This document shows, piece by piece, positions 1-64,000 of a stretch of 64,000 bases of DNA (position 1 is its first letter; every line of letters begins with the position of its first letter). A model generated the notes under the pieces. That model was not told the origin of the DNA and searched no databases. It was given only the letters and a program-made list of their open reading frames with translations. This stretch comes from Candidatus Cloacimonadales bacterium (lineage in GTDB: Bacteria > Cloacimonadota > Cloacimonadia > Cloacimonadales > DAONDQ01): assembly GCA_963662275.1 (NCBI GenBank), contig OY759316.1, forward strand, positions 2,304,001-2,368,000, given 5' to 3'. Position numbers and translations under genes: made by a program.

Positions 1-736
1 AGACTTTTTTAGATTATCCGTAGATTTTCTTTAGTTTTTATTTCTTTTTATGTATTTTGTATCTTCCATGAGACTTATAATTGGCTTTCACATATGACGT
101 CTCCTCGATACAATTGGATAAATCCAATCACTCGGAGAACTCTTCTTTCTGTTCTGAACATGTCAGCTGACACCTGAAACCTGTCACCTTCTGCCATATG
201 GAGGATTATTTTGGCAAAATCGGAGGAACATTTGAAAATGATTTAAAATTATGTTAGATTTAAAGAAGGAAAATAACTAATGTCTTAATGAGAGTCAGAT
301 ATACAGAAGATTTGAAAGTAATATTATCAAATGCTAAAGAATTATGATTTTAAACATTTGATAAATAAAGATTGACTTGTTATTGAATATAATACGAATT
401 ATGAAACATAGAAAGCAATACTTACAGAAATGGATTATTCATTAGATTATCTGTAGTGATATTCGTTGATAATCCATATCATATCAAGTACTTAATTTAT
501 TAAATAAAATAGGAGGTAACATATGAAAGGTGATCATTTACATGCGTTTGAAAACATAAAAGATGGACTTAGCATTTTTAATCCAGTATATTTAGGAGAT
601 ACCTCTCCAATTTTTGAATCACACAAAATTACCGATATTGCTGAGTTAATTTGGATGTCCGATAATTTGTTTAGGGCATTTGAACTCCAAACTCTTAGCT
701 TCCATGTAAAGTAATCACCACAGGTGCAACGGCACA

Positions 737-891
737 GCAACGCCTCATCTTGTGAGGTGGATAGGTCATTTTTCAAATGATGCCAAATACAAAAACAAAT
801 CCTGTCTTTCTTAATGCAATAACATAATGGAGTTACATCTGCTTGCATCGTACAAGATACGACCTATCCACCTTATGAAAAAAGGCGTTGC
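737..891. repeat. Imperfect 31-bp inverted repeat pair (REP/BIME-like)
   Basis: 737-767 GCAACGCCT..AGGTGGATAGGTC and its reverse complement at 861-891; nearby ~30-bp direct repeat TTTGAACTCCAAA..AGCTT.CATGTAAA at ~680-710 and ~940-971. Confidence 0.55.
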
Positions 892-989
892 ACCCACAAC
901 TATCGCATATCGTGAGTCCAGCAAGGAAATCCGGTCGGGTTTGAACTCCAAATCCTCAGCTTTCATGTAAATAGCCACACAAGTTACAG

Positions 990-1535
990 TTAGATCCCCT
1001 TTTTTGTCATTTCAATGCAGTGGGCTGGGCAAATCACTTTACATATCCCACATCCGTAACAATCCATTTGATTAACACGTAGTCTTGCATCTACCATTTT
1101 TCGGGCACCAAAATAGCAGGCTAGTACACATGCCCCACAATGCACGCAGGTATCCATCTCTGTTTTTTCGATGAATTGTCCTTTATCACACTCTTCATCC
1201 GGGTCGAGGAAATATCCGCAGCAATCGTCACAGCAAAAACAGATGCCATCTGTTTTTGTTCTATCCTTATTTCTAAATGGTCGGGCTACAAGTTTCTTGG
1301 TTCGAGCTTCTTCCAGGATTCGAATTACTTCTTCAAATGATACTTGATGCATATCTGAACCACTTGGGTCTTCCCCACCATTGAACATCAAACAAACATC
1401 CATTCGTGAGCGCTTACATTCCCCTTTGCTTTCCCTGCATCCGCAATTGGATACGAAAAATTCCTGTTCAGTTTGAATCAATTCCATTGCTTCCTCAAGT
1501 GTACAAACATAATGCATAGCCAGGTCTTTTTCCAT
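990..1535 (-). CDS. 4Fe-4S dicluster (ferredoxin-type) protein
   Basis: CVHCGACVLAC and CYGCGICKVICP motifs plus an N-terminal Cys cluster (CGCR, CFCCDDCCG). Confidence 0.85.
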   Translation of the reverse strand: MEKDLAMHYVCTLEEAMELIQTEQEFFVSNCGCRESKGECKRSRMDVCLMFNGGEDPSGSDMHQVSFEEVIRILEEARTKKLVARPFRNKDRTKTDGICFCCDDCCGYFLDPDEECDKGQFIEKTEMDTCVHCGACVLACYFGARKMVDARLRVNQMDCYGCGICKVICPAHCIEMTKKGI

Positions 1536-1596
1536 GTTTCCTCCTGATGAATTAGAGTGAATTTATAATGCAAATGATTATTAATAACCATTCACT

Positions 1597-4500
1597 TTAG
1601 AAACGGAATGATCTCTGTATGAATATTTCGTGTGAATAGACCGCATCTCCAGGACGAATCTGGAAAGTATAAGCTAGTTTCAGATACCAGGGCAGAGATA
1701 CACGTAATGTAGCATTATGATAAACAACAAGTTTAGTGGCTTTGGAAAGATTCGTGGTCTCCTGTAATAATGCCGTATAATCTACAAAAATGCTGCGGAA
1801 GACATATTTCCCCATATTAACAGATAAATTATTCAACAAGATGTTCGAGCCAATATTCATGAAATTACTCTGATCCGGCTGATATGAATTTTGTACAGGA
1901 AGGTTTGGATTTGAAGCATTATTGATCACATATTCATTCACAACATTGGTGATAAATCCTGGAGAAATGTTAAAAAAATCGACATGCAGGAATTTGCGGA
2001 TCTTACTTTCATAGGGAGATAGATAGGGGTCTATAAATGAAGACCCAATATTGACTCCGACTAACTGAATTGCTTCATCCTGCAGCATTGCCTGTTGTTG
2101 GGAACGAGATAGATCTTCCAAAGGTCTGTTATATCTCAATTTTGCTAAAATTTGTGTATTGGTTTTATCAAGAGGGCTATCACTCATAAGTGTCAGTTTC
2201 AAATTATGAAAGAAATTTGTATCATTATCACTTAACTGTGATACATTTAGTGTGATTAAACTGCCATCCGATGCTTTTTTATAAAATGTACCCTTCAATT
2301 TAGTCGATAAGGCAGTAACTGTCATTTCAAGATAATCGACCTCGAATGTTGTTCCAAACATATCGAGAGTTCCCTGTTCAGACATAAATAAAGCCTCTGG
2401 CACTGAGAACATGGTTCCATCATAAACCAATCTAAAGTAACTGTCGGAAGTAATGAGAAAGTTAGTGGGATAGGTAATGTATCTCATATTATTCTTGAAT
2501 CGCAAGATAACATTCATGGTAAATGGCAATGGATCAGCAACGACAACTGATTTCGGTTCTTTCGCGGTATTAATCAATTGGAGCAAATTGGCTGTATTAG
2601 AAGGATATAAACCATAGCCGTTTGACATTTCTACTTCTGCTTCTATATGCATGTCATCCCAAGGTCCCGTTATTATTGCCTCCTCAGAATACTGCCCTTT
2701 GATAACCGCATCAACGGTTGTATTTGGCTGGCTGTAATCGGGAACTGTAACAGGTATACCTTCGCTGGAAGTTTTCAAATAAAACTGACCAAGATTAAGC
2801 ATGGCAATATGGAAATCATTTTCGTCATTCTTAATCTCGCTCCTGATATTCAGATAACCTTTTCCCATATAGAATCTGCATCGTTTGAGCTCCAGGCGAT
2901 TATCCTTAATGAGGGCATTGATTTGAACCTTACTCACGGACTCACTTTGTGACTTTACTTTGAATGAACCGTTAGAAATCATGATAGAACCTTGTTTTAC
3001 GCTCAATCCCTCGTCTTCCATACCAATACTTAGAGTAATGTTCCCTTTGCCATGCCCTTGAATGAAGCGGTTCGATAATAATTCAACCAGGTTAATAAGA
3101 TCCGTATCGGCTGTTAAGTTAACTACCCTATTATCTGTAATCTGCTTACCGTTAAAAAAATTATAACCAATGCTTCCTTGCCCATGAATTGTTGTAGCTT
3201 GTGAAGAATAGGCATTTAAAGTGTCTATCTCAAGATAATCCGGGTATTGAGTGAATTTTACCAGTAAAGAATCTGCTGTTAAACTGCCATACACACAATT
3301 ACGTGCTTGCACACTAACTTGTAATAAGGGTTTTTGAGCAATCTGATTTGCTTTGCCCTGCAAATCCATGTTCAAGCTAATATCAGCATTTACTAATCCT
3401 GAAAAATCATCCTTAGGTGTGATATCACTGATATTGTATTGCTGCATATGAATATTCAGTGCCAAAGTATTATCAGTAACAAGGCTTCCATTTCCTGTCA
3501 GTATGAGGGATTTGATATTGCCAACAATAAGGGAATCGATTTGAATCTTATCCGTTGTACCGGATAGTATCAGTTTCGTATTCAAGGCATACAAATTGGG
3601 ATTAACATTCACGCTATCCAAGGATATTGTTCCAGTTATCTTATTATCTCCGAGTAAATTATAAGACATATCCAAAGTAACAGACCCACTGTATGGTGAT
3701 TTCTTCCCGAATGGCGCGAAATATGTAAGATAATTACTTAATTGAATGCTATCACCTTGAATTGAAAGTCCATATTTCAGACCCGGTTTCCATTGAATCC
3801 AACCTTTTGCATCAATACTGTCATTTAACTTAAGATCATTCGTTTCAAGACTGTTATAATCACCCGTCGAAGTTAGGGTTAAATTGATAGGTACCTGGTT
3901 GTATTGACCCTTCAATCCTTCAAGTTCCATGAAAACAGTTTTCTTTTTCAGATTAACAGCTAGTGATGTATTCAATTGAATATCATATAGTTTCCTGCTA
4001 TCTTCTAAAGCGTGAAGTGAAATATTTGTGCTAAGTTCTGAGCGATTACCCTCGGCAATTATAATTCCATCTAGAAGCGGTACTTGACCTGCTGTAAACT
4101 TCTCCGGTAAGAATTGCGTGATTGGAAGTTGAGTAATAGCTACTTTACCTTGATAATCGAAACGATCCAGATTGATTGAACCTTCCACTTGTATCTGTTG
4201 ATTAGCTGTGGCAATGGCAAGAGTGACATCCTGATTCTTCAAAGAGCCATTTCCATGAAAGTGTTCTAATAGATACTTGTCTTTTCTTAAAGTAATATCA
4301 TCAATTACCAGTTTCACTGCTGTATTCCTATTTCGGACATTCACTGTACCATGCAGATTACCATTGATTTTTAGGAGCTTCGTAGAGTGATTCATATCAC
4401 TCAATACTAAGTTGAAATTCAGTGAATCACCCGGAATAAATTTACCCTGACCTTGTAGCTGAGTATCCTGCCAATTCGCATCTTTCAGTTGGAAATCAAG

Positions 4501-5649
4501 TGTTTTCTTTGCATACAAAGCAGTAATATCCACAGAATTGAAAGTCTGTTTTTGGTAAACAATCGTATTAGAATGTCCTTCCAGTTCTATCTTAGGGTCT
4601 GATGTCGAACCACTGATTCTTATCTTCCCTGTTAATTCACCTTGCACAGAAGGAATCAAATCTGCAAGGAAGAGTCTCTGCAGGTTAACATTCGAAACTA
4701 AGGTCGGGCTTTTTGAAAGCGGCTCTCTGATGATACCTTCAAGCTGTACTTTCGATCGATCGATCGTTGCCAGAGTAGGACGAATCTGAAGGGCATTACT
4801 ACTCCCAAAGACACTCATGTTTCTTACATCAATGTGATGTCCTGCAATATCCGCAGATGCTTGATGAATACCTGCTTTCAATTGAATGATTGGCAATTCT
4901 TTTGAAGACATATTGCTCTGTGGATTAGAATGCATGGATAATAACAAACTCATGTTTAACTTAAGCTGTTTAATCTTATCCAATTCAACGAGTTGAGGCT
5001 GATAATTGGTGATAGATAAATCGACATCCTGTAACTTTCCTTTTACCAGGCTCATCTTCCCAGTCAACGAAGCATTGTTGGCAGTAGAAGCATGAATTGA
5101 GATATTCGATTTACGTTTATTGATAATGGAAATCTGAATATTATTAAAGGTCTCATTAATTCTCCATTTTGCTGGTGTTTTTTCATCAATGCTGTCGCTT
5201 GCATTGATGATGAGTCTTCCATTGTAAACAGTTAGACGATTGAAGTAACGGTTTAAGTCTATAGATGTTTTAGCTTTTGTTTTCAATGGATTAGGAGAAT
5301 ATATATAATGAATATCAGGTTCATATACAGATATTTGATCTATTGCTTTTGTAATCTGAAAACCTGAGTACATAAATTTTAGCAAGTTGTAACGAACATA
5401 TATCTTCTGAATCTTAACATCATATTTATTTTTATTATCATGAATATGGATTTTACTGATCGTAACTAAGTTTTCTGTCAGATCCAGGTTCCCTATAGAT
5501 ATGCCAACTTTCAATTCCTTAGCTAAATATGAAGATAGTTTTACTCTAATTAATTCATCAACATTGGCATAACGCATTACCAGCATGTAGGTAAGATTCA
5601 CCAAGAGGAGAATTAGAATGAGAATTAAAAACCATCGCTGATGCTTCAA
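1597..5649 (-). CDS. TamB/AsmA-like translocation and assembly module protein
   Basis: 1350 aa, single N-terminal TM anchor, long beta-rich body, C-terminal aromatic residue; lies directly after lolD. Confidence 0.65.
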   Translation of the reverse strand: MKHQRWFLILILILLLVNLTYMLVMRYANVDELIRVKLSSYLAKELKVGISIGNLDLTENLVTISKIHIHDNKNKYDVKIQKIYVRYNLLKFMYSGFQITKAIDQISVYEPDIHYIYSPNPLKTKAKTSIDLNRYFNRLTVYNGRLIINASDSIDEKTPAKWRINETFNNIQISIINKRKSNISIHASTANNASLTGKMSLVKGKLQDVDLSITNYQPQLVELDKIKQLKLNMSLLLSMHSNPQSNMSSKELPIIQLKAGIHQASADIAGHHIDVRNMSVFGSSNALQIRPTLATIDRSKVQLEGIIREPLSKSPTLVSNVNLQRLFLADLIPSVQGELTGKIRISGSTSDPKIELEGHSNTIVYQKQTFNSVDITALYAKKTLDFQLKDANWQDTQLQGQGKFIPGDSLNFNLVLSDMNHSTKLLKINGNLHGTVNVRNRNTAVKLVIDDITLRKDKYLLEHFHGNGSLKNQDVTLAIATANQQIQVEGSINLDRFDYQGKVAITQLPITQFLPEKFTAGQVPLLDGIIIAEGNRSELSTNISLHALEDSRKLYDIQLNTSLAVNLKKKTVFMELEGLKGQYNQVPINLTLTSTGDYNSLETNDLKLNDSIDAKGWIQWKPGLKYGLSIQGDSIQLSNYLTYFAPFGKKSPYSGSVTLDMSYNLLGDNKITGTISLDSVNVNPNLYALNTKLILSGTTDKIQIDSLIVGNIKSLILTGNGSLVTDNTLALNIHMQQYNISDITPKDDFSGLVNADISLNMDLQGKANQIAQKPLLQVSVQARNCVYGSLTADSLLVKFTQYPDYLEIDTLNAYSSQATTIHGQGSIGYNFFNGKQITDNRVVNLTADTDLINLVELLSNRFIQGHGKGNITLSIGMEDEGLSVKQGSIMISNGSFKVKSQSESVSKVQINALIKDNRLELKRCRFYMGKGYLNIRSEIKNDENDFHIAMLNLGQFYLKTSSEGIPVTVPDYSQPNTTVDAVIKGQYSEEAIITGPWDDMHIEAEVEMSNGYGLYPSNTANLLQLINTAKEPKSVVVADPLPFTMNVILRFKNNMRYITYPTNFLITSDSYFRLVYDGTMFSVPEALFMSEQGTLDMFGTTFEVDYLEMTVTALSTKLKGTFYKKASDGSLITLNVSQLSDNDTNFFHNLKLTLMSDSPLDKTNTQILAKLRYNRPLEDLSRSQQQAMLQDEAIQLVGVNIGSSFIDPYLSPYESKIRKFLHVDFFNISPGFITNVVNEYVINNASNPNLPVQNSYQPDQSNFMNIGSNILLNNLSVNMGKYVFRSIFVDYTALLQETTNLSKATKLVVYHNATLRVSLPWYLKLAYTFQIRPGDAVYSHEIFIQRSFRF

Positions 5650-5662
5650 TCAACTTCCTTTT

Positions 5663-6343
5663 TTATAACAGGGGAGGAACGGTTAAAACACCATTTTCCA
5701 GTTTGAAGTGTCTACCCGCTTTTCCTGCAATATCTTCATTATGAGTAACTATGACAAAGGTCTGACCATGTGTTTTCTGCATCTTAAGCATCAAGTCAAA
5801 CACTTCAGCACTATGAGTTGGATCAAGATTGCCTGTAGGCTCATCAGCATAAACAATATCCGGCTTGTGTATCATCGCTCTGCCAATTGCGATACGCTGC
5901 TGTTCTCCCCCACTCAATGCATTTGGATAGTGATTTCCCCGATTAGACATATCTAAAAGTTTCAGCCATTCATTTGCTTCCTTAATACTCTTCTGATAAG
6001 ATAACCCTTGTATGAGTAAAGGCAGAGCAATATTTTCCGCAGCCGTCAGATCTTCCAGCAAATAATGAAACTGAAAGATAAAACCGATATGCAAACTTCT
6101 GAACTGAACACTCTTCTTATCTCGAGTTGTGTAGTGAATATCACGATACAACAATTCACCGGAACTGGCATCATCTAACAATCCAAGCACATGAAGCAAA
6201 GTACTTTTACCGCATCCTGATTGACCGGTAATGCTGATCAGATCGCCAGATTCAATTGTGAGGCTAATATCACTCAGAACTTCCAGGGAGCTATTCCCTT
6301 CCCTGTAGCTTTTTTTAATATGTGAAGCTCGTAATATATTCAT
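5663..6343 (-). CDS. lolD: Lipoprotein-releasing ABC transporter ATPase
   Basis: GQSGCGKST Walker A, GFIFQFHYLL, LSGGEQQR, ADEPTGNLD. Confidence 0.9.
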   Translation of the reverse strand: MNILRASHIKKSYREGNSSLEVLSDISLTIESGDLISITGQSGCGKSTLLHVLGLLDDASSGELLYRDIHYTTRDKKSVQFRSLHIGFIFQFHYLLEDLTAAENIALPLLIQGLSYQKSIKEANEWLKLLDMSNRGNHYPNALSGGEQQRIAIGRAMIHKPDIVYADEPTGNLDPTHSAEVFDLMLKMQKTHGQTFVIVTHNEDIAGKAGRHFKLENGVLTVPPLL

Positions 6344-6348
6344 TGATT

Positions 6349-7587
6349 CTATCCTTCACGTAAAATATCGATAATGCGCATCTGATTTATTCTTCGCAAG
6401 GGTATCATGATACCCAAAGAAATAGTGACAAATGCGACAAGAAAAATGAAGCCAAGATTAAATAGTGTCAACTGTATAGATAGCTGGTCAAGGAAATACA
6501 CATCTGCCTTGAGGTGAAAAACCGTCTGTTTGGCGATAATCCAAGCTAAAAATACGCCTAAAGCTTCTCCTGCAATGATTGCACAGATACCAATGACAAT
6601 AACTCTCCCATAAAATATCTGCTTAAGAAGTAGGTCACTGCCACCTATTGCTTTGATGATACCGATTTCCCTTCTTTTCTCAATGATCATCGTTAATAAG
6701 GCACTTATCACATTAAAAGATGCGATGAGAAGAAGGAATGTAAGTATTATAAATATCAGCCACTTCTCCATAGTTAGCAAAGAAAAAAGTGATTGCGAGA
6801 AATATGACCAGGAGAGAACTTGGTATTTATCTTTAAAAGAGAGACTCCATAACCTAGAAAGCTTTTCTGCATCGTTCAGGAATTTATCAGAAAGCCTAAT
6901 TTCCATCATATTTTTATTATCACCCATTTGAAAAAATTCAGCAACACGATCCTGATTCATGAAAACATAGGAATTATCATATTCGTACATCCCCGAACGA
7001 TATTTACCTACTACTCTGAAAGTCTCTGACTTGGGCACCATCCCTACACCAAAACCTGCTTGAAGCATAGGTCTTAATAGTTTGACAGAATCTCCTAAGG
7101 CGAGATTCATTTCAGTGGCAATCCTGTCTCCAAGTACAATATCAGTATCATTTTTCAATTGATTAGTACCCTGATACACATATTTCCGATAATCAGTTGT
7201 GGGATTTTGTGTTTTCCAGTCGATACCATGGACAACACAACCTTTGATTTTATCCTTGGCTGATAGCATTGCCGGTTTCATAACAATGGCTGCGTACGAT
7301 TGTATTTGTTTCTGTTGAGAAAGAAAAAATTCCAGGGAATGAATATCAGTTGCATTTAGTTCATCAGCAAAATTCGGATAAATGTAGATATGAGAATTTG
7401 CCCCAAGCATGACTCTTTTTAAAGCTTGTGTATAACCATCAAATAAGGAAATTGCTGCTGTTAACGTGCAAACAGATATGATTATTCCAAGAACCATGAA
7501 AACCGAATCAAATCTTAACCATTCCCTCCTGGGAGAGAATAAATACCTTCTAAAAGTAATCCATGCAAGCTGATTGATATTACGCAT
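6349..7587 (-). CDS. Lipoprotein-releasing ABC transporter permease LolC/E
   Basis: FtsX/MacB-type topology, EKRREIGIIKAIG motif, adjacent to lolD. Confidence 0.85.
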   Translation of the reverse strand: MRNINQLAWITFRRYLFSPRREWLRFDSVFMVLGIIISVCTLTAAISLFDGYTQALKRVMLGANSHIYIYPNFADELNATDIHSLEFFLSQQKQIQSYAAIVMKPAMLSAKDKIKGCVVHGIDWKTQNPTTDYRKYVYQGTNQLKNDTDIVLGDRIATEMNLALGDSVKLLRPMLQAGFGVGMVPKSETFRVVGKYRSGMYEYDNSYVFMNQDRVAEFFQMGDNKNMMEIRLSDKFLNDAEKLSRLWSLSFKDKYQVLSWSYFSQSLFSLLTMEKWLIFIILTFLLLIASFNVISALLTMIIEKRREIGIIKAIGGSDLLLKQIFYGRVIVIGICAIIAGEALGVFLAWIIAKQTVFHLKADVYFLDQLSIQLTLFNLGFIFLVAFVTISLGIMIPLRRINQMRIIDILREG

Positions 7588-7594
7588 ATGAAAT

Positions 7595-8239
7595 CTAATT
7601 TCGAATATTCAGAGGATTATCCTGGTTATGAAAGAGAAGATCATTCACATAATCGGTAGTGTCTGCTGCGGAAGATGATTTTACTTTTGTTTTAGTGAGA
7701 GCAGAATTCATCGGTAAATTCTTTGCCTTTGTTTTCACCTGCAGAAGTTTCATCCGAACAGTATCGGGTTTTGCAATGACAGGATTCGAAGATATGGTTT
7801 TTACACTATCACTCATTATTTTTGTTCGATGAAAAATTGCCTTCTGCGAACCAGGTGTTTGTTTGTAAGTTCTATATGCTTTAATTACAATGAAACCGAG
7901 TATTAAGATTAGTAATAAAACTCCTATCAGGTAAAGGAAATTGGTTGAAATAAGGATTTTATTTTCTTTGATTGGCGGTCTGGGTTTGAATTTAGCTGTC
8001 TTTTCATTGGGATAAGAAGCTTCAAATAGTGCTAAAGCTCTTTCCTGATCTGCATGAAGAGTACGTATTACAGTATAAACGATCGCCTTTGCATAACCAT
8101 AAACACCAATATTTTCAAGATGATCATCTTCAATATCAGCTAGCATTTGAATACTCATTTTGGTTTCATGATGCAAATCTTCTAAGGTTAAGTGTTGTTC
8201 TTCTCTAAGTGTCTTGAGATAAGATCCAATCGTATCCAT
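7595..8239 (-). CDS. RodZ-like HTH membrane protein
   Basis: IGSYLKTLREEQHLTLEDL HTH at the N terminus followed by a single TM helix. Confidence 0.7.
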   Translation of the reverse strand: MDTIGSYLKTLREEQHLTLEDLHHETKMSIQMLADIEDDHLENIGVYGYAKAIVYTVIRTLHADQERALALFEASYPNEKTAKFKPRPPIKENKILISTNFLYLIGVLLLILILGFIVIKAYRTYKQTPGSQKAIFHRTKIMSDSVKTISSNPVIAKPDTVRMKLLQVKTKAKNLPMNSALTKTKVKSSSAADTTDYVNDLLFHNQDNPLNIRN

Positions 8240-8277
8240 GACAACCTCTTCAACGTTTATTCAGGCTTGTGAGACAT

Positions 8278-9066
8278 TCACCAATCATAAGTTCCATCAA
8301 ATACGTGAACCACTTCTCCAGTTAAATATATGTGCTGGCTTTTTTCATCGTATTCAGTCTCTACAAACCCACCGGGTAAATCAATTTGCAGTCTTGCATG
8401 ACATCGTTTAGATATCAATCCGGCATAAGCAACTGCACATGCTCCAGTTCCACAAGCCAGGGTGATACCGCTTCCCCTCTCCATAACCTGGACTGTTACT
8501 CGAGATTGGTTATCAATCCTAACAAATTCAACATTGATTCCATTAGTAAAGTAACCTGTTTGATGAATTGAGCCTGCATATTCTGTGATGCGTGTTCCAG
8601 GCAGATTATCTACAAAAATAATAAAATGAGGATTGCCCATGTCCACATAATCACCTGTAAAACCAGCCAAAGACAAATTAGCCTTCAAAATCTTTGGGAT
8701 ACCCATATCCACCCTGACTTTGGTTCTTCCATCTTCTAGTAGTGTGAATCCTGTTTTAATACCGGATGCAGTGTCAATCTGATATGTAGTATCCACTCCG
8801 CTTGCACCCAGGTAACCACAAACAGATCTTAAAGCAGAACCGCACATTTCTGCCTCAGAACCATCAGCATTGATAATTCTCATATGGGCATCTGCATCAT
8901 CTGAGGATAGAATCAGGACAATCCCATCAGCTCCTACCCCATAATGTCTGTCACATATATGTCTGGATAAATCAGAATAATCAAGTGAAGGCAAGTCTTT
9001 TTCCCGAAAATCGAAATACAGGTAATCATTACCCTGGGCTTGCATTTTAAAGAATGGCATCTTCAT
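8278..9066 (-). CDS. dapF: Diaminopimelate epimerase
   Basis: GNDY, NADGSEAEMCG, MGNPH, ERGSGITLACGTGACA. Confidence 0.95.
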   Translation of the reverse strand: MKMPFFKMQAQGNDYLYFDFREKDLPSLDYSDLSRHICDRHYGVGADGIVLILSSDDADAHMRIINADGSEAEMCGSALRSVCGYLGASGVDTTYQIDTASGIKTGFTLLEDGRTKVRVDMGIPKILKANLSLAGFTGDYVDMGNPHFIIFVDNLPGTRITEYAGSIHQTGYFTNGINVEFVRIDNQSRVTVQVMERGSGITLACGTGACAVAYAGLISKRCHARLQIDLPGGFVETEYDEKSQHIYLTGEVVHVFDGTYDW

Positions 9067-9812
9067 CTGTTTAAAATATCCTCAAAAACATCACTAAACC
9101 GGTATATCCCTTTTTTATCCTCTATCCACATCGCTCCTTTCAAGGCACCTAAGGCAAGTCCAGAGCGATTCCTAACACGATGAATCAATTCAATGGTGTC
9201 TGCATTTGAATCGAAACCGATTGTATGCGTTCCAGGGATACTTCCCGCACGAATACTGGCAAAATGTAACTCTTCAGGTTCTATCTGTCGATTTACCATT
9301 TCAAATTGTACGCTTGTTTTTTGTGCCATATTTTTAATTATAATCTGTGAAAGTTCTTTCGCTGTACCGGAAGGACTATCCTTTTTCTGGTTATGATGTA
9401 GTTCTAATCCATAAATGTCGTATTCAGGCAGCTTTGACATCAATTTGGCAGCTTGTTCCACAATCCGATAAAAAGCATTCATGCCTATTGAGAAGTTAGA
9501 CCCGTATAAAATTCCAATACCGTACTGATCCGTTAAGGCTGAAATTGCTTCATAATGCTGCTCCCAACCAGTTGTTCCGATCACGATATGTACATGATTC
9601 GAAGCAATCATCTGACAATTCTCCAAAACAGCAGTGGGATGTGTGAAATCTATGCAAACCTGTGCTCCATTCAGACTTTCCCTGGTTATTTTTGAAGGAA
9701 GTCCTTGAACATTAGGGTCAATCTTAGAAACGATCTCAATCTCGAAATCTTTAGCGATATCTTCGATCATGTGCCCCATCTTTCCATAACCGGATAATGC
9801 GATACGCAACAT
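9063..9812 (-). CDS. dapB: 4-hydroxy-tetrahydrodipicolinate reductase
   Basis: GYGKMG, IDFTHP, IGTTG, ELHHNQKKDSPSGTA. Confidence 0.95.
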   Translation of the reverse strand: MLRIALSGYGKMGHMIEDIAKDFEIEIVSKIDPNVQGLPSKITRESLNGAQVCIDFTHPTAVLENCQMIASNHVHIVIGTTGWEQHYEAISALTDQYGIGILYGSNFSIGMNAFYRIVEQAAKLMSKLPEYDIYGLELHHNQKKDSPSGTAKELSQIIIKNMAQKTSVQFEMVNRQIEPEELHFASIRAGSIPGTHTIGFDSNADTIELIHRVRNRSGLALGALKGAMWIEDKKGIYRFSDVFEDILNR

Positions 9813-9826
9813 TCTTTCTCCAAGTC

Positions 9827-10951
9827 TTAACTATTTGAATAGATTCTAATCAATTCCTTGACCCATTTTGTTCCTTTATCCAATTCTGAAACACGGATAC
9901 ATTCAGCAACAGTATGTACTTTATCCATACCTGTCCCAACAGCTATGACAGAGATTCCTTTTCCATTAAAGATGTTTGCATCACTTCCGCCTCCACCTTT
10001 TAGTGTCCGAACCGGTACTCCAATTTTTTCAGCAGCCTGAATCGCCATATGAACAATTGGATCATCATTCTCATAAAAGAAGGAATGATATTCATTATGA
10101 ACAATTGCATCTACAGTTGCCTGGAAACCATTTACTTCAAATTTCTCAACAGTATCTGTAAATACTTTAACTATCGTTTCTGTTAGTTCAGTTAGTTTCT
10201 TCATGCTATGACTTCGTACTTCTCCACGAATCTTAACTAAATTTGGTACAACATTAGTCGCTGCACCTCCATTCATGATGCCTATATTGCATGTTGTTTC
10301 AAAGTCAACCCGACCCCATTGCAGCAAAGATATTGCTTCCGCAGCAACTTGTATGGCGTTAATACCTTTCTCTGGTTCAACACCAGCATGGGCTTCCTTT
10401 CCATGGATAAGAAACTCCAGGCTGTTCTGTGATGGAGCTCCCACCATAAATTCTCCAACAAGATGGGCATCCAAGGCATAACCGAATTTAGATTTCAGAA
10501 GATCAAAATCAAGGTATTTTGCGCCTAATAGACCAATTTCCTCGGATATTGTAAAAAGTAATTCAATGGGTGCATGAGGTTCTCCGGAATCCTGCAATTC
10601 CTTAATGGCGAACATGATCTCGGCAATCCCTGATTTATCATCAGATCCCAGGATCGTAGTACCATCAGAATAAATGACACCATCACGGATAATTGGTTTC
10701 ACATTGTTTCCCGGAAGAACTGTATCCATATGAGAACATAAAAGCATTGATGGTTTATCTATGATTCCGGGAATGTAGGCATACAGGTTACCACAATTTC
10801 CACCTGTTTCCTTATTTGCCTGATCGAAGATCGGGTTAAAACCCATTCCACGTAAATCATCCATAAGCTTTAGCGCAATTTCTTGTTCATGAAGTGATTC
10901 GCTATTGATTTGTACTAGAGATAAAAAGTAATCTAATACCGTTCCTTGCAT
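9827..10951 (-). CDS. M20/M25/M40 metallopeptidase (peptidase T-like)
   Basis: SHMDTV, LGSDDKSG, SEEIGLLG, GGGSDAN, HTVAE. Confidence 0.9.
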   Translation of the reverse strand: MQGTVLDYFLSLVQINSESLHEQEIALKLMDDLRGMGFNPIFDQANKETGGNCGNLYAYIPGIIDKPSMLLCSHMDTVLPGNNVKPIIRDGVIYSDGTTILGSDDKSGIAEIMFAIKELQDSGEPHAPIELLFTISEEIGLLGAKYLDFDLLKSKFGYALDAHLVGEFMVGAPSQNSLEFLIHGKEAHAGVEPEKGINAIQVAAEAISLLQWGRVDFETTCNIGIMNGGAATNVVPNLVKIRGEVRSHSMKKLTELTETIVKVFTDTVEKFEVNGFQATVDAIVHNEYHSFFYENDDPIVHMAIQAAEKIGVPVRTLKGGGGSDANIFNGKGISVIAVGTGMDKVHTVAECIRVSELDKGTKWVKELIRIYSNS

Positions 10952-11154
10952 GATATATACCCCTTGATGTAATTTTCAAAACATTGATTCAAATATATAG
11001 TATATACAATGCGTCAACTAAAAAAACTACAAGGTAAACAAGAATATCCATTATATGATAAAAAGAAAATGAGATTTATGGTGCATGCTCTTCCGTAGTA
11101 TTTCGAATAATCCGTTTGCATATACCCATTTAGGAGCTGTAATAAGTACGAAAT

Positions 11155-11180
11155 AAAACCCCCAGGATCACTCCCGGGGG
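11155..11180 (-). terminator. Putative intrinsic terminator
   Basis: CCCCCGGGA/TCCTGGGGG stem followed by a T-run on the minus strand, downstream of the 11212-12960 gene. Confidence 0.55.
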
Positions 11181-11211
11181 CATATTTGTTCAGCAAATAA
11201 GATTTGCTTTT

Positions 11212-12960
11212 TTATTTGAGAATGATCATTTTCTTGGTTTGGCTTATGGTAGGAGAGTTAAGATTATAGAAGTATATTCCACTTCCGCAGATATTACCTT
11301 TGTTGTCCTTACCATCCCAAGTTAGCGTATGATTACCTTCATTAACGATGAAGGTTTTTACAGATTGTCCAAGAACATTGTAAATATTGATTGAAGCAGT
11401 CGTACCTTGCTTGACCTGGACATCAATATTGGTGGAACCATTCATCCGGAAAGGATTAGGATAGTTGTCATTCATTGATGTCATCTGAGGTACATTTACA
11501 ACAGGATTGTTATCCATAGTTGCTGTAAGTGGTCCAAAGAGAGTACTGGTATTGTTGAATTCTACACCTTGCAGCCAATAGTAATAAGTATGCCCATTTT
11601 CTACTTCCGGATCAATGATCTGATATGTGTTGGATACAGAAGTATTCGTCGCAGGAATTATCGCTTGATTCAACTGTGAAGCAGTACTAAAAATACCGAC
11701 ATCATTACGGAACACATTGTAACCCAACATGCTGGTTTCGCTCTGTGTAATCCAGGTAACATTGACAAAATTCTCTCCCGTCAAAGTTGCTGTGAAACTG
11801 CTAAGTTCTACAGGAAGAACTTCATCACCCTGGACAGTGATATAGAAATCTGTATTCGATGTTTGAGGTGGAACTCCATCATCAGTTGCGGAAATTGTAA
11901 CGTGATGAAGTCCTACATTGCCGGCATTCGCAATGATATGGAAAGTAACTGAAGCTGGATTCCCTGGTAAAATTTCATAACTGAATCCGCTTGTAAAATC
12001 ATCTGTGACTATTACATTTGTAGTTTCTCCAATTTCAGGGGATAACACAGTGACTACAAAATTATCTGATCCGCTTGGAGGTACAACTACAGGAACAACA
12101 GGAACGTCTTGAAAAATTGGAGGTGTGTTGTCACCACCGGTACCACCGAATTTATACAGTCTTCCGTCCAGAAAACTAATACCATCTGCATTATCACCAG
12201 GTCCGTCATAGTCAGTTCCTGGATGATCAAATCTGCCAATCTGGAAGAAATTTGTCCCATCACCTTTATTGACGCCGACAGTGGCAGGAGTACCATAAAA
12301 TCCACCTGACCCACCTGAAGCACTACCGGTAGTCCACTGCATAGTATCATAACTGAAACCAGCCCAGTAGCCTACACCTAATATTGGATCGGTACCATCT
12401 GAAAAAATCAGTTCGAAAGTATTGAGTTTGTCAGTCTGAGAATTGAAATATCCCACTGCATCCCATATAACGACAACCCTGTGAGCTTCTTTCTTGTACC
12501 AGACATATCCACCTCCGCTTTGCCGTGTATCCACATCTGCCCAGAAAGGTGCTAGCATTTTAAAGTCAGCAATAGGGAAGCCCGTCGAGCTAAAAGTGTA
12601 AAATGGTGTACCGAAAGAGACATTCCCATTGTTGTTGATATAAAAGCTATTGAAGACTTCTCCGAAAAAGCTAAACGGAAAAAGACATGCAATCTCACTA
12701 GTGTATTCGTCATCATTGGGACCCATTGCCAATTCAAATGAGGCATCCCAGGGAATAAGCAGATTTTGGTTATTCCTGGGGATCTTTACATGAGATGGAC
12801 GTACGGATGAAACTGGGTCTGGATTACTGACCAGGCTCTGTTTCCATGCTGCATACTCGGGCGAGGAAGGTAAAAGCTTAGCTTGCTGAGCAAATACCTG
12901 TAAGAAGATAAACGTGAAAATAACAAGGAATAATACTTTTGTTTTCATACAATCCTCCAT
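11212..12960 (-). CDS. Secreted nidogen (NIDO)-domain protein with FlgD-Ig/T9SS-like C-terminal domain
   Basis: Signal peptide; LAPFWADVDTR, NTFELIF, QWTTG NIDO-type motifs; LPVELSSFTA domain; NYPNPF...IYNVLGQ C-terminal domain. Confidence 0.75.
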   Translation of the reverse strand: MEDCMKTKVLFLVIFTFIFLQVFAQQAKLLPSSPEYAAWKQSLVSNPDPVSSVRPSHVKIPRNNQNLLIPWDASFELAMGPNDDEYTSEIACLFPFSFFGEVFNSFYINNNGNVSFGTPFYTFSSTGFPIADFKMLAPFWADVDTRQSGGGYVWYKKEAHRVVVIWDAVGYFNSQTDKLNTFELIFSDGTDPILGVGYWAGFSYDTMQWTTGSASGGSGGFYGTPATVGVNKGDGTNFFQIGRFDHPGTDYDGPGDNADGISFLDGRLYKFGGTGGDNTPPIFQDVPVVPVVVPPSGSDNFVVTVLSPEIGETTNVIVTDDFTSGFSYEILPGNPASVTFHIIANAGNVGLHHVTISATDDGVPPQTSNTDFYITVQGDEVLPVELSSFTATLTGENFVNVTWITQSETSMLGYNVFRNDVGIFSTASQLNQAIIPATNTSVSNTYQIIDPEVENGHTYYYWLQGVEFNNTSTLFGPLTATMDNNPVVNVPQMTSMNDNYPNPFRMNGSTNIDVQVKQGTTASINIYNVLGQSVKTFIVNEGNHTLTWDGKDNKGNICGSGIYFYNLNSPTISQTKKMIILK

Positions 12961-13067
12961 TTATTTTGTCTATACAAGTCTTATAAATATATATAAATTA
13001 CGTCAAGAAAAAAATTCAAATACTTTGTTATACAAAATATTGTATCAATAAAATAAATACTATTCTA

Positions 13068-13153
13068 TAGAGACGCCCAACTTGGGCGTCTCTACTTCTA
13101 CTTGTGAATTACAGGGCAAACGGAAAGAAGACGCCCAACTTGGGCGTCTCTAC
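13068..13153. repeat. Two REP-like palindromes GTAGAGACGCCCAAGTTGGGCGTCT (read on minus strand)
   Basis: Copies at 13068-13095 and 13129-13153 within a ~58-bp tandem duplication; GTAG tetranucleotide plus hairpin. Confidence 0.75.
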
Positions 13154-13268
13154 TTTATCTGAATTACAAGGCGAAGCGAATTATACTTGACAAAAACATT
13201 AATCTTGCTGATTCAAATAGAAAGGTATAAATTCAAGCCATGAATGAATATTATAGAGAGGTGATGTA

Positions 13269-14750
13269 ATGAAGAAATTCATATTCCTATTCCTGATATT
13301 ACTACCCTTCACACTGTTTGCTCAATCAACTAATGACAAAACCACTACCGAAGAAGTTAAGGGATTTTCAATGGGAGGAGCTGTAGGTACTGTAACATTT
13401 GACAATATTACTTACTCAGATATCCATCTTTCTCCGGAAATCTCAATATGGAAATTCGGCATCGGTCTTGATTTCGACCTTCTTATCGATCAGGAAGGAA
13501 ATATCCGTAAGGAAGACTGGGATGACTCAAAAGATATCCTGACAAAGATCTACATGATACGGTTCGCGCAAAGAGGCGATCCATTTTATGCCCGTGTAGG
13601 CGGATTTCCTAATTATACGCTTTCACATGGTTTAATCATGAACCATTATTCAAATATGCTGCAGTTTCCTCAGATACGCCAGATCGGTGTTATGGTTGGT
13701 GTAAATACTCCCATGTCAGGTTTGGGATTTGAAGTGTTCACATCGAACGTCCAAAGAAATGAAATCCTTGCCGGTCGTGTTCATATGAAGCCTCTAACCC
13801 CTACCGGAATGCCGTTGCTGAAAGATTTGGATGTTGGAGTCAGTGCAGCCACAGATCGTAACCAATACGGTGCTTTGGATGATGTCTCTTTTGATACTGA
13901 TGGGGATGGAATTTATGATGATGCAGACATTGATGCGGATAATGATGGAGAGTTGGATGCATCACCTTATGTCCTGGGTAAATATCCTATTTTAGAGACG
14001 ATAGAAGATCAATTGGATAGTTCATTTCCAAATTATGATGAGTTGCTAAGTTCAAAAAAAGAATCAGTAACTGAATATGGTGTAGATTATGAATTGCCAA
14101 TTATCCAGGGGGATAAATTCTATTTAAGTCATTATGGAGAAGCAGCTCAAATCCAGGATTTCAACATGGGATTTATTTTCCCAGGTTTTTATAGCAAATT
14201 TATGATCTTTGATATGAATGTTGAGTTAAGGCATTTCCAGGATAAATATATTCCCGGTTATTTTGATCAATTATATGATCAGCAAAGAGCTTCCACCTAT
14301 TACACCCTGGTACCGCCTGATTCAGAATTTTATGGCATCAGCACGAAGAAAGACCTGATCCAGTATGCAAAAGCGTCAACTGGCTGGTTCGCAAGTATTA
14401 CTTCGCACATTGGTGACATGGTACTTTTAACGATCTCTTACCAGGACATGTATAACAAAAGTAAAACTGGTGGAAAATCACTATGGGGGAACTTACGTCT
14501 CAATCCAAAATTCATACCTAAATTACAGGAAGCCAGCATTAATTACTCTCAAGTCAATGTAGATAAAATTAAGCAAATTCGTTGCAATAATGCGATCCTG
14601 GAAGGAAGATTGGTTTATGGATTATCATCAAATACGAACTTAGTTGGATCCTATTCAGAACGATATAATGATGTAAATAACGATGGTAAGATTAATAATG
14701 ATGGTGAAGTTCTAAAGACTTTTGGAACATCTGTGGAATTCAAATTCTAA
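13269..14750 (+). CDS. Hypothetical exported/outer-membrane protein
   Basis: Signal peptide, DxDGDG calcium-binding-like motifs, C-terminal F (VEFKF). Confidence 0.6.
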   Translation: MKKFIFLFLILLPFTLFAQSTNDKTTTEEVKGFSMGGAVGTVTFDNITYSDIHLSPEISIWKFGIGLDFDLLIDQEGNIRKEDWDDSKDILTKIYMIRFAQRGDPFYARVGGFPNYTLSHGLIMNHYSNMLQFPQIRQIGVMVGVNTPMSGLGFEVFTSNVQRNEILAGRVHMKPLTPTGMPLLKDLDVGVSAATDRNQYGALDDVSFDTDGDGIYDDADIDADNDGELDASPYVLGKYPILETIEDQLDSSFPNYDELLSSKKESVTEYGVDYELPIIQGDKFYLSHYGEAAQIQDFNMGFIFPGFYSKFMIFDMNVELRHFQDKYIPGYFDQLYDQQRASTYYTLVPPDSEFYGISTKKDLIQYAKASTGWFASITSHIGDMVLLTISYQDMYNKSKTGGKSLWGNLRLNPKFIPKLQEASINYSQVNVDKIKQIRCNNAILEGRLVYGLSSNTNLVGSYSERYNDVNNDGKINNDGEVLKTFGTSVEFKF

Positions 14751-14763
14751 TTATCAAATACAA

Positions 14764-14801
14764 TAAAACAAATGCTCCCGTTTATGGGAGCATTTGTTTT
14801 A
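14764..14801. terminator. Bidirectional intrinsic terminator
   Basis: TAAAACAAATGCTCCC/GGGAGCATTTGTTTTA perfect stem between convergent genes. Confidence 0.8.
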
Positions 14802-14821
14802 ATCTTATTTTTTATACGTAT

Positions 14822-15238
14822 TCAGGAAATTTTAAAATAAGGAAATAGAATACCAATCTCTCGTTTGGCACTTTCATCTGAATCGGATGCATGAACTGCA
14901 TTTTCTGTAATACTATCGGCATACAATTTACGAATCGTTCCCCATTCCTGTTTTGCAGGATCTGTATCTCCAATCAGTAATCTTAAATCTTCAACCGCAT
15001 CTTGTTTCTGAAGAATGACTGCTGTCGTACGTCCAGATACCATAAATTTAATCAGGTTGGAAAAGAAGGATTTGCCTTTATGCATTTCATAAAATTCTTC
15101 TGCTAAATCATAATCCATAGTAAATATTCGAGCTTCCACTAATTCAAATCCATGATGCTCAACCATGGCGATGATTTCACCGATATGATGCTTTTGAGTT
15201 GCGTTCGGTTTGATGAGAAGGAGAGAATAATTACTCAT
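14822..15238 (-). CDS. ndk: Nucleoside-diphosphate kinase
   Basis: IKPNA, FYEMHKGKSFF, GTIR, NAVHASDS. Confidence 0.95.
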   Translation of the reverse strand: MSNYSLLLIKPNATQKHHIGEIIAMVEHHGFELVEARIFTMDYDLAEEFYEMHKGKSFFSNLIKFMVSGRTTAVILQKQDAVEDLRLLIGDTDPAKQEWGTIRKLYADSITENAVHASDSDESAKREIGILFPYFKIS

Positions 15239-15561
15239 TATTTCACTGAATATCGCGTTTCAATATAATCAAGTGCTGCGACCCTAATAGCAATATCACG
15301 ATCAAGAATCTTACTCATACTGATCTTGTGCTTCAATACTTCAATCCAAAGATCGAAAACTTCACTTTGTTTTAATTCTAAGCCTGTATAAATTTTTATC
15401 ATATTGGGATAAAATTCATCACGATCTGAATCAATGTGTGCTATAATGTACTTTAATGGTTCGTTCGTTACTTCATAGTCTTTATAACGAACATCAACTA
15501 CTGCAAATCCCTGTTTCAACAGGTTTTCAAAACTGATATGAAAATCTTCATGCTGTGCCAT
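15238..15561 (-). CDS. Hypothetical protein (DUF4032-like C-terminal motif)
   Basis: EVLKHK...RDIAIRVAALDY motif; RBS present; stop overlaps the ndk start. Confidence 0.5.
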   Translation of the reverse strand: MAQHEDFHISFENLLKQGFAVVDVRYKDYEVTNEPLKYIIAHIDSDRDEFYPNMIKIYTGLELKQSEVFDLWIEVLKHKISMSKILDRDIAIRVAALDYIETRYSVK

Positions 15562-15749
15562 TTGCCATCTCCTTCTTGATAATACGATCGACCGACCATC
15601 TTTGATATATTCTAAAAACGCCTTTAATCGTCAAGGAGTTTTCTCTTTTTTCATAACTAACAAACTCTTTCCTTGTCTGTGTATTTTGAAAATGGCAATA
15701 TTGAATCGCTCTTTAAATACAATAATTGCTCGTGAATGAAATTTAGACA

Positions 15750-16856
15750 CTAAATTCCTGTTGCTATTGAAATCTGATTTCTACCATTATTTTTACTCAT
15801 ATAAAGCGCTTGATCTGCTTTTTGGATGCAGTAATCTATATCACTATTCTCTGAATAACTGCTTACTCCTGCAGATAGTCTGATAGAAATCTGTTTCGTT
15901 CGATATATACATGGCATAATTTCAATTTTATCTAGTATCTTCTTATAAACGATCTTGGCACTTTCCATATCCGTCTCTGGCAGCAAAATAAGAAACTCAT
16001 CACCACCCCATCGGGATACAATATCTTGTTTTCTCAATGTTTTTTCCATCAGTTGTGATAAATAAACAAGTACAAAGTCCCCGGCATCATGACCATCCGA
16101 ATCATTAATCTGCTTAAAGAAATCAATATCCAGCATCATAATCGAAAATTGTATATGATTACGTTCATATGTAATTTGCGCATATTCAAGCTTTTCTGCC
16201 ATATCACGCCGATTGGAGAGATTCGTAAGAGGATCTTTACGGGCAACAAGATCTAAGATATGATTTGCATTTGTCAGCTCTTCGTTTATCACATGTATTT
16301 CCATGTATGCTTTTATCAATTTTCTGGTAGTAACAGATTTCATTAAATACAAATACACAAACATAAAAGTAATTAGTATAAGCAAAATACCAAAGATATT
16401 GCTATCTCGTTTATATATTTTCAGGTTACTGTATTGCAAAGACTTGACCATGCGGTCATAAATATGAGCTTGATCTTCAAGTGCTTCAATATGACCGGCT
16501 AATTCCGGTCGCAGATGAAAAATCATCAGGGCTTTCTGATTCGCTGAAAGAGCTTCTGTCACATGACCGCTTTTCAATTGCAAAGCACATAACCTATTTA
16601 AACATAAAGCTTGTGTACCTATATCACCAGAATTCTGTGCTAGATGAATTGCCATATTTATATAGATCGTAGCTTTCTGAGGATTCTTTCGTGCCACAGA
16701 GTCTGAAATAGTCAAATAGTCCTCTATTTTCAGACCTTGGGGTTTACCATGTATGATAGGCATATTAATCATGTTATGATCTTGCGAAAATAACAGTATA
16801 GGAAATAAGATCAATAATAACCAAATCCCTTTTATCATACAAATCCTTTTTTGCAC
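15750..16856 (-). CDS. Membrane-anchored diguanylate cyclase (GGDEF)
   Basis: DPLTNLSNRR, DIDFFKQIND, RWGGDEF, ADQALY; TPR-like periplasmic region and a TM helix. Confidence 0.9.
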   Translation of the reverse strand: MQKRICMIKGIWLLLILFPILLFSQDHNMINMPIIHGKPQGLKIEDYLTISDSVARKNPQKATIYINMAIHLAQNSGDIGTQALCLNRLCALQLKSGHVTEALSANQKALMIFHLRPELAGHIEALEDQAHIYDRMVKSLQYSNLKIYKRDSNIFGILLILITFMFVYLYLMKSVTTRKLIKAYMEIHVINEELTNANHILDLVARKDPLTNLSNRRDMAEKLEYAQITYERNHIQFSIMMLDIDFFKQINDSDGHDAGDFVLVYLSQLMEKTLRKQDIVSRWGGDEFLILLPETDMESAKIVYKKILDKIEIMPCIYRTKQISIRLSAGVSSYSENSDIDYCIQKADQALYMSKNNGRNQISIATGI

Positions 16857-17152
16857 TTCGCCTTTGCATTTTCAAATCTTTATACTATTTTTGTAATTAA
16901 AAGTCCAAACTGTCAAGTGATTAATTTAATCCTATTTTGATTATAGTGCCACAATTATTTACATTGTTTATATAGACTCTCTTATAAAGTATCCTGATCA
17001 TCCAGGAGTTAATAATTTCTTTCGAAAATAAATGAAGCTGTTCTCTGGCTTCTTCTCCATCCATTTCTTGTTTACGAACTGGTTCTGATTATCTTATCTA
17101 TGATTAGTAATTTTTATAGTTATTCGTATTTTGTTTTACATAAGGAGATATC

Positions 17153-17635
17153 ATGAATATCTGCATAATTGTCCATTCACAGACAGGAAATACGCTCCAG
17201 TTTGCCAAACTGCTTGCAGACAAATTACAAGCCAGGGGTAATTCTTTAGATATAATCGAACTCCGCACAAATGTACCTGTCATCTCTGGTTCGGTGAACC
17301 ATACGATAAACTTCGAGATCAAAAATCTACCTGATATTTCAAACTATGATGTTATTATTGCAGGTGGTCCAGTATGGTCGTTTTCTGTATCCCCTGTTAT
17401 TTATAAAGCAATTACCAGGTTACCCGCAATGAAAGGGAAGAAATTCCTGCCTTTTGTCACCATGACAGCCCCTCTTATCAGTATGGGTGGAACAAGTTCC
17501 CTCAAACTAATGAGTGAAGCTGCTGCAAACCTCGGCGCAGAAATTCTTCCCGGTGTTGCTATCCCAAGGTTATTCAGTAATGTCGATTCCATTATCATTC
17601 GAGAAGCTGAAAAGATATGTATGGAGCTCAGGTAG
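17153..17635 (+). CDS. Flavodoxin family protein
   Basis: HSQTGNT FMN-binding loop, YDVIIAGGPVW. Confidence 0.8.
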   Translation: MNICIIVHSQTGNTLQFAKLLADKLQARGNSLDIIELRTNVPVISGSVNHTINFEIKNLPDISNYDVIIAGGPVWSFSVSPVIYKAITRLPAMKGKKFLPFVTMTAPLISMGGTSSLKLMSEAAANLGAEILPGVAIPRLFSNVDSIIIREAEKICMELR

Positions 17636-17639
17636 GGGC

Positions 17640-17745
17640 TAGGTGTTTGGTGTTAGGTGCTAGGTGCTAGGTGCTAGGTGTTAGGTGTTAGGTGTTAGGT
17701 GCTAGGTGCTAGGTGTTAGGTGCTAGGTGCTAGGTGCTAGGTGTT
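17640..17745. repeat. Heptamer tandem array (TAGGTGY)n
   Basis: About 15 copies of TAGGTGC/TAGGTGT. Confidence 0.9.
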
Positions 17746-17809
17746 ATTCCCTACTACCATCTCCTATTTCAATTTTAAATTTTAAATCTTCAATTCTGCT
17801 CTCTTCCTC

Positions 17810-17879
17810 AATTCGTAATTCGTAACTCGTAATTCTCAGCCCTCTTCTCCCTCAATTCGTAATTCGTAATTCGTAATTC
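17810..17879. repeat. Heptamer tandem tracts (AATTCGT)n
   Basis: Two short tracts of AATTCGT. Confidence 0.8.
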
Positions 17880-18056
17880 TCTGCAATCTCTTCTTGACAC
17901 TTGTAACTACCATTCATTTTAATTGTTTTTATAATGAATATTAACTTTCTAACTAAAGAGTATAGATTTGATTTAATCTTTACAACGAAGATTAATCGAA
18001 TCAATTATGAAAACATGAATATTGATTTCAAACGATAACACTAGGGAGGTAGTTTT

Positions 18057-19493
18057 ATGAAGGTCATTTTAAGTCTAATCATCACATGCACAATTCTCTC
18101 AACACTAAGCGGAACCAGCATTGGATATGATATTGGTAACTTTAGACCTATGGATTTGCAGGAATATTCCCTGGCTCCCTATATTTCTAATAATACTGAG
18201 TATGTAGATGTAAAAGGCTATGGCTATGGCTCAGGCCAGGATAATGGACTTTCCCTTAAAGGTTTATTGAAGCTGGTAAAACCAAATCATGAATTACTTG
18301 TTTCTACCGATGATAACGCTTTAATGACCGCATCAAAAAACAGTAATTACCTTTCCTCTTACTATAAGAATAGTAAATATGGACAAAAGTCAATTTTTTA
18401 TTCTTATGATATTCTATGGCAGAAAGGTTTATCTTCTTCAAATCAAATAGAATACAGAAAATACAACGATAAGCATTTTGTAGGTCTTGAATTTACTAAT
18501 TCATACGAATATTCAGATAGCAAGGAGAAAGATGCTTATTCTTTCAGTGAAAACGTTCTGGTTAAATACTGGTCTCTTCAAAACAGTTTGGCTGCTGCAA
18601 TCGGAGTAGGAAGACTTTATGAATGCCAGGAAGCGTATACTGCCTGGTATTTCTTCAAAGAGCTGGAAAAGAATGGCTTCCTAAATAAACAGTACACTGC
18701 AGAAGACATTGATGAGATCGCCACAACACTCTATAAACTCAGGTCATTACATGAAATCGATTCCCGCCGGAATTATGTAACAAAAGCGACCATTCTCATG
18801 GATGAACTGAAGTCGAAAGAGTATATCAGAGCTGGTACTGATACAAAAGCAGCAGCCACACTCATGGAATTATGGCAACAGGGTGATAAGGCTGAAAGAC
18901 TTACAGGGACTCGATGTGAAATCAAACCATTCATTTCAATCACTGATTATGTAAGGAAAGATATTTTTGAGTACGAAGATTCAAATACATCTGAGAGCAT
19001 GGAGAGATTCTACCAGTTTGATGGTGGTATGGAACTGGCACTCAGATATGAACGACCATTTCATAATATCTTCCAAATGAGCAGTAAATTAAGTCTAGAA
19101 CAGGGATTTTATGATTCTTTTTACAAAGAAGATTATGATGGAACAACGAGGGTGAATTGGAAACCTTTTACTCATATAAACGCATATTATACAATCTCTT
19201 GCTATCCCGACTGTCGTAGCCATATTTCCCTGGGGATGAATTCACATTACTTCATAAAGAACTTATCAAGTGCTCAATTATCCGGGGATTATTTGTCATT
19301 CCTCTGGTATCGCGACTATACTCAGCAATTCGACACAAGTGTAGCTCTCAATACTAATTACCTGATAACCTCTAGACTGTATCTCAATGGCAATATCTCT
19401 GGTGCATTTAAACATATGCGGAGAATTGATGACTTTGTTTACCAGCCATCTTCTTTTAATGCTTCTTTGAACCTGGAGTATAGAATATACTAG
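18057..19493 (+). CDS. Hypothetical exported, probably outer-membrane beta-barrel protein
   Basis: Strong RBS GGGAGG, signal peptide, Tyr/Phe-rich beta pattern, C terminus LEYRIY. Confidence 0.6.
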   Translation: MKVILSLIITCTILSTLSGTSIGYDIGNFRPMDLQEYSLAPYISNNTEYVDVKGYGYGSGQDNGLSLKGLLKLVKPNHELLVSTDDNALMTASKNSNYLSSYYKNSKYGQKSIFYSYDILWQKGLSSSNQIEYRKYNDKHFVGLEFTNSYEYSDSKEKDAYSFSENVLVKYWSLQNSLAAAIGVGRLYECQEAYTAWYFFKELEKNGFLNKQYTAEDIDEIATTLYKLRSLHEIDSRRNYVTKATILMDELKSKEYIRAGTDTKAAATLMELWQQGDKAERLTGTRCEIKPFISITDYVRKDIFEYEDSNTSESMERFYQFDGGMELALRYERPFHNIFQMSSKLSLEQGFYDSFYKEDYDGTTRVNWKPFTHINAYYTISCYPDCRSHISLGMNSHYFIKNLSSAQLSGDYLSFLWYRDYTQQFDTSVALNTNYLITSRLYLNGNISGAFKHMRRIDDFVYQPSSFNASLNLEYRIY

Positions 19494-19697
19494 AATTACG
19501 AATTATGAATTAGCAGAGAAGGGGAGAGCTAGTTCTGGTCTTCTCTTCAAATCTTCATCATCCGAGCAGACGTTGAAAGCAATTCAACAACCACAGACAT
19601 TTCGACTATGCTCAATGACCGGAAATCGGCGTTCCGTATACTCTCCCAATCTTATATCTTCAATTCCGCTCTCTCCCCAATTTGTAATTCGTAATTC

Positions 19698-19822
19698 TCT
19701 GCCTCTTTCTCTGTCACTTTTAGTTTTTAGCTTGTAGTTATTAGATGTCCCTTCTTCTTCTGCCTCTTTCTCTGTCACTTTTAGTTTTTAGCTTTTGTTA
19801 TTAGATGTCCCTTCTTCTTCTG
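19698..19822. repeat. ~60-bp tandem duplication
   Basis: TCTGCCTCTTTCTCTGTCACTTTTAGTTTTTAGCTT...TTAGATGTCCCTTCTTCTTC present twice. Confidence 0.8.
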
Positions 19823-19923
19823 ACTCTTCCCAAGAAAATAGGAAATTCAGCTTCATAGCGTTCTTAGACCTTGAAAACGATATGGTACGATTGCTATATC
19901 ATTACGGTACAAATACGGTTTTT

Positions 19924-19968
19924 TACCGTAATGCTACCGTATTGCTACCGTATTGCTACCGTAATGCT
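19924..19968. repeat. 11-bp tandem repeat (TACCGTAWTGC)x4
   Basis: Seen directly. Confidence 0.85.
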
Positions 19969-20222
19969 CTTAGGGGAGCTACGTCCTGCGGACTAACGTA
20001 GCGCATTCTTCAAGTATATGTCTGCCAGTTGAAACTGTATAGCCGTTTGGAAAAAGCGTTCCGGAAAAGCAAGGTAAACCATGCTGCCACGTTACCTGAA
20101 GGAAACAACCACCGACCATGTAACCTGAAGGATACCACGACTGGTCGGTGGTCACTGCTTCAGCTTGTGGGTAATGTTCTTCAGGTCATTATATGCTCAG
20201 CGTTACAGATACTTACTGAAGT

Positions 20223-20317
20223 GTAGGGTTTGCGGAAGTAAACCCATTCTGGTATTTTAAGGCTTGCATATTGACTTTTACGTTTTTGAAGAAGGGTTTA
20301 CTTCCGCAAACCCCTAC
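20223..20317. repeat. Inverted pair of GTAG-led REP-like elements (REPIN-like)
   Basis: GTAGGGTTTGCGGAAGTAAACCC at 20223-20245 and its near-exact reverse complement at 20294-20317. Confidence 0.75.
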
Positions 20318-20392
20318 ATTTCCCCAGGAAGGACTTCCAAGGCTAGCAGAGTTGCGTCCTACGGACTAACGTAGCAACCACTTCAGGTAATG

Positions 20393-20434
20393 CTAACACC
20401 TAGCACCTAGCACCTAAAACCTAACACCTAGCAC
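20393..20434. repeat. Heptamer tract (RCACCTA)n, reverse complement of the 17640 array
   Basis: CTAACACCTAGCACCTAGCACCTA... Confidence 0.8.
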
Positions 20435-20585
20435 TTGTTCCCTATTCCCTGCCTGCTGTACACTGTACCCTGTTCCCTGTTCCCTGTACGCTGTACGCTA
20501 TCCCCTATTCCCTCCTCCTTCCTTTTTTTCATTGACATAGGATAGGGCTATTTCAAATTACCATTTGTTAGAAAAGGAGTTTTAT

Positions 20586-20903
20586 ATGTCTAATCAACCT
20601 CAACAACCCCAGCAGCTAAATATCCAAATTGATGAGAAAGTCGGTGAAGGTGTTTATTCCAATTTATTCGTCATAACTCATTCTCCATCCGAATTCATTA
20701 TTGATTTTGGTCGTGTCGTCCCAGGTATTCCAAATGCCAAGATTTACAGTCGTGTATTAACTACTCCAACCCATGCTAAACAGCTAATGATGCTTTTACA
20801 GCAAAATATTGAAGCGTATGAAAAGCAGAATGGTGAGATCAAATTTGCCGGTCAACCAGAGAATAAAGCGGTAGGCTTCAAGAGTGTTGGACAAAATTCT
20901 TGA
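20586..20903 (+). CDS. DUF3467 family protein
   Basis: GVYSNLFVITHSPSEFIIDF...TPTHAKQL...NIEAYE; ATG at 20586 follows an AAGGAG RBS. Confidence 0.8.
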   Translation: MSNQPQQPQQLNIQIDEKVGEGVYSNLFVITHSPSEFIIDFGRVVPGIPNAKIYSRVLTTPTHAKQLMMLLQQNIEAYEKQNGEIKFAGQPENKAVGFKSVGQNS

Positions 20904-20977
20904 CTCAAAGAGAGCATATTAAGAGTTTGATTTAATTCAGAAAGAATCCCAGCCGTGCCGTATATTAAAGGTGGAAA

Positions 20978-21232
20978 ATGAAGCTTAATAATCATTTACA
21001 ACTGCAGGACTCCGCTTCGATTATCAGAAGCAGGATGAAGTATACTGCCCATCAGCAAAGGACATACTGGCTCTATGCAGTCATCTGTTCACTGATCGCT
21101 ACAATTATGACGCGATTTGATAGCAGAAAGTTTTACCCGGCTGACAGGGATGTATTGGGACTTGGTTTTGCGATTGTAAATACAAATCCGTTCGGAGTGG
21201 ATCATTTAGAAAACCACGTTCTTAGGTTATAG
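20978..21232 (+). CDS. Small uORF with a hydrophobic segment upstream of secD (candidate leader/arrest peptide)
   Basis: AAAGGTGG RBS, 84 aa, hydrophobic stretch YWLYAVICSLIATIM; ends about 100 bp before secD. Confidence 0.5.
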   Translation: MKLNNHLQLQDSASIIRSRMKYTAHQQRTYWLYAVICSLIATIMTRFDSRKFYPADRDVLGLGFAIVNTNPFGVDHLENHVLRL

Positions 21233-21333
21233 ACAGCTATCCAACAGATTCAATCGAATTAGTTACTATATTTCCATACTTTTTAAAAATTAAATATCAA
21301 TAAAATAGAACAATAAAGAGGGAGTAGAAGCGA

Positions 21334-22998
21334 ATGAAACAATCGAGATTCCGTGGCATAGCTATCCTCATATTCATCTTGGCAACCGTATTTTTTATGA
21401 TTCCGAATATCATGCAAATGGTTTCACCGGATTCTGTTAAATACTTGCCTGACTTCTGGGGAAGCAAAAAGCTAAAATTAGGGTTGGACTTGCGTGGTGG
21501 AATGCAAATCCTCCTGGATGTAGACACATCCAAATTACCTGAAAAAGAAAAAGATGGCGCAGTCAAATCTGCGATTGAAGTGATCCGCAACCGTATCGAT
21601 CAATTCGGTGTTGCAGAACCTTCAATTCAACGTGTTGGAACAAGCCGTATCATGGTTCAATTGCCTGGTTTGAAGGAAATTAACAGGGCAAAAGATCTTA
21701 TTGGTAAAACAGCATTGTTGGAATTCAAAATGGTTGCAGAAAGCGACCAGATCAAAAACGTCATGAATGCTATGGATGTTTTCCTCTCTAGCAATATTGA
21801 TCGGTATCGTTATCTGAATAAATATGATGAAAAATCTAAGGAACCCAAGAAATCAGGTAATGCAGCTTCAGATATTCTGAAAAATACTGCTGCTCCTGCT
21901 GACAGCAATAAAGCTCAAATTGATTCTTTACTCGCTGCTGATTCAGGTCATATTTTCACAAATCTAACTGGCACGGGAAAAGAAAACGGAACGGTTTCTT
22001 ATGAAGATGTAGATCTTGTACAAGCTCTATTAAAAGATTCTTTGTTTATCCAGGCAGTACCTTCCGGTTTCCAAATTGCTCTAGGAAAAGAAGACAAAAA
22101 CGATCCGAAAGCAGATCGTGAAATATATGTATTGTTTTCCAATGCCGAAGTGACAGGTAAATATCTGTCAAATGCACAAACAAAGATAGGTTCAGGTTAT
22201 GATCCTAAAACAGCAAATAAACCCTATATCAGTTTTAAATTCAACCGTGAAGGCGCAAAGAAATTTGATCGTCTAACCGGTGATAATATCAAGAAACGCT
22301 TGGCAATTGTACTCGATGGTATCGTTTATGTAGCTCCTACGATTCAAGATCGTATTTCTCGTGGTGAAGGGCAAATCACAGGTAACTTTACACTTGAAGA
22401 AACAAACGACCTTGTTATCGTATTGAAAGCCGGTAATCTTCCAGCTCCTGTCAGTATTGCCGAAGAAAGAACTGTTGGTTCCACTCTTGGTTCTGACAGT
22501 ATAAAGGCTGGAGCAATGGCTACAGGAATGGCATTTTTATTCATCGTATTATTTATGCTTGTATATTACGGTTTTTCCGGATTGTTAGCCGACTTTGCCT
22601 TATTGATCAACATATTCTTCATCATGGCGATGATGTCTATGTTCCAGGCAACCTTAACGTTACCGGGTATTGCAGGTATTATTCTTACATTTGGTATGGC
22701 TGTTGATGCGAATGTGCTTATCTTTGAAAGAATTCGTGAAGAGCTGAAAGCAGGTAAAACAGTCAGAAGTGCTGTTGAATCAGGCTTTAGCCGTGCGATG
22801 GTCACGATCTGGGACTCTAATCTCACGACCTTGATCGCAGCAGCAGTTCTCTATCAATTTGGTACAGGCCCGATTCGGGGCTTTGCTGTTACACTTTCCA
22901 TAGGTATTCTTGGTTCCATGTTCTGTGCTATCGTGATTGTGAAAGCGATCTTCGATAACTTTGTGACTAAGAATAATCCTTCCAAATTGAGCGTTTAG
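21334..22998 (+). CDS. secD: Protein translocase subunit SecD
   Basis: LGLDLRGG, IRNRIDQFGVAEP, GMAVDANVLIFERIREE. Confidence 0.97.
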   Translation: MKQSRFRGIAILIFILATVFFMIPNIMQMVSPDSVKYLPDFWGSKKLKLGLDLRGGMQILLDVDTSKLPEKEKDGAVKSAIEVIRNRIDQFGVAEPSIQRVGTSRIMVQLPGLKEINRAKDLIGKTALLEFKMVAESDQIKNVMNAMDVFLSSNIDRYRYLNKYDEKSKEPKKSGNAASDILKNTAAPADSNKAQIDSLLAADSGHIFTNLTGTGKENGTVSYEDVDLVQALLKDSLFIQAVPSGFQIALGKEDKNDPKADREIYVLFSNAEVTGKYLSNAQTKIGSGYDPKTANKPYISFKFNREGAKKFDRLTGDNIKKRLAIVLDGIVYVAPTIQDRISRGEGQITGNFTLEETNDLVIVLKAGNLPAPVSIAEERTVGSTLGSDSIKAGAMATGMAFLFIVLFMLVYYGFSGLLADFALLINIFFIMAMMSMFQATLTLPGIAGIILTFGMAVDANVLIFERIREELKAGKTVRSAVESGFSRAMVTIWDSNLTTLIAAAVLYQFGTGPIRGFAVTLSIGILGSMFCAIVIVKAIFDNFVTKNNPSKLSV

Positions 22999-23006
22999 GG
23001 GGAAGC

Positions 23007-23963
23007 ATGAAATTATTCGAAAACACAAACGTAAAGTTCATCCAGAACCGTAAGTGGGCATACTTATTATCAAGTATCGTTATTATAGCCGGATTAGTAT
23101 CCTTAGCTGTGAAAGGTGGACCAAGATTCAGCATCGATTTTACCGGTGGTGTTTCTCTTGAACTAAATTTATCACCTATACACCAGGGAACGAAACCGAT
23201 ACATATCGATCAAATACGTAAAGTTCTAAAAGAAAAGGGAGTCCAGGATGCGGAAATCCAGAAAATTGGTGATCCTAATGCGTCAATCTTCCTGATCAAA
23301 GCCAAGAAACGTGATCCAAAAGAAGTTCAGATTGTTGAGATTTTGAAGAAGAACTTCCCTGAATATACGAATAAATCTGAACAAGATTTGATTCGACTAC
23401 AGGAAGAAGTGGGACCCAAAGTCGGTGCAGAATTAAAAGTACAGGCAATCAAGGCAGTTCTAATCTCATTCCTATTAATGATCATCTACATCTGGTTCAG
23501 GTTTGAACTTACCTTTGGTATTGCTGCTGTTTTGGCATTAGTCCACGACATCCTCATCACCGTGGGTATTTTCTCCCTGCTTGACAAAGAGATTAGTGTC
23601 ACTATTATCGCAGCGTTGTTGACCATTGTCGGTTTCTCCATCAACGATACAATCGTTATCTATGATCGTATTCGTGAAGATATGAAGATTTATCGCAAGG
23701 ATACAACTGACATTGTCTTTAATAATGCAATCAACCGTACATTGAGCAGAACAGTCATAACATCAGGAACTGTGTTCTTGTGTATTGTTTCCCTGCTTCT
23801 TTTTGGCGGGTCAGTCATTCGCGACTTCGGTTGGGCAATGCTCATCGGTGTTGTCTCCGGTACTTATTCTTCCGTTCTTGTGGCTAGTCCACTTGTGGTT
23901 GATTACTACCGCATTCGTGGCTTAAAAGACAAAGACATCAAGACCTTCAAGAAAAAGAAATAA
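23007..23963 (+). CDS. secF: Protein translocase subunit SecF
   Basis: IDFTGG, VGPKVGAEL, GFSINDTIVIYDRIRE, TLSRT. Confidence 0.97.
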   Translation: MKLFENTNVKFIQNRKWAYLLSSIVIIAGLVSLAVKGGPRFSIDFTGGVSLELNLSPIHQGTKPIHIDQIRKVLKEKGVQDAEIQKIGDPNASIFLIKAKKRDPKEVQIVEILKKNFPEYTNKSEQDLIRLQEEVGPKVGAELKVQAIKAVLISFLLMIIYIWFRFELTFGIAAVLALVHDILITVGIFSLLDKEISVTIIAALLTIVGFSINDTIVIYDRIREDMKIYRKDTTDIVFNNAINRTLSRTVITSGTVFLCIVSLLLFGGSVIRDFGWAMLIGVVSGTYSSVLVASPLVVDYYRIRGLKDKDIKTFKKKK

Positions 23964-24012
23964 CAAATTCTGACTTGTTCGACTAAAGATTGAACAGGTA
24001 TGGAACGAATAT

Positions 24013-24039
24013 AAACCCCGCTAGCCAGCGGGGTTTTTT
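24013..24039 (+). terminator. Intrinsic terminator after secF
   Basis: AAACCCCGCT-AGCC-AGCGGGGTTTTTT. Confidence 0.85.
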
Positions 24040-24126
24040 CTTTCCCTAAACGGAAGACTATTAATCTCCGCGGATTGTCATAATTCTAACATTGACAAAA
24101 TACTTCGTTCTTGCCTTAAGTGAAGT

Positions 24127-24924
24127 ATGATAAATGAAAGATCTACATTCAAACCTAAGAGAGCTTTCGGTCAGCATTTCCTGACCGATCAGAATATCGT
24201 CCACAAGATTGTTATAGAGTCAGGTGTTAAACCTGGAGATGATGTTTGGGAAGTCGGCGGAGGAAAAGGAATCTTAACAGAAGCTCTACTGCAAACAGGA
24301 TGCCATCTCACAGTTTTTGAAATCGATTACAATTTGCAGGAATACTTGGAACGGACATTTGGTAATCGTATAAACCTTGTTGCAAAGGATGTTTTGAAAG
24401 CAAATTGGGAAACGATGTTTACAAATCATCCTGTTAGCGTAGTAGCCAATATTCCTTATCAAATCACTTCTCCCCTATTGTTCAGGATTGCCAAATATCA
24501 TACTCATTTCGATAAAGTAGTTATCATGATCCAAAAAGAAGTTGCCCAACGCATGGTGGCACATCCGAACACAAAGGATTATGGTATATTGACCTTGAAG
24601 ATGCAGTATTACTTCCATATTGAATTGCTCTTTAAAGTACCTCCTACTGTATTTTCACCACCTCCAAAAGTTGACTCAGCCGTTATATGCATGACCCCAC
24701 GTTTGAATAAACCAGAAATACCGGAGATAGATAAATTCTGGAAACTTGTCGAAATTGCTTTTCAACAGCGACGTAAAATGCTTAGAAATAATGTTAAATA
24801 CTTAGTAACAGAAGAACAGTTCCAACAATTAACCCAAACAACTCCTATTGATCTGCAACGTCGTGGTGAATCACTTGATGAACAAGAGTTTATTCAACTG
24901 TTTCGTGCTATTGAGCTTCTGTAG
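24127..24924 (+). CDS. rsmA: 16S rRNA m6,2A dimethyltransferase
   Basis: GQHFL, VANIPYQITSP, QKEVAQR, FSPPPKVDSAV, QRRKML. Confidence 0.95.
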   Translation: MINERSTFKPKRAFGQHFLTDQNIVHKIVIESGVKPGDDVWEVGGGKGILTEALLQTGCHLTVFEIDYNLQEYLERTFGNRINLVAKDVLKANWETMFTNHPVSVVANIPYQITSPLLFRIAKYHTHFDKVVIMIQKEVAQRMVAHPNTKDYGILTLKMQYYFHIELLFKVPPTVFSPPPKVDSAVICMTPRLNKPEIPEIDKFWKLVEIAFQQRRKMLRNNVKYLVTEEQFQQLTQTTPIDLQRRGESLDEQEFIQLFRAIELL

Positions 24925-26668
24925 CTTTCTAAGTGCATTTAACAGTTTCGAAACTTATTACCACGAATATAATGCTAATCGTACCCTGGAACAGAGATTC
25001 TTTTATGACTTTATCCCTGCTCCGATGTGGATGATATCTCAACGCGGAAGTGTGGAATTCGGTAAGAATGATAAATTCCAGCAACTGGATAAAACCTATC
25101 ACTTAGTATGGTCAGTTACAAAAGCAAACCGATATGTTGACCAGGAATTTCACATGGGTTATGATTACCTCTACAATCGCAGCGCTCCCCTGGATGAGCA
25201 GGGAGTCACACGCATACATAGAAGAACAGCAGGTTATGATGTATTCTGGAAAATAGCGGACAGCCTTACAGTCGATAATGATCTCACTTATCATTACGAG
25301 GGAGAAGAAGATAGATTTCGGATAAGTCATACATTCATCAGTAAAGGATTACAGAATTCGCATGAAATCAATTATAATACAAACATGGGAATCCATAATA
25401 TTTCTCTACAGGCAAGTTACGATCAAACCGCATTGCAGTACCAATGGGGACGAAGGATTGCAGGAAACTGCTCCTGGTTATTTAATACAGAGAAGCAAAA
25501 CTGGACATCCAATTTTTCCTTTAATGATAATGAAGATAAAATTTTTACCTTGATACCTCATGAAAATTCTACATCCATCTATCAGCGTACGGATATACAA
25601 GACAGGAGAGCATATACTGCAAACTTCAATTATGCTCGGAATCTACCTTATGAGATTTCGATGAATCTTATGAACCAGGTTTCATATTTGAAAAATCGAA
25701 TGGATTTTGCGACTACGAAAAACAACTCAGATATGTCAAATTTCGCATCATTAACATTCAGAATGCCATTTTGGACGAATTTTAATTGCTTTATAACAAC
25801 TGAAAGCCAATATGAAAATAAAGAATTCCAACTAACAGCTAATTCCAGGACCATTGAGAATCGGCGAATTCAAAGCGGTGTAAGCTACAATTTTCGTGAT
25901 TCAGATTCACTCTATGCAATCCGAGATGTAGAACTGAATTCAACAGAATATAAAGCTTCCTATGGACTTGATAATGATATAGTAAAAGAATCTTGGCTTT
26001 ACGGCATCGAATCAAATTATAAACACAGAATTATCTGGAGAACTCTATACTCCCAAACATCCTGGAAAGAAGTTTACATTGATAGTGGATTATCCGGAAA
26101 TAATAGCCTAAGAACAAGTTATTACTTACAGCCGGGCATGGATTTCATTGTAGGTGATTGCATACTTTTACAACAGAATTATCAGATCAGGGCAGACTAT
26201 GATAACTTTACTTATAGTCATTTGCTCGATATTAAAGATCGTTTTTATCGTCAGATTATCGCCAGTTATAGAGCGGAATACAATGATTATCCCATCGTCA
26301 GGAGATATAATTTCCAAGCTTGGGAAAAGCTCCCATCCCGACTGATTAATATGAATTTCTTCTCCATTTCTGCTGGGATTCGATACGAGCATAACGAAAC
26401 GGGAGATAAGAATGGTAATATTTATGTAATATCAACTCAAAACAGTAATCTCGCCTTTGATATTACGTTACAGAAATTCTTCAAACACACTGAAGTCAAA
26501 CTGCGTCCTATGTACTCTTTTGGTGATATCCAGGAAATGGATGTATTAATCAGTACAAATTACAATATTCGAAATGATTCGTTTATTAAAATAAGTATCA
26601 ATCCAACCGGAAAACAATGGAGAAAGCTAATTTGGCGTGCCACAGTTGAACTGAGTTATGAGTACTAG
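24878..26668 (+). CDS. Hypothetical outer-membrane protein
   Basis: Signal-like N terminus from ATG 24878 (overlaps the rsmA 3' end); aromatic beta-strand pattern. Confidence 0.55.
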   Translation: MNKSLFNCFVLLSFCSFLSAFNSFETYYHEYNANRTLEQRFFYDFIPAPMWMISQRGSVEFGKNDKFQQLDKTYHLVWSVTKANRYVDQEFHMGYDYLYNRSAPLDEQGVTRIHRRTAGYDVFWKIADSLTVDNDLTYHYEGEEDRFRISHTFISKGLQNSHEINYNTNMGIHNISLQASYDQTALQYQWGRRIAGNCSWLFNTEKQNWTSNFSFNDNEDKIFTLIPHENSTSIYQRTDIQDRRAYTANFNYARNLPYEISMNLMNQVSYLKNRMDFATTKNNSDMSNFASLTFRMPFWTNFNCFITTESQYENKEFQLTANSRTIENRRIQSGVSYNFRDSDSLYAIRDVELNSTEYKASYGLDNDIVKESWLYGIESNYKHRIIWRTLYSQTSWKEVYIDSGLSGNNSLRTSYYLQPGMDFIVGDCILLQQNYQIRADYDNFTYSHLLDIKDRFYRQIIASYRAEYNDYPIVRRYNFQAWEKLPSRLINMNFFSISAGIRYEHNETGDKNGNIYVISTQNSNLAFDITLQKFFKHTEVKLRPMYSFGDIQEMDVLISTNYNIRNDSFIKISINPTGKQWRKLIWRATVELSYEY

Positions 26669-26685
26669 GGGAAAGGGGGTAGTCC

Positions 26686-27393
26686 CTACTCCCTACTGCC
26701 CACCTCCCATGGCTTCAGCAGGTAATGCTTCAATACTCTTTTCTTCAAACCCTTGAGATTCTCCTGTATTTTATCATTATATTCATCAAGAACACAATAT
26801 TCCTGAAAAGGAAGATTCAGCAAATTCGCAGTTTCCCTAATAACATCAATACCTTCAACGACAATCATTTCATCAGTAAATTCCATCAGATTTGTATTCG
26901 ATACTAATTGCGTTACTTTCAGCTTGGATGTGAATTCCAGATTGGTTAGCATCTGGATAATCTCTGGTGGTTGTGCTGTGAAAGGTCTTCGAGTATTAAT
27001 GACCAAACGCATCTGATAACCCCGATTAACAATCTCCTTCTCAAATCTGCCTAACGCTCTGCAACCCGCAGGATCGCCACCAACATCAAGTATGACTGTC
27101 TTGTTAGTGTTTTGAATTGCGCCTTTAATTTTAGGGGAAATCATTGGTACATCTGCATGACCATAGACACCTTCAGGGCTGATGACTTCTATGCCGATTT
27201 GAGCAAATTGCTCTTTCACATCACGACTGCGAAAGTAAGGGTTAACTACATCCAAATCGACAAGAACGACATCCAGACCTACCTGCTTGAAATCATAGGC
27301 AAGATTGATTGAGTATTCGCTTTTTCCGCTACCGAATGCTCCAATAACGATATAGAGATTTTGCTGTAATTCTGTGTTCAAATTAAACCTCAA
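26686..27393 (-). CDS. P-loop ATP-binding protein (MinD/CobQ-like hypothetical)
   Basis: GAFGSGKSE, DLDVVNPYFRSR, DVGGD. Confidence 0.75.
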   Translation of the reverse strand: MRFNLNTELQQNLYIVIGAFGSGKSEYSINLAYDFKQVGLDVVLVDLDVVNPYFRSRDVKEQFAQIGIEVISPEGVYGHADVPMISPKIKGAIQNTNKTVILDVGGDPAGCRALGRFEKEIVNRGYQMRLVINTRRPFTAQPPEIIQMLTNLEFTSKLKVTQLVSNTNLMEFTDEMIVVEGIDVIRETANLLNLPFQEYCVLDEYNDKIQENLKGLKKRVLKHYLLKPWEVGSRE

Positions 27394-28051
27394 ATTCTGT
27401 TTGTATTAGATATTTTATCTTTTGGAAATGATCTGTATAATAATCCGCTTGTTCACATATCTGGTCATATTCTTTCCTTGAGAATTCATCTTTGATAGCA
27501 ACTACTTGCATACCCGCTGCTTTTCCTGCCTGGACTCCCTGGAGAGAATCTTCTATCACAAGACACTTCCCAGGTTCAATTCCCAGCATTTGTGCTGTTT
27601 TCAGATAAATATCCGGAAACGGCTTTCCATGTTCAACTTCGGAACCGGTTACAATATATTGAAAATATGGTAATAACTGATGTCTACCCAAGACACTTTC
27701 TGTCAGGAAAATTGAATTGCTGGTACCAATTGCCATCGGGATGGATTTATCCTGTAAGTATTGAAGTAAGTCAGCTACTCCATCTTTCACAGGGATATGA
27801 TGTAAGTAATATTCAACAACCTGTTCCGTCCATTCTTTCATGATTTCTTCGATTGTATCTGTCAGTTGAAAGCGATCCTTGAAATGCTGGGCAAGTCCTT
27901 GAAAATTGTTCCCGGTACTCATATCTTCAAATAGATCAGCAGGAACATCAATATTACGCCTTCCTAGAAAGACTTTATCCACATCTTCCCATATTCCCAT
28001 GGAGTCAATGAGAGTTCCATCCAAATCAAAAATAACAGCTTCTATTTTCAT
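27383..28051 (-). CDS. HAD-superfamily phosphatase
   Basis: FDLDGTLIDS, KPFPDIY, IEDS. Confidence 0.9.
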   Translation of the reverse strand: MKIEAVIFDLDGTLIDSMGIWEDVDKVFLGRRNIDVPADLFEDMSTGNNFQGLAQHFKDRFQLTDTIEEIMKEWTEQVVEYYLHHIPVKDGVADLLQYLQDKSIPMAIGTSNSIFLTESVLGRHQLLPYFQYIVTGSEVEHGKPFPDIYLKTAQMLGIEPGKCLVIEDSLQGVQAGKAAGMQVVAIKDEFSRKEYDQICEQADYYTDHFQKIKYLIQTEFEV

Positions 28052-28386
28052 AAATTACCTCATATTCAACATTTTATCAATCATGCTCCTCGTCAATGAA
28101 TAAACATTTGAAGAAGCTTGGTTGGTAACGAAAAAAGGAATCGGTAACACAATTGCTTTAAAATGATATTCAGAGATTTGATAATGCGTTAGTAGCATCT
28201 GCTCATAGATTATCTTTATTTCATTATCCACCAAATATCTAAATCTAACCTGTCCACCAAAATCCTGATTTTTGATCACTAGTATAATAGATCTTCGTGT
28301 GTCCGGAAACTGGAATGTCAAATATAATAGGACATCTGTATGATGACCCTGGTATTTCTAACAAAATTTGTACAATAGGAGATCAA

Positions 28387-31300
28387 ATGAAAAGAATCTT
28401 TTTCCTTATGTTGATTGTATCCTTAGGTTTTTCTGCTTATGCCATATCTCATTTTACACCTGTTTCAGAAAGAGAAGATATATTAAGCAAATACCACATA
28501 ATCGTTACTGCAGTTGATAGTACTGGCAATATTTATGCGAATTCTCGTTATTCAAATGCAAGCGTATATTTCGATGTTCCTAAGTATGCTTTAGATATCG
28601 ACGGATATGATGCCACTTCTTTCAAAATTTGTTGGAACGAACAAGATACTTGGAGCGATTCCTTTTATTTTAATTTACAGGATTCATTATCTGTTGTTTT
28701 TCTATCGCATTTTTATCGCGAAGTATCTTCTAATACACCTGAGCTTCATTATATCAGTTTACAAGTGGCTTATATTCCCAATGAGGAAAAAATCCCTGAG
28801 CATGAACCAGTTACTTATTATTTCAAGATTTATCTTACGTGTAATCCTGATCTGATTTTGTCAGATAATACTGGAAGAGATTTACTGCCACCAAACATAA
28901 TTTCTTTATACATGAGCAGCATAAATTATTTTCGCCGCACACCAGTAATTTTCATTAATGGATGTAATTTCTGGGATACTTTTGACCCGGAAGATACCGC
29001 TAATAGTAGTATTGTCTTTGAACCTTTAGACATCATGGCACATGATAATTTCCCTATTGATAATTGTCATTCGTTTATACCAAATGGTAGTAATCCTACA
29101 ACAGCAGTCGATTATTTCAGCTTTAATTATTCATGTTCAACTAATCAGATTGAGGATAATGCTGCTATCTTTGAACAAGCTCTAAGCGATATCGCAGGAT
29201 ATTATGCGGAATATTATCCCACTTCAATCATTGAAGGTTTTAATGTAGTTGGATTTTCCTTGGGTGGTTTGGTTGGTCGATATGCCTTAGCAGAATTGGA
29301 GGATCAAGGTTTACCAACATATACACGAACATTCATTTCTTATGATTCCCCGCAAAGAGGAGCTCAACTCAATCTGAATCTAATGACTTCACAATCAATA
29401 CGATTCCCATTATTTTCAGATTTTACAGTCGCAAAATCTCAGTTGCATGACTTAGTAAGAGACATGTTGAAAAAAGATGTTCTGAAACAGATAGTTCGCT
29501 CAAACCCATATGCTGATTATGATTATCAGAATGGATACAGTTGGGGAAATCCTAAGATCAATTATTTCACACCTAGCCGTGAATATCTGAAATTTTATGG
29601 AAAGCTGAACGAACCAGATAGGTTACTGGAAAACGCTAAACTACCATCAGAACCAATAACTCATCTTCTTAATGGTAATGGTTATCCCCATTCCCAAAAT
29701 AATATTTTGAACTATGGAATTGCAAATGGAATTACATCAGTTAATACAACGCATAATAACTTTCTTGATACCCAAACTTATGGGGTGGCATATGGTGATT
29801 TGCTCGGAACTCACTTCCAGAATACTCTAAATGGTGAAATAAACAAATCTGATGTGGATGGTTATCCTGGTTCGAAACCAGGTCCTATATCAGCGACACT
29901 TGGAGGCTTGCCAATTTTCTTAGGATATGATGATGGATTCCATAAAGTAATGCATATAACAGATGTTATAGGAGGCATTCATTTTTGGGCAGATGCAAAG
30001 ATTAAGCTTGAATATGCCCCAACCATTGTTCCGTTATATTCTTCCTTAGGCTTTCGTTATGAACCATATGATCAGATTAATGACATTAATGATGATAATG
30101 CATCAAATCCTACAGGTTATACCAGGCAAACGGATTTTAATGAAATACTGATTCAGAGTTGTGCTATAGCAGAGAATCATGGTGATTTAAATGAAGGAAC
30201 AAAAAACTGGATGTGGACAAAAATGTATTGGCGTGATGATCGTCATATAGGAAATATATCAGGGTCAATAACTTGCCCGACACTTGGGCAAGTCCCTTTG
30301 TATGCCCGACTTTTTCAGCCTGGTGTGGCTAATGTGGATTGGGGAATTGTCCCTATCGATTCTAGTGGTCATTTTTGTTTTAATGAGAGAAATTATGAAA
30401 TTTCAAATAGCCTCTACGAATTACGCATTGAAGGTGAAGGACTGGCAACTAAAATCTATCATGTTTCAAGCAGCTATCAACCAAATGGTGATAGAGTGTT
30501 AGCCCAAGTTTCTTACCAAATGGACATAGATACTGTTTGTACACATTTCTTGACTGTAGCTCCCAGCGGTGCTGATTATACAACGATTCAAGCTGCTGTT
30601 AATTACGCGCAAACTACAATTCGAGAAAACACACAAATCACAGTTTCTTTGGGAACATATGCTGCATTTGCGATAAATCCTCAAGTATCCAATCAGATAA
30701 TCAAAATAGTTGGTACAACCGGGTCAAATAATGCAATGTCTACTGTACAGGGTGCCTTAAATGCAAATTATCTTGTTAGTATTTCCGGCTTGAATAGAAA
30801 TACAATTATTCTTGAAAAAATACACTTTGAAAATGCTGTATGCGCGATTGCAGAATATGAAGGTTTGCCGAAAAACATCATAGTCGATCATTGTCTCTTT
30901 TTACATCAAAGTGATTATTCTATATTTACTTGTTCACCAACAATCGTGAAGAACTCTACGTTTAACCTGGGAAATGCTGATCTTACTCCTTCAGCAGGAG
31001 CAATTTGTACACTAGGTTATAGCGGGATTACAGGATTGGACTTAACACTTTACCCAAAAAATGTAATTCAAAACTGTATTTTTACTGGCAATCATTACGA
31101 TCATATTGTAAAAATTGGTTACTTAATGTCCGACCATGAGACTGACGGTACCAGACCACTCTTAAGTGCTGAAATTACAGGTAATTCATTCATTACTTCA
31201 GCGATTCATACACAAAATAGTCCTACTGTCTGCATCAATTGTATCCAGATAGCATCCGTGAAGCATGTTATCATTGAAGATAATATCATGTATAATACTA

Positions 31301-33078
31301 ATGATGAGAATACCTCTGGCTATAATCTTTGTGTTTTTAATCCATATGACTGGAATGATCCTTACACTTCCAATTGCTTGAGAATCATGAGTAATACAAT
31401 TTGGTATGCAAATGATGCCAATGGTAACGCACAAAACAATTTATCAGGAATCTATCTTTACGAATGCTTCGATAATACTCAGATCAAGAACAATGTGATC
31501 GCAAATATGGAAGATTATGGTATTGATTCATATTCTGATCTCACTAGTCCAGATTTTAATCTTAAATATAATGATATCTATCATTGTACTACAAACCTGG
31601 GAGGAATCTATACTAACAATCCGTTTTGGGCTGCCAATCATCTGATCAGTGTTGACCCAAAACTGAACCCCGCAACTGCTTCTCTAAATCCCTGTATGCC
31701 AAAATGGGATGCTGCTGTTCGCAGTCCCCTGATTGACAGCGGGGATCCAAATCTGACTGTACATGATTTGCACCCCGAACAGACAAGTACTGCTATCGTG
31801 AAAGACACCGATAATACTCCCCTTGATATTGGCGCAAAACCTAGTATTATAGCGCATATATATGAAAATTGGTCACTTCCTTACTCTACATCCAATTCCG
31901 GCTGGAATTGGAGAGGCTTACCTGTGATGGATATTTTGTATGTCCAGGGAAAGACAGTCAATGATGTATTTAATCCTGCTAATGAGGCATTTTCTAGTAT
32001 ACAATATCCAGGTCCAAATAATATATTTAATAACAACGGAGTTTGGTCAAACCCAAGTTATCAACTCTCACGTACAATGGGATATAAAGTTAAATGCGAC
32101 GCCAGTACAAATCTTCCAATTAGTGGGTCACGTATTGCGCCATATACAACAATTAATTTAAATTCTAACCAATACATTAATAATGGTGAAAACTGGCTCA
32201 GTTACTGGCTGCCAAACAGCCAAAACCCGGTTACAGCACTTGGTTCTTATGCATCCAATATTACTATGATCAAAACGCAATATTGGACAATCGCTAAAAG
32301 AAATGGAATTTGGCAAATGCCGGCAAGGAAAGTGACGTTGAATTATGGTGATATGGTAATCCTGAAATGCACGTCTGATATTACGGGTTTTACCTGGCAT
32401 GACCATAATGCTCTGCCCCCTATTACACCTCCAAAACCCGTAAAAATCGCTTATACAGAGAAAGAAGATTATATTCCCATGTTCCTGGATTTAACTGCCC
32501 TTCAAGACAGCCTTCCGGAAGAAATAGGAATTATGTTCGGTGAAGAATGTAAAGGGGCTGTTGTAGTGGACAGTATAAATGTTCAGTTATGCGCCTATAT
32601 CACAGACTTGACGGAAGAAGAAGCAGCAAGCCTGACTTTTGTGATGGAGTATGGAACAAAAGCTCCTCTCAGGACTTGCAGCTCTTATTCTATTTTAGCT
32701 GAAGATACAAAATGGATAACACCAAAGACTTCCATACTGAATCTCGATGGAGTCTGGCTAAAGATTGGAGGTTCTTCAGGAGCAACACCACCAGCGATAT
32801 TAGCGTTGCATTTGTATCAAAACTCACCTAATCCTTTCTCAACCCAAACTGTCATCAATTATGACCTGTCTCAGAAAGGCATAGTGAAGATCAATATCTA
32901 CAATATACGTGGTCAGTTGGTGAAGAGTTATGTGAATAATGCTGATAAATCAGGTAAATACCAGGTTGCCTGGGATGGAAAGGATAAGAATAAACTTGCC
33001 TGTTCCAGCGGAATATACTTCTGTTGTCTGGAATCACAGGGACAAAGAATCACTAAGAAAATGCTGTTATTAAAGTAG
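28387..33078 (+). CDS. Large secreted multidomain protein: alpha/beta-hydrolase, right-handed beta-helix, FlgD-Ig/T9SS-like C-terminal domain
   Basis: Signal peptide from ATG 28387 (RBS AGGAG); GFSLGG nucleophile elbow and DSPQRGA; YTTIQAAV beta-helix start; QNSPNPF C-terminal domain. Confidence 0.7.
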   Translation: MKRIFFLMLIVSLGFSAYAISHFTPVSEREDILSKYHIIVTAVDSTGNIYANSRYSNASVYFDVPKYALDIDGYDATSFKICWNEQDTWSDSFYFNLQDSLSVVFLSHFYREVSSNTPELHYISLQVAYIPNEEKIPEHEPVTYYFKIYLTCNPDLILSDNTGRDLLPPNIISLYMSSINYFRRTPVIFINGCNFWDTFDPEDTANSSIVFEPLDIMAHDNFPIDNCHSFIPNGSNPTTAVDYFSFNYSCSTNQIEDNAAIFEQALSDIAGYYAEYYPTSIIEGFNVVGFSLGGLVGRYALAELEDQGLPTYTRTFISYDSPQRGAQLNLNLMTSQSIRFPLFSDFTVAKSQLHDLVRDMLKKDVLKQIVRSNPYADYDYQNGYSWGNPKINYFTPSREYLKFYGKLNEPDRLLENAKLPSEPITHLLNGNGYPHSQNNILNYGIANGITSVNTTHNNFLDTQTYGVAYGDLLGTHFQNTLNGEINKSDVDGYPGSKPGPISATLGGLPIFLGYDDGFHKVMHITDVIGGIHFWADAKIKLEYAPTIVPLYSSLGFRYEPYDQINDINDDNASNPTGYTRQTDFNEILIQSCAIAENHGDLNEGTKNWMWTKMYWRDDRHIGNISGSITCPTLGQVPLYARLFQPGVANVDWGIVPIDSSGHFCFNERNYEISNSLYELRIEGEGLATKIYHVSSSYQPNGDRVLAQVSYQMDIDTVCTHFLTVAPSGADYTTIQAAVNYAQTTIRENTQITVSLGTYAAFAINPQVSNQIIKIVGTTGSNNAMSTVQGALNANYLVSISGLNRNTIILEKIHFENAVCAIAEYEGLPKNIIVDHCLFLHQSDYSIFTCSPTIVKNSTFNLGNADLTPSAGAICTLGYSGITGLDLTLYPKNVIQNCIFTGNHYDHIVKIGYLMSDHETDGTRPLLSAEITGNSFITSAIHTQNSPTVCINCIQIASVKHVIIEDNIMYNTNDENTSGYNLCVFNPYDWNDPYTSNCLRIMSNTIWYANDANGNAQNNLSGIYLYECFDNTQIKNNVIANMEDYGIDSYSDLTSPDFNLKYNDIYHCTTNLGGIYTNNPFWAANHLISVDPKLNPATASLNPCMPKWDAAVRSPLIDSGDPNLTVHDLHPEQTSTAIVKDTDNTPLDIGAKPSIIAHIYENWSLPYSTSNSGWNWRGLPVMDILYVQGKTVNDVFNPANEAFSSIQYPGPNNIFNNNGVWSNPSYQLSRTMGYKVKCDASTNLPISGSRIAPYTTINLNSNQYINNGENWLSYWLPNSQNPVTALGSYASNITMIKTQYWTIAKRNGIWQMPARKVTLNYGDMVILKCTSDITGFTWHDHNALPPITPPKPVKIAYTEKEDYIPMFLDLTALQDSLPEEIGIMFGEECKGAVVVDSINVQLCAYITDLTEEEAASLTFVMEYGTKAPLRTCSSYSILAEDTKWITPKTSILNLDGVWLKIGGSSGATPPAILALHLYQNSPNPFSTQTVINYDLSQKGIVKINIYNIRGQLVKSYVNNADKSGKYQVAWDGKDKNKLACSSGIYFCCLESQGQRITKKMLLLK

Positions 33079-33215
33079 CCCACACTTCAGCGTGTCGGTA
33101 GTCACTGTCTTTAGCTTGTGCTATTTTACAGTAACCTGAAGGATACGACTACCGAGTGTTAGTCATAATTCAGGTGGGGAGCGAAAGCTCCCTGCCTGAT
33201 AATATTGGAGTCGAA

Positions 33216-35591
33216 ATGTCAAAGACTATGTTATTGATAATACTTACATTCTCAACAGGAATCCTATGCGCTATTACCCATACCGTAAACCTGGACGGCT
33301 CTGCCCAGTTTACTGCCATCCAATCCGCAATAAACGCATCCGTAGATAATGACACTGTATTAGTATATCCCGGAAGGTATTTGGAAAACATTACAATCCT
33401 AAATAAACGAATCATCTTAGGATCCAGGGAACTGACGACAGGCAATCCTTTGTATATAGGTCAAACCATCATTGATGGACAGAGACTCGAAAGCTGCATT
33501 AAAGTTTCGGGGACTGGACAAAATGAATCAGTATTTTCAATAATTAGAGGATTTACGATCACTAAAGGTCATGCGGTTATTGTACAATTTCAATATTTTA
33601 CTGAAGGAGGAGGAGTAAAAATATATAATAGTGCTAAAGTTGAATTAATCAACAATAGAATTTTTGATAATCAGTCTGGAGTTGGGGGTGGAGTATATAT
33701 ATCTTCTGGTTCGTTAAATTTACGAGGTAATAGTATCAGCGGAAATATAGCTTCAGTTTATGGTGGTGGAATTTATATAGTTGATGGTTCTATAGTAAAT
33801 TTTGATCCAATAATTCGGTCTAGTATTTACACAAATTTTGCTGGTCAAGGTTCAGATATTTTATTCTTCAATTTCGATAATCCTCCAACAGTTTATGCTG
33901 ACACAATTTCAGTAATTGATCAAACATCATATTTTATCTGTAATGAACAAGGATGGGATTGGGCATCACCTCAGCCTGTTATCGTAGCTAACCATGCCTA
34001 TATTAATGAAATAAATCATGATCTATATGTATCTCTTAACGGAAATGATGACAATGATGGTCAAAATCCAACAAGTCCGTTAAAAACGATTGCCATTGCA
34101 TTTCAAAGAATAGCTTCTGATAGTTTAAATCCTAAGACGGTATTTATAGCACCAGGAGAATATAAGCAATCAGAAGGACAAATTTATCCGATTCAACTCA
34201 AAACATATATTAATTTTATGGGAAGTGGTGAAAACACTACAAAAATAATACTAGATGATCCAAACTTCCCAACAAGTGGTATAATGTGTAGAATAACAAA
34301 ACATGCCAAATTTCAAGGATTTTCAATAAATGGATCAGACATCCAAGGAACTAGTGGAATATACTTAAGACCAGAGGATCCATTAGCAGAGATTTTGATA
34401 GATCGATTGACGTTTGAACATTTAAAAAGCTTATACCCTTATACATACGGTTCATCACTGTTTATTAACGCATGTCATAACGTTACCATCACGAATTCAA
34501 ATTTTCAAAATAACCGTGCGAACGGATCTGCAGGAATTAATTTAAACCGATCATCCGGTTTGATTGAAAATTGCAATTTCAAGGATAATATCGCTGATGA
34601 TCTCAGCCAGAGTATGACAGAAGGCTGTGATATTCAAGCAGAGGTTAATGGACATTTACTTATTAGAAATTGTAATTTTTCCGGTGGTCAAACGGCATTT
34701 GTTAATGAACCTAATTCACCGCTATTTGGTATTGTTAGCATTATCAGTGAACCCGGATCGATTTCGTATGTGAATATAGAAAATTGCTTATTTACTGACG
34801 GTCATGTTGCAGGTGGTGCTGCTTTCACTTTTAGTGGTGAGAATCCAGGCAAAATGAATATTATCAACTGTACTTTTGCCAATAACACTTCTTTGGAAAC
34901 TGCTACGGTTTTGAACGGATATATCAATGTAAAGAATTGTATATTCAAGAATCCAACAACACGAGAAATCATGTTGGGTTATCCTCAAGTATATGGAGTC
35001 GCTACAAATCTTCATATAGATTACAGTGATGTTAGAGGTGGTGCTGCTTTAATACCATTGCCCCAATATTATACCTGGGGTATGGGAAATACTACATTAG
35101 ACCCGCTCTTTGCCAGTACGAATCCGCTTGATGATAACTATCTTTATCTTACTGCAGATTCACCCTGCGTGGACACTGGCACACCGGATACCACAGGACT
35201 TTTCCTTCCTCTTGCAGATTTAGCGGGTAATTACCGTATCTGGAATAACCGCGTCGATATGGGTTGCTATGAGTTTGGTTCTCCTACAGGGAATGAAGAT
35301 GACTTACCTGCTAAATCAGGTGCTGCAATGTACAATTACCCCAATCCGTTCAATCCGAGTACGACGATTAGTTTTCATATTCCAATTAGCTCTCATGTGA
35401 GCCTGTCTGTATATAATATCAGAGGGCAGAAAGTAGCGCAATTGATCAATGAGAATATGCCATTGGGTCTGCATAAGGTCGTGTGGGATGGAAAAGACAA
35501 TAATAAACAAGCTGTGGGTTCGGGTGTATATTTTGTAAAGTTGGAAACTGGTAATGAGACCAGCACGAGAAAAATGATTCTGATTAAATAG
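33216..35591 (+). CDS. Secreted parallel beta-helix (DUF1565-like) protein with FlgD-Ig/T9SS-like C-terminal domain
   Basis: FTAIQSAI, YVSLNGNDDNDG..PLKTI, SPCVDTG, NYPNPFNPSTTI. Confidence 0.75.
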   Translation: MSKTMLLIILTFSTGILCAITHTVNLDGSAQFTAIQSAINASVDNDTVLVYPGRYLENITILNKRIILGSRELTTGNPLYIGQTIIDGQRLESCIKVSGTGQNESVFSIIRGFTITKGHAVIVQFQYFTEGGGVKIYNSAKVELINNRIFDNQSGVGGGVYISSGSLNLRGNSISGNIASVYGGGIYIVDGSIVNFDPIIRSSIYTNFAGQGSDILFFNFDNPPTVYADTISVIDQTSYFICNEQGWDWASPQPVIVANHAYINEINHDLYVSLNGNDDNDGQNPTSPLKTIAIAFQRIASDSLNPKTVFIAPGEYKQSEGQIYPIQLKTYINFMGSGENTTKIILDDPNFPTSGIMCRITKHAKFQGFSINGSDIQGTSGIYLRPEDPLAEILIDRLTFEHLKSLYPYTYGSSLFINACHNVTITNSNFQNNRANGSAGINLNRSSGLIENCNFKDNIADDLSQSMTEGCDIQAEVNGHLLIRNCNFSGGQTAFVNEPNSPLFGIVSIISEPGSISYVNIENCLFTDGHVAGGAAFTFSGENPGKMNIINCTFANNTSLETATVLNGYINVKNCIFKNPTTREIMLGYPQVYGVATNLHIDYSDVRGGAALIPLPQYYTWGMGNTTLDPLFASTNPLDDNYLYLTADSPCVDTGTPDTTGLFLPLADLAGNYRIWNNRVDMGCYEFGSPTGNEDDLPAKSGAAMYNYPNPFNPSTTISFHIPISSHVSLSVYNIRGQKVAQLINENMPLGLHKVVWDGKDNNKQAVGSGVYFVKLETGNETSTRKMILIK

Positions 35592-35631
35592 ACCCTCGAG
35601 TCTATCTGTTGCAGTACAGTATTACGGATAG

Positions 35632-35661
35632 GTAGGGATAAACCCATATGTTTATCCCTAC
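35632..35661. repeat. REP-like palindrome
   Basis: GTAGGGATAAAC-CCATAT-GTTTATCCCTAC. Confidence 0.7.
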
Positions 35662-35783
35662 AAAGGACATCAGGCATTGATCGCAATCTTATGATTCAAA
35701 TCGTATTTCTTGACAGAAAAGAGTTTTAGCAATTGCTGTATATAAATTAGTAAAGTCGAGGAAATATCACATAGTAAATAAAT

Positions 35784-37892
35784 ATGAAAAAATCACATGT
35801 ATATATCCTGTTAATAGTAGCAGTCTTATTAACTGCCATATCGTACAGTTATAAACCTTTAATACCTCGTATCCCGGCATATAATCTCAAGGAAGGTCAA
35901 ATCGCTGAATACGATATAATTGCACCTTTTACATTCAATATCGTGAAAACACCTTCGCAGGTGGAAGCTGAGGAAAAGGAATTATTCCTTCACATCACAC
36001 CCGTATACATCATATCTGAAGACATTAAATTCAATGCTCTTAAGAAAGTGAATGCTTTTATTGAAATCATCTCTAATAACAATAACCTGGCAGATAGTGC
36101 CACTGTGAATTCATCATTGAGGCAGAATGGGATTTCTCTCTCGCATGAAGCATTGGTCAATATCTTAGGAAGATCAAATCATACAGCTTTCTTTAAAGTG
36201 TTAACGGAAAAAGTTACCGGTTTGATGAATAACGGAATTTACGATCATGTACCATATGACAGTGTTTCCATTTCAGAAGGTTCAAATCTAATTCAAATGC
36301 CCAAGCACCAATTATTAAACATTAGTCAAGCCCGATCAAAATTCTCCGTAATATCTATTCCCAATATCAATAGCAATACACTGCATGAACTTAGCCAGGT
36401 GTTCATTATTCCCAATATTATAGAAAATAAAGACAAAACCGACCAACTATATACAGAAGCGAAATCACAGATACAAAAAATCATTGGTACTGTTCAGAAA
36501 AATGAGGAAATTATCCGAAAGAATAGTCGGATAACTTCAGATGATTTGCAAAAAATACAATCCATGCAAGCTGATCAGAATATCAAAGAGAATATCAGCA
36601 GCTTAAAACTGGCGATTAGAATCTTCGGTAATTTCTTGTTAAACTTATTCCTCATGCTAGGTTTTTACCTGATTATGATCCTGTACTTTCCCCATCATGA
36701 TTTTACCAAACGTGAAATCGTATTGATCTGGGGTGGCGTGCTATTCAATGCCATCATGACAATCGTTATGACCCAGATCTGGTCTTTTCAATTTCTTCTT
36801 CTGCCCTATTCTCTTTCAATCCTGATGATTTGTATCATTTTCAATACAAACCTGGGATTACTATATAATTTCATTAATTTTGTGATTGTCTCGCAATTTC
36901 TCAACTGGCAGATATTTGATCCTTTAATCCTGACAATTGCGACTATGGGTGCTGTTTTGTCACTTAAACGAATCACGGATAAACAGGATTATCTGAATGT
37001 GGGAATTTATCTCTTATTTTCCCTGCTGCTTGTGAATTTTGCTTTTTCATTATATAAAACAGACCCATTCATGGTTATCTTAAGACATTTCCTATATAGT
37101 GTTATATCAGCAACCCTCTCGATAGTGGGTCTGATCGTACTTGTTCCCTGGGTGGAAAGAAGATTGAATATAGCATCAAAACAAGTTCTCTTGGAATTAC
37201 TTGATTTCAATCATCCTATTCTGAAGAAGTTAGCTTCTAATGCCATGGGAACTTATCATCATTCTTTAGTCGTGGGAAATCTGTCTGAAAGCGCAGCCGA
37301 GGCAATTGGTGCTAATCCGCTTCTAGCAAGAGTTGGCAGTTATTATCATGATATTGGTAAAATTTCCAATCCGCAGATTTTTACGGAAAACAATGCTGGA
37401 TCAGACGAGATTCATGACCATCTTCCCCCGCTGGAAAGTGCTGCTAAGATTCGTTCCCATGTCAATGAAGGTGTAGCCCTTGCCCGTAAGAATAAAATAC
37501 CGCAAGCCGTGATAGATATCATTCAACAACATCATGGAACAAGTGTGATTCGTTATTTTCTGAATAAAGCAGAGAAGGAAGGTTTGAATATCGATCTTTC
37601 GAAATATCAGTATCCGGGACCAAAACCATGTAGTAAAGAAGCAGCTCTTGTCATGATCGCCGATATCGTCGAAGCGACATCTAAATCTATGAATGACCCT
37701 TCCACTGATGCAATTCAAAAAATGCTTGATCTCACTATCCTGCACCTGATCCGTGACGGACAGTTGGATGAAGCTCCTATTACTCTCCAAGAGCTTGATC
37801 TGGCAAAGAAGAAAATGTTTCCCATACTGGAGAGTATATATCGTAAACGTCTGGAATATCCTGAAGAGAAACGGGAAAGAGAAAGTTCATGA
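35784..37892 (+). CDS. 7TM-HDIG phosphohydrolase (PgpH-like cyclic dinucleotide phosphodiesterase)
   Basis: Extracellular domain, 7 TM helices, GTYHHS, YYHDIGK, QHHGT, YPGPKP, ADIVEA. Confidence 0.88.
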   Translation: MKKSHVYILLIVAVLLTAISYSYKPLIPRIPAYNLKEGQIAEYDIIAPFTFNIVKTPSQVEAEEKELFLHITPVYIISEDIKFNALKKVNAFIEIISNNNNLADSATVNSSLRQNGISLSHEALVNILGRSNHTAFFKVLTEKVTGLMNNGIYDHVPYDSVSISEGSNLIQMPKHQLLNISQARSKFSVISIPNINSNTLHELSQVFIIPNIIENKDKTDQLYTEAKSQIQKIIGTVQKNEEIIRKNSRITSDDLQKIQSMQADQNIKENISSLKLAIRIFGNFLLNLFLMLGFYLIMILYFPHHDFTKREIVLIWGGVLFNAIMTIVMTQIWSFQFLLLPYSLSILMICIIFNTNLGLLYNFINFVIVSQFLNWQIFDPLILTIATMGAVLSLKRITDKQDYLNVGIYLLFSLLLVNFAFSLYKTDPFMVILRHFLYSVISATLSIVGLIVLVPWVERRLNIASKQVLLELLDFNHPILKKLASNAMGTYHHSLVVGNLSESAAEAIGANPLLARVGSYYHDIGKISNPQIFTENNAGSDEIHDHLPPLESAAKIRSHVNEGVALARKNKIPQAVIDIIQQHHGTSVIRYFLNKAEKEGLNIDLSKYQYPGPKPCSKEAALVMIADIVEATSKSMNDPSTDAIQKMLDLTILHLIRDGQLDEAPITLQELDLAKKKMFPILESIYRKRLEYPEEKRERESS

Positions 37893-38308
37893 CGAATCTC
37901 AGTGTTTCGAAGGACTGTCAGTGTAGGATTCCAAGGAAAAGAATTGCGGATATCATCACCCACGCTATTGAACTAGGAGATATCAAATCAGATGCCCAAA
38001 TTCAATTGCTTATGACTCATGATGTTCAAATCAGTGAACTCAACCGGAGATATCGCGGATTAAATGAGATAACGGATATTCTCACATTTCCATCAGAAGT
38101 TCCCGAGTCCAGTTTCCTGGGAGATATTGTTATTGACATCCAACAAGCTGCACGACAAAAAGGAAATCATCGATTGGAAAATGAAATAGTCATCCTTTTC
38201 ATTCATGGTATCCTGCATTTAATAGGTTATGATCACATTCGGAAAGAAGACCGAAACCGAATGCTGCTCAAAGAAACAGAATATCGGTCATTCATAAAGG
38301 AGAAATAA
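37889..38308 (+). CDS. ybeY: rRNA maturation endoribonuclease
   Basis: TDILTF, LGDIVI, IHGILHLIGYDH. Confidence 0.92.
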   Translation: MTNLSVSKDCQCRIPRKRIADIITHAIELGDIKSDAQIQLLMTHDVQISELNRRYRGLNEITDILTFPSEVPESSFLGDIVIDIQQAARQKGNHRLENEIVILFIHGILHLIGYDHIRKEDRNRMLLKETEYRSFIKEK

Positions 38309-38313
38309 ACCCC

Positions 38314-39585
38314 GTGGATATAGCCACGCTAGTTCTCACATTTGTTATCCTAATTCTATGTAGTGCCTTCTTTTCTGCATCAGAAACTGCTTTTTTTTCT
38401 TTAAATAAAATCCAGATATCTATGCTGAATAATTCTGAGAGAAAACGAGATAGGCGTATATTAAGAATACTTAAAAAACCTAGAAGATTACTTATTACTG
38501 TTCTTTTCGGCAATACTCTTGTGAATGTGGGAGCATCTACAACAGCCACAATCATTGCCATTAAAATAGCGGAAGGTTATCACTATAACGTGCCGTTATG
38601 TGTAACATTGCAGATAGTAATCACTACGCTGATTTTGCTTCTCTTTGGAGAAGTTACTCCCAAGATGCTATCTTTCTCAAAACCGGTCGCCTTTGCTGGC
38701 TTCGCATCCCTTATGATCACTTTTCTGGAAACCATTTTGTATCCAGTTATCATCATTCTTGTTTGGTTGAGTAATCTTATCTCTAAGAAAGATAATATTG
38801 AAACGCAATTTGAAAATAGTTTTACTTCAGAGGATTTCAAAAACCTGATCACCTCCAAATCCTCTAATCATCCGTTGGATGAAAATGAAAAAAAGATAAT
38901 TGCCAGTATCTTCAGGCTTTCCACTACTGAATTAAGAGAAATCATTGTTCCGCGAGTGGATATCGTAGCTGTTGAAGAGGAAAGTAGTCTCGATGATCTC
39001 CGGGTAATACTCATGGAATCAGGTTATTCAAGGATTCCTGTTTATCGTGATCATATTGATGATATCATCGGAATCATTTATGCAAAGGACTTGATCTTAT
39101 ATCCTGAGAAAAACACGGTGAAGGATTTAATGCGTGCTCCTTACTATGTAACCGAAAATATGAAGGTTCAAGTTCTCCTTAACCAGTTTAAAAGTAAAAA
39201 GCTTCAAATTGCAATCGTAGTGGATGAATACGGTGGAACTGCCGGTTTGATTAGTCTCGAAGATATTATGGAAGAGCTTGTAGGGGAAATTCTAGATGAA
39301 TATGATGAAGATGAACCTCCTATGCTGCATAAACTGAATGAAAATGAATATATTGTGAATGGGATGTATGGAATTGGTGATTTGAATCATGAATTTGGTT
39401 TGGGGATTGATACTTCACTATATGATAATATTGCTGATTTTTTACTTGCTGAGTTTAATAAGATACCTAAGCGTGGAGACTCCATCACCATTGAAAATAA
39501 AGTCGTTTTTCTGATTACAAATATTAAAGGACAGCGTATTCATTATGTGAAAATGCGACTGTTGAATGTTCATGATGAATCATAA
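38314..39585 (+). CDS. CNNM/CBS/CorC hemolysin-family membrane protein
   Basis: SAFFSASETA, GEVTPK, GYSRIPVY, VDEYGGTAG. Confidence 0.9.
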   Translation: MDIATLVLTFVILILCSAFFSASETAFFSLNKIQISMLNNSERKRDRRILRILKKPRRLLITVLFGNTLVNVGASTTATIIAIKIAEGYHYNVPLCVTLQIVITTLILLLFGEVTPKMLSFSKPVAFAGFASLMITFLETILYPVIIILVWLSNLISKKDNIETQFENSFTSEDFKNLITSKSSNHPLDENEKKIIASIFRLSTTELREIIVPRVDIVAVEEESSLDDLRVILMESGYSRIPVYRDHIDDIIGIIYAKDLILYPEKNTVKDLMRAPYYVTENMKVQVLLNQFKSKKLQIAIVVDEYGGTAGLISLEDIMEELVGEILDEYDEDEPPMLHKLNENEYIVNGMYGIGDLNHEFGLGIDTSLYDNIADFLLAEFNKIPKRGDSITIENKVVFLITNIKGQRIHYVKMRLLNVHDES

Positions 39586-40315
39586 ATTGAGGATTTTATC
39601 TAGCTTTTTTGTATTCTTTGCACTCTGCTTAGGAGTACAGTTAAATGCAGAAATTTATCAGTATAAGATCACCTGTCTTGGTATACGCGTAGTGGATATA
39701 AATATTACTAATTATTTCAACCAGGAAATCGGCTTGTTACGTGTAAAAGCTGATTCATACTTTACTACTTCCATCTTTCCATTTATCCATAACACTTATA
39801 TCACCAGGTACGAAGATGATTTCTTACCAGTCAGTTATGAAAAACATGTTGATCAGAAAAAGTACTTTGAAGATCGAATCTGCACTTATAATCGTGAGAA
39901 TAAAACCGCGATTATGATAGACCGTTTAAAGGACAAGACGACTAGTTATTCCATTATGCCTAGCAGCCGTGATTTTTTTTCTGCTCTGCTTTATATCTCA
40001 AACCACCTGCAAGTAAAAGATGATATTTGGTTGGATGCAAATAAATTGATTTGGAAAGCATCTTACGAAAGGGAAGATAAGGAGATCATAAAAACTTCTA
40101 TGGGTAAATTCCCAGCAATCCGTATCAAAATGCGATTTCATAAAATATCTGCAGAACCCAAGGAAAACTCCGATATGTTGACCAATCAACTGGTAAATGA
40201 AGACAATACTTTATATCTATGGATATCTGATGACAATCGTCACTTACCTTTGAGAGCCAAATATGAAAGAAAACCATTCCCTGTATACTGGGAAATTACT
40301 TCCTATAAACCCTGA
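39566..40315 (+). CDS. DUF3108-like exported protein
   Basis: Signal peptide; GKFPAIRI and LWISDDNRHLPLR; the true start may be ATG 39572 or 39575. Confidence 0.6.
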   Translation: MFMMNHKLRILSSFFVFFALCLGVQLNAEIYQYKITCLGIRVVDINITNYFNQEIGLLRVKADSYFTTSIFPFIHNTYITRYEDDFLPVSYEKHVDQKKYFEDRICTYNRENKTAIMIDRLKDKTTSYSIMPSSRDFFSALLYISNHLQVKDDIWLDANKLIWKASYEREDKEIIKTSMGKFPAIRIKMRFHKISAEPKENSDMLTNQLVNEDNTLYLWISDDNRHLPLRAKYERKPFPVYWEITSYKP

Positions 40316-40324
40316 GGACTATCT

Positions 40325-40705
40325 ATGAAACTAGCAAATCCCTGCAAATTCTATATGTGTATGTTTATTATCTGGGGTATATTGATCCTCATAGTTTCAT
40401 CAATCCCTAATCTCAAGCTTCCTGTTCCTGAACAATACTCAGAGGATAAAGTTGCCCATTTTTTTGAGTATTTTGTGTTTTCAGGTTTATTCAGTTTATA
40501 CTTGTTTTTCAGTAATCGATCAGAACAAAAAATTTTTATATTGACACTGATTCTTATTGCATTTGCTTATTTAGATGAATTACATCAGAAACTAATACCA
40601 GGAAGACAGTATTCTCTTTTTGATTTTAGTGCTGATTTTCTTGGAATCATTTGCGGTTGGTCTGCCTTGTATTTTATGAAATGGAAACAAAGGAAAACTA
40701 CATGA
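40325..40705 (+). CDS. VanZ family membrane protein
   Basis: DKVAHFFEY, DELHQKLIPGR, DFSADFLG. Confidence 0.85.
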   Translation: MKLANPCKFYMCMFIIWGILILIVSSIPNLKLPVPEQYSEDKVAHFFEYFVFSGLFSLYLFFSNRSEQKIFILTLILIAFAYLDELHQKLIPGRQYSLFDFSADFLGIICGWSALYFMKWKQRKTT

Positions 40706-41970
40706 CTGAGATAATTGCTAATCATTCGATAATTCAAACTAATGTTGCTTGGAAATGGCGACAAATTGAATCGGCGATCCATGATACAATGTCGCTGTTC
40801 AATTTTCAAGAAATCAGACCTTCATTAGTATCCAATTATCATCTTATAGCTCACGCTCTCATTCATTTTCAAAATCATGATATCATCGATAATAACGAAT
40901 ACGGTTTTCTACGCTTGCATGAACCTAAACAAGACTTATGTTTACGTCCCGAAGGTACAATCTCGATTTTAAATAGTACAATAGCAGACAAAGCAAAGAA
41001 TGAAATACAAAAGCTATACTATCTTGGTCCGATGTTTCGGAAGAATGCAAGTTGTGAGATAGAAGAATTCAGTCAGCTTGGAATTGAAATTCTTGGCAGT
41101 TCAACTCTTATCTCAGATGATGAAGCAATTCGACTATCTTTGCAACTATGCAAGAAATTCGGTTTTAATAATTCATGGGTCGAAATTGGCAGTCATGGTT
41201 GTGAACGATGTCGTCCAAGTTATATTAAAAAACGCAATGCTTATCTAATGGAACATAAGGATGATTTCTGTCCTGAATGTTCAGAGAAAATGCTGCAAAA
41301 TCCTTCCAATATTCCTGATTGTAAAACAAAAAAATGTCGGGATAATCTTGTCCATCTTCCGAAATTAGGTAATTCTCTTTGTGATGACTGCTCTGCTCAA
41401 TTCAATCAATTACAGAAAACGCTTGGAAATCTGATGACCAATTATAAAATCAATCATGATCTAAAACTCAGCTTCGGATATTATCGACAAACTGTTTTCG
41501 ATATCCTGATTGATACCGCATCCGGTCCCCGTGTCATTGGAGGAGGTGGTCGATATGATGATTTATCATTATTTGTCACTGGTCACCCGCTTCCATCGGT
41601 TGGTTTTGCTTTGGAATTAGATCTAGTATTCCGGTACTTGGAAGAAAAGAATCTCTTTATTCAACCTGAGACTCAATTCCGAGTATATTTATGTATGCAG
41701 ACCTTAGGTTTGGACACCATTATTATGCAGATTAGCGAAGAACTCAGAAGCCATAATTTTTCCACAGTCCTCGGAGTTAATTGTAATGATTTTCAAAAAG
41801 AATGTGAACTGGCTTCTCGACAGAATTGTACTACGATGATTATTGTTAATGGAAATGATATCAGGGAAGGAAAAGTCCTTCTCAAGAATTTCCTGAAAGA
41901 ACACCAGGAATATATCAAATTGAGTGATTTAATACCACAGCTTAATGTAATACGTAAAACATTCATGTAA
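40702..41970 (+). CDS. Histidyl-tRNA synthetase-like protein (divergent; HisS/HisZ fold)
   Basis: LRPEGT, YYLGPMFR, GGGRYD and a C-terminal anticodon-type domain; several catalytic motifs altered; ATG 40702 overlaps the vanZ stop. Confidence 0.7.
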   Translation: MTEIIANHSIIQTNVAWKWRQIESAIHDTMSLFNFQEIRPSLVSNYHLIAHALIHFQNHDIIDNNEYGFLRLHEPKQDLCLRPEGTISILNSTIADKAKNEIQKLYYLGPMFRKNASCEIEEFSQLGIEILGSSTLISDDEAIRLSLQLCKKFGFNNSWVEIGSHGCERCRPSYIKKRNAYLMEHKDDFCPECSEKMLQNPSNIPDCKTKKCRDNLVHLPKLGNSLCDDCSAQFNQLQKTLGNLMTNYKINHDLKLSFGYYRQTVFDILIDTASGPRVIGGGGRYDDLSLFVTGHPLPSVGFALELDLVFRYLEEKNLFIQPETQFRVYLCMQTLGLDTIIMQISEELRSHNFSTVLGVNCNDFQKECELASRQNCTTMIIVNGNDIREGKVLLKNFLKEHQEYIKLSDLIPQLNVIRKTFM

Positions 41971-41985
41971 AAAAGGAGATTTACT

Positions 41986-42357
41986 ATGAGAGCCGTACAC
42001 ACAATCAACGCTCCGAAAGCAATTGGACCATACTCGCAGGCAATGATGCACAATGGCTTACTTTTTGTTTCTGGTCAAATTGGCATTGATCCCTTTACTG
42101 CGGAATTAGCTAAAAACTTCGCAGAAGAAGCCAGATTATGTTTCTCCAGTCTGAGAGAAATTTTATCTGAAGCAGGAATGAGCTTTGCGAAAGTTGTAAA
42201 AGTCAGTATATTTATCACTGATTTGCGCAACTTCGAAGCTCTCAATGAAATTTATGCCCAATTCTTCTCTGAGCCTTATCCTGCCAGAGAAACTGTTCAG
42301 GTAGCTGCATTACCTAAGAATGCTTCTATTGAGATATCCCTGGTTGCTATGTCATAA
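41986..42357 (+). CDS. RidA (YjgF/YER057c/UK114) family deaminase
   Basis: APKAIGPYSQA, VSGQI, YPARETVQVAALP. Confidence 0.92.
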   Translation: MRAVHTINAPKAIGPYSQAMMHNGLLFVSGQIGIDPFTAELAKNFAEEARLCFSSLREILSEAGMSFAKVVKVSIFITDLRNFEALNEIYAQFFSEPYPARETVQVAALPKNASIEISLVAMS

Positions 42358-42366
42358 GGAAAGTAC

Positions 42367-42897
42367 ATGAGTATTTCAACGAAAAAGGGAGATCACGGAC
42401 TCACTAGCCTCTGGTCAGGTGAAGAAGTCTGGAAGAATGATCCCAGGGTTGAAGCTTACGGTACATTAGATGAATTGGATGCCCATATTGGAGAAGCAAA
42501 ACACTCGATTACCATAGAAGATATTCGAAAAATCCTGGCACAAATACAGAATGATCTTTATCATATTATGGGTGAATTGGCTACTGCAAATATGAGCTAT
42601 CCGGAGCCAATATCATTAGAAGTATGTGATCGGCTGACAGATATCGTTCATCGGTATGAAGAAAATCTTCAATTAACCGGATTCGTAATACTTGGAAATA
42701 CACTAGCATCGGCAAAACTCGATATCTGTAGAACAATCACACGCAGAGCTGAAAGGAAGATTATTTCCCTGGGTCAGGTTACCCAAGTTCCTGAAGCCAT
42801 ATTAGTTTATGTAAATCGTCTTTCCGATGTGTTTTACATCTTAGCTCGAGCTGAAGAAAAACAACAGGGAAAGCTGGAATATATAAAGAAAGGATAG
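42367..42897 (+). CDS. PduO-type cob(I)alamin adenosyltransferase
   Basis: [30 protein letters not shown]. Confidence 0.9.
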
Positions 42898-42905
42898 GAA
42901 TATTT

Positions 42906-43652
42906 ATGTACAAATTAGTTGTTGTTAGACATGGTGAAAGTCTATGGAATAAGGAAAATCGCTTCACCGGCTGGACAGATATCGATCTTTCTGATAAGGG
43001 AATTGTAGAAGCAACTGCCGGTGCAAAAGCTATTATTGATGCAGGCTTGTCTTTTGACATAGCCTATACATCCGTTTTGAAAAGAGCGATTCGCACTTTA
43101 TGGATTATGCTTGAAAAAATGGACTTGATGTGGTTACCTGTGGTTCGTCATTGGCGACTAAATGAAAAACACTACGGTACACTGCAAGGTTTGAATAAAT
43201 CAGAAACTGCCATGAAATATGGTGAAGAACAAGTCAAACTTTGGCGTCGCAGTTATGATGTACAACCTCCTGCACTTACAAAAGAAGATCCTCGCCATCC
43301 GGGACATGACAGGCGTTATTATAGCCTTACGCCAAACGAATTACCGAACACCGAATGTTTGAAAGACACTGTAGCCAGGGTCATACCCTATTGGAATGAA
43401 GTCTTGGCTCCTGCAATCAAATCAGGTCAGAGAGTACTCATTGTTGCTCATGGCAATAGCTTGAGAGCATTGGTCAAATTCCTGGATCAAATACCTGATG
43501 AAGAAATTGTTGAACTCAATATACCCACCGGTATTCCTTTGGTGTATGAACTTGATGATGACTTGAAACCATTACGTCATTATTACCTGGGTGATCCCGA
43601 TGAAATAGCCAAGGCGCAGGAAGCTGTTGCCAACCAGGGTAAAGCTAAATAA
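42906..43652 (+). CDS. gpmA: 2,3-bisphosphoglycerate-dependent phosphoglycerate mutase
   Basis: [28 protein letters not shown]. Confidence 0.97.
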
Positions 43653-43655
43653 TTT

Positions 43656-43750
43656 GTAGAGACGTGCAATATGCGCGTCTCTACTTCTTCGTGGCATAAG
43701 ATTCCGATCTTATGGTCTGTTCCGTGTAGAGCATGACGCCGATCATGCTG
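43656..43750. repeat. Cluster of three different GTAG/GTGG-led REP-like hairpins
   Basis: GTAGAGACG..CGTCTCTAC (43656-43684); GTGG-CATAAGAT-TCCG-ATCTTATG; GTAG-AGCATGA..TCATGCT. Confidence 0.65.
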
Positions 43751-43984
43751 AATAGTACGCAGCATATACTTCAGTATGTAACCCCTATTAATCCTACAAG
43801 AATGAAATTCCACAGCCTGTGGTGGATGCTCTGCAGAAAAGCAACGTAAACAATACTGCCACGATTCCTGAAGTAATCACCACCTGCACTTGTGGCAACT
43901 CCTTTAGGCTGTGTGGAAGCGACTTCAGGCGGTGAATGCTCTGCAGAAAAGCAGCGTAAACAATGCTGCCACGATTCCTGAAGT

Positions 43985-45845
43985 GAGACTGTTCATGAAG
44001 TTATTCATAATATTCAATAAGTTAGAAAGTAGCAAGTTGAAAAAAGTGGTCGAAACGGTCATAATTTAACATACCTTCCAGAATTGACAGATAAGCTCTG
44101 CTAAGGACACCAAATCACAAGTTAAGCTTTTTGACTAAAATTGAAAAACACGCGATTATAAGTAATGTTTCGAAGCCGTTTCTGACTAAATGTGTAGTTA
44201 AAATCATATAAAATAGTTCTTTACAAGTTTTTTGCTATAGCTTCAATGGCATTTGTTACCTGGTAACAAAAGGGAGGATATTATGACAAAAAAACACTCC
44301 AATTCAAGAAGCGGTAAGTGTTAGTCATGAAAGTAACCAATACCATGTAAGTATTAACGTACCATTTTCATTCACTTTGCCTGAGACAACATCAAACCAC
44401 AAGTTCTTAATAGCGTTTCTACGCTTATTAGTAGGAATAGGCGGAGACAACCTCCTTACACTTCAGCAAATAGCTGATCTGTTTAACTACGCAGACCGCA
44501 GGAATGTACATAATTTCTGGCAAGAGTTTGAGCAGCATGGTCATGATATCCTGGCATATTTAAGCCGGAAAGTTGACCTGCTGGAGTGTATTCCTCAGAT
44601 CGAGAATTTTGTTATCAATAACCTGCTTTTACCTTTAAATGTCATGTATCAGGAGTTCATCAGCCATCATGATTTTAAAATGTCCTATACCACTTTCTGC
44701 AAATATGCTTCTCAGGTCAATTCTCTGTCTGTAGTTAAGCAAGCTCAGAAGCTTCTTCTGAAAAAGACAGTAGGCGGTGATGCTGTACATCTGCTGAAAC
44801 TGCTTGCCGGTCAGCAGAATACACCTGTTATCTGTGACAGACTCCTGGAACAAATGAAGACTGCTAAAGGCAATACATCCCATAGAACCGCCGATGCAAA
44901 GCCGTTCCATAGTCTGGAACGCAAGAACCTGTGTCTGCTGGTACATTACCTGGTTGGAAGCGGTATGAACTTCGAGACGATAGCTTTGCTGCTCAACACC
45001 TGTAAAGCTACAGTCTCAAATCTCTGGCATGAAATCGCTGACCTGCAGAGCCTGATTCTGAACTCAATCGGTAAGTGGAGCGGAAAGATCAGCATTGATG
45101 AGAAATATGTGAAGATCAAAGGTATTCCGTACTATGTCATCAGTATTGTTGATTTTGTGACTCACATCCCTCTGTTTTGTGAGTTGTATCCTGACACAAA
45201 GAAAGAATCATTCGAAGCATGTTTCAGAACCTTCAGACAGCTCTACAGGAAAGATCCAACCCTGATTGTCAGTGATGGCAGTAAATCGTTAGCAGTTGCA
45301 AGAAAAACAGTGTTTCCAAAAGTCCATTACCAACTCTGTAAGTTCCATAAGATACGAAATCTCTTCAAAAGAATCAGTCAATGTCATCTCCCTGAAGACA
45401 GGGACAAGTTCTTTAAGAAGAGGATTATGAAAGCTTTCCGAAGAGAAACGGCGGGCGGAAGGAAAAAGGGTATCGCAAGCCTGACAGCTATTACTCCCCC
45501 AACCGCCGCCGAATACATCAAAAGCAATATCATTAGTGATTGGAGACACCTCAGCAAAGGTTTGACTTCCAATGTCTCTGAACGCTGGAACCGCAAAATC
45601 AAGAAGGTGACATCCGGTAGATTTGGACTAAAATCTGAAGAAACCACCCGCAACCTTGTGTTTTCGCTTTGGTTCAAAGAACTGGTCGATAAAGGTCAAC
45701 CAATCATGCGTCAGGAATCACTTTTAGCAAGTTTAAATATCTCCCGCATATGTCAAGAAAATGTGGATTGGTCGCACTTAGACCACTTTTTCTCTGTCAC
45801 TACCAATAAGGCTGCGTAAAATGGAGGTTAATTTTGAACAGTCTC
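43985..45845 (+). mobile_element. Mutator/IS256-like insertion sequence, copy 1 (1861 bp)
   Basis: TIR GAGACTGTTCA/TGAACAGTCTC; 8-bp TSD CCTGAAGT at 43977-43984 and 45846-45853; matching second copy at 50926. Confidence 0.9.
44377..45819 (+). CDS. DDE transposase, Mutator/IS256-like
   Basis: IDEKYVK, IVSDG, QLCKFH (CxxH), SNVSERWN; N-terminal HTH-like segments. Confidence 0.85.
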   Translation: MPETTSNHKFLIAFLRLLVGIGGDNLLTLQQIADLFNYADRRNVHNFWQEFEQHGHDILAYLSRKVDLLECIPQIENFVINNLLLPLNVMYQEFISHHDFKMSYTTFCKYASQVNSLSVVKQAQKLLLKKTVGGDAVHLLKLLAGQQNTPVICDRLLEQMKTAKGNTSHRTADAKPFHSLERKNLCLLVHYLVGSGMNFETIALLLNTCKATVSNLWHEIADLQSLILNSIGKWSGKISIDEKYVKIKGIPYYVISIVDFVTHIPLFCELYPDTKKESFEACFRTFRQLYRKDPTLIVSDGSKSLAVARKTVFPKVHYQLCKFHKIRNLFKRISQCHLPEDRDKFFKKRIMKAFRRETAGGRKKGIASLTAITPPTAAEYIKSNIISDWRHLSKGLTSNVSERWNRKIKKVTSGRFGLKSEETTRNLVFSLWFKELVDKGQPIMRQESLLASLNISRICQENVDWSHLDHFFSVTTNKAA

Positions 45846-45935
45846 CCTGAAGTAATCACCACAGATGAAAAACAAATTTATTGACATAGCATTGATACAT
45901 TTAAATATTTAAAAGTATCGGGATATGGAGGTAGC

Positions 45936-46625
45936 ATGAATACCAAAAATAACTACAAACAATATCATCGTGGAGATTTGCCACATATTCAACCTAAAGA
46001 TGGTACTTTTTTTATTACTTTTCGACTAGATATTCCATTATCACAAGAATTCTACTCACTCCTCATGAAGAAAAAGGAAGAAATTAATTCCTCAACATAC
46101 AACATAAAGGATCTTAATGAACGGAACGTAATGTACAATAAAAAACTTTTTGCGTTTAAGGATAACTACTTTGATAAATATCAGCATCAAGATAATATGC
46201 TAAAATACCCTAATATCGCGAAGCTTATTATTGATGAACTACATTACCAGGACAAAAAGCTGTTTGATTTATTTGCTTATACAGTGATGCCGAATCATGT
46301 TCATTTCCTAATCAAACCGTTAACAGATGAAAATGGACAGTATTATTCTATCTCAAAGATCATGAATCTGATAAAAGGAAGAAGTTCAAGGTTTATCAAT
46401 CTGGAATTGAAAAGGTCTGGGACATTATGGCAAAGAGAATACTATGATCATTATGTAAGAAATGAAACTGAATTACATAATATAATCAGGTATATAGCAT
46501 TAAATCCTGTGAAAGCTGGTTTCGTTAATAAGCCTAACGAATGGGACTGGACATGGGTTGCGCAGGAGTTTATTAACCTTTTGGATGATGATTCAGTAAA
46601 AGAGGCGATTGCATTCTGGGGGTAG
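45936..46625 (+). CDS. REP-associated tyrosine transposase (RAYT/TnpA-REP, HUH Y1)
   Basis: LPH...FFITFRL, VMPNHVHFL (HUH), LWQREYYDHYVR, YIALNPVKAG; flanked on both sides by the repeat array. Confidence 0.92.
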   Translation: MNTKNNYKQYHRGDLPHIQPKDGTFFITFRLDIPLSQEFYSLLMKKKEEINSSTYNIKDLNERNVMYNKKLFAFKDNYFDKYQHQDNMLKYPNIAKLIIDELHYQDKKLFDLFAYTVMPNHVHFLIKPLTDENGQYYSISKIMNLIKGRSSRFINLELKRSGTLWQREYYDHYVRNETELHNIIRYIALNPVKAGFVNKPNEWDWTWVAQEFINLLDDDSVKEAIAFWG

Positions 46626-48354
46626 GCAGAAAAGCAACGTAAACAATGCTGCCACGATTCCTGAAGTAATCACCACCTGCATTTGTGGCAACTCCTTTAG
46701 GCTGTGTGGAGGCGACTTCAGGCGATGAATGCTCTGCAGAAAAGCAGCGTAAACAATGCTGCCACGATTCCTGAAGTAATCACCACCTGCACTTGTGGCA
46801 ACTCCTTTAGGCTGTGTGGAAGCGACTTCAGGCGGTGGATGCTCTGCAGAAAAGCAACGTAAACAATGCTGCCACGATTCCTGAAGTAATCACCACTTTC
46901 TCTCGTGGCAACTCCTTTAGGCTGTGTGTAAATCAATTGTGGCAACTCCTTTAGGCTGTGTAGAGGCGACTTCAGGCGGTGGATGCTCTGCAGAAAAGCA
47001 ACGTAAACAATGCTGCCACGATTCCTGAAGTAATCACCACTTTCTCTCGTGGCGACTCCTTTAGGCTGTGTGGAGGCGACTTCAGGTGGTGAATGCTCTG
47101 CAGAAAAGCAGCGTAAACAATGCTGCCACGATTCCTGAAGTAATCACCACTTTCTCTCGTGGCGACTCCTTTAGGCTGTGTGGAGGCGACTTCAGGCGAT
47201 GAATGCTCTGCAGAAAAGCAACGTAAACAATGCTGCCACGATTCCTGAAGTAATCACCACTTTCTCTCGTGGCGACTCCTTTAGGCTGTGTGGAGGCGAC
47301 TTCAGGCGATGAATGCTCTGCAGAAAAGCAACGTAAACAATGCTGCCACGATTCCTGAAGTAATCACCACTTTCTCTCGTGGCAACTCCTTTAGGCTGTG
47401 TGGAAATCAATTGTGGCAACTCCTTTAGGCTGTATGGAGGCGACTTTAGGCGGTTGATACTCTGCAGAAAAGCAACGTAAACAATGCTGCCACGATTCCT
47501 GAAGTAATCACCACCTGCATTTGTGGCAACTCCTTTAGGCTGTGTGTAAATCAATTGTGGCAACTCCTTTAGGCTGTGTAGAGGCGACTTCAGGCGGTGG
47601 ATGCTCTGCAGAAAAGCAACGTAAACAATGCTGCCACGATTCCTGAAGTAATCACCACCTGCACTTGTGGCAACTCCTTTAGGCTGTGTGTAAATCAATT
47701 GTGGCAACTCCTTTAGGCTGTGTAGAGGCGACTTCAGGCGGTGGATGCTCTGCAGAAAAGCAACGTAAACAATGCTGCCACGATTCCTGAAGTAATCACC
47801 ACCTGCATTTGTGGCAACTCCTTTAGTAAGCTGTAGAGGCGACTTCAGGTGGTGAATGCTCTGCAGAAAAGCAGCGTAAACAATGCTGCCACGATTCCTG
47901 AAGTAATCACCACTTTCTCTCGTGGCGACTCCTTTAGGCTGTGTGAAGGCGACTTCAGGCGGTGAATGCTCTGCAGAAAAGCAGCGTTAACGATGCTGCC
48001 ACGATTCCTGAAGTAATCACCACTTTCTCTCGTGGCGACTCCTTTAGTAAGCTGTAGAGGCGACTTCAGGTGGTGAATGCTCTGCAGAAAAGCAGCGTAA
48101 ACAATGCTGCCACGATTCCTGAAGTAATCACCACTTTCTCTCGTGGCGACTCCTTTAGGCTGTGTGGAAGCGACTTCAGGCGGTGAATGCTCTGCAGAAA
48201 AGCAACGTAAACAATGCTGCCACGATTCCTGAAGTAATCACCACTTTCTCTCGTGGCGACTCCTTTAGGCTGTGTGGAAATCAATTGTGGCAACTCCTTT
48301 AGGCTGATATAGTTAGATAGTTATATATTATAATATATTCATAGTACTTGGCTT

Positions 48355-48684
48355 TCTGGAACCCTGCAATGACGCGTAGGGTACCGAAGCGTCATTGCAG
48401 GGTTCCAGAGACGCTGATTTTCGATCTGAATTCTATGATTAAATCGAATATTACTTATCAAAGCTCTCTTGGTTCTACATCCCGATCTTGCTGATATACT
48501 GGATTACCTTCTGATGGTATCCTATTCTTACTTTATCCTATCTGAGATAATACCCGCCGGTGTGCTATAATGAGCTATGGTAGAAGGTCTTGTAAACAAG
48601 CCTTAGTGCCTAATGACTACATCATCCGGCGAGTGAACCAATCTAAACACCTCCATTATTTTTTGACTACTTTTTTTTCTTGGC
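48355..48684 (-). ncRNA. Putative IS110 bridge/seek RNA
   Basis: Two internal-loop domains whose segments match the target repeat (48555-48631) and the element's circle junction (48485-48548), then a 21-bp perfect hairpin (48355-48409); RNA boundaries uncertain. Confidence 0.7.
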
Positions 48685-49962
48685 TCACTGATTATTTTCA
48701 GTTAAATAACCTGCATATAGCTTTCGCTGTTCAGGATCAAACGACCTTTCATATTTAACCATTGAGTACATGATTCCCAGTAATTTACTGCTCAAAGAAA
48801 CGATAGTTTTGACCTTGTTATTACCTCGCTTTTTTACTTGATAATTATATATCTGATTGATTAATTGATTGTTTATAATCATTTCCAGAGTAAGCATATA
48901 CAAGATCCTTCGCAACCTTACTCTTCCTACCTTAGAGATATGATATTGCCCATGGTATTCTCCTGATTGATTGTGTTTTAAACTCAATCCGGCAAGTTTG
49001 ACTAAATCCTGATATCGACCATATTGATTGATATCTCCAGTCTCCGCCAGAATTAACCCCACTGATACTTTACTCAAACCAGGTATTGTCACCAATAACG
49101 ATCCATAACTGATTTTATCTACACATGTCATGATTGCTGTTTTGATTTGTTTGAGATGGTATTGTTTATAGCTGATATCCTCATAGATCGCATTTATGAC
49201 CACTCTCGCACTATCCGCTCCCTGACTCATGCCAATACTTGTTAGAGATACCTGATATAAACTGTGAAGCTTCTCTGTAGCTATGCACCCTTTGCTTTTT
49301 GTTTTCATAATCTTCAGAAAATTCTCATATCCTGCATTTACGATATCCTGAGGAAGAGGAAAACACTCCATGATATACATTACTCCCGTACTGTTAAATT
49401 TGAAAAAGTTACTCAATTCAGGAAAGTAACAGGCATAAGAGGCTTCCAGATAGTTCCTCTGCCTGCGAATATCTGTGATTAACTGGTGATAATAAGCTGC
49501 ATAGTTGTTCAACTCCGCGAAAACACCTTCAGGTCTCCGATGATGGATGCTCTTGCCCATTCTTAACAGAGAGGTAATGATAATACTGTCTTTCAAATCA
49601 TTCTTGGATGGATGATTATCTTCAATATCCTTCCATCTTTTAGTGTGTAATGGGTTGATGCTTTGGATTTGATAGCAGCGTTCTTCCAAGAAGTACTGGA
49701 GTGGCTTTACATATGAACCTGTTGGTTCCATTCCAAATACAATCTCGTTCAGATTCCACAAACGCTTTTGCTGTTCTGCTTCTTTTAGCAGATACTGAAA
49801 ACCATCATGATTGTTTGTAATAAAAAATGGCTTACGCTTCCGTTCACCTGTAAAATCACAAAAATACACACTGTGTTTGTGCTTGCTGATATCAATGCCA
49901 ACAAGCATCATTTCTGAGTTGACAAAAAACCTCTTTGGGTTAGATTTTGATGTGGTAATCAT
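48685..49962 (-). CDS. IS110 family DEDD recombinase/transposase
   Basis: VGIDISK, GMEPTG, KNDLKDS (DEDD); C-terminal IPG...AETGD..LAGL...QSG motif. Confidence 0.95.
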   Translation of the reverse strand: MITTSKSNPKRFFVNSEMMLVGIDISKHKHSVYFCDFTGERKRKPFFITNNHDGFQYLLKEAEQQKRLWNLNEIVFGMEPTGSYVKPLQYFLEERCYQIQSINPLHTKRWKDIEDNHPSKNDLKDSIIITSLLRMGKSIHHRRPEGVFAELNNYAAYYHQLITDIRRQRNYLEASYACYFPELSNFFKFNSTGVMYIMECFPLPQDIVNAGYENFLKIMKTKSKGCIATEKLHSLYQVSLTSIGMSQGADSARVVINAIYEDISYKQYHLKQIKTAIMTCVDKISYGSLLVTIPGLSKVSVGLILAETGDINQYGRYQDLVKLAGLSLKHNQSGEYHGQYHISKVGRVRLRRILYMLTLEMIINNQLINQIYNYQVKKRGNNKVKTIVSLSSKLLGIMYSMVKYERSFDPEQRKLYAGYLTENNQ

Positions 49963-50363
49963 TGTTACCTCCTTTGTTGATTTGATCTATGTATATCAAC
50001 GAGGGAGGTTTTTCTACCTTAATTTTCTAACCTTCCTATAGTAAGCTGTGTGGAAGCGACTTCAGGCGGTGAATGCTCTGCAGAAAAGCAGCGTTAACGA
50101 TGCTGCCACGATTCCTGAAGTAATCACCACTTTCTCTCGTGGCAACTCCTTTAGGCTGTGTGGAGGCGACTTCAGGCGATGAATGCTCTGCAGAAAAGCA
50201 ACGTAAACAATGCTGCCACGATTCCTGAAGTAATCACCACTTTCTCTCGTGGCAACTCCTTTAGGCTGTGTGGAAATCAATTGTGGCAACTCCTTTAGGC
50301 TGTGTGGAGGCGACTTCAGGGGGTGAATGCTCTGCAGAAAAGCAGCGTAAACAATGCTGCCAC

Positions 50364-50518
50364 CGCATACAGTTGGACTTCGAATCACTTTCGATATTGA
50401 ATGTACCATTTCCTAAGTTTTTCAGAATTTTGATGTTACCTGAGGTTGTGCTTCCTGATACAATGAGATCCTGATCACTATCTAAATCAAGATCTGAAGT
50501 TGTAAATTGTCTCGGCAT
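50364..50518 (-). pseudogene. FG-GAP/VCBS repeat gene fragment truncated by the array
   Basis: DLDLDSDQDLIVS...ILKNLGNGTF reading runs directly into array sequence. Confidence 0.5.
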
Positions 50519-50798
50519 TCCAATTATCCTTCTTTTTTTTACCTCAACCCTTAATCAATTGTATAGATTCCCGCCTGCTCAGGAATGACAGGAGCATAGA
50601 TTTATCAGAGCTTATTAGTTAAAGCCTTAGTGGAGATTATCAGGCACTAAGGGAATGTTTAGAGGTCGGGACGACACTCTCACAAAACAGACAAGACTGA
50701 CTGTGCTACTGGTCACAATCACAATTCATTCCCCAAAGATACTACCACTCTAAATCCAATTCTTTACCAATTACATACTAATCTCAAACCAGTTTGAC

Positions 50799-50853
50799 GA
50801 AACAGGAATGAAACAGGATTGAAACAGGATTGAAACTGGTATGAACTTGGTAT
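50799..50853. repeat. 11-bp tandem repeat (GAAACAGGAWT-like)x5, degenerating
   Basis: Seen directly. Confidence 0.75.
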
Positions 50854-50925
50854 AAATAAAGTAGAATGATAGTTGTTCATGGTCTGTTAGTATATCTCCG
50901 GAAGCATGAAAGATGGCAAATGAAA

Positions 50926-52786
50926 GAGACTGTTCATGAAGTTATTCATAATATTCAATAAGTTAGAAAGTAGCAAGTTGAAAAAAGTGGTCGAAACGGT
51001 CATAATTTAACATACCTTCCAGAATTGACAGATAAGCTCTGCTAAGGACACCAAATCACAAGTTAAGCTTTTTGACTAAAATTGAAAAACACGCGATTAT
51101 AAGTAATGTTTCGAAGCCGTTTCTGACTAAATGTGTAGTTAAAATCATATAAAATAGTTCTTTACAAGTTTTTTGCTATAGCTTCAATGGCATTTGTTAC
51201 CTGGTAACAAAAGGGAGGATATTATGACAAAAAAACACTCCAATTCAAGAAGCGGTAAGTGTTAGTCATGAAAGTAACCAATACCATGTAAGTATTAACG
51301 TACCATTTTCATTCACTTTGCCTGAGACAACATCAAACCACAAGTTCTTAATAGCGTTTCTACGCTTATTAGTAGGAATAGGCGGAGACAACCTCCTTAC
51401 ACTTCAGCAAATAGCTGATCTGTTTAACTACGCAGACCGCAGGAATGTACATAATTTCTGGCAAGAGTTTGAGCAGCATGGTCATGATATCCTGGCATAT
51501 TTAAGCCGGAAAGTTGACCTGCTGGAGTGTATTCCTCAGATCGAGAATTTTGTTATCAATAACCTGCTTTTACCTTTAAATGTCATGTATCAGGAGTTCA
51601 TCAGCCATCATGATTTTAAAATGTCCTATACCACTTTCTGCAAATATGCTTCTCAGGTCAATTCTCTGTCTGTAGTTAAGCAAGCTCAGAAGCTTCTTCT
51701 GAAAAAGACAGTAGGCGGTGATGCTGTACATCTGCTGAAACTGCTTGCCGGTCAGCAGAATACACCTGTTATCTGTGACAGACTCCTGGAACAAATGAAG
51801 ACTGCTAAAGGCAATACATCCCATAGAACCGCCGATGCAAAGCCGTTCCATAGTCTGGAACGCAAGAACCTGTGTCTGCTGGTACATTACCTGGTTGGAA
51901 GCGGTATGAACTTCGAGACGATAGCTTTGCTGCTCAACACCTGTAAAGCTACAGTCTCAAATCTCTGGCATGAAATCGCTGACCTGCAGAGCCTGATTCT
52001 GAACTCAATCGGTAAGTGGAGCGGAAAGATCAGCATTGATGAGAAATATGTGAAGATCAAAGGTATTCCGTACTATGTCATCAGTATTGTTGATTTTGTG
52101 ACTCACATCCCTCTGTTTTGTGAGTTGTATCCTGACACAAAGAAAGAATCATTCGAAGCATGTTTCAGAACCTTCAGACAGCTCTACAGGAAAGATCCAA
52201 CCCTGATTGTCAGTGATGGCAGTAAATCGTTAGCAGTTGCAAGAAAAACAGTGTTTCCAAAAGTCCATTACCAACTCTGTAAGTTCCATAAGATACGAAA
52301 TCTCTTCAAAAGAATCAGTCAATGTCATCTCCCTGAAGACAGGGACAAGTTCTTTAAGAAGAGGATTATGAAAGCTTTCCGAAGAGAAACGGCGGGCGGA
52401 AGGAAAAAGGGTATCGCAAGCCTGACAGCTATTACTCCCCCAACCGCCGCCGAATACATCAAAAGCAATATCATTAGTGATTGGAGACACCTCAGCAAAG
52501 GTTTGACTTCCAATGTCTCTGAACGCTGGAACCGCAAAATCAAGAAGGTGACATCCGGTAGATTTGGACTAAAATCTGAAGAAACCACCCGCAACCTTGT
52601 GTTTTCGCTTTGGTTCAAAGAACTGGTCGATAAAGGTCAACCAATCATGCGTCAGGAATCACTTTTAGCAAGTTTAAATATCTCCCGCATATGTCAAGAA
52701 AATGTGGATTGGTCGCACTTAGACCACTTTTTCTCTGTCACTACCAATAAGGCTGCGTAAAATGGAGGTTAATTTTGAACAGTCTC
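50926..52786 (+). mobile_element. Mutator/IS256-like insertion sequence, copy 2
   Basis: Same TIRs, length and protein as copy 1; 8-bp TSD AAATGAAA at 50918-50925 and 52787-52794. Confidence 0.9.
51318..52760 (+). CDS. DDE transposase, Mutator/IS256-like (same protein as 44377-45819)
   Basis: Identical translation. Confidence 0.85.
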   Translation: MPETTSNHKFLIAFLRLLVGIGGDNLLTLQQIADLFNYADRRNVHNFWQEFEQHGHDILAYLSRKVDLLECIPQIENFVINNLLLPLNVMYQEFISHHDFKMSYTTFCKYASQVNSLSVVKQAQKLLLKKTVGGDAVHLLKLLAGQQNTPVICDRLLEQMKTAKGNTSHRTADAKPFHSLERKNLCLLVHYLVGSGMNFETIALLLNTCKATVSNLWHEIADLQSLILNSIGKWSGKISIDEKYVKIKGIPYYVISIVDFVTHIPLFCELYPDTKKESFEACFRTFRQLYRKDPTLIVSDGSKSLAVARKTVFPKVHYQLCKFHKIRNLFKRISQCHLPEDRDKFFKKRIMKAFRRETAGGRKKGIASLTAITPPTAAEYIKSNIISDWRHLSKGLTSNVSERWNRKIKKVTSGRFGLKSEETTRNLVFSLWFKELVDKGQPIMRQESLLASLNISRICQENVDWSHLDHFFSVTTNKAA

Positions 52787-52890
52787 AAATGAAAGATAGA
52801 AGGGATTAGATGATAATCAATTGACAAGATCGCAGGATATAATGATTGGGATGATAATTAATGATTCGGTATAAGCCAAAGTGAGACAAA

Positions 52891-53874
52891 ATGGATAACA
52901 GAATTAGAGAATACTTCAATGAAAAAGTGCTTAGTGAAGCAGCAGCCTATTATAGCACCAGCATACCTGAACTAAAGGGATTGGATGGATTCGAAAACTT
53001 TATCTATGAGTTTGAACAATCCGGCAAAGCATATATACTGAGAATATCCCATACCAGCCGGCGCACCAAAGATATGATCGATGCCGAAATGCACTGGATA
53101 GAATATCTGCACGATCACAGAGTGAATTGTTCATTACCTTTGAAATCAAATAACGGCAACCTGGTGGAAATCGTGGGAGTGGGAGAGCACAGCTTCGTCG
53201 TTTGCGCCTTCGATAAAGTTCCCGGCTGCCATATCACCAAAGTACTGGATACTAAACAGCTTCGATATAATTACGGACGACAATTAGGCAGGATGCACCG
53301 TGTAACAAAGGACTATCAATCCAAAACTACACAACGGATTCAATGGTTTGAAGATGAACTGGTGAGTGGATTTGATCGTGTAGTGCCTCCAGATCAAAAG
53401 ATAATTATGGATAAAATGCGAGAAAACACCCAGCAGGTTATGGCTATGAACACGAATCGGGATAACTTCGGCTTAGTACACTTCGATGTACACATCAGTA
53501 ATTTCTTTGTACACAATGAAGATATATATATATATGACTTTGATGATTCGCAATATGCTTTCTTTGCGGCAGACATTGCCATCGTCATGTTCTATTTTAC
53601 TGAATACTGTCCCAAAGGCGGGAATAGAGAAGAGTTCATCAACGAGTTTTACCGGGACTTCATGCAAGGTTATAATTCTGAGAACTCACTGCCGGCAGAA
53701 GAGCTTGCCAAGATACCTATCTTCCTGAAGCAACGCGAATTGATACTATATGCAGCAGTCATTCAAGCCTATCGCGGAGTGGAATTTGATGCTTGGGCAA
53801 ATTGGTATATGACAGGCAGGCAAGAAAAACTGGAACAGGATGTACCCTTTGTGAATATCTCGCTTATTCCTTAA
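52891..53874 (+). CDS. APH-family phosphotransferase (homoserine kinase type II-like)
   Basis: LGRMH, GLVHFDVHISNF, YDFDDS. Confidence 0.85.
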   Translation: MDNRIREYFNEKVLSEAAAYYSTSIPELKGLDGFENFIYEFEQSGKAYILRISHTSRRTKDMIDAEMHWIEYLHDHRVNCSLPLKSNNGNLVEIVGVGEHSFVVCAFDKVPGCHITKVLDTKQLRYNYGRQLGRMHRVTKDYQSKTTQRIQWFEDELVSGFDRVVPPDQKIIMDKMRENTQQVMAMNTNRDNFGLVHFDVHISNFFVHNEDIYIYDFDDSQYAFFAADIAIVMFYFTEYCPKGGNREEFINEFYRDFMQGYNSENSLPAEELAKIPIFLKQRELILYAAVIQAYRGVEFDAWANWYMTGRQEKLEQDVPFVNISLIP

Positions 53875-54080
53875 CTCTAAATCATCTTTCTCTCCTTCTT
53901 ACTGATAGAGTTGACCCCCACTATACTTCGACTTCGCTCAGCAACCGTCAGATTCGGAAGGTGAATTACAGTAAGCAAGTAACAGAGTTGCCCCCCTACC
54001 CCCCTTCCCAAGTGGGGAAAGCTTCCGTCCTACTTGCATAATCACCCAAACCTGCAAATGAATATCACCAGCCATGTGAC

Positions 54081-54110
54081 AAAAAAGCCCCACTGTATGC
54101 AGCGGGGCTT
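54081..54110 (-). terminator. Intrinsic terminator
   Basis: AAGCCCCGCTG/CAGTGGGGCTT stem followed by a T-run on the minus strand. Confidence 0.75.
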
Positions 54111-54131
54111 AAGCATATTGGAATTTTGGAA

Positions 54132-56387
54132 CTATTTGATCTTGATTATTTTCTTAGTAACGTTTGTAACAGAAGTGCTCATTTGGGCGAAGTAAATTCC
54201 GCTTCCGCAGCCTTTTCCATCCCAAGTCAGGCTATGATTACCTTCGCCAACATCGAAGGTTTTCACCATTTGACCACGGACATTGTAGATGGTAACTTTG
54301 CCGAAATCACCAGCTTTCACTGAAACGCTGATATTGTTTGTCTGACCGTCACGGAATGGATTGGGGTAGACAGCATTAAGTGTAGAGATATCCGGTAGAA
54401 CAGGAGTGGGGTTACCAGTTATTTTTACTCTCTGAGGTCCATGCAGGACATTTCCGCCGTTAAAGTCAACATTTTCCACCCAGTAGTAGTAAGTGTGATT
54501 GGTTTCAATTTCTGCATCGCTCATAGAATAAACATGCTGCTCGGAAGTATTGGTGGCAGTGATGATATCTGTGTTTAAGCGTGAAGCATTGTTAACCATA
54601 TCATCTTCAGAACGATAAACGTTATATCCTAAAACATGAGTTTCAGATTCGGTAACCCAAACCAGGTTTACATACATATTAGCCGTCAGGACAGCAGTGA
54701 AGCTTGAGAGCTCTACCGGTAAGGTGGCGTCCTCGCTAGATATTATTACCGGGATCTCGTTGTTTGTGCCAAATGGCAGGTTTGCAAACGTCGTAAATCC
54801 ACCATTTTGTGGATAGCTGCTGCTTCTGTGCCAGCCTAATCCTCCGTCTGAGGGATCATCGTAGTAGGCTATCACATACCAGGTACCCGCTGGAAGGTCA
54901 ATCTTCAGGTCTGTGCCATGGGAACCTGTAAAGACCATCACCTTTGCGCTGGGTAGTGGATTGAGGGGCAAGGGCACCGTCAGTGTTTCCAGGCTACCGG
55001 GTTGAACGTCTAGTGGGATATTGGGATCGGCAGTATATATGTATCCGGCAAGATCAGCGTAGATGAAGGTTCCGGTGAAGGTGATGTTTCTATCGGAATT
55101 GAGATTGTTGATGATGTTGCTGTTCGAGCCGGGAGCAAGACTGAAAACATAGTTTTCCTTTTCAGCCTGGAAAGTACCGTTGTATCCGGCGGGCAGAACT
55201 ATCGGCAATATGGGGTCAATTCCATAATTGGTCGTACCAGTATAGATACGGACTCCGTCGATGTTTCCTGTGCTGATATTGATGTTGTAACCGGCTGAAG
55301 TGGTAGTAAAGGAAATCTCTCCACCATAGCCAAATCCTCCACCGTTTGCCCCCCAGGCTCTGACATAATAGGTTTGCCCCGGTGTCAGGCCTGTGACACT
55401 ATAACTGAAGGGACCGGTCGTGTTTACCGGACCCCAGTAGTGATAAGGATCAACCATGGGGTATGCATAGGTCGGATTTCCGGTTGTGTTCCAGACAAAA
55501 CCAATGACAGGATAGTCGCTACCTACACTGGAAAGCGTGCCATTTAGGGTGGCTGAATCTTCGCCTACCAGCGTTGCAGCTTGTGTAGTAACGGTAGGAG
55601 GAGTGGGAGAACCTATCCACTGGACAGAGCTTCCAAGCATTGCAAATTGTCCCGGACTCATAGGAACTGCGTAATTTCTGGTAACGGTATATTGTCCTTC
55701 AGTAAAAGGGTATGACTGAAGTAGATTGGGTTGAGGTGAAGTGATTGAAAGGTTCATATTGGCAACGATATCCGCCTGCTCTCTTTTGCAGTTCCAATGT
55801 CTGAATTCGTCCATTCTTCCCTTATACAAGTTGAGTACTTGCGCATCCTCCCCTAATTTAAACCCCAAAGCAGGGAGAGGATCATCCAGGATTAGATCTA
55901 TGGACTGATCAAAAACTCCGTTTATATAGATGCCATTGGGAGAAGTCCCGCCGATTCCCCAGATTACTGCTACATGCGACCATTGAAAGAGCGGCAAGGG
56001 AGCATTGCCTGTAGTAACCGTAACACCGGTAGATGTTCTGTTACGAAATATCACATTCCTGTTCACGTTAGTGCCAAAATCATAACCAGAATTCCCAATG
56101 CTTCCTAAGTGGCCCCCAAATATTTCTAAACGATCTGGATTTCCTCCGATCAAAGGTTCCATAGGGTAAACCCATGCTTCCATTGTAAAATCTCCTGCTT
56201 GAAGAGGTACTTGTGTGCTTATATAATTTCCAGATAGGCGTGGGAAGTATACACAATTGGTTTGCACAGTTGCGAAAATCAACCCGGTTGTTAGTAACAG
56301 CAGTAAAACAACTGCCGTTTTGTTCATCCATCCTCTGTAGAGGACACTTGTCAGATTGTTTTTGTTCATTTCATCTCCTTTTGTCAA
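54132..56387 (-). CDS. Secreted LamG/concanavalin-like and FN3-like protein with FlgD-Ig/T9SS-like C-terminal domain
   Basis: FTMEAWV, WSHVAV, GRMDEFRHWN (LamG); GLTPGQTYYVRAW (FN3); LPVELSSFTA; YPNPF. Confidence 0.75.
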   Translation of the reverse strand: MTKGDEMNKNNLTSVLYRGWMNKTAVVLLLLLTTGLIFATVQTNCVYFPRLSGNYISTQVPLQAGDFTMEAWVYPMEPLIGGNPDRLEIFGGHLGSIGNSGYDFGTNVNRNVIFRNRTSTGVTVTTGNAPLPLFQWSHVAVIWGIGGTSPNGIYINGVFDQSIDLILDDPLPALGFKLGEDAQVLNLYKGRMDEFRHWNCKREQADIVANMNLSITSPQPNLLQSYPFTEGQYTVTRNYAVPMSPGQFAMLGSSVQWIGSPTPPTVTTQAATLVGEDSATLNGTLSSVGSDYPVIGFVWNTTGNPTYAYPMVDPYHYWGPVNTTGPFSYSVTGLTPGQTYYVRAWGANGGGFGYGGEISFTTTSAGYNINISTGNIDGVRIYTGTTNYGIDPILPIVLPAGYNGTFQAEKENYVFSLAPGSNSNIINNLNSDRNITFTGTFIYADLAGYIYTADPNIPLDVQPGSLETLTVPLPLNPLPSAKVMVFTGSHGTDLKIDLPAGTWYVIAYYDDPSDGGLGWHRSSSYPQNGGFTTFANLPFGTNNEIPVIISSEDATLPVELSSFTAVLTANMYVNLVWVTESETHVLGYNVYRSEDDMVNNASRLNTDIITATNTSEQHVYSMSDAEIETNHTYYYWVENVDFNGGNVLHGPQRVKITGNPTPVLPDISTLNAVYPNPFRDGQTNNISVSVKAGDFGKVTIYNVRGQMVKTFDVGEGNHSLTWDGKGCGSGIYFAQMSTSVTNVTKKIIKIK

Positions 56388-56910
56388 AATTAATCTCTAC
56401 TTAGTATTGTTCATTACTATCCATATAAGCAATACATGGGCCAACGTCATTGGGAGAGATATAACATGCACGCGGCTATGTAGATACAGTATTTTTTTGG
56501 CAAATAAGACATAATGAAATATACTTCGCTTTATCTTCACTATTGCATAATTGCAATGCAATAGTGAAATAACCAAGCACCTTCTCGTTCTTAACTTGTG
56601 GGGGAAAGCCTAAATTGATTAAGGCAATTTTGCAGAATTGCCTGCACATCATGGCGAATTCACTTTGTATATGCAATCTTTGTACTTGTCTTATCGCTTA
56701 ACCTGTTTTTTCTTGACAAAATCAGAACCTTCATATTTTATGCAATTATATAATAAGTGTGTACTTATGAGTTTTTAAATAATTTCATATAACTAATCGC
56801 ATGGAGTTTGCATCTCTCTGTAAATAAACTAAATAACGTGAAATTGATTGTGTGCTGTTGCTATACAGGGCTGCTTTCAAGTTATGCGTTCTTGACTGGG
56901 AGAATTCGTT

Positions 56911-57912
56911 ATGAATAAGAAAATATATATAATACTGTTATTAATAGCTGCGTTAAGTTCTTTGTCAGCCCAGACCTTCAACTGGTATTCCCAGGCTGAT
57001 AGTCGCTGGAAACATGATACTCTCGGTAATTCCCGCTATAATACTATTGGGCGCAGCGGCTGTGTCCTTTCCTGTTTAAGTATGCTTGTCAATGCCGAAG
57101 CATCAACTCCGGCAGTTACCCCCGATCTTCTCAACTCCTGGCTTCAGCGTAATAATGGTTTCCGTGGTGCAGATATGAGATGGGAAGTTCTTTCTGACTT
57201 CGATGATACAATAGCAGGAATTCAGTATGAAGGGCAAAACAACCATAGGAATGATTGGGAATATCTCTCCAATGAAATCACAAAAGGTAATAAAGTTGTC
57301 GTAAAAGTTGGTTACGGAAGAGGACATTGGGTTTTAGTCATAGCTCAGAGTGGTCCTCAAAACAATCCGGCATCCTATATCGTCAACGATCCGGGGATTA
57401 GTCAATATAGATTCAAAACACTAGCGGATTGGGGTGGTTTTCGTGCTGCACGGTCATATTCAGGTAACTGGATTGATGCAAACACTGTTAAAATGCAAAC
57501 GAGTCTAACCGTTGCACCTGTATCAAAGAATGAATCCTTTTTATATAACCTGATTCATCTTGATCATCCTGCAGATGTATTTGTCAGTGTAAAAAACAAT
57601 CTACAAGTACCTATTGTCGGTTACTTTCTTTTAGCTATGTTTGATCAGGATGGTAATTATCTGAAGGTTATCGATTCAGAATTGAGTGCTATTCCCAAAA
57701 ATGAAGTGAAGGATTTCTTGTATTCAATTGAAAATATGCAAGAACTTCTGGAAAATAAATATGAATTACGTCTTATTTTCTCCAAATCTTATCGGGAAGG
57801 TGAGAACCCTGAAAGTGTTATCGCCCTAAGTCCTGAAGAGGGCGAGAATACTCTTTCCTATAAATTTGTCGATAATCCTGATGATACATCAGAGGAAGTT
57901 AATTCGAATTAA
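56911..57912 (+). CDS. Secreted peptidase C39-like protein
   Basis: YSQADSRW, GCVLSCLSM, GHWVLV, VNDPG. Confidence 0.75.
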   Translation: MNKKIYIILLLIAALSSLSAQTFNWYSQADSRWKHDTLGNSRYNTIGRSGCVLSCLSMLVNAEASTPAVTPDLLNSWLQRNNGFRGADMRWEVLSDFDDTIAGIQYEGQNNHRNDWEYLSNEITKGNKVVVKVGYGRGHWVLVIAQSGPQNNPASYIVNDPGISQYRFKTLADWGGFRAARSYSGNWIDANTVKMQTSLTVAPVSKNESFLYNLIHLDHPADVFVSVKNNLQVPIVGYFLLAMFDQDGNYLKVIDSELSAIPKNEVKDFLYSIENMQELLENKYELRLIFSKSYREGENPESVIALSPEEGENTLSYKFVDNPDDTSEEVNSN

Positions 57913-58017
57913 TCATCGTATCTGGTCTTGACATTAAACAAATAAGTACAATCTTCTTTACATTTTTTCTATCGACTTTATCATGACATATAAATTGATT
58001 CAAGCGTGTGATGGTAT

Positions 58018-59880
58018 ATGAAATATTGTATTGTAATTACTCTTGTCTGTATCTTTAGCCTATTTCTGTGTATTTTACATGCAGATGCTCAGGATGTGGA
58101 ACAGCTCTTAAAACAGGCTAAGATTACTTATTCCACTGCAGTATTTGCTGAAGATGGCGATTATATCGGATATATCGGCACAACAAATCACATTGAATGC
58201 AAATCCCTTTCTGAGATATCTCCCACAGTCGTTGATGCTTTACTTGCTACAGAAGATCGTGATTTTCTAACGCATGAAGGGATTTCGATCCGTGGACTTA
58301 TGAGAGCGACCGTTAATAATCTGAAAGGTTCCCATGAAGGTGGCAGTACCATTACGATGCAGCTTGCACGTACATTATATCTAACTCGGGAAAAGACGAT
58401 TAAACGCAAATTAGCAGAAATTGATATTGCCATGAGACTTGAAAGTATGCTCACAAAGCAGGAAATCCTTTTACTCTATTTGAATACTATGTACTACGGG
58501 CATGGCACTTACGGTATTTGGGCAGCTTCCCAGGAGTATTTCAGTAAACGTCCTTCTCGCTTGACTGTTCCTGAAGCATGTATGATTGTTGGTTTACTCA
58601 ACGCTCCTTCTGCATATGAACCTACTGCTTATCCAAAAAAAGCAATAGCTCGCAGAAATGTAATTCTTCATAATTTGGCTGAAATTGGTAAAATATCAAA
58701 TGCAGATTATGAGAAGTATGAAAAGATGCCTTTAAATCTCCATATTCGAAAACCCATCGGACAAAGTTTTATTGAATACTTAAGACAGACTTCCGGTTCA
58801 CAATTGAAATCCTTGGGTAAGAGTTTCAATGATGGATTGGTCATTATCAGTTCCCTTCAGTCGCAACTCCAACAAGCAGCCGAATATACGGTAAATGCAA
58901 ATTGGTCAAAATTTCCACCTGCCATGAAGACAGCACAGATTGGACTAATCAGCATTGATACCGATACCGGCAAGATAGTGGCAATGGTTGGGGGAAATCC
59001 ACAAGCCTCTCCTCGTGGAATTAATCATACTACCCAAATCAGAAGACAGCCTGGTTCTTCATTTAAGCCATTCGTATATGCAAGTGTTTTGGAAAATGGT
59101 CACCACCTTCGGGAAATGATCAAGAATACTCCCATCTCCGTTAAGGATGGCAGTCAAACAGTTTGGACTCCGACGAATCTTAAAAATCATAATAATGCCG
59201 GATCAGTAGTGACGATGAGAGCAGCGATCAAACATTCACTTAATTTACCTGCAATTCATGCTATCCTGAGTTTCACAACTCCTGATTCTGTTGTAGACCT
59301 GGCTTATCGCTGTGGTATCAGGTCTCCCCTTCGCGCCTTTCCATCCCTGGCTTTAGGAACAAGTGAAGTCTCTCCCCTGGAAATGGCTTCCGCATATGCA
59401 GTATTTGCAAACCAAGGATTGTATCATACTCCAACTTCAATTGTAAAAATTATTGACAACAACGGAAAAGTCCTCTATCAAGCTACATATTCAAATCATC
59501 TGGCTTTATCACAGGATGTTGTTTTTGAGTTAACAAGTGCCTTAAAAGATGTCGTAAATGGTGGAACCGGGTATACCGTGAGAGCTATTTATCGAGGTGT
59601 TGCAGCAGGAAAAACCGGGACAACAGAAAATAGCACAGATGCCTGGTTTATAGGTTACAATCGAAAAATAAGTACCGCCATCTGGGTTGGTTTCGATGGA
59701 AAATATCAAAAACTTCCTTCCGGCTATGATTATGGAGGAGTTGTTTGCGGTCCTATCTGGGGAGGATACATGGCTCGAGCAGCCAATTATTACCCTGAAA
59801 GTCAAAAACTCGATTTCATTCAGCCCGATTCCTTGGAATTGGGCTTACCTTTACAAGATAATATTAAAAGTCAAGACTGA
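58018..59880 (+). CDS. Class A penicillin-binding protein (PBP1A family)
   Basis: TEDRDF, GGSTITMQL, RKLAE; QPGSSFKP (SxxK), SLN, GKTGT. Confidence 0.93.
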   Translation: MKYCIVITLVCIFSLFLCILHADAQDVEQLLKQAKITYSTAVFAEDGDYIGYIGTTNHIECKSLSEISPTVVDALLATEDRDFLTHEGISIRGLMRATVNNLKGSHEGGSTITMQLARTLYLTREKTIKRKLAEIDIAMRLESMLTKQEILLLYLNTMYYGHGTYGIWAASQEYFSKRPSRLTVPEACMIVGLLNAPSAYEPTAYPKKAIARRNVILHNLAEIGKISNADYEKYEKMPLNLHIRKPIGQSFIEYLRQTSGSQLKSLGKSFNDGLVIISSLQSQLQQAAEYTVNANWSKFPPAMKTAQIGLISIDTDTGKIVAMVGGNPQASPRGINHTTQIRRQPGSSFKPFVYASVLENGHHLREMIKNTPISVKDGSQTVWTPTNLKNHNNAGSVVTMRAAIKHSLNLPAIHAILSFTTPDSVVDLAYRCGIRSPLRAFPSLALGTSEVSPLEMASAYAVFANQGLYHTPTSIVKIIDNNGKVLYQATYSNHLALSQDVVFELTSALKDVVNGGTGYTVRAIYRGVAAGKTGTTENSTDAWFIGYNRKISTAIWVGFDGKYQKLPSGYDYGGVVCGPIWGGYMARAANYYPESQKLDFIQPDSLELGLPLQDNIKSQD

Positions 59881-59937
59881 TTCAGTTCATGAATTAGAAT
59901 ATGGAGTATTAATAATGAACTAATAGGAGGTAATATT

Positions 59938-62046
59938 ATGAAATCACCCCTTCTCGTTCTCTTGATGCTCGTGTTAGCATTATCCTGTTTCGCCCAAGAC
60001 CACATATTGATCGACGCTGTCCATGGAGCCAACTACTTCTCTTCACCTGACGGTCCACGAAATATTGATTTCCAAGCCATTTTCCCCAACGACATAATAA
60101 CGGTCGCAAATCCCGACAGTTTGGCAGGAATGACATACCTGATTGATACCACCTATTTGGTCCAGGAGGGTAATTTGACCTTCACAATCGATCTGCCTGA
60201 AAGTGCACCTGCAGATTGTATACAAACCTTGTATGTTAATCTTGATAATTACCATGACTTCTTCAGTTTTGTTTCAGGTACGATAACCAATCCGAATGGT
60301 GATTTAGTACAAAATCTGTATGCTGGTAATGGTCATGCTGATAATGCATACGGAGCCGGATGGGTTGTACAAATTCAATTTGCGATTGAAACATGGGGTG
60401 AGTCACAACATATCCGTATAGGCTATGGAAACACGTTATTTTCCAGTTCAGCACATACGGGGTTATACGATCCTGCCAATTACGATGCTATTCTTAGTTT
60501 CTATAATAATTACTATTTTGCGTTTCTGGAAGATGCTCCTGATTATTCAGAGACAGATACACAAGCTCTGACTGAGGCATTTCAAAATGGCTTAAGCATG
60601 ATGCTTGCATACAACTATGCAACGGCTATTCCCGCAAAGCCCTTCATTCATATGTACACTAAAGATGATATGAATGCATCTGTCCAGGTTACTGTACCGG
60701 GAAAGAGATCATTTGCATTACCAAAACCGGAAGGGAATGAAAAGACTTTTGGCTGGAAGAACATACAGTTGAAACCAAACTCTGAGAACGAGCATCTCTG
60801 GGAATGTGCATCCAATCAACGATTCAATTTCATTGATTTTAACTTAACAGGAACAAATATCCATTTCCGAAATCAGACAGACACACCTCTATATGATCTG
60901 ATACTGGTTAAGAACATCGATCATCAACATTTCAAGATAGGGATCAAGGATAATCTGAAACCGGGTATTGACTCTCAAGTCAAAGAATGGAAGTCATTAA
61001 CAACTACCCAGGCAAAGGACTTCCTCAAGGAGGAATTATACAAGCAATGCCTGGAAGCTGGATTGACCGAGAAAGAAGCTCATCAATTTTCATATGGCTT
61101 ACCATGGGTAGATATCCTTATACTGAGGGCTATGCTACATTCTGATCAGTACTTTGGCTTCTATCATTTTGATAATGCCATATTTGACCGGTTGATTCCT
61201 TTGGATATCAAACCCACGCCATCTGCAAAAGAACGTAACTTATGGGTTTTGCTTTCTAATATTCAGCCAAGACAATCAGAACCAGCTCTAACATTAAATT
61301 CTCTCTTAGATAATGAAAAACAGGTGAATGGCAGCGAGGATTTCATCTATCGGGAATATGGAATGGTGGATGAACATTACTCAATGTCCCGTTCTCAAAG
61401 GAATATGGAATTCTTTGGATTCGACATTGATGCTGAATCGGTGTATGGATTCCCTCCATTCGCTGCATACGATAATCCTATGGGAAACGAATTAGCAGAA
61501 TTCACTTCGGTTGTTGGACAAACTGATGGTTCATTGAAATTCATTGTCGATAATCCAAGTCAAACTGGTATCTTTTCTTGTGAAAACGATCCTTTTCATC
61601 CAATCATTTTTGGTAAACGATTCTTGAATAATGGCAGGCTCATGGTATTGGGAGATACAGAGCAATTTTTATCAAATAGCGGTTATCCCTTCGTAAATGC
61701 AGCTATGAATTCGTTGATTCATAGTCCGAACCTGGGTACTCAAAACGCTTCGCCCTTGATCCCAATGCGAGAGAAAGTGCAGATATTCAATTATCCAAAT
61801 CCTTTTAATCCTGAAACAACAATCAAATTCTCTATACCTGAAAAGGGAAAAGTTGAAATTGAACTTTATAATATTAAAGGACAACTCATAAAACGAATAA
61901 TTTTTTTAAATATGGAAAGAGGATTGCATTCAATTCAGTGGAATGGTTTAAATCAAAATCATGAACAGGTTGCTTCTCAGATTGTTCTTTGTAGAATGCG
62001 ATATGAAGGTCGCGAGTATATACGAAAGATGGTCTTGGTGAAGTAA
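59938..62046 (+). CDS. Secreted protein with FlgD-Ig/T9SS-like C-terminal domain
   Basis: Signal peptide, NYPNPFNPETTI...YNIKGQ. Confidence 0.7.
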   Translation: MKSPLLVLLMLVLALSCFAQDHILIDAVHGANYFSSPDGPRNIDFQAIFPNDIITVANPDSLAGMTYLIDTTYLVQEGNLTFTIDLPESAPADCIQTLYVNLDNYHDFFSFVSGTITNPNGDLVQNLYAGNGHADNAYGAGWVVQIQFAIETWGESQHIRIGYGNTLFSSSAHTGLYDPANYDAILSFYNNYYFAFLEDAPDYSETDTQALTEAFQNGLSMMLAYNYATAIPAKPFIHMYTKDDMNASVQVTVPGKRSFALPKPEGNEKTFGWKNIQLKPNSENEHLWECASNQRFNFIDFNLTGTNIHFRNQTDTPLYDLILVKNIDHQHFKIGIKDNLKPGIDSQVKEWKSLTTTQAKDFLKEELYKQCLEAGLTEKEAHQFSYGLPWVDILILRAMLHSDQYFGFYHFDNAIFDRLIPLDIKPTPSAKERNLWVLLSNIQPRQSEPALTLNSLLDNEKQVNGSEDFIYREYGMVDEHYSMSRSQRNMEFFGFDIDAESVYGFPPFAAYDNPMGNELAEFTSVVGQTDGSLKFIVDNPSQTGIFSCENDPFHPIIFGKRFLNNGRLMVLGDTEQFLSNSGYPFVNAAMNSLIHSPNLGTQNASPLIPMREKVQIFNYPNPFNPETTIKFSIPEKGKVEIELYNIKGQLIKRIIFLNMERGLHSIQWNGLNQNHEQVASQIVLCRMRYEGREYIRKMVLVK

Positions 62047-62203
62047 TTTTCGATATCTAGTTCTTGCCATTTAATGAAAATGTGCCAGAATTTGATGGTT
62101 ATTTGGAATATTAGTAATAATCATTCTTTAGTTTGTAATCTGATTTTAATCAGCATTAAAACTAAGGAGATAGAAAACTGTAAATTAATCATGAGGAGAA
62201 ACA

Positions 62204-64000
62204 ATGAAACCTACTTTCTTATTCTTATTCCTTTGTTTAATCGTCTTTCCCATATTTGCCCAAGAACATATCCTGGTTGATTGTATTCACGGAGCAAATT
62301 ATGCTGTTTCCTTTGAAGGACCTGTTGCTATCGATTTTCAAGCTGTCTTTCCCAATGATATCCTTACTATTGTCAATCCTGACAGCCTGCGGGACTTGAC
62401 CATCCTTGAAGACCAAGATATTCTTGCAGGACAGTACACTTTCTTGTTTAACCTGCCTTCAGTTACCATCCCTGAAGAAATACAGACGCTCTATGTTATC
62501 GTTCACGACGATAGCGGTGTGATATTGAATGGGATCACGGGTACAATAACAGGACCCGACAGCATACTGACTGAAACTCTCTTCAATGGTTCCGGACACA
62601 TTGATGCAGCCTATGGAAGTGGCTGGGAAGTGAGAGTTCAAACTTCGAGCAATGCTCATATATTTGTTGGTTACGGTTCAACTGTTTTTTCAGGTCCCGG
62701 ACATTCAGGTCATTATAATCTCGAAAATTACGATGCCATCCTTCGTATTTGCGACTCATCATATCTTGCATTTTTGACAGAAACTCCAGATTATTCAGTT
62801 TCTGATCTCGGTGCAATATCAAATGGGTTCACAAATGGACTTTCTTTCATGAATATCTTTAATTTGATGAATATAATGGTAGATAAACCATTTATTCATA
62901 TGTATACGAATGAGAATTTGTCAGCTTCTGTCAATGTCTCCCTACCAGGAAAAAGAACCATGGCTTTACCCAAACCAGAGGGAGATGAAAAGGACTTTGG
63001 CTGGAATCAAATACAGTTGAAGCCGAATTCACAAAACGAACATGTGTATGAAGGTGCACTTAACCAAAAGCTTAATTTCCTACATTTCAATGTCTCAGGT
63101 TCAAGTATTGAATTCTATAATCAAATTGATGTTCCGTTGCAGGATTTAATACTGATTAAAAGCATTAATCCAACCCATTATGAAATTGGCACAAGCCCTG
63201 TTGTATTCCCTAGAGTAAATGATAGAATCAAACAATGGAAAACATATTCAACCTGCGAAGCAAGAGATTTTCTACTGGCTGAGTTATTTAACCAATGCAT
63301 AAAAAGCGGATTTACTCAACAGGAAGCACGGCATTTTTCCTCTGAACTTCCATGGGTAGATGTTCTATTGTTGAGAGCTGTAAAACACCCTGATCAGTAT
63401 TTCGGGTTATATCGTTTTGACAATGATATCTATGACAAGCTGATTCCCGTTGATATCACACCGTTACCATCAGCAGTAGAACGTAATATGTGGGTCATGG
63501 TGTCGAATATCCAACCCAGTGATTATGAACAGGCTAGCCCATTGAATAATGATATTACCAGATATTCACAGCAGAATGGAAGGGAGAATTTCCTTTATCG
63601 GGAATATGGCATGGTGGATGAACGCTATTCCATGCAGAATTCCACACGTGAAACAGGCTTCTTCGAAATCGATGTTTTTAATCAGGATGTATTTCACGGC
63701 GAACTTGCTTTTTTCAATAATCCTTTCTCGAACGCTTTAGCAGGATATGCACCATCACTTGTATTTCCCTATAGTTTGACCAGCTTCAGCGTAGATTATC
63801 CAGGACATTACGGTATTTTGTATGATGCTTTTGATGAAGCCCATCCATATGCTGTAGCGAAACCTATCTTAACCCAGGGAAGGGTGTTTGTCTTAGGTAC
63901 ATCAGCACAATTTATTAATGCAACTCAATTTCCTTTTCTTGATGCAGCGATGGATTCTTTAATTCATAGTCCAAACCTCATTACGGAAAATGCTCCTGAA
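62204..64000 (+). CDS. Paralog of 59938-62046, truncated by the window end (absent from the ORF track)
   Basis: RBS GAGGAG and ATG at 62204; MKPTFLFL...AQEHILVDCIHGANY...IDFQAVFPND, KPFIHMYT and YREYGMVDE shared with the upstream gene. Confidence 0.8.
   Translation, partial: MKPTFLFLFLCLIVFPIFAQEHILVDCIHGANYAVSFEGPVAIDFQAVFPNDILTIVNPDSLRDLTILEDQDILAGQYTFLFNLPSVTIPEEIQTLYVIVHDDSGVILNGITGTITGPDSILTETLFNGSGHIDAAYGSGWEVRVQTSSNAHIFVGYGSTVFSGPGHSGHYNLENYDAILRICDSSYLAFLTETPDYSVSDLGAISNGFTNGLSFMNIFNLMNIMVDKPFIHMYTNENLSASVNVSLPGKRTMALPKPEGDEKDFGWNQIQLKPNSQNEHVYEGALNQKLNFLHFNVSGSSIEFYNQIDVPLQDLILIKSINPTHYEIGTSPVVFPRVNDRIKQWKTYSTCEARDFLLAELFNQCIKSGFTQQEARHFSSELPWVDVLLLRAVKHPDQYFGLYRFDNDIYDKLIPVDITPLPSAVERNMWVMVSNIQPSDYEQASPLNNDITRYSQQNGRENFLYREYGMVDERYSMQNSTRETGFFEIDVFNQDVFHGELAFFNNPFSNALAGYAPSLVFPYSLTSFSVDYPGHYGILYDAFDEAHPYAVAKPILTQGRVFVLGTSAQFINATQFPFLDAAMDSLIHSPNLITENAPE

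Follow-up and report, generated by a model that had tools for sequence, protein, structure and literature searches.

Recombination guided by a bridge RNA has been known since 2024, and the mechanism described then is unchanged by the findings reported here. The bridge RNA of IS621 (Durrant et al. 2024, PMC11208160; Hiraizumi et al. 2024, PMC11208158) is described as holding a target and a donor internal loop, each with left and right guides placed around an inner hairpin, and with the core of the site included in the guides. The main natural target of this element is reported to lie one base off the encoded one (ATCAGGCCTAC vs ATCGGGCCTAC; PMC11208160). According to Siddiquee et al. (2024, PMC11187229), some members of the IS110 family have a downstream non-coding region, and their article describes the seekRNAs of the IS1111-type elements ISEc11, ISKpn4 and ISPa11. 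Members of the family that target REPs are also known (PMC11208160, PMC12288879), and partial matches are reported to explain many off-target insertions (bioRxiv 10.64898/2026.08.31.748434).

We analysed a region lying inside a window of 64,000 nt (by window we mean the whole stretch of DNA under analysis) from the uncultured phylum Cloacimonadota. Judged from its sequence, this region very probably encodes a guide RNA, of the kind termed bridge RNA or seekRNA, that belongs to an active insertion sequence of the IS110 family. The coordinates of the element, of its predicted RNA and of the neighbouring features are collected in Table 1. All motifs listed by the initial annotation were found again on the minus strand, at the same positions, by reading the sequence.

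Table 1. The insertion sequence, its predicted guide RNA and adjoining features in the window
Feature	Position	Strand	Basis or remark
RAYT gene adjoining the array	45936..46625	+	NF047646, 98 bits vs cut-off 80; PF01797, E 7.5e-13
Tandem array of 110-bp and 144-bp units, interrupted by the IS	46626..48302, resuming 50045-50370	.	Repeat analysis
Right target half-site of the window copy, GCCTAAAG (cognate GCCTAATG; one A:A mismatch)	48297..48304	-	Sequence read
IS110-family insertion sequence, CAGC tetramer at both junctions	48303..50048	-	Six genomic copies and junctions read
Right end CTATATCA with core GC, left-donor half-site	48303..48312	-	Sequence read
Element proper	50044 (TTACTATAGG...) to 48305 (...CTATATCA)	-	Shared core GC at 50046-50045 and 48304-48303
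21-bp hairpin, 13-nt loop	48355..48409	-	48 nt from right end (47 nt in the relative, G095)
Predicted bridge/seekRNA core, 158 nt, two stem-closed internal loops	48477..48634	-	Consensus structure with the G095 relative; covariance model
Predicted donor-binding domain, 9-bp closing stem (UAUCUC-GAU with AUC-GGGAUG)	48478..48549	-	One compensatory pair, one one-sided change
Predicted left-donor guide UAUAUCAGC (DNA TATATCAGC)	48490..48498	-	9/9 identical to right end and core, 48311-48303
Predicted donor-loop inner hairpin GGAUACC/GGUAAUCC (GGATACC 48522-48516, GGTAATCC 48508-48501)	48501..48522	-	7 pairs, invariant in both elements
Predicted right-donor guide UAAAGUAAG (DNA TAAAGTAAG)	48527..48535	-	Pairs with left-end C+TTACTATA at 8/9
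Predicted target-binding domain, 82 nt, 13-bp closing stem (CTCGCCGG-TG-TGT with GCA-CA-CCGGCGGG)	48552..48633	-	Consensus fold
Predicted left-target guide CAUAGC, sense of left flank and core, pairing with bottom strand	48574..48579	-	Left flanks ATAGC in 5/6 copies
Predicted target-loop inner hairpin AAGGCTTG/CAAGACCTT, one bulged A	48584..48604	-	7 bp in both elements, one compensatory pair (A-U to G-C)
Predicted right-target guide CAUUAGGC (DNA CATTAGGC), pairing with top-strand GC+CTAATG	48608..48615	-	Reverse complement of the six-copy right-flank consensus
Transposase/recombinase gene, 425 aa	48685..49962	-	PF01548, E 4e-26; PF02371, E 9e-16 (9.4e-16); both above gathering scores
Left non-coding end, 82 nt	49963..50044	-	First bases TTACTATA, the right-donor half-site
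Left target half-site of the window copy, CACAGC (cognate CATAGC; U:G wobble)	50045..50050	-	Sequence read

The predicted RNA has an IS1111-type layout, since its guide order and its position fit the published IS1111-type seekRNA (PMC11187229). As described there for ISEc11, ISKpn4 and ISPa11, the transposase gene is followed by a long non-coding region, the guide that is the complement of the top strand (CAUUAGGC, 48615-48608) stands 5' of that for the bottom strand (CAUAGC, 48579-48574), and the matches of both guides overlap at the insertion point. The predicted lengths of the target domain (82 nt) and of the two domains combined (about 158 nt) also lie within the published size classes of seekRNAs, 70-100 nt for the short and 145-170 nt for the long ones. 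A short left end (82 nt) opposed to a long right end (378 nt), with the RNA downstream of tnp, is likewise an IS1111 feature. However, the transposase counts 425 aa instead of 330-350 aa, and BLASTP aligned it with the IS4321 transposase of R751 along just 145 residues, all in the C-terminal domain and with 22% identity, short of full-length relatedness. The subterminal inverted repeat is of about 5 bp, against the 7-17 bp given in PMC11208160: no exact inverted repeat of at least 6 bp was found at matching subterminal positions, the two ends sharing the 5-bp TATAG when read from the ends. In addition, the donor guides are predicted in a simple internal loop, whereas many IS1111 members are described with a multi-loop (Durrant et al., PMC11208160).

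Resemblance to IS621, as described in the articles cited above, concerns the two-loop arrangement with guides around inner hairpins, the inclusion in the guides of a core that is probably a dinucleotide in both cases, the conservation of the DEDD and Ser-Gly catalytic residues, and natural target sites that can deviate from the encoded sequence, the main target of IS621 doing so at a single position. In contrast to IS621, the RNA lies in the right end rather than the left, guide order is reversed in both loops, the core is GC instead of CT, and an additional conserved 21-bp hairpin stands 3' of the RNA. The recombinase exceeds that of IS621 by about 100 aa, and the relationship between the two is only distant (profile E 3e-20). 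The right-end location of the RNA and the second place of the bottom-strand guide set the element apart from the narrow IS110 group (IS621, ISEc21). Its assignment to the IS110 family as a whole is supported by domains PF01548 and PF02371, by NF033542, by the catalytic residues, by the predicted two-loop RNA and by a duplication limited to the core.

A third comparison concerns ISPpu9 and ISPpu10 of Pseudomonas putida (PMC12288879; bioRxiv 10.64898/2026.03.19.712850), which are described as inserting into intergenic repeats able to form stem-loops. Our element resembles them in inserting into such repeats, and in its relative from genome G095 five of the seven sites are at the foot of a small palindrome. 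The six sites of the element itself differ from this pattern, being found in at least five repeat families with a single RAYT-associated one; one of six copies, and not the majority expected of a REP/RAYT-targeting IS, was in the REP family of a RAYT.

It is possible, although we hold it rather doubtful, that the element and its few relatives represent a distinct and rare lineage of bridge recombinases mixing IS110 and IS1111 features, of which the 21-bp hairpin may be a required part, for example as a 3' processing or termination signal or as a recombinase loading site. The name Cloacimonas was absent from seven supplementary files of PMC11208160. An IS1111-type RNA position and guide order can apparently accompany a long IS110-like recombinase and an almost absent subterminal repeat, which bears on the distinction between both groups.

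Copies, ends and recombinase of the insertion sequence

Six copies of the element were present in the genome (4.38 Mb, one contig). They were 100% identical over 1745 nt and each had an intact 425-aa frame; no partial module, either tnp alone or the 3' part alone, was found in this genome. Read in the sense of the IS, the left junction of the window copy is ...CACAGC|TTACTATAGG... (50050-50035) and the right one ...CTATATCAGC|CTAAAGGAG (48312-48294), and the non-coding 3' end extends over 378 nt from the stop of the ORF (48685-49962) to the right end of the IS. Logan unitigs of 1747 nt terminate at 48303 and 50047, and identical insertion flanks recur in contigs of runs from two studies. No circle junction, i.e. 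the right end joined to the left end, was detected in the contigs of four runs, an assembly form that drops rare molecules. A joint skipping 1742 bases (48302 to 50045) was considered as an empty site or excision product and discarded, its shorter side being of 23-33 bases and its sequence being equal to that of any uninterrupted array unit.

All six copies had AGC at both junctions, with no further target duplication. In five of the six copies the left junction had T immediately 5' of AGC and the right junction had C, so that the shared core is at most AGC. By analogy with IS621 it is most likely GC, and not the four-base GCTG put forward by the initial annotation as a GC(TG) core.

The predicted recombinase is an intact DEDD + Ser enzyme. 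It scored 177.2 bits against NF033542 ('IS110 family RNA-guided transposase', cut-off 140). When a profile of four relatives was aligned with the IS621 chain, residues D24, E79, D122, D125 and S333-G334 fell on D11, E60, D102, D105 and S241-G242 of IS621, the numbers of the latter being those given in PMC11208158 with a presumed two-residue offset in chain numbering. The catalytic D, E, D and D and the Ser-Gly residues were invariant in all four relatives. Profile distances to IS621 and ISCro4 were about equal (E about 1e-20). Among 5.8 billion protein clusters, only two close proteins were found (P0002, 56% identity, encoded on a 2170-nt contig; P0003, 49%, on a 1878-nt contig), the next ones having 33% identity or less. 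The transposase matched 938 plasmid records, all below 60% identity and with a best value of 32%; the best plasmid-borne relatives were IS110-family genes of Bacillota, at about 30% identity.

Predicted guide RNA, insertion sites and the RAYT-associated array

The structure of the 3' end was derived with RNAalifold and hand-checked pairing from two sequences, those of the present element and of the relative from genome G095. The consensus comprised 36 pairs. Pairing was complete in both sequences (72 of 72 cells), while sliding the 3' partners left 35-50% of the cells paired. Both arms of the target-domain closing stem expected from the initial annotation, CGCCGG (48631-48626) and CCGGCG (48560-48555), were present on the minus strand. 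Compensatory changes affected two of the 36 scaffold pairs, a value reached in 120 of 500 shuffles (not significant); since the helices are nearly invariant, the fold is weakly tested, and the scaffold can be called conserved rather than proven by covariation. The folding z-score of the 398-nt end was -4.6. A covariance model (R2) matched the six copies of this element and the seven of the relative only, with no orphan match among 151 genomes of the order.

The match of the guides to the ends and flanks was compared with that in 20,000 shuffled versions of the non-coding end (372 nt). An exact 8-mer complement of the right target, as derived from the flanks, arose in 0.44% of them and the 6-mer of the left target in 7.5%, while the corresponding values were 10% for the left-end complement with at most one mismatch and 0.2% for the 9-mer of the right end. 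The product, approximately 7e-8, is the joint chance of the four matches before their order and loop placement are counted. The right-donor guide is imperfect, with 8/9 positions in this element and only five contiguous pairs in the relative. No Rfam model reached its gathering score: four matches with E of 1 or less were obtained in 44000-53000, all far below it. Two of these four were microRNA models lying on the 21-bp hairpin. A promoter and terminator scan returned six promoter-like sites, for 6.7 expected from shuffles, and no terminator. A search for RNA sequencing runs containing the element returned none.

These data are consistent with the following mechanism. The segment of about 158 nt downstream of the gene would fold into two stem-closed internal loops. 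Within the first, CAUUAGGC would bind the top strand on the right side of the insertion point, and CAUAGC the bottom strand on the left side, in CATA-GC-CTAATG; within the second, UAAAGUAAG and UAUAUCAGC would pair likewise with the joined ends ...TATATCA-GC-TTACTATA... By analogy with IS621 and ISEc11, transcription of the RNA would accompany or follow that of the transposase message; a tetramer of the recombinase would bind the RNA, which would bring the excised element and the target together. Strand exchange would take place at the GC core by way of a phosphoserine intermediate. The window copy may then have landed in the near-cognate site CACA-GC-CTAAAG, tolerated by means of one U:G wobble and one distal mismatch.

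The flanks of the six copies provide an independent reading of the target. Their majority consensus, established from flanks only, is aCATAGC|CTAATGt, which is the site of both target guides (CAUAGC and CAUUAGGC). In the sense of the IS, left flanks ended with ATAGC in five copies and with ACAGC in the window copy alone; right flanks started with CTAATA, CTGTAG, CTAACG, TTAATG and CTAATA, and with CTAAAG in the window copy. The predicted guides thus specify a 12-base site, CATA-GC-CTAATG (CATAGCCTAATG), from which the six actual sites differ by 2, 2, 3, 1, 2 and 2 of 12 positions. The site with three mismatches belongs to the copy at genome position 1703249. A further agreement concerns the core: the target guide reads AUAGC and the donor guide AUCAGC, a difference that predicts T at the left and C at the right junction, as seen in five of the six copies. 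A perfect cognate site is absent from the genome, where nine sites with one mismatch and 293 with two were counted. Natural copies located one to three mismatches or wobbles away from their guides represent a natural record of off-target use.

The window copy lies inside a tandem array whose start coincides with the stop codon of the RAYT gene, and the initial annotation had considered the RNA as programmed against the array repeat and the array itself as a multi-copy landing pad. The repeat, CACAGCCTAAAG, is indeed near-cognate, and this part of the proposal stands. It occurs 18 times within the array, always on the minus strand, and accounts for 23 of the 77 genome sites having one mismatch and one wobble, which makes it the commonest single near-cognate 12-mer; 19 of these 23 sites are in the window, all in IS orientation. 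Added to the existence of REP-targeting IS110-family elements (as described in PMC11208160 and PMC12288879), these figures would favour an RNA tuned to the array as a dedicated landing pad. However, the guides fit the flank consensus CATAGCCTAATG and not CACAGCCTAAAG; to pair with the latter, the left guide must accept one U:G wobble and the right guide one A:A mismatch at its distal end. Five of the six copies are in other, unrelated repeats, and a single site among the 19 array-type sites of the window is occupied. The motif A[TC]AGC[CT]T[AG] was found beside one of the 14 RAYT loci examined, with 14 matches downstream, the other 13 loci having none or one. The imperfect fit, the location of most copies, the single occupied site and the restriction of the motif to one locus together argue that the array is not the intended target of the guides, and we consider the dedicated landing pad very improbable. 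The RNA, as predicted, is not written for the array: no other near-cognate site is as abundant in the genome as the RAYT-adjacent tandem repeat, which is occupied once. No paper linking RAYT with IS110 or bridge RNA was retrieved by a full-text literature search.

The other five insertion sites belong to repeats with 1-11 paralogous copies spanning the insertion point, and in total the six sites fall in at least five repeat families, one of them RAYT-associated. One of these five other sites is a 173-bp tandem array.

A relative with other predicted target guides

When 203 genomes of the order were searched with the transposase, six had matches at E of 1e-30 or less, among which only G095, another Cloacimonadales genome, exceeded 31% identity. 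At the level of the phylum, relatives of the transposase were found in four of 232 genomes (E of 1e-50 or less). G095 contains seven copies of an element with a 52% identical transposase and with the ends TTGCTATATT... and ...CTATATCAGC. Its left flanks end with GTAGC in six of seven copies; the right flanks start with ATAG in six of seven, two of which have ATAGGA.

The 3' ends of both elements align at 87% mean column identity, against 52% for the transposases, and 17 identical bases (CGCCGGATGATGTAGT plus one) precede the first guide in both. Within this conserved frame the target guides differ, the columns occupied here by CAUUAGGC and CAUAGC holding UCCUAUGU and UGUAGC in G095. These fit the G095 site TGTAGC|ATAGGA, UCCUAUGU pairing with GC/AC+ATAGGA and UGUAGC being equal to TGTAGC. 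Each element agreed with its own consensus at all nine non-core guide positions, while the guides of the present element agreed with the G095 consensus site at three of nine (this direction only being counted). The right-donor guide follows the same rule: within the paired stretch the left ends differ only in TTACT, replaced by TTGCT in G095, and this change is mirrored in the guide by GUAAG and GCAAG, respectively. Identity of the left-donor guide to the right end and core is 9/9 here and 8/9 in G095.

As far as can be read from these sequences, the pair amounts to a natural reprogramming of the target loops, observed in an uncultured phylum and based on covariation from one relative. It offers a clean natural pair of bridge RNAs, with scaffolds 87% alike and different target loops, each fitting its own six or seven sites. 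The guide and target covariation anticipated by the initial annotation was therefore obtained, with guides following their own flanks and left end; together with the six identical copies and the agreement between guides and site consensus, it bears out the proposal of an intact IS110-family element having an RNA with target and donor loops at its 3' end. REP-like targeting seems clearer in G095 than in the present element, as five of its seven sites have the form ATAG-stem-loop-stem-CTGT.

No further relative with DNA context was obtained by protein search of genome contigs, a search with the alignment of two proteins returned the G095 genome only, and the same search gave no relative among metagenome contigs. 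A 16-base scaffold pattern retrieved 121 metagenome stretches with 124 matches, of which ten had CCGGCG in range, one had the hairpin arm and none had both further motifs; showing no resemblance to the RNA, they were taken as chance matches. Four distant relatives (L015-L018, 26-31% identity) have 240-470 nt after the gene, and were set aside as they provided neither alignable RNA nor flanks.

The comparison with G095 also bears on a second alternative, according to which the internal matches are DNA features, either sites bound by protein or duplicated end boxes serving alternative circles, a role proposed for boxes A/A' and B/B' in ISPpu9. At the DNA level a left-donor guide necessarily duplicates the right end inside the element, and ISPpu9 is reported to form several circle types and to do without its downstream small RNA (PMC12288879). 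Nevertheless, only two of the four segments match the element itself; the other two match host flanks and change with the host site in G095; all four are in the loops of a conserved two-domain fold; and in this genome the RNA is found only inside the six full copies. Such DNA features are accordingly a highly improbable explanation. A relic RNA gene, in an element that is immobile or moves without it, could be suggested by the lack of a perfect target in the genome, but it is the least credible reading in view of the identity of the six copies with their intact frames, the recurrence of the insertion flanks in two studies, and a scaffold better conserved than the transposase. A real bridge/seekRNA-guided element of the IS110 family, probably active, remains our preferred reading.

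The hairpin 3' of the predicted guide RNA

Between the two elements, 10 of the 21 stem pairs of this hairpin were modified on both sides and none was broken. No U-tract was found at this hairpin. Our guess is that it could represent the 3' boundary, a stabiliser or a processing site of the guide transcript, or a protein-binding site. Six pairs at the top of the stem were conserved, as was the loop of 13 nt (UUCGGUACCCUAC here vs UCCGGUACCCUCC in G095), and two further pairs are predicted by folding within this loop.

Compensatory changes in the 3' hairpin and core variants of the relative

The hairpin lying 3' of the predicted guide RNA was compared between the IS110 element under study (genome G000) and its relative in another Cloacimonadales genome, G095. 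Ten compensatory pair changes leave its 21-bp stem intact while the 13-nt loop is unchanged, and the spacing from hairpin to right end is constant in the two elements (47-48 nt). A U-tract is absent downstream of the hairpin.

Two of the seven G095 copies carry AAC instead of AGC as right-hand core, at the right junctions of loci L020 and L022. The right-target guide of this element (..GU) is fully complementary to AC and can match GC through a wobble pair; the AAC junctions may be the trace of insertion at variant-core sites. At the loose ends located at window position 48616, contigs of all four sequencing runs (X1, X3, X4 and X5) pass from the conserved scaffold into G095-type guide sequence; both elements or their hosts therefore share samples.

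Four distant relatives were found in the same order (L015-L018, from genomes G168, G123, G103 and G145), with identity levels of 26-31%. In these, too, the transposase gene is followed by 240-470 nt and preceded by about 100-150 nt. A non-coding region downstream of the gene may be a trait of a wider clade. The RNAs of these four loci were not alignable with the guide RNA of the G000 element.

The RAYT locus and its bracketing insertion sequences

Features of the IS110 element, of its G095 relative and of the surrounding locus
Feature	Position	Strand	Basis
21-bp hairpin after guide RNA, G000 element	window 48355-48409	-	two-element comparison
21-bp hairpin after guide RNA, G095 element	L026 1148-1215	-	two-element comparison
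RAYT gene	window 45936-46625	+	
Tandem array, ~20 units (110 and 144 bp)	window 46626-48302 and 50045-50370		
1861-bp IS, two 100% identical copies	window 43985-45845 and 50926-52786	+	
Short reading frame	window about 50385-50515	-	read from sequence

The start of the array coincides exactly with the end of the RAYT gene. RAYT genes are single-copy in most accounts; the RAYT model had 15 matches in this genome, eight of them above the cut-off, which is unusually many for such a gene. The 1861-bp IS encodes a 480-aa MULE/IS256-like transposase, and its two copies lie in direct orientation on either side of the segment that holds the RAYT gene, array and IS110 element. This transposase gene had 39 BLAST matches in the G000 genome, and the 21 of them that were listed were all full-length and 100% identical. 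Immediately before the first IS copy lies an array fragment of 63 bp (window 43910-43972), 97% like 50301-50363. The short reading frame begins ATGCCGAGACAA..., contains ...DLDSDQDLIVSG...NLGNGTF... and continues without a break into the array; it resembles what is left of a repeat-protein gene after truncation by the array.

A second copy at an array edge

The IS110 copy at genome position 1703249 is the second one found to border a tandem array (G000:C1:1702344-1703251). This array comprises at least five units of ~173 bp, each with the near-cognate site GATCATAGCCTGTAGTGG, an imperfect match to the target guides. The left flank of the same copy matches hundreds of G000 loci in 7-base steps (e.g. 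720741-720861 and 1567108-1567228), so this genome contains many heptamer tandem-repeat tracts.
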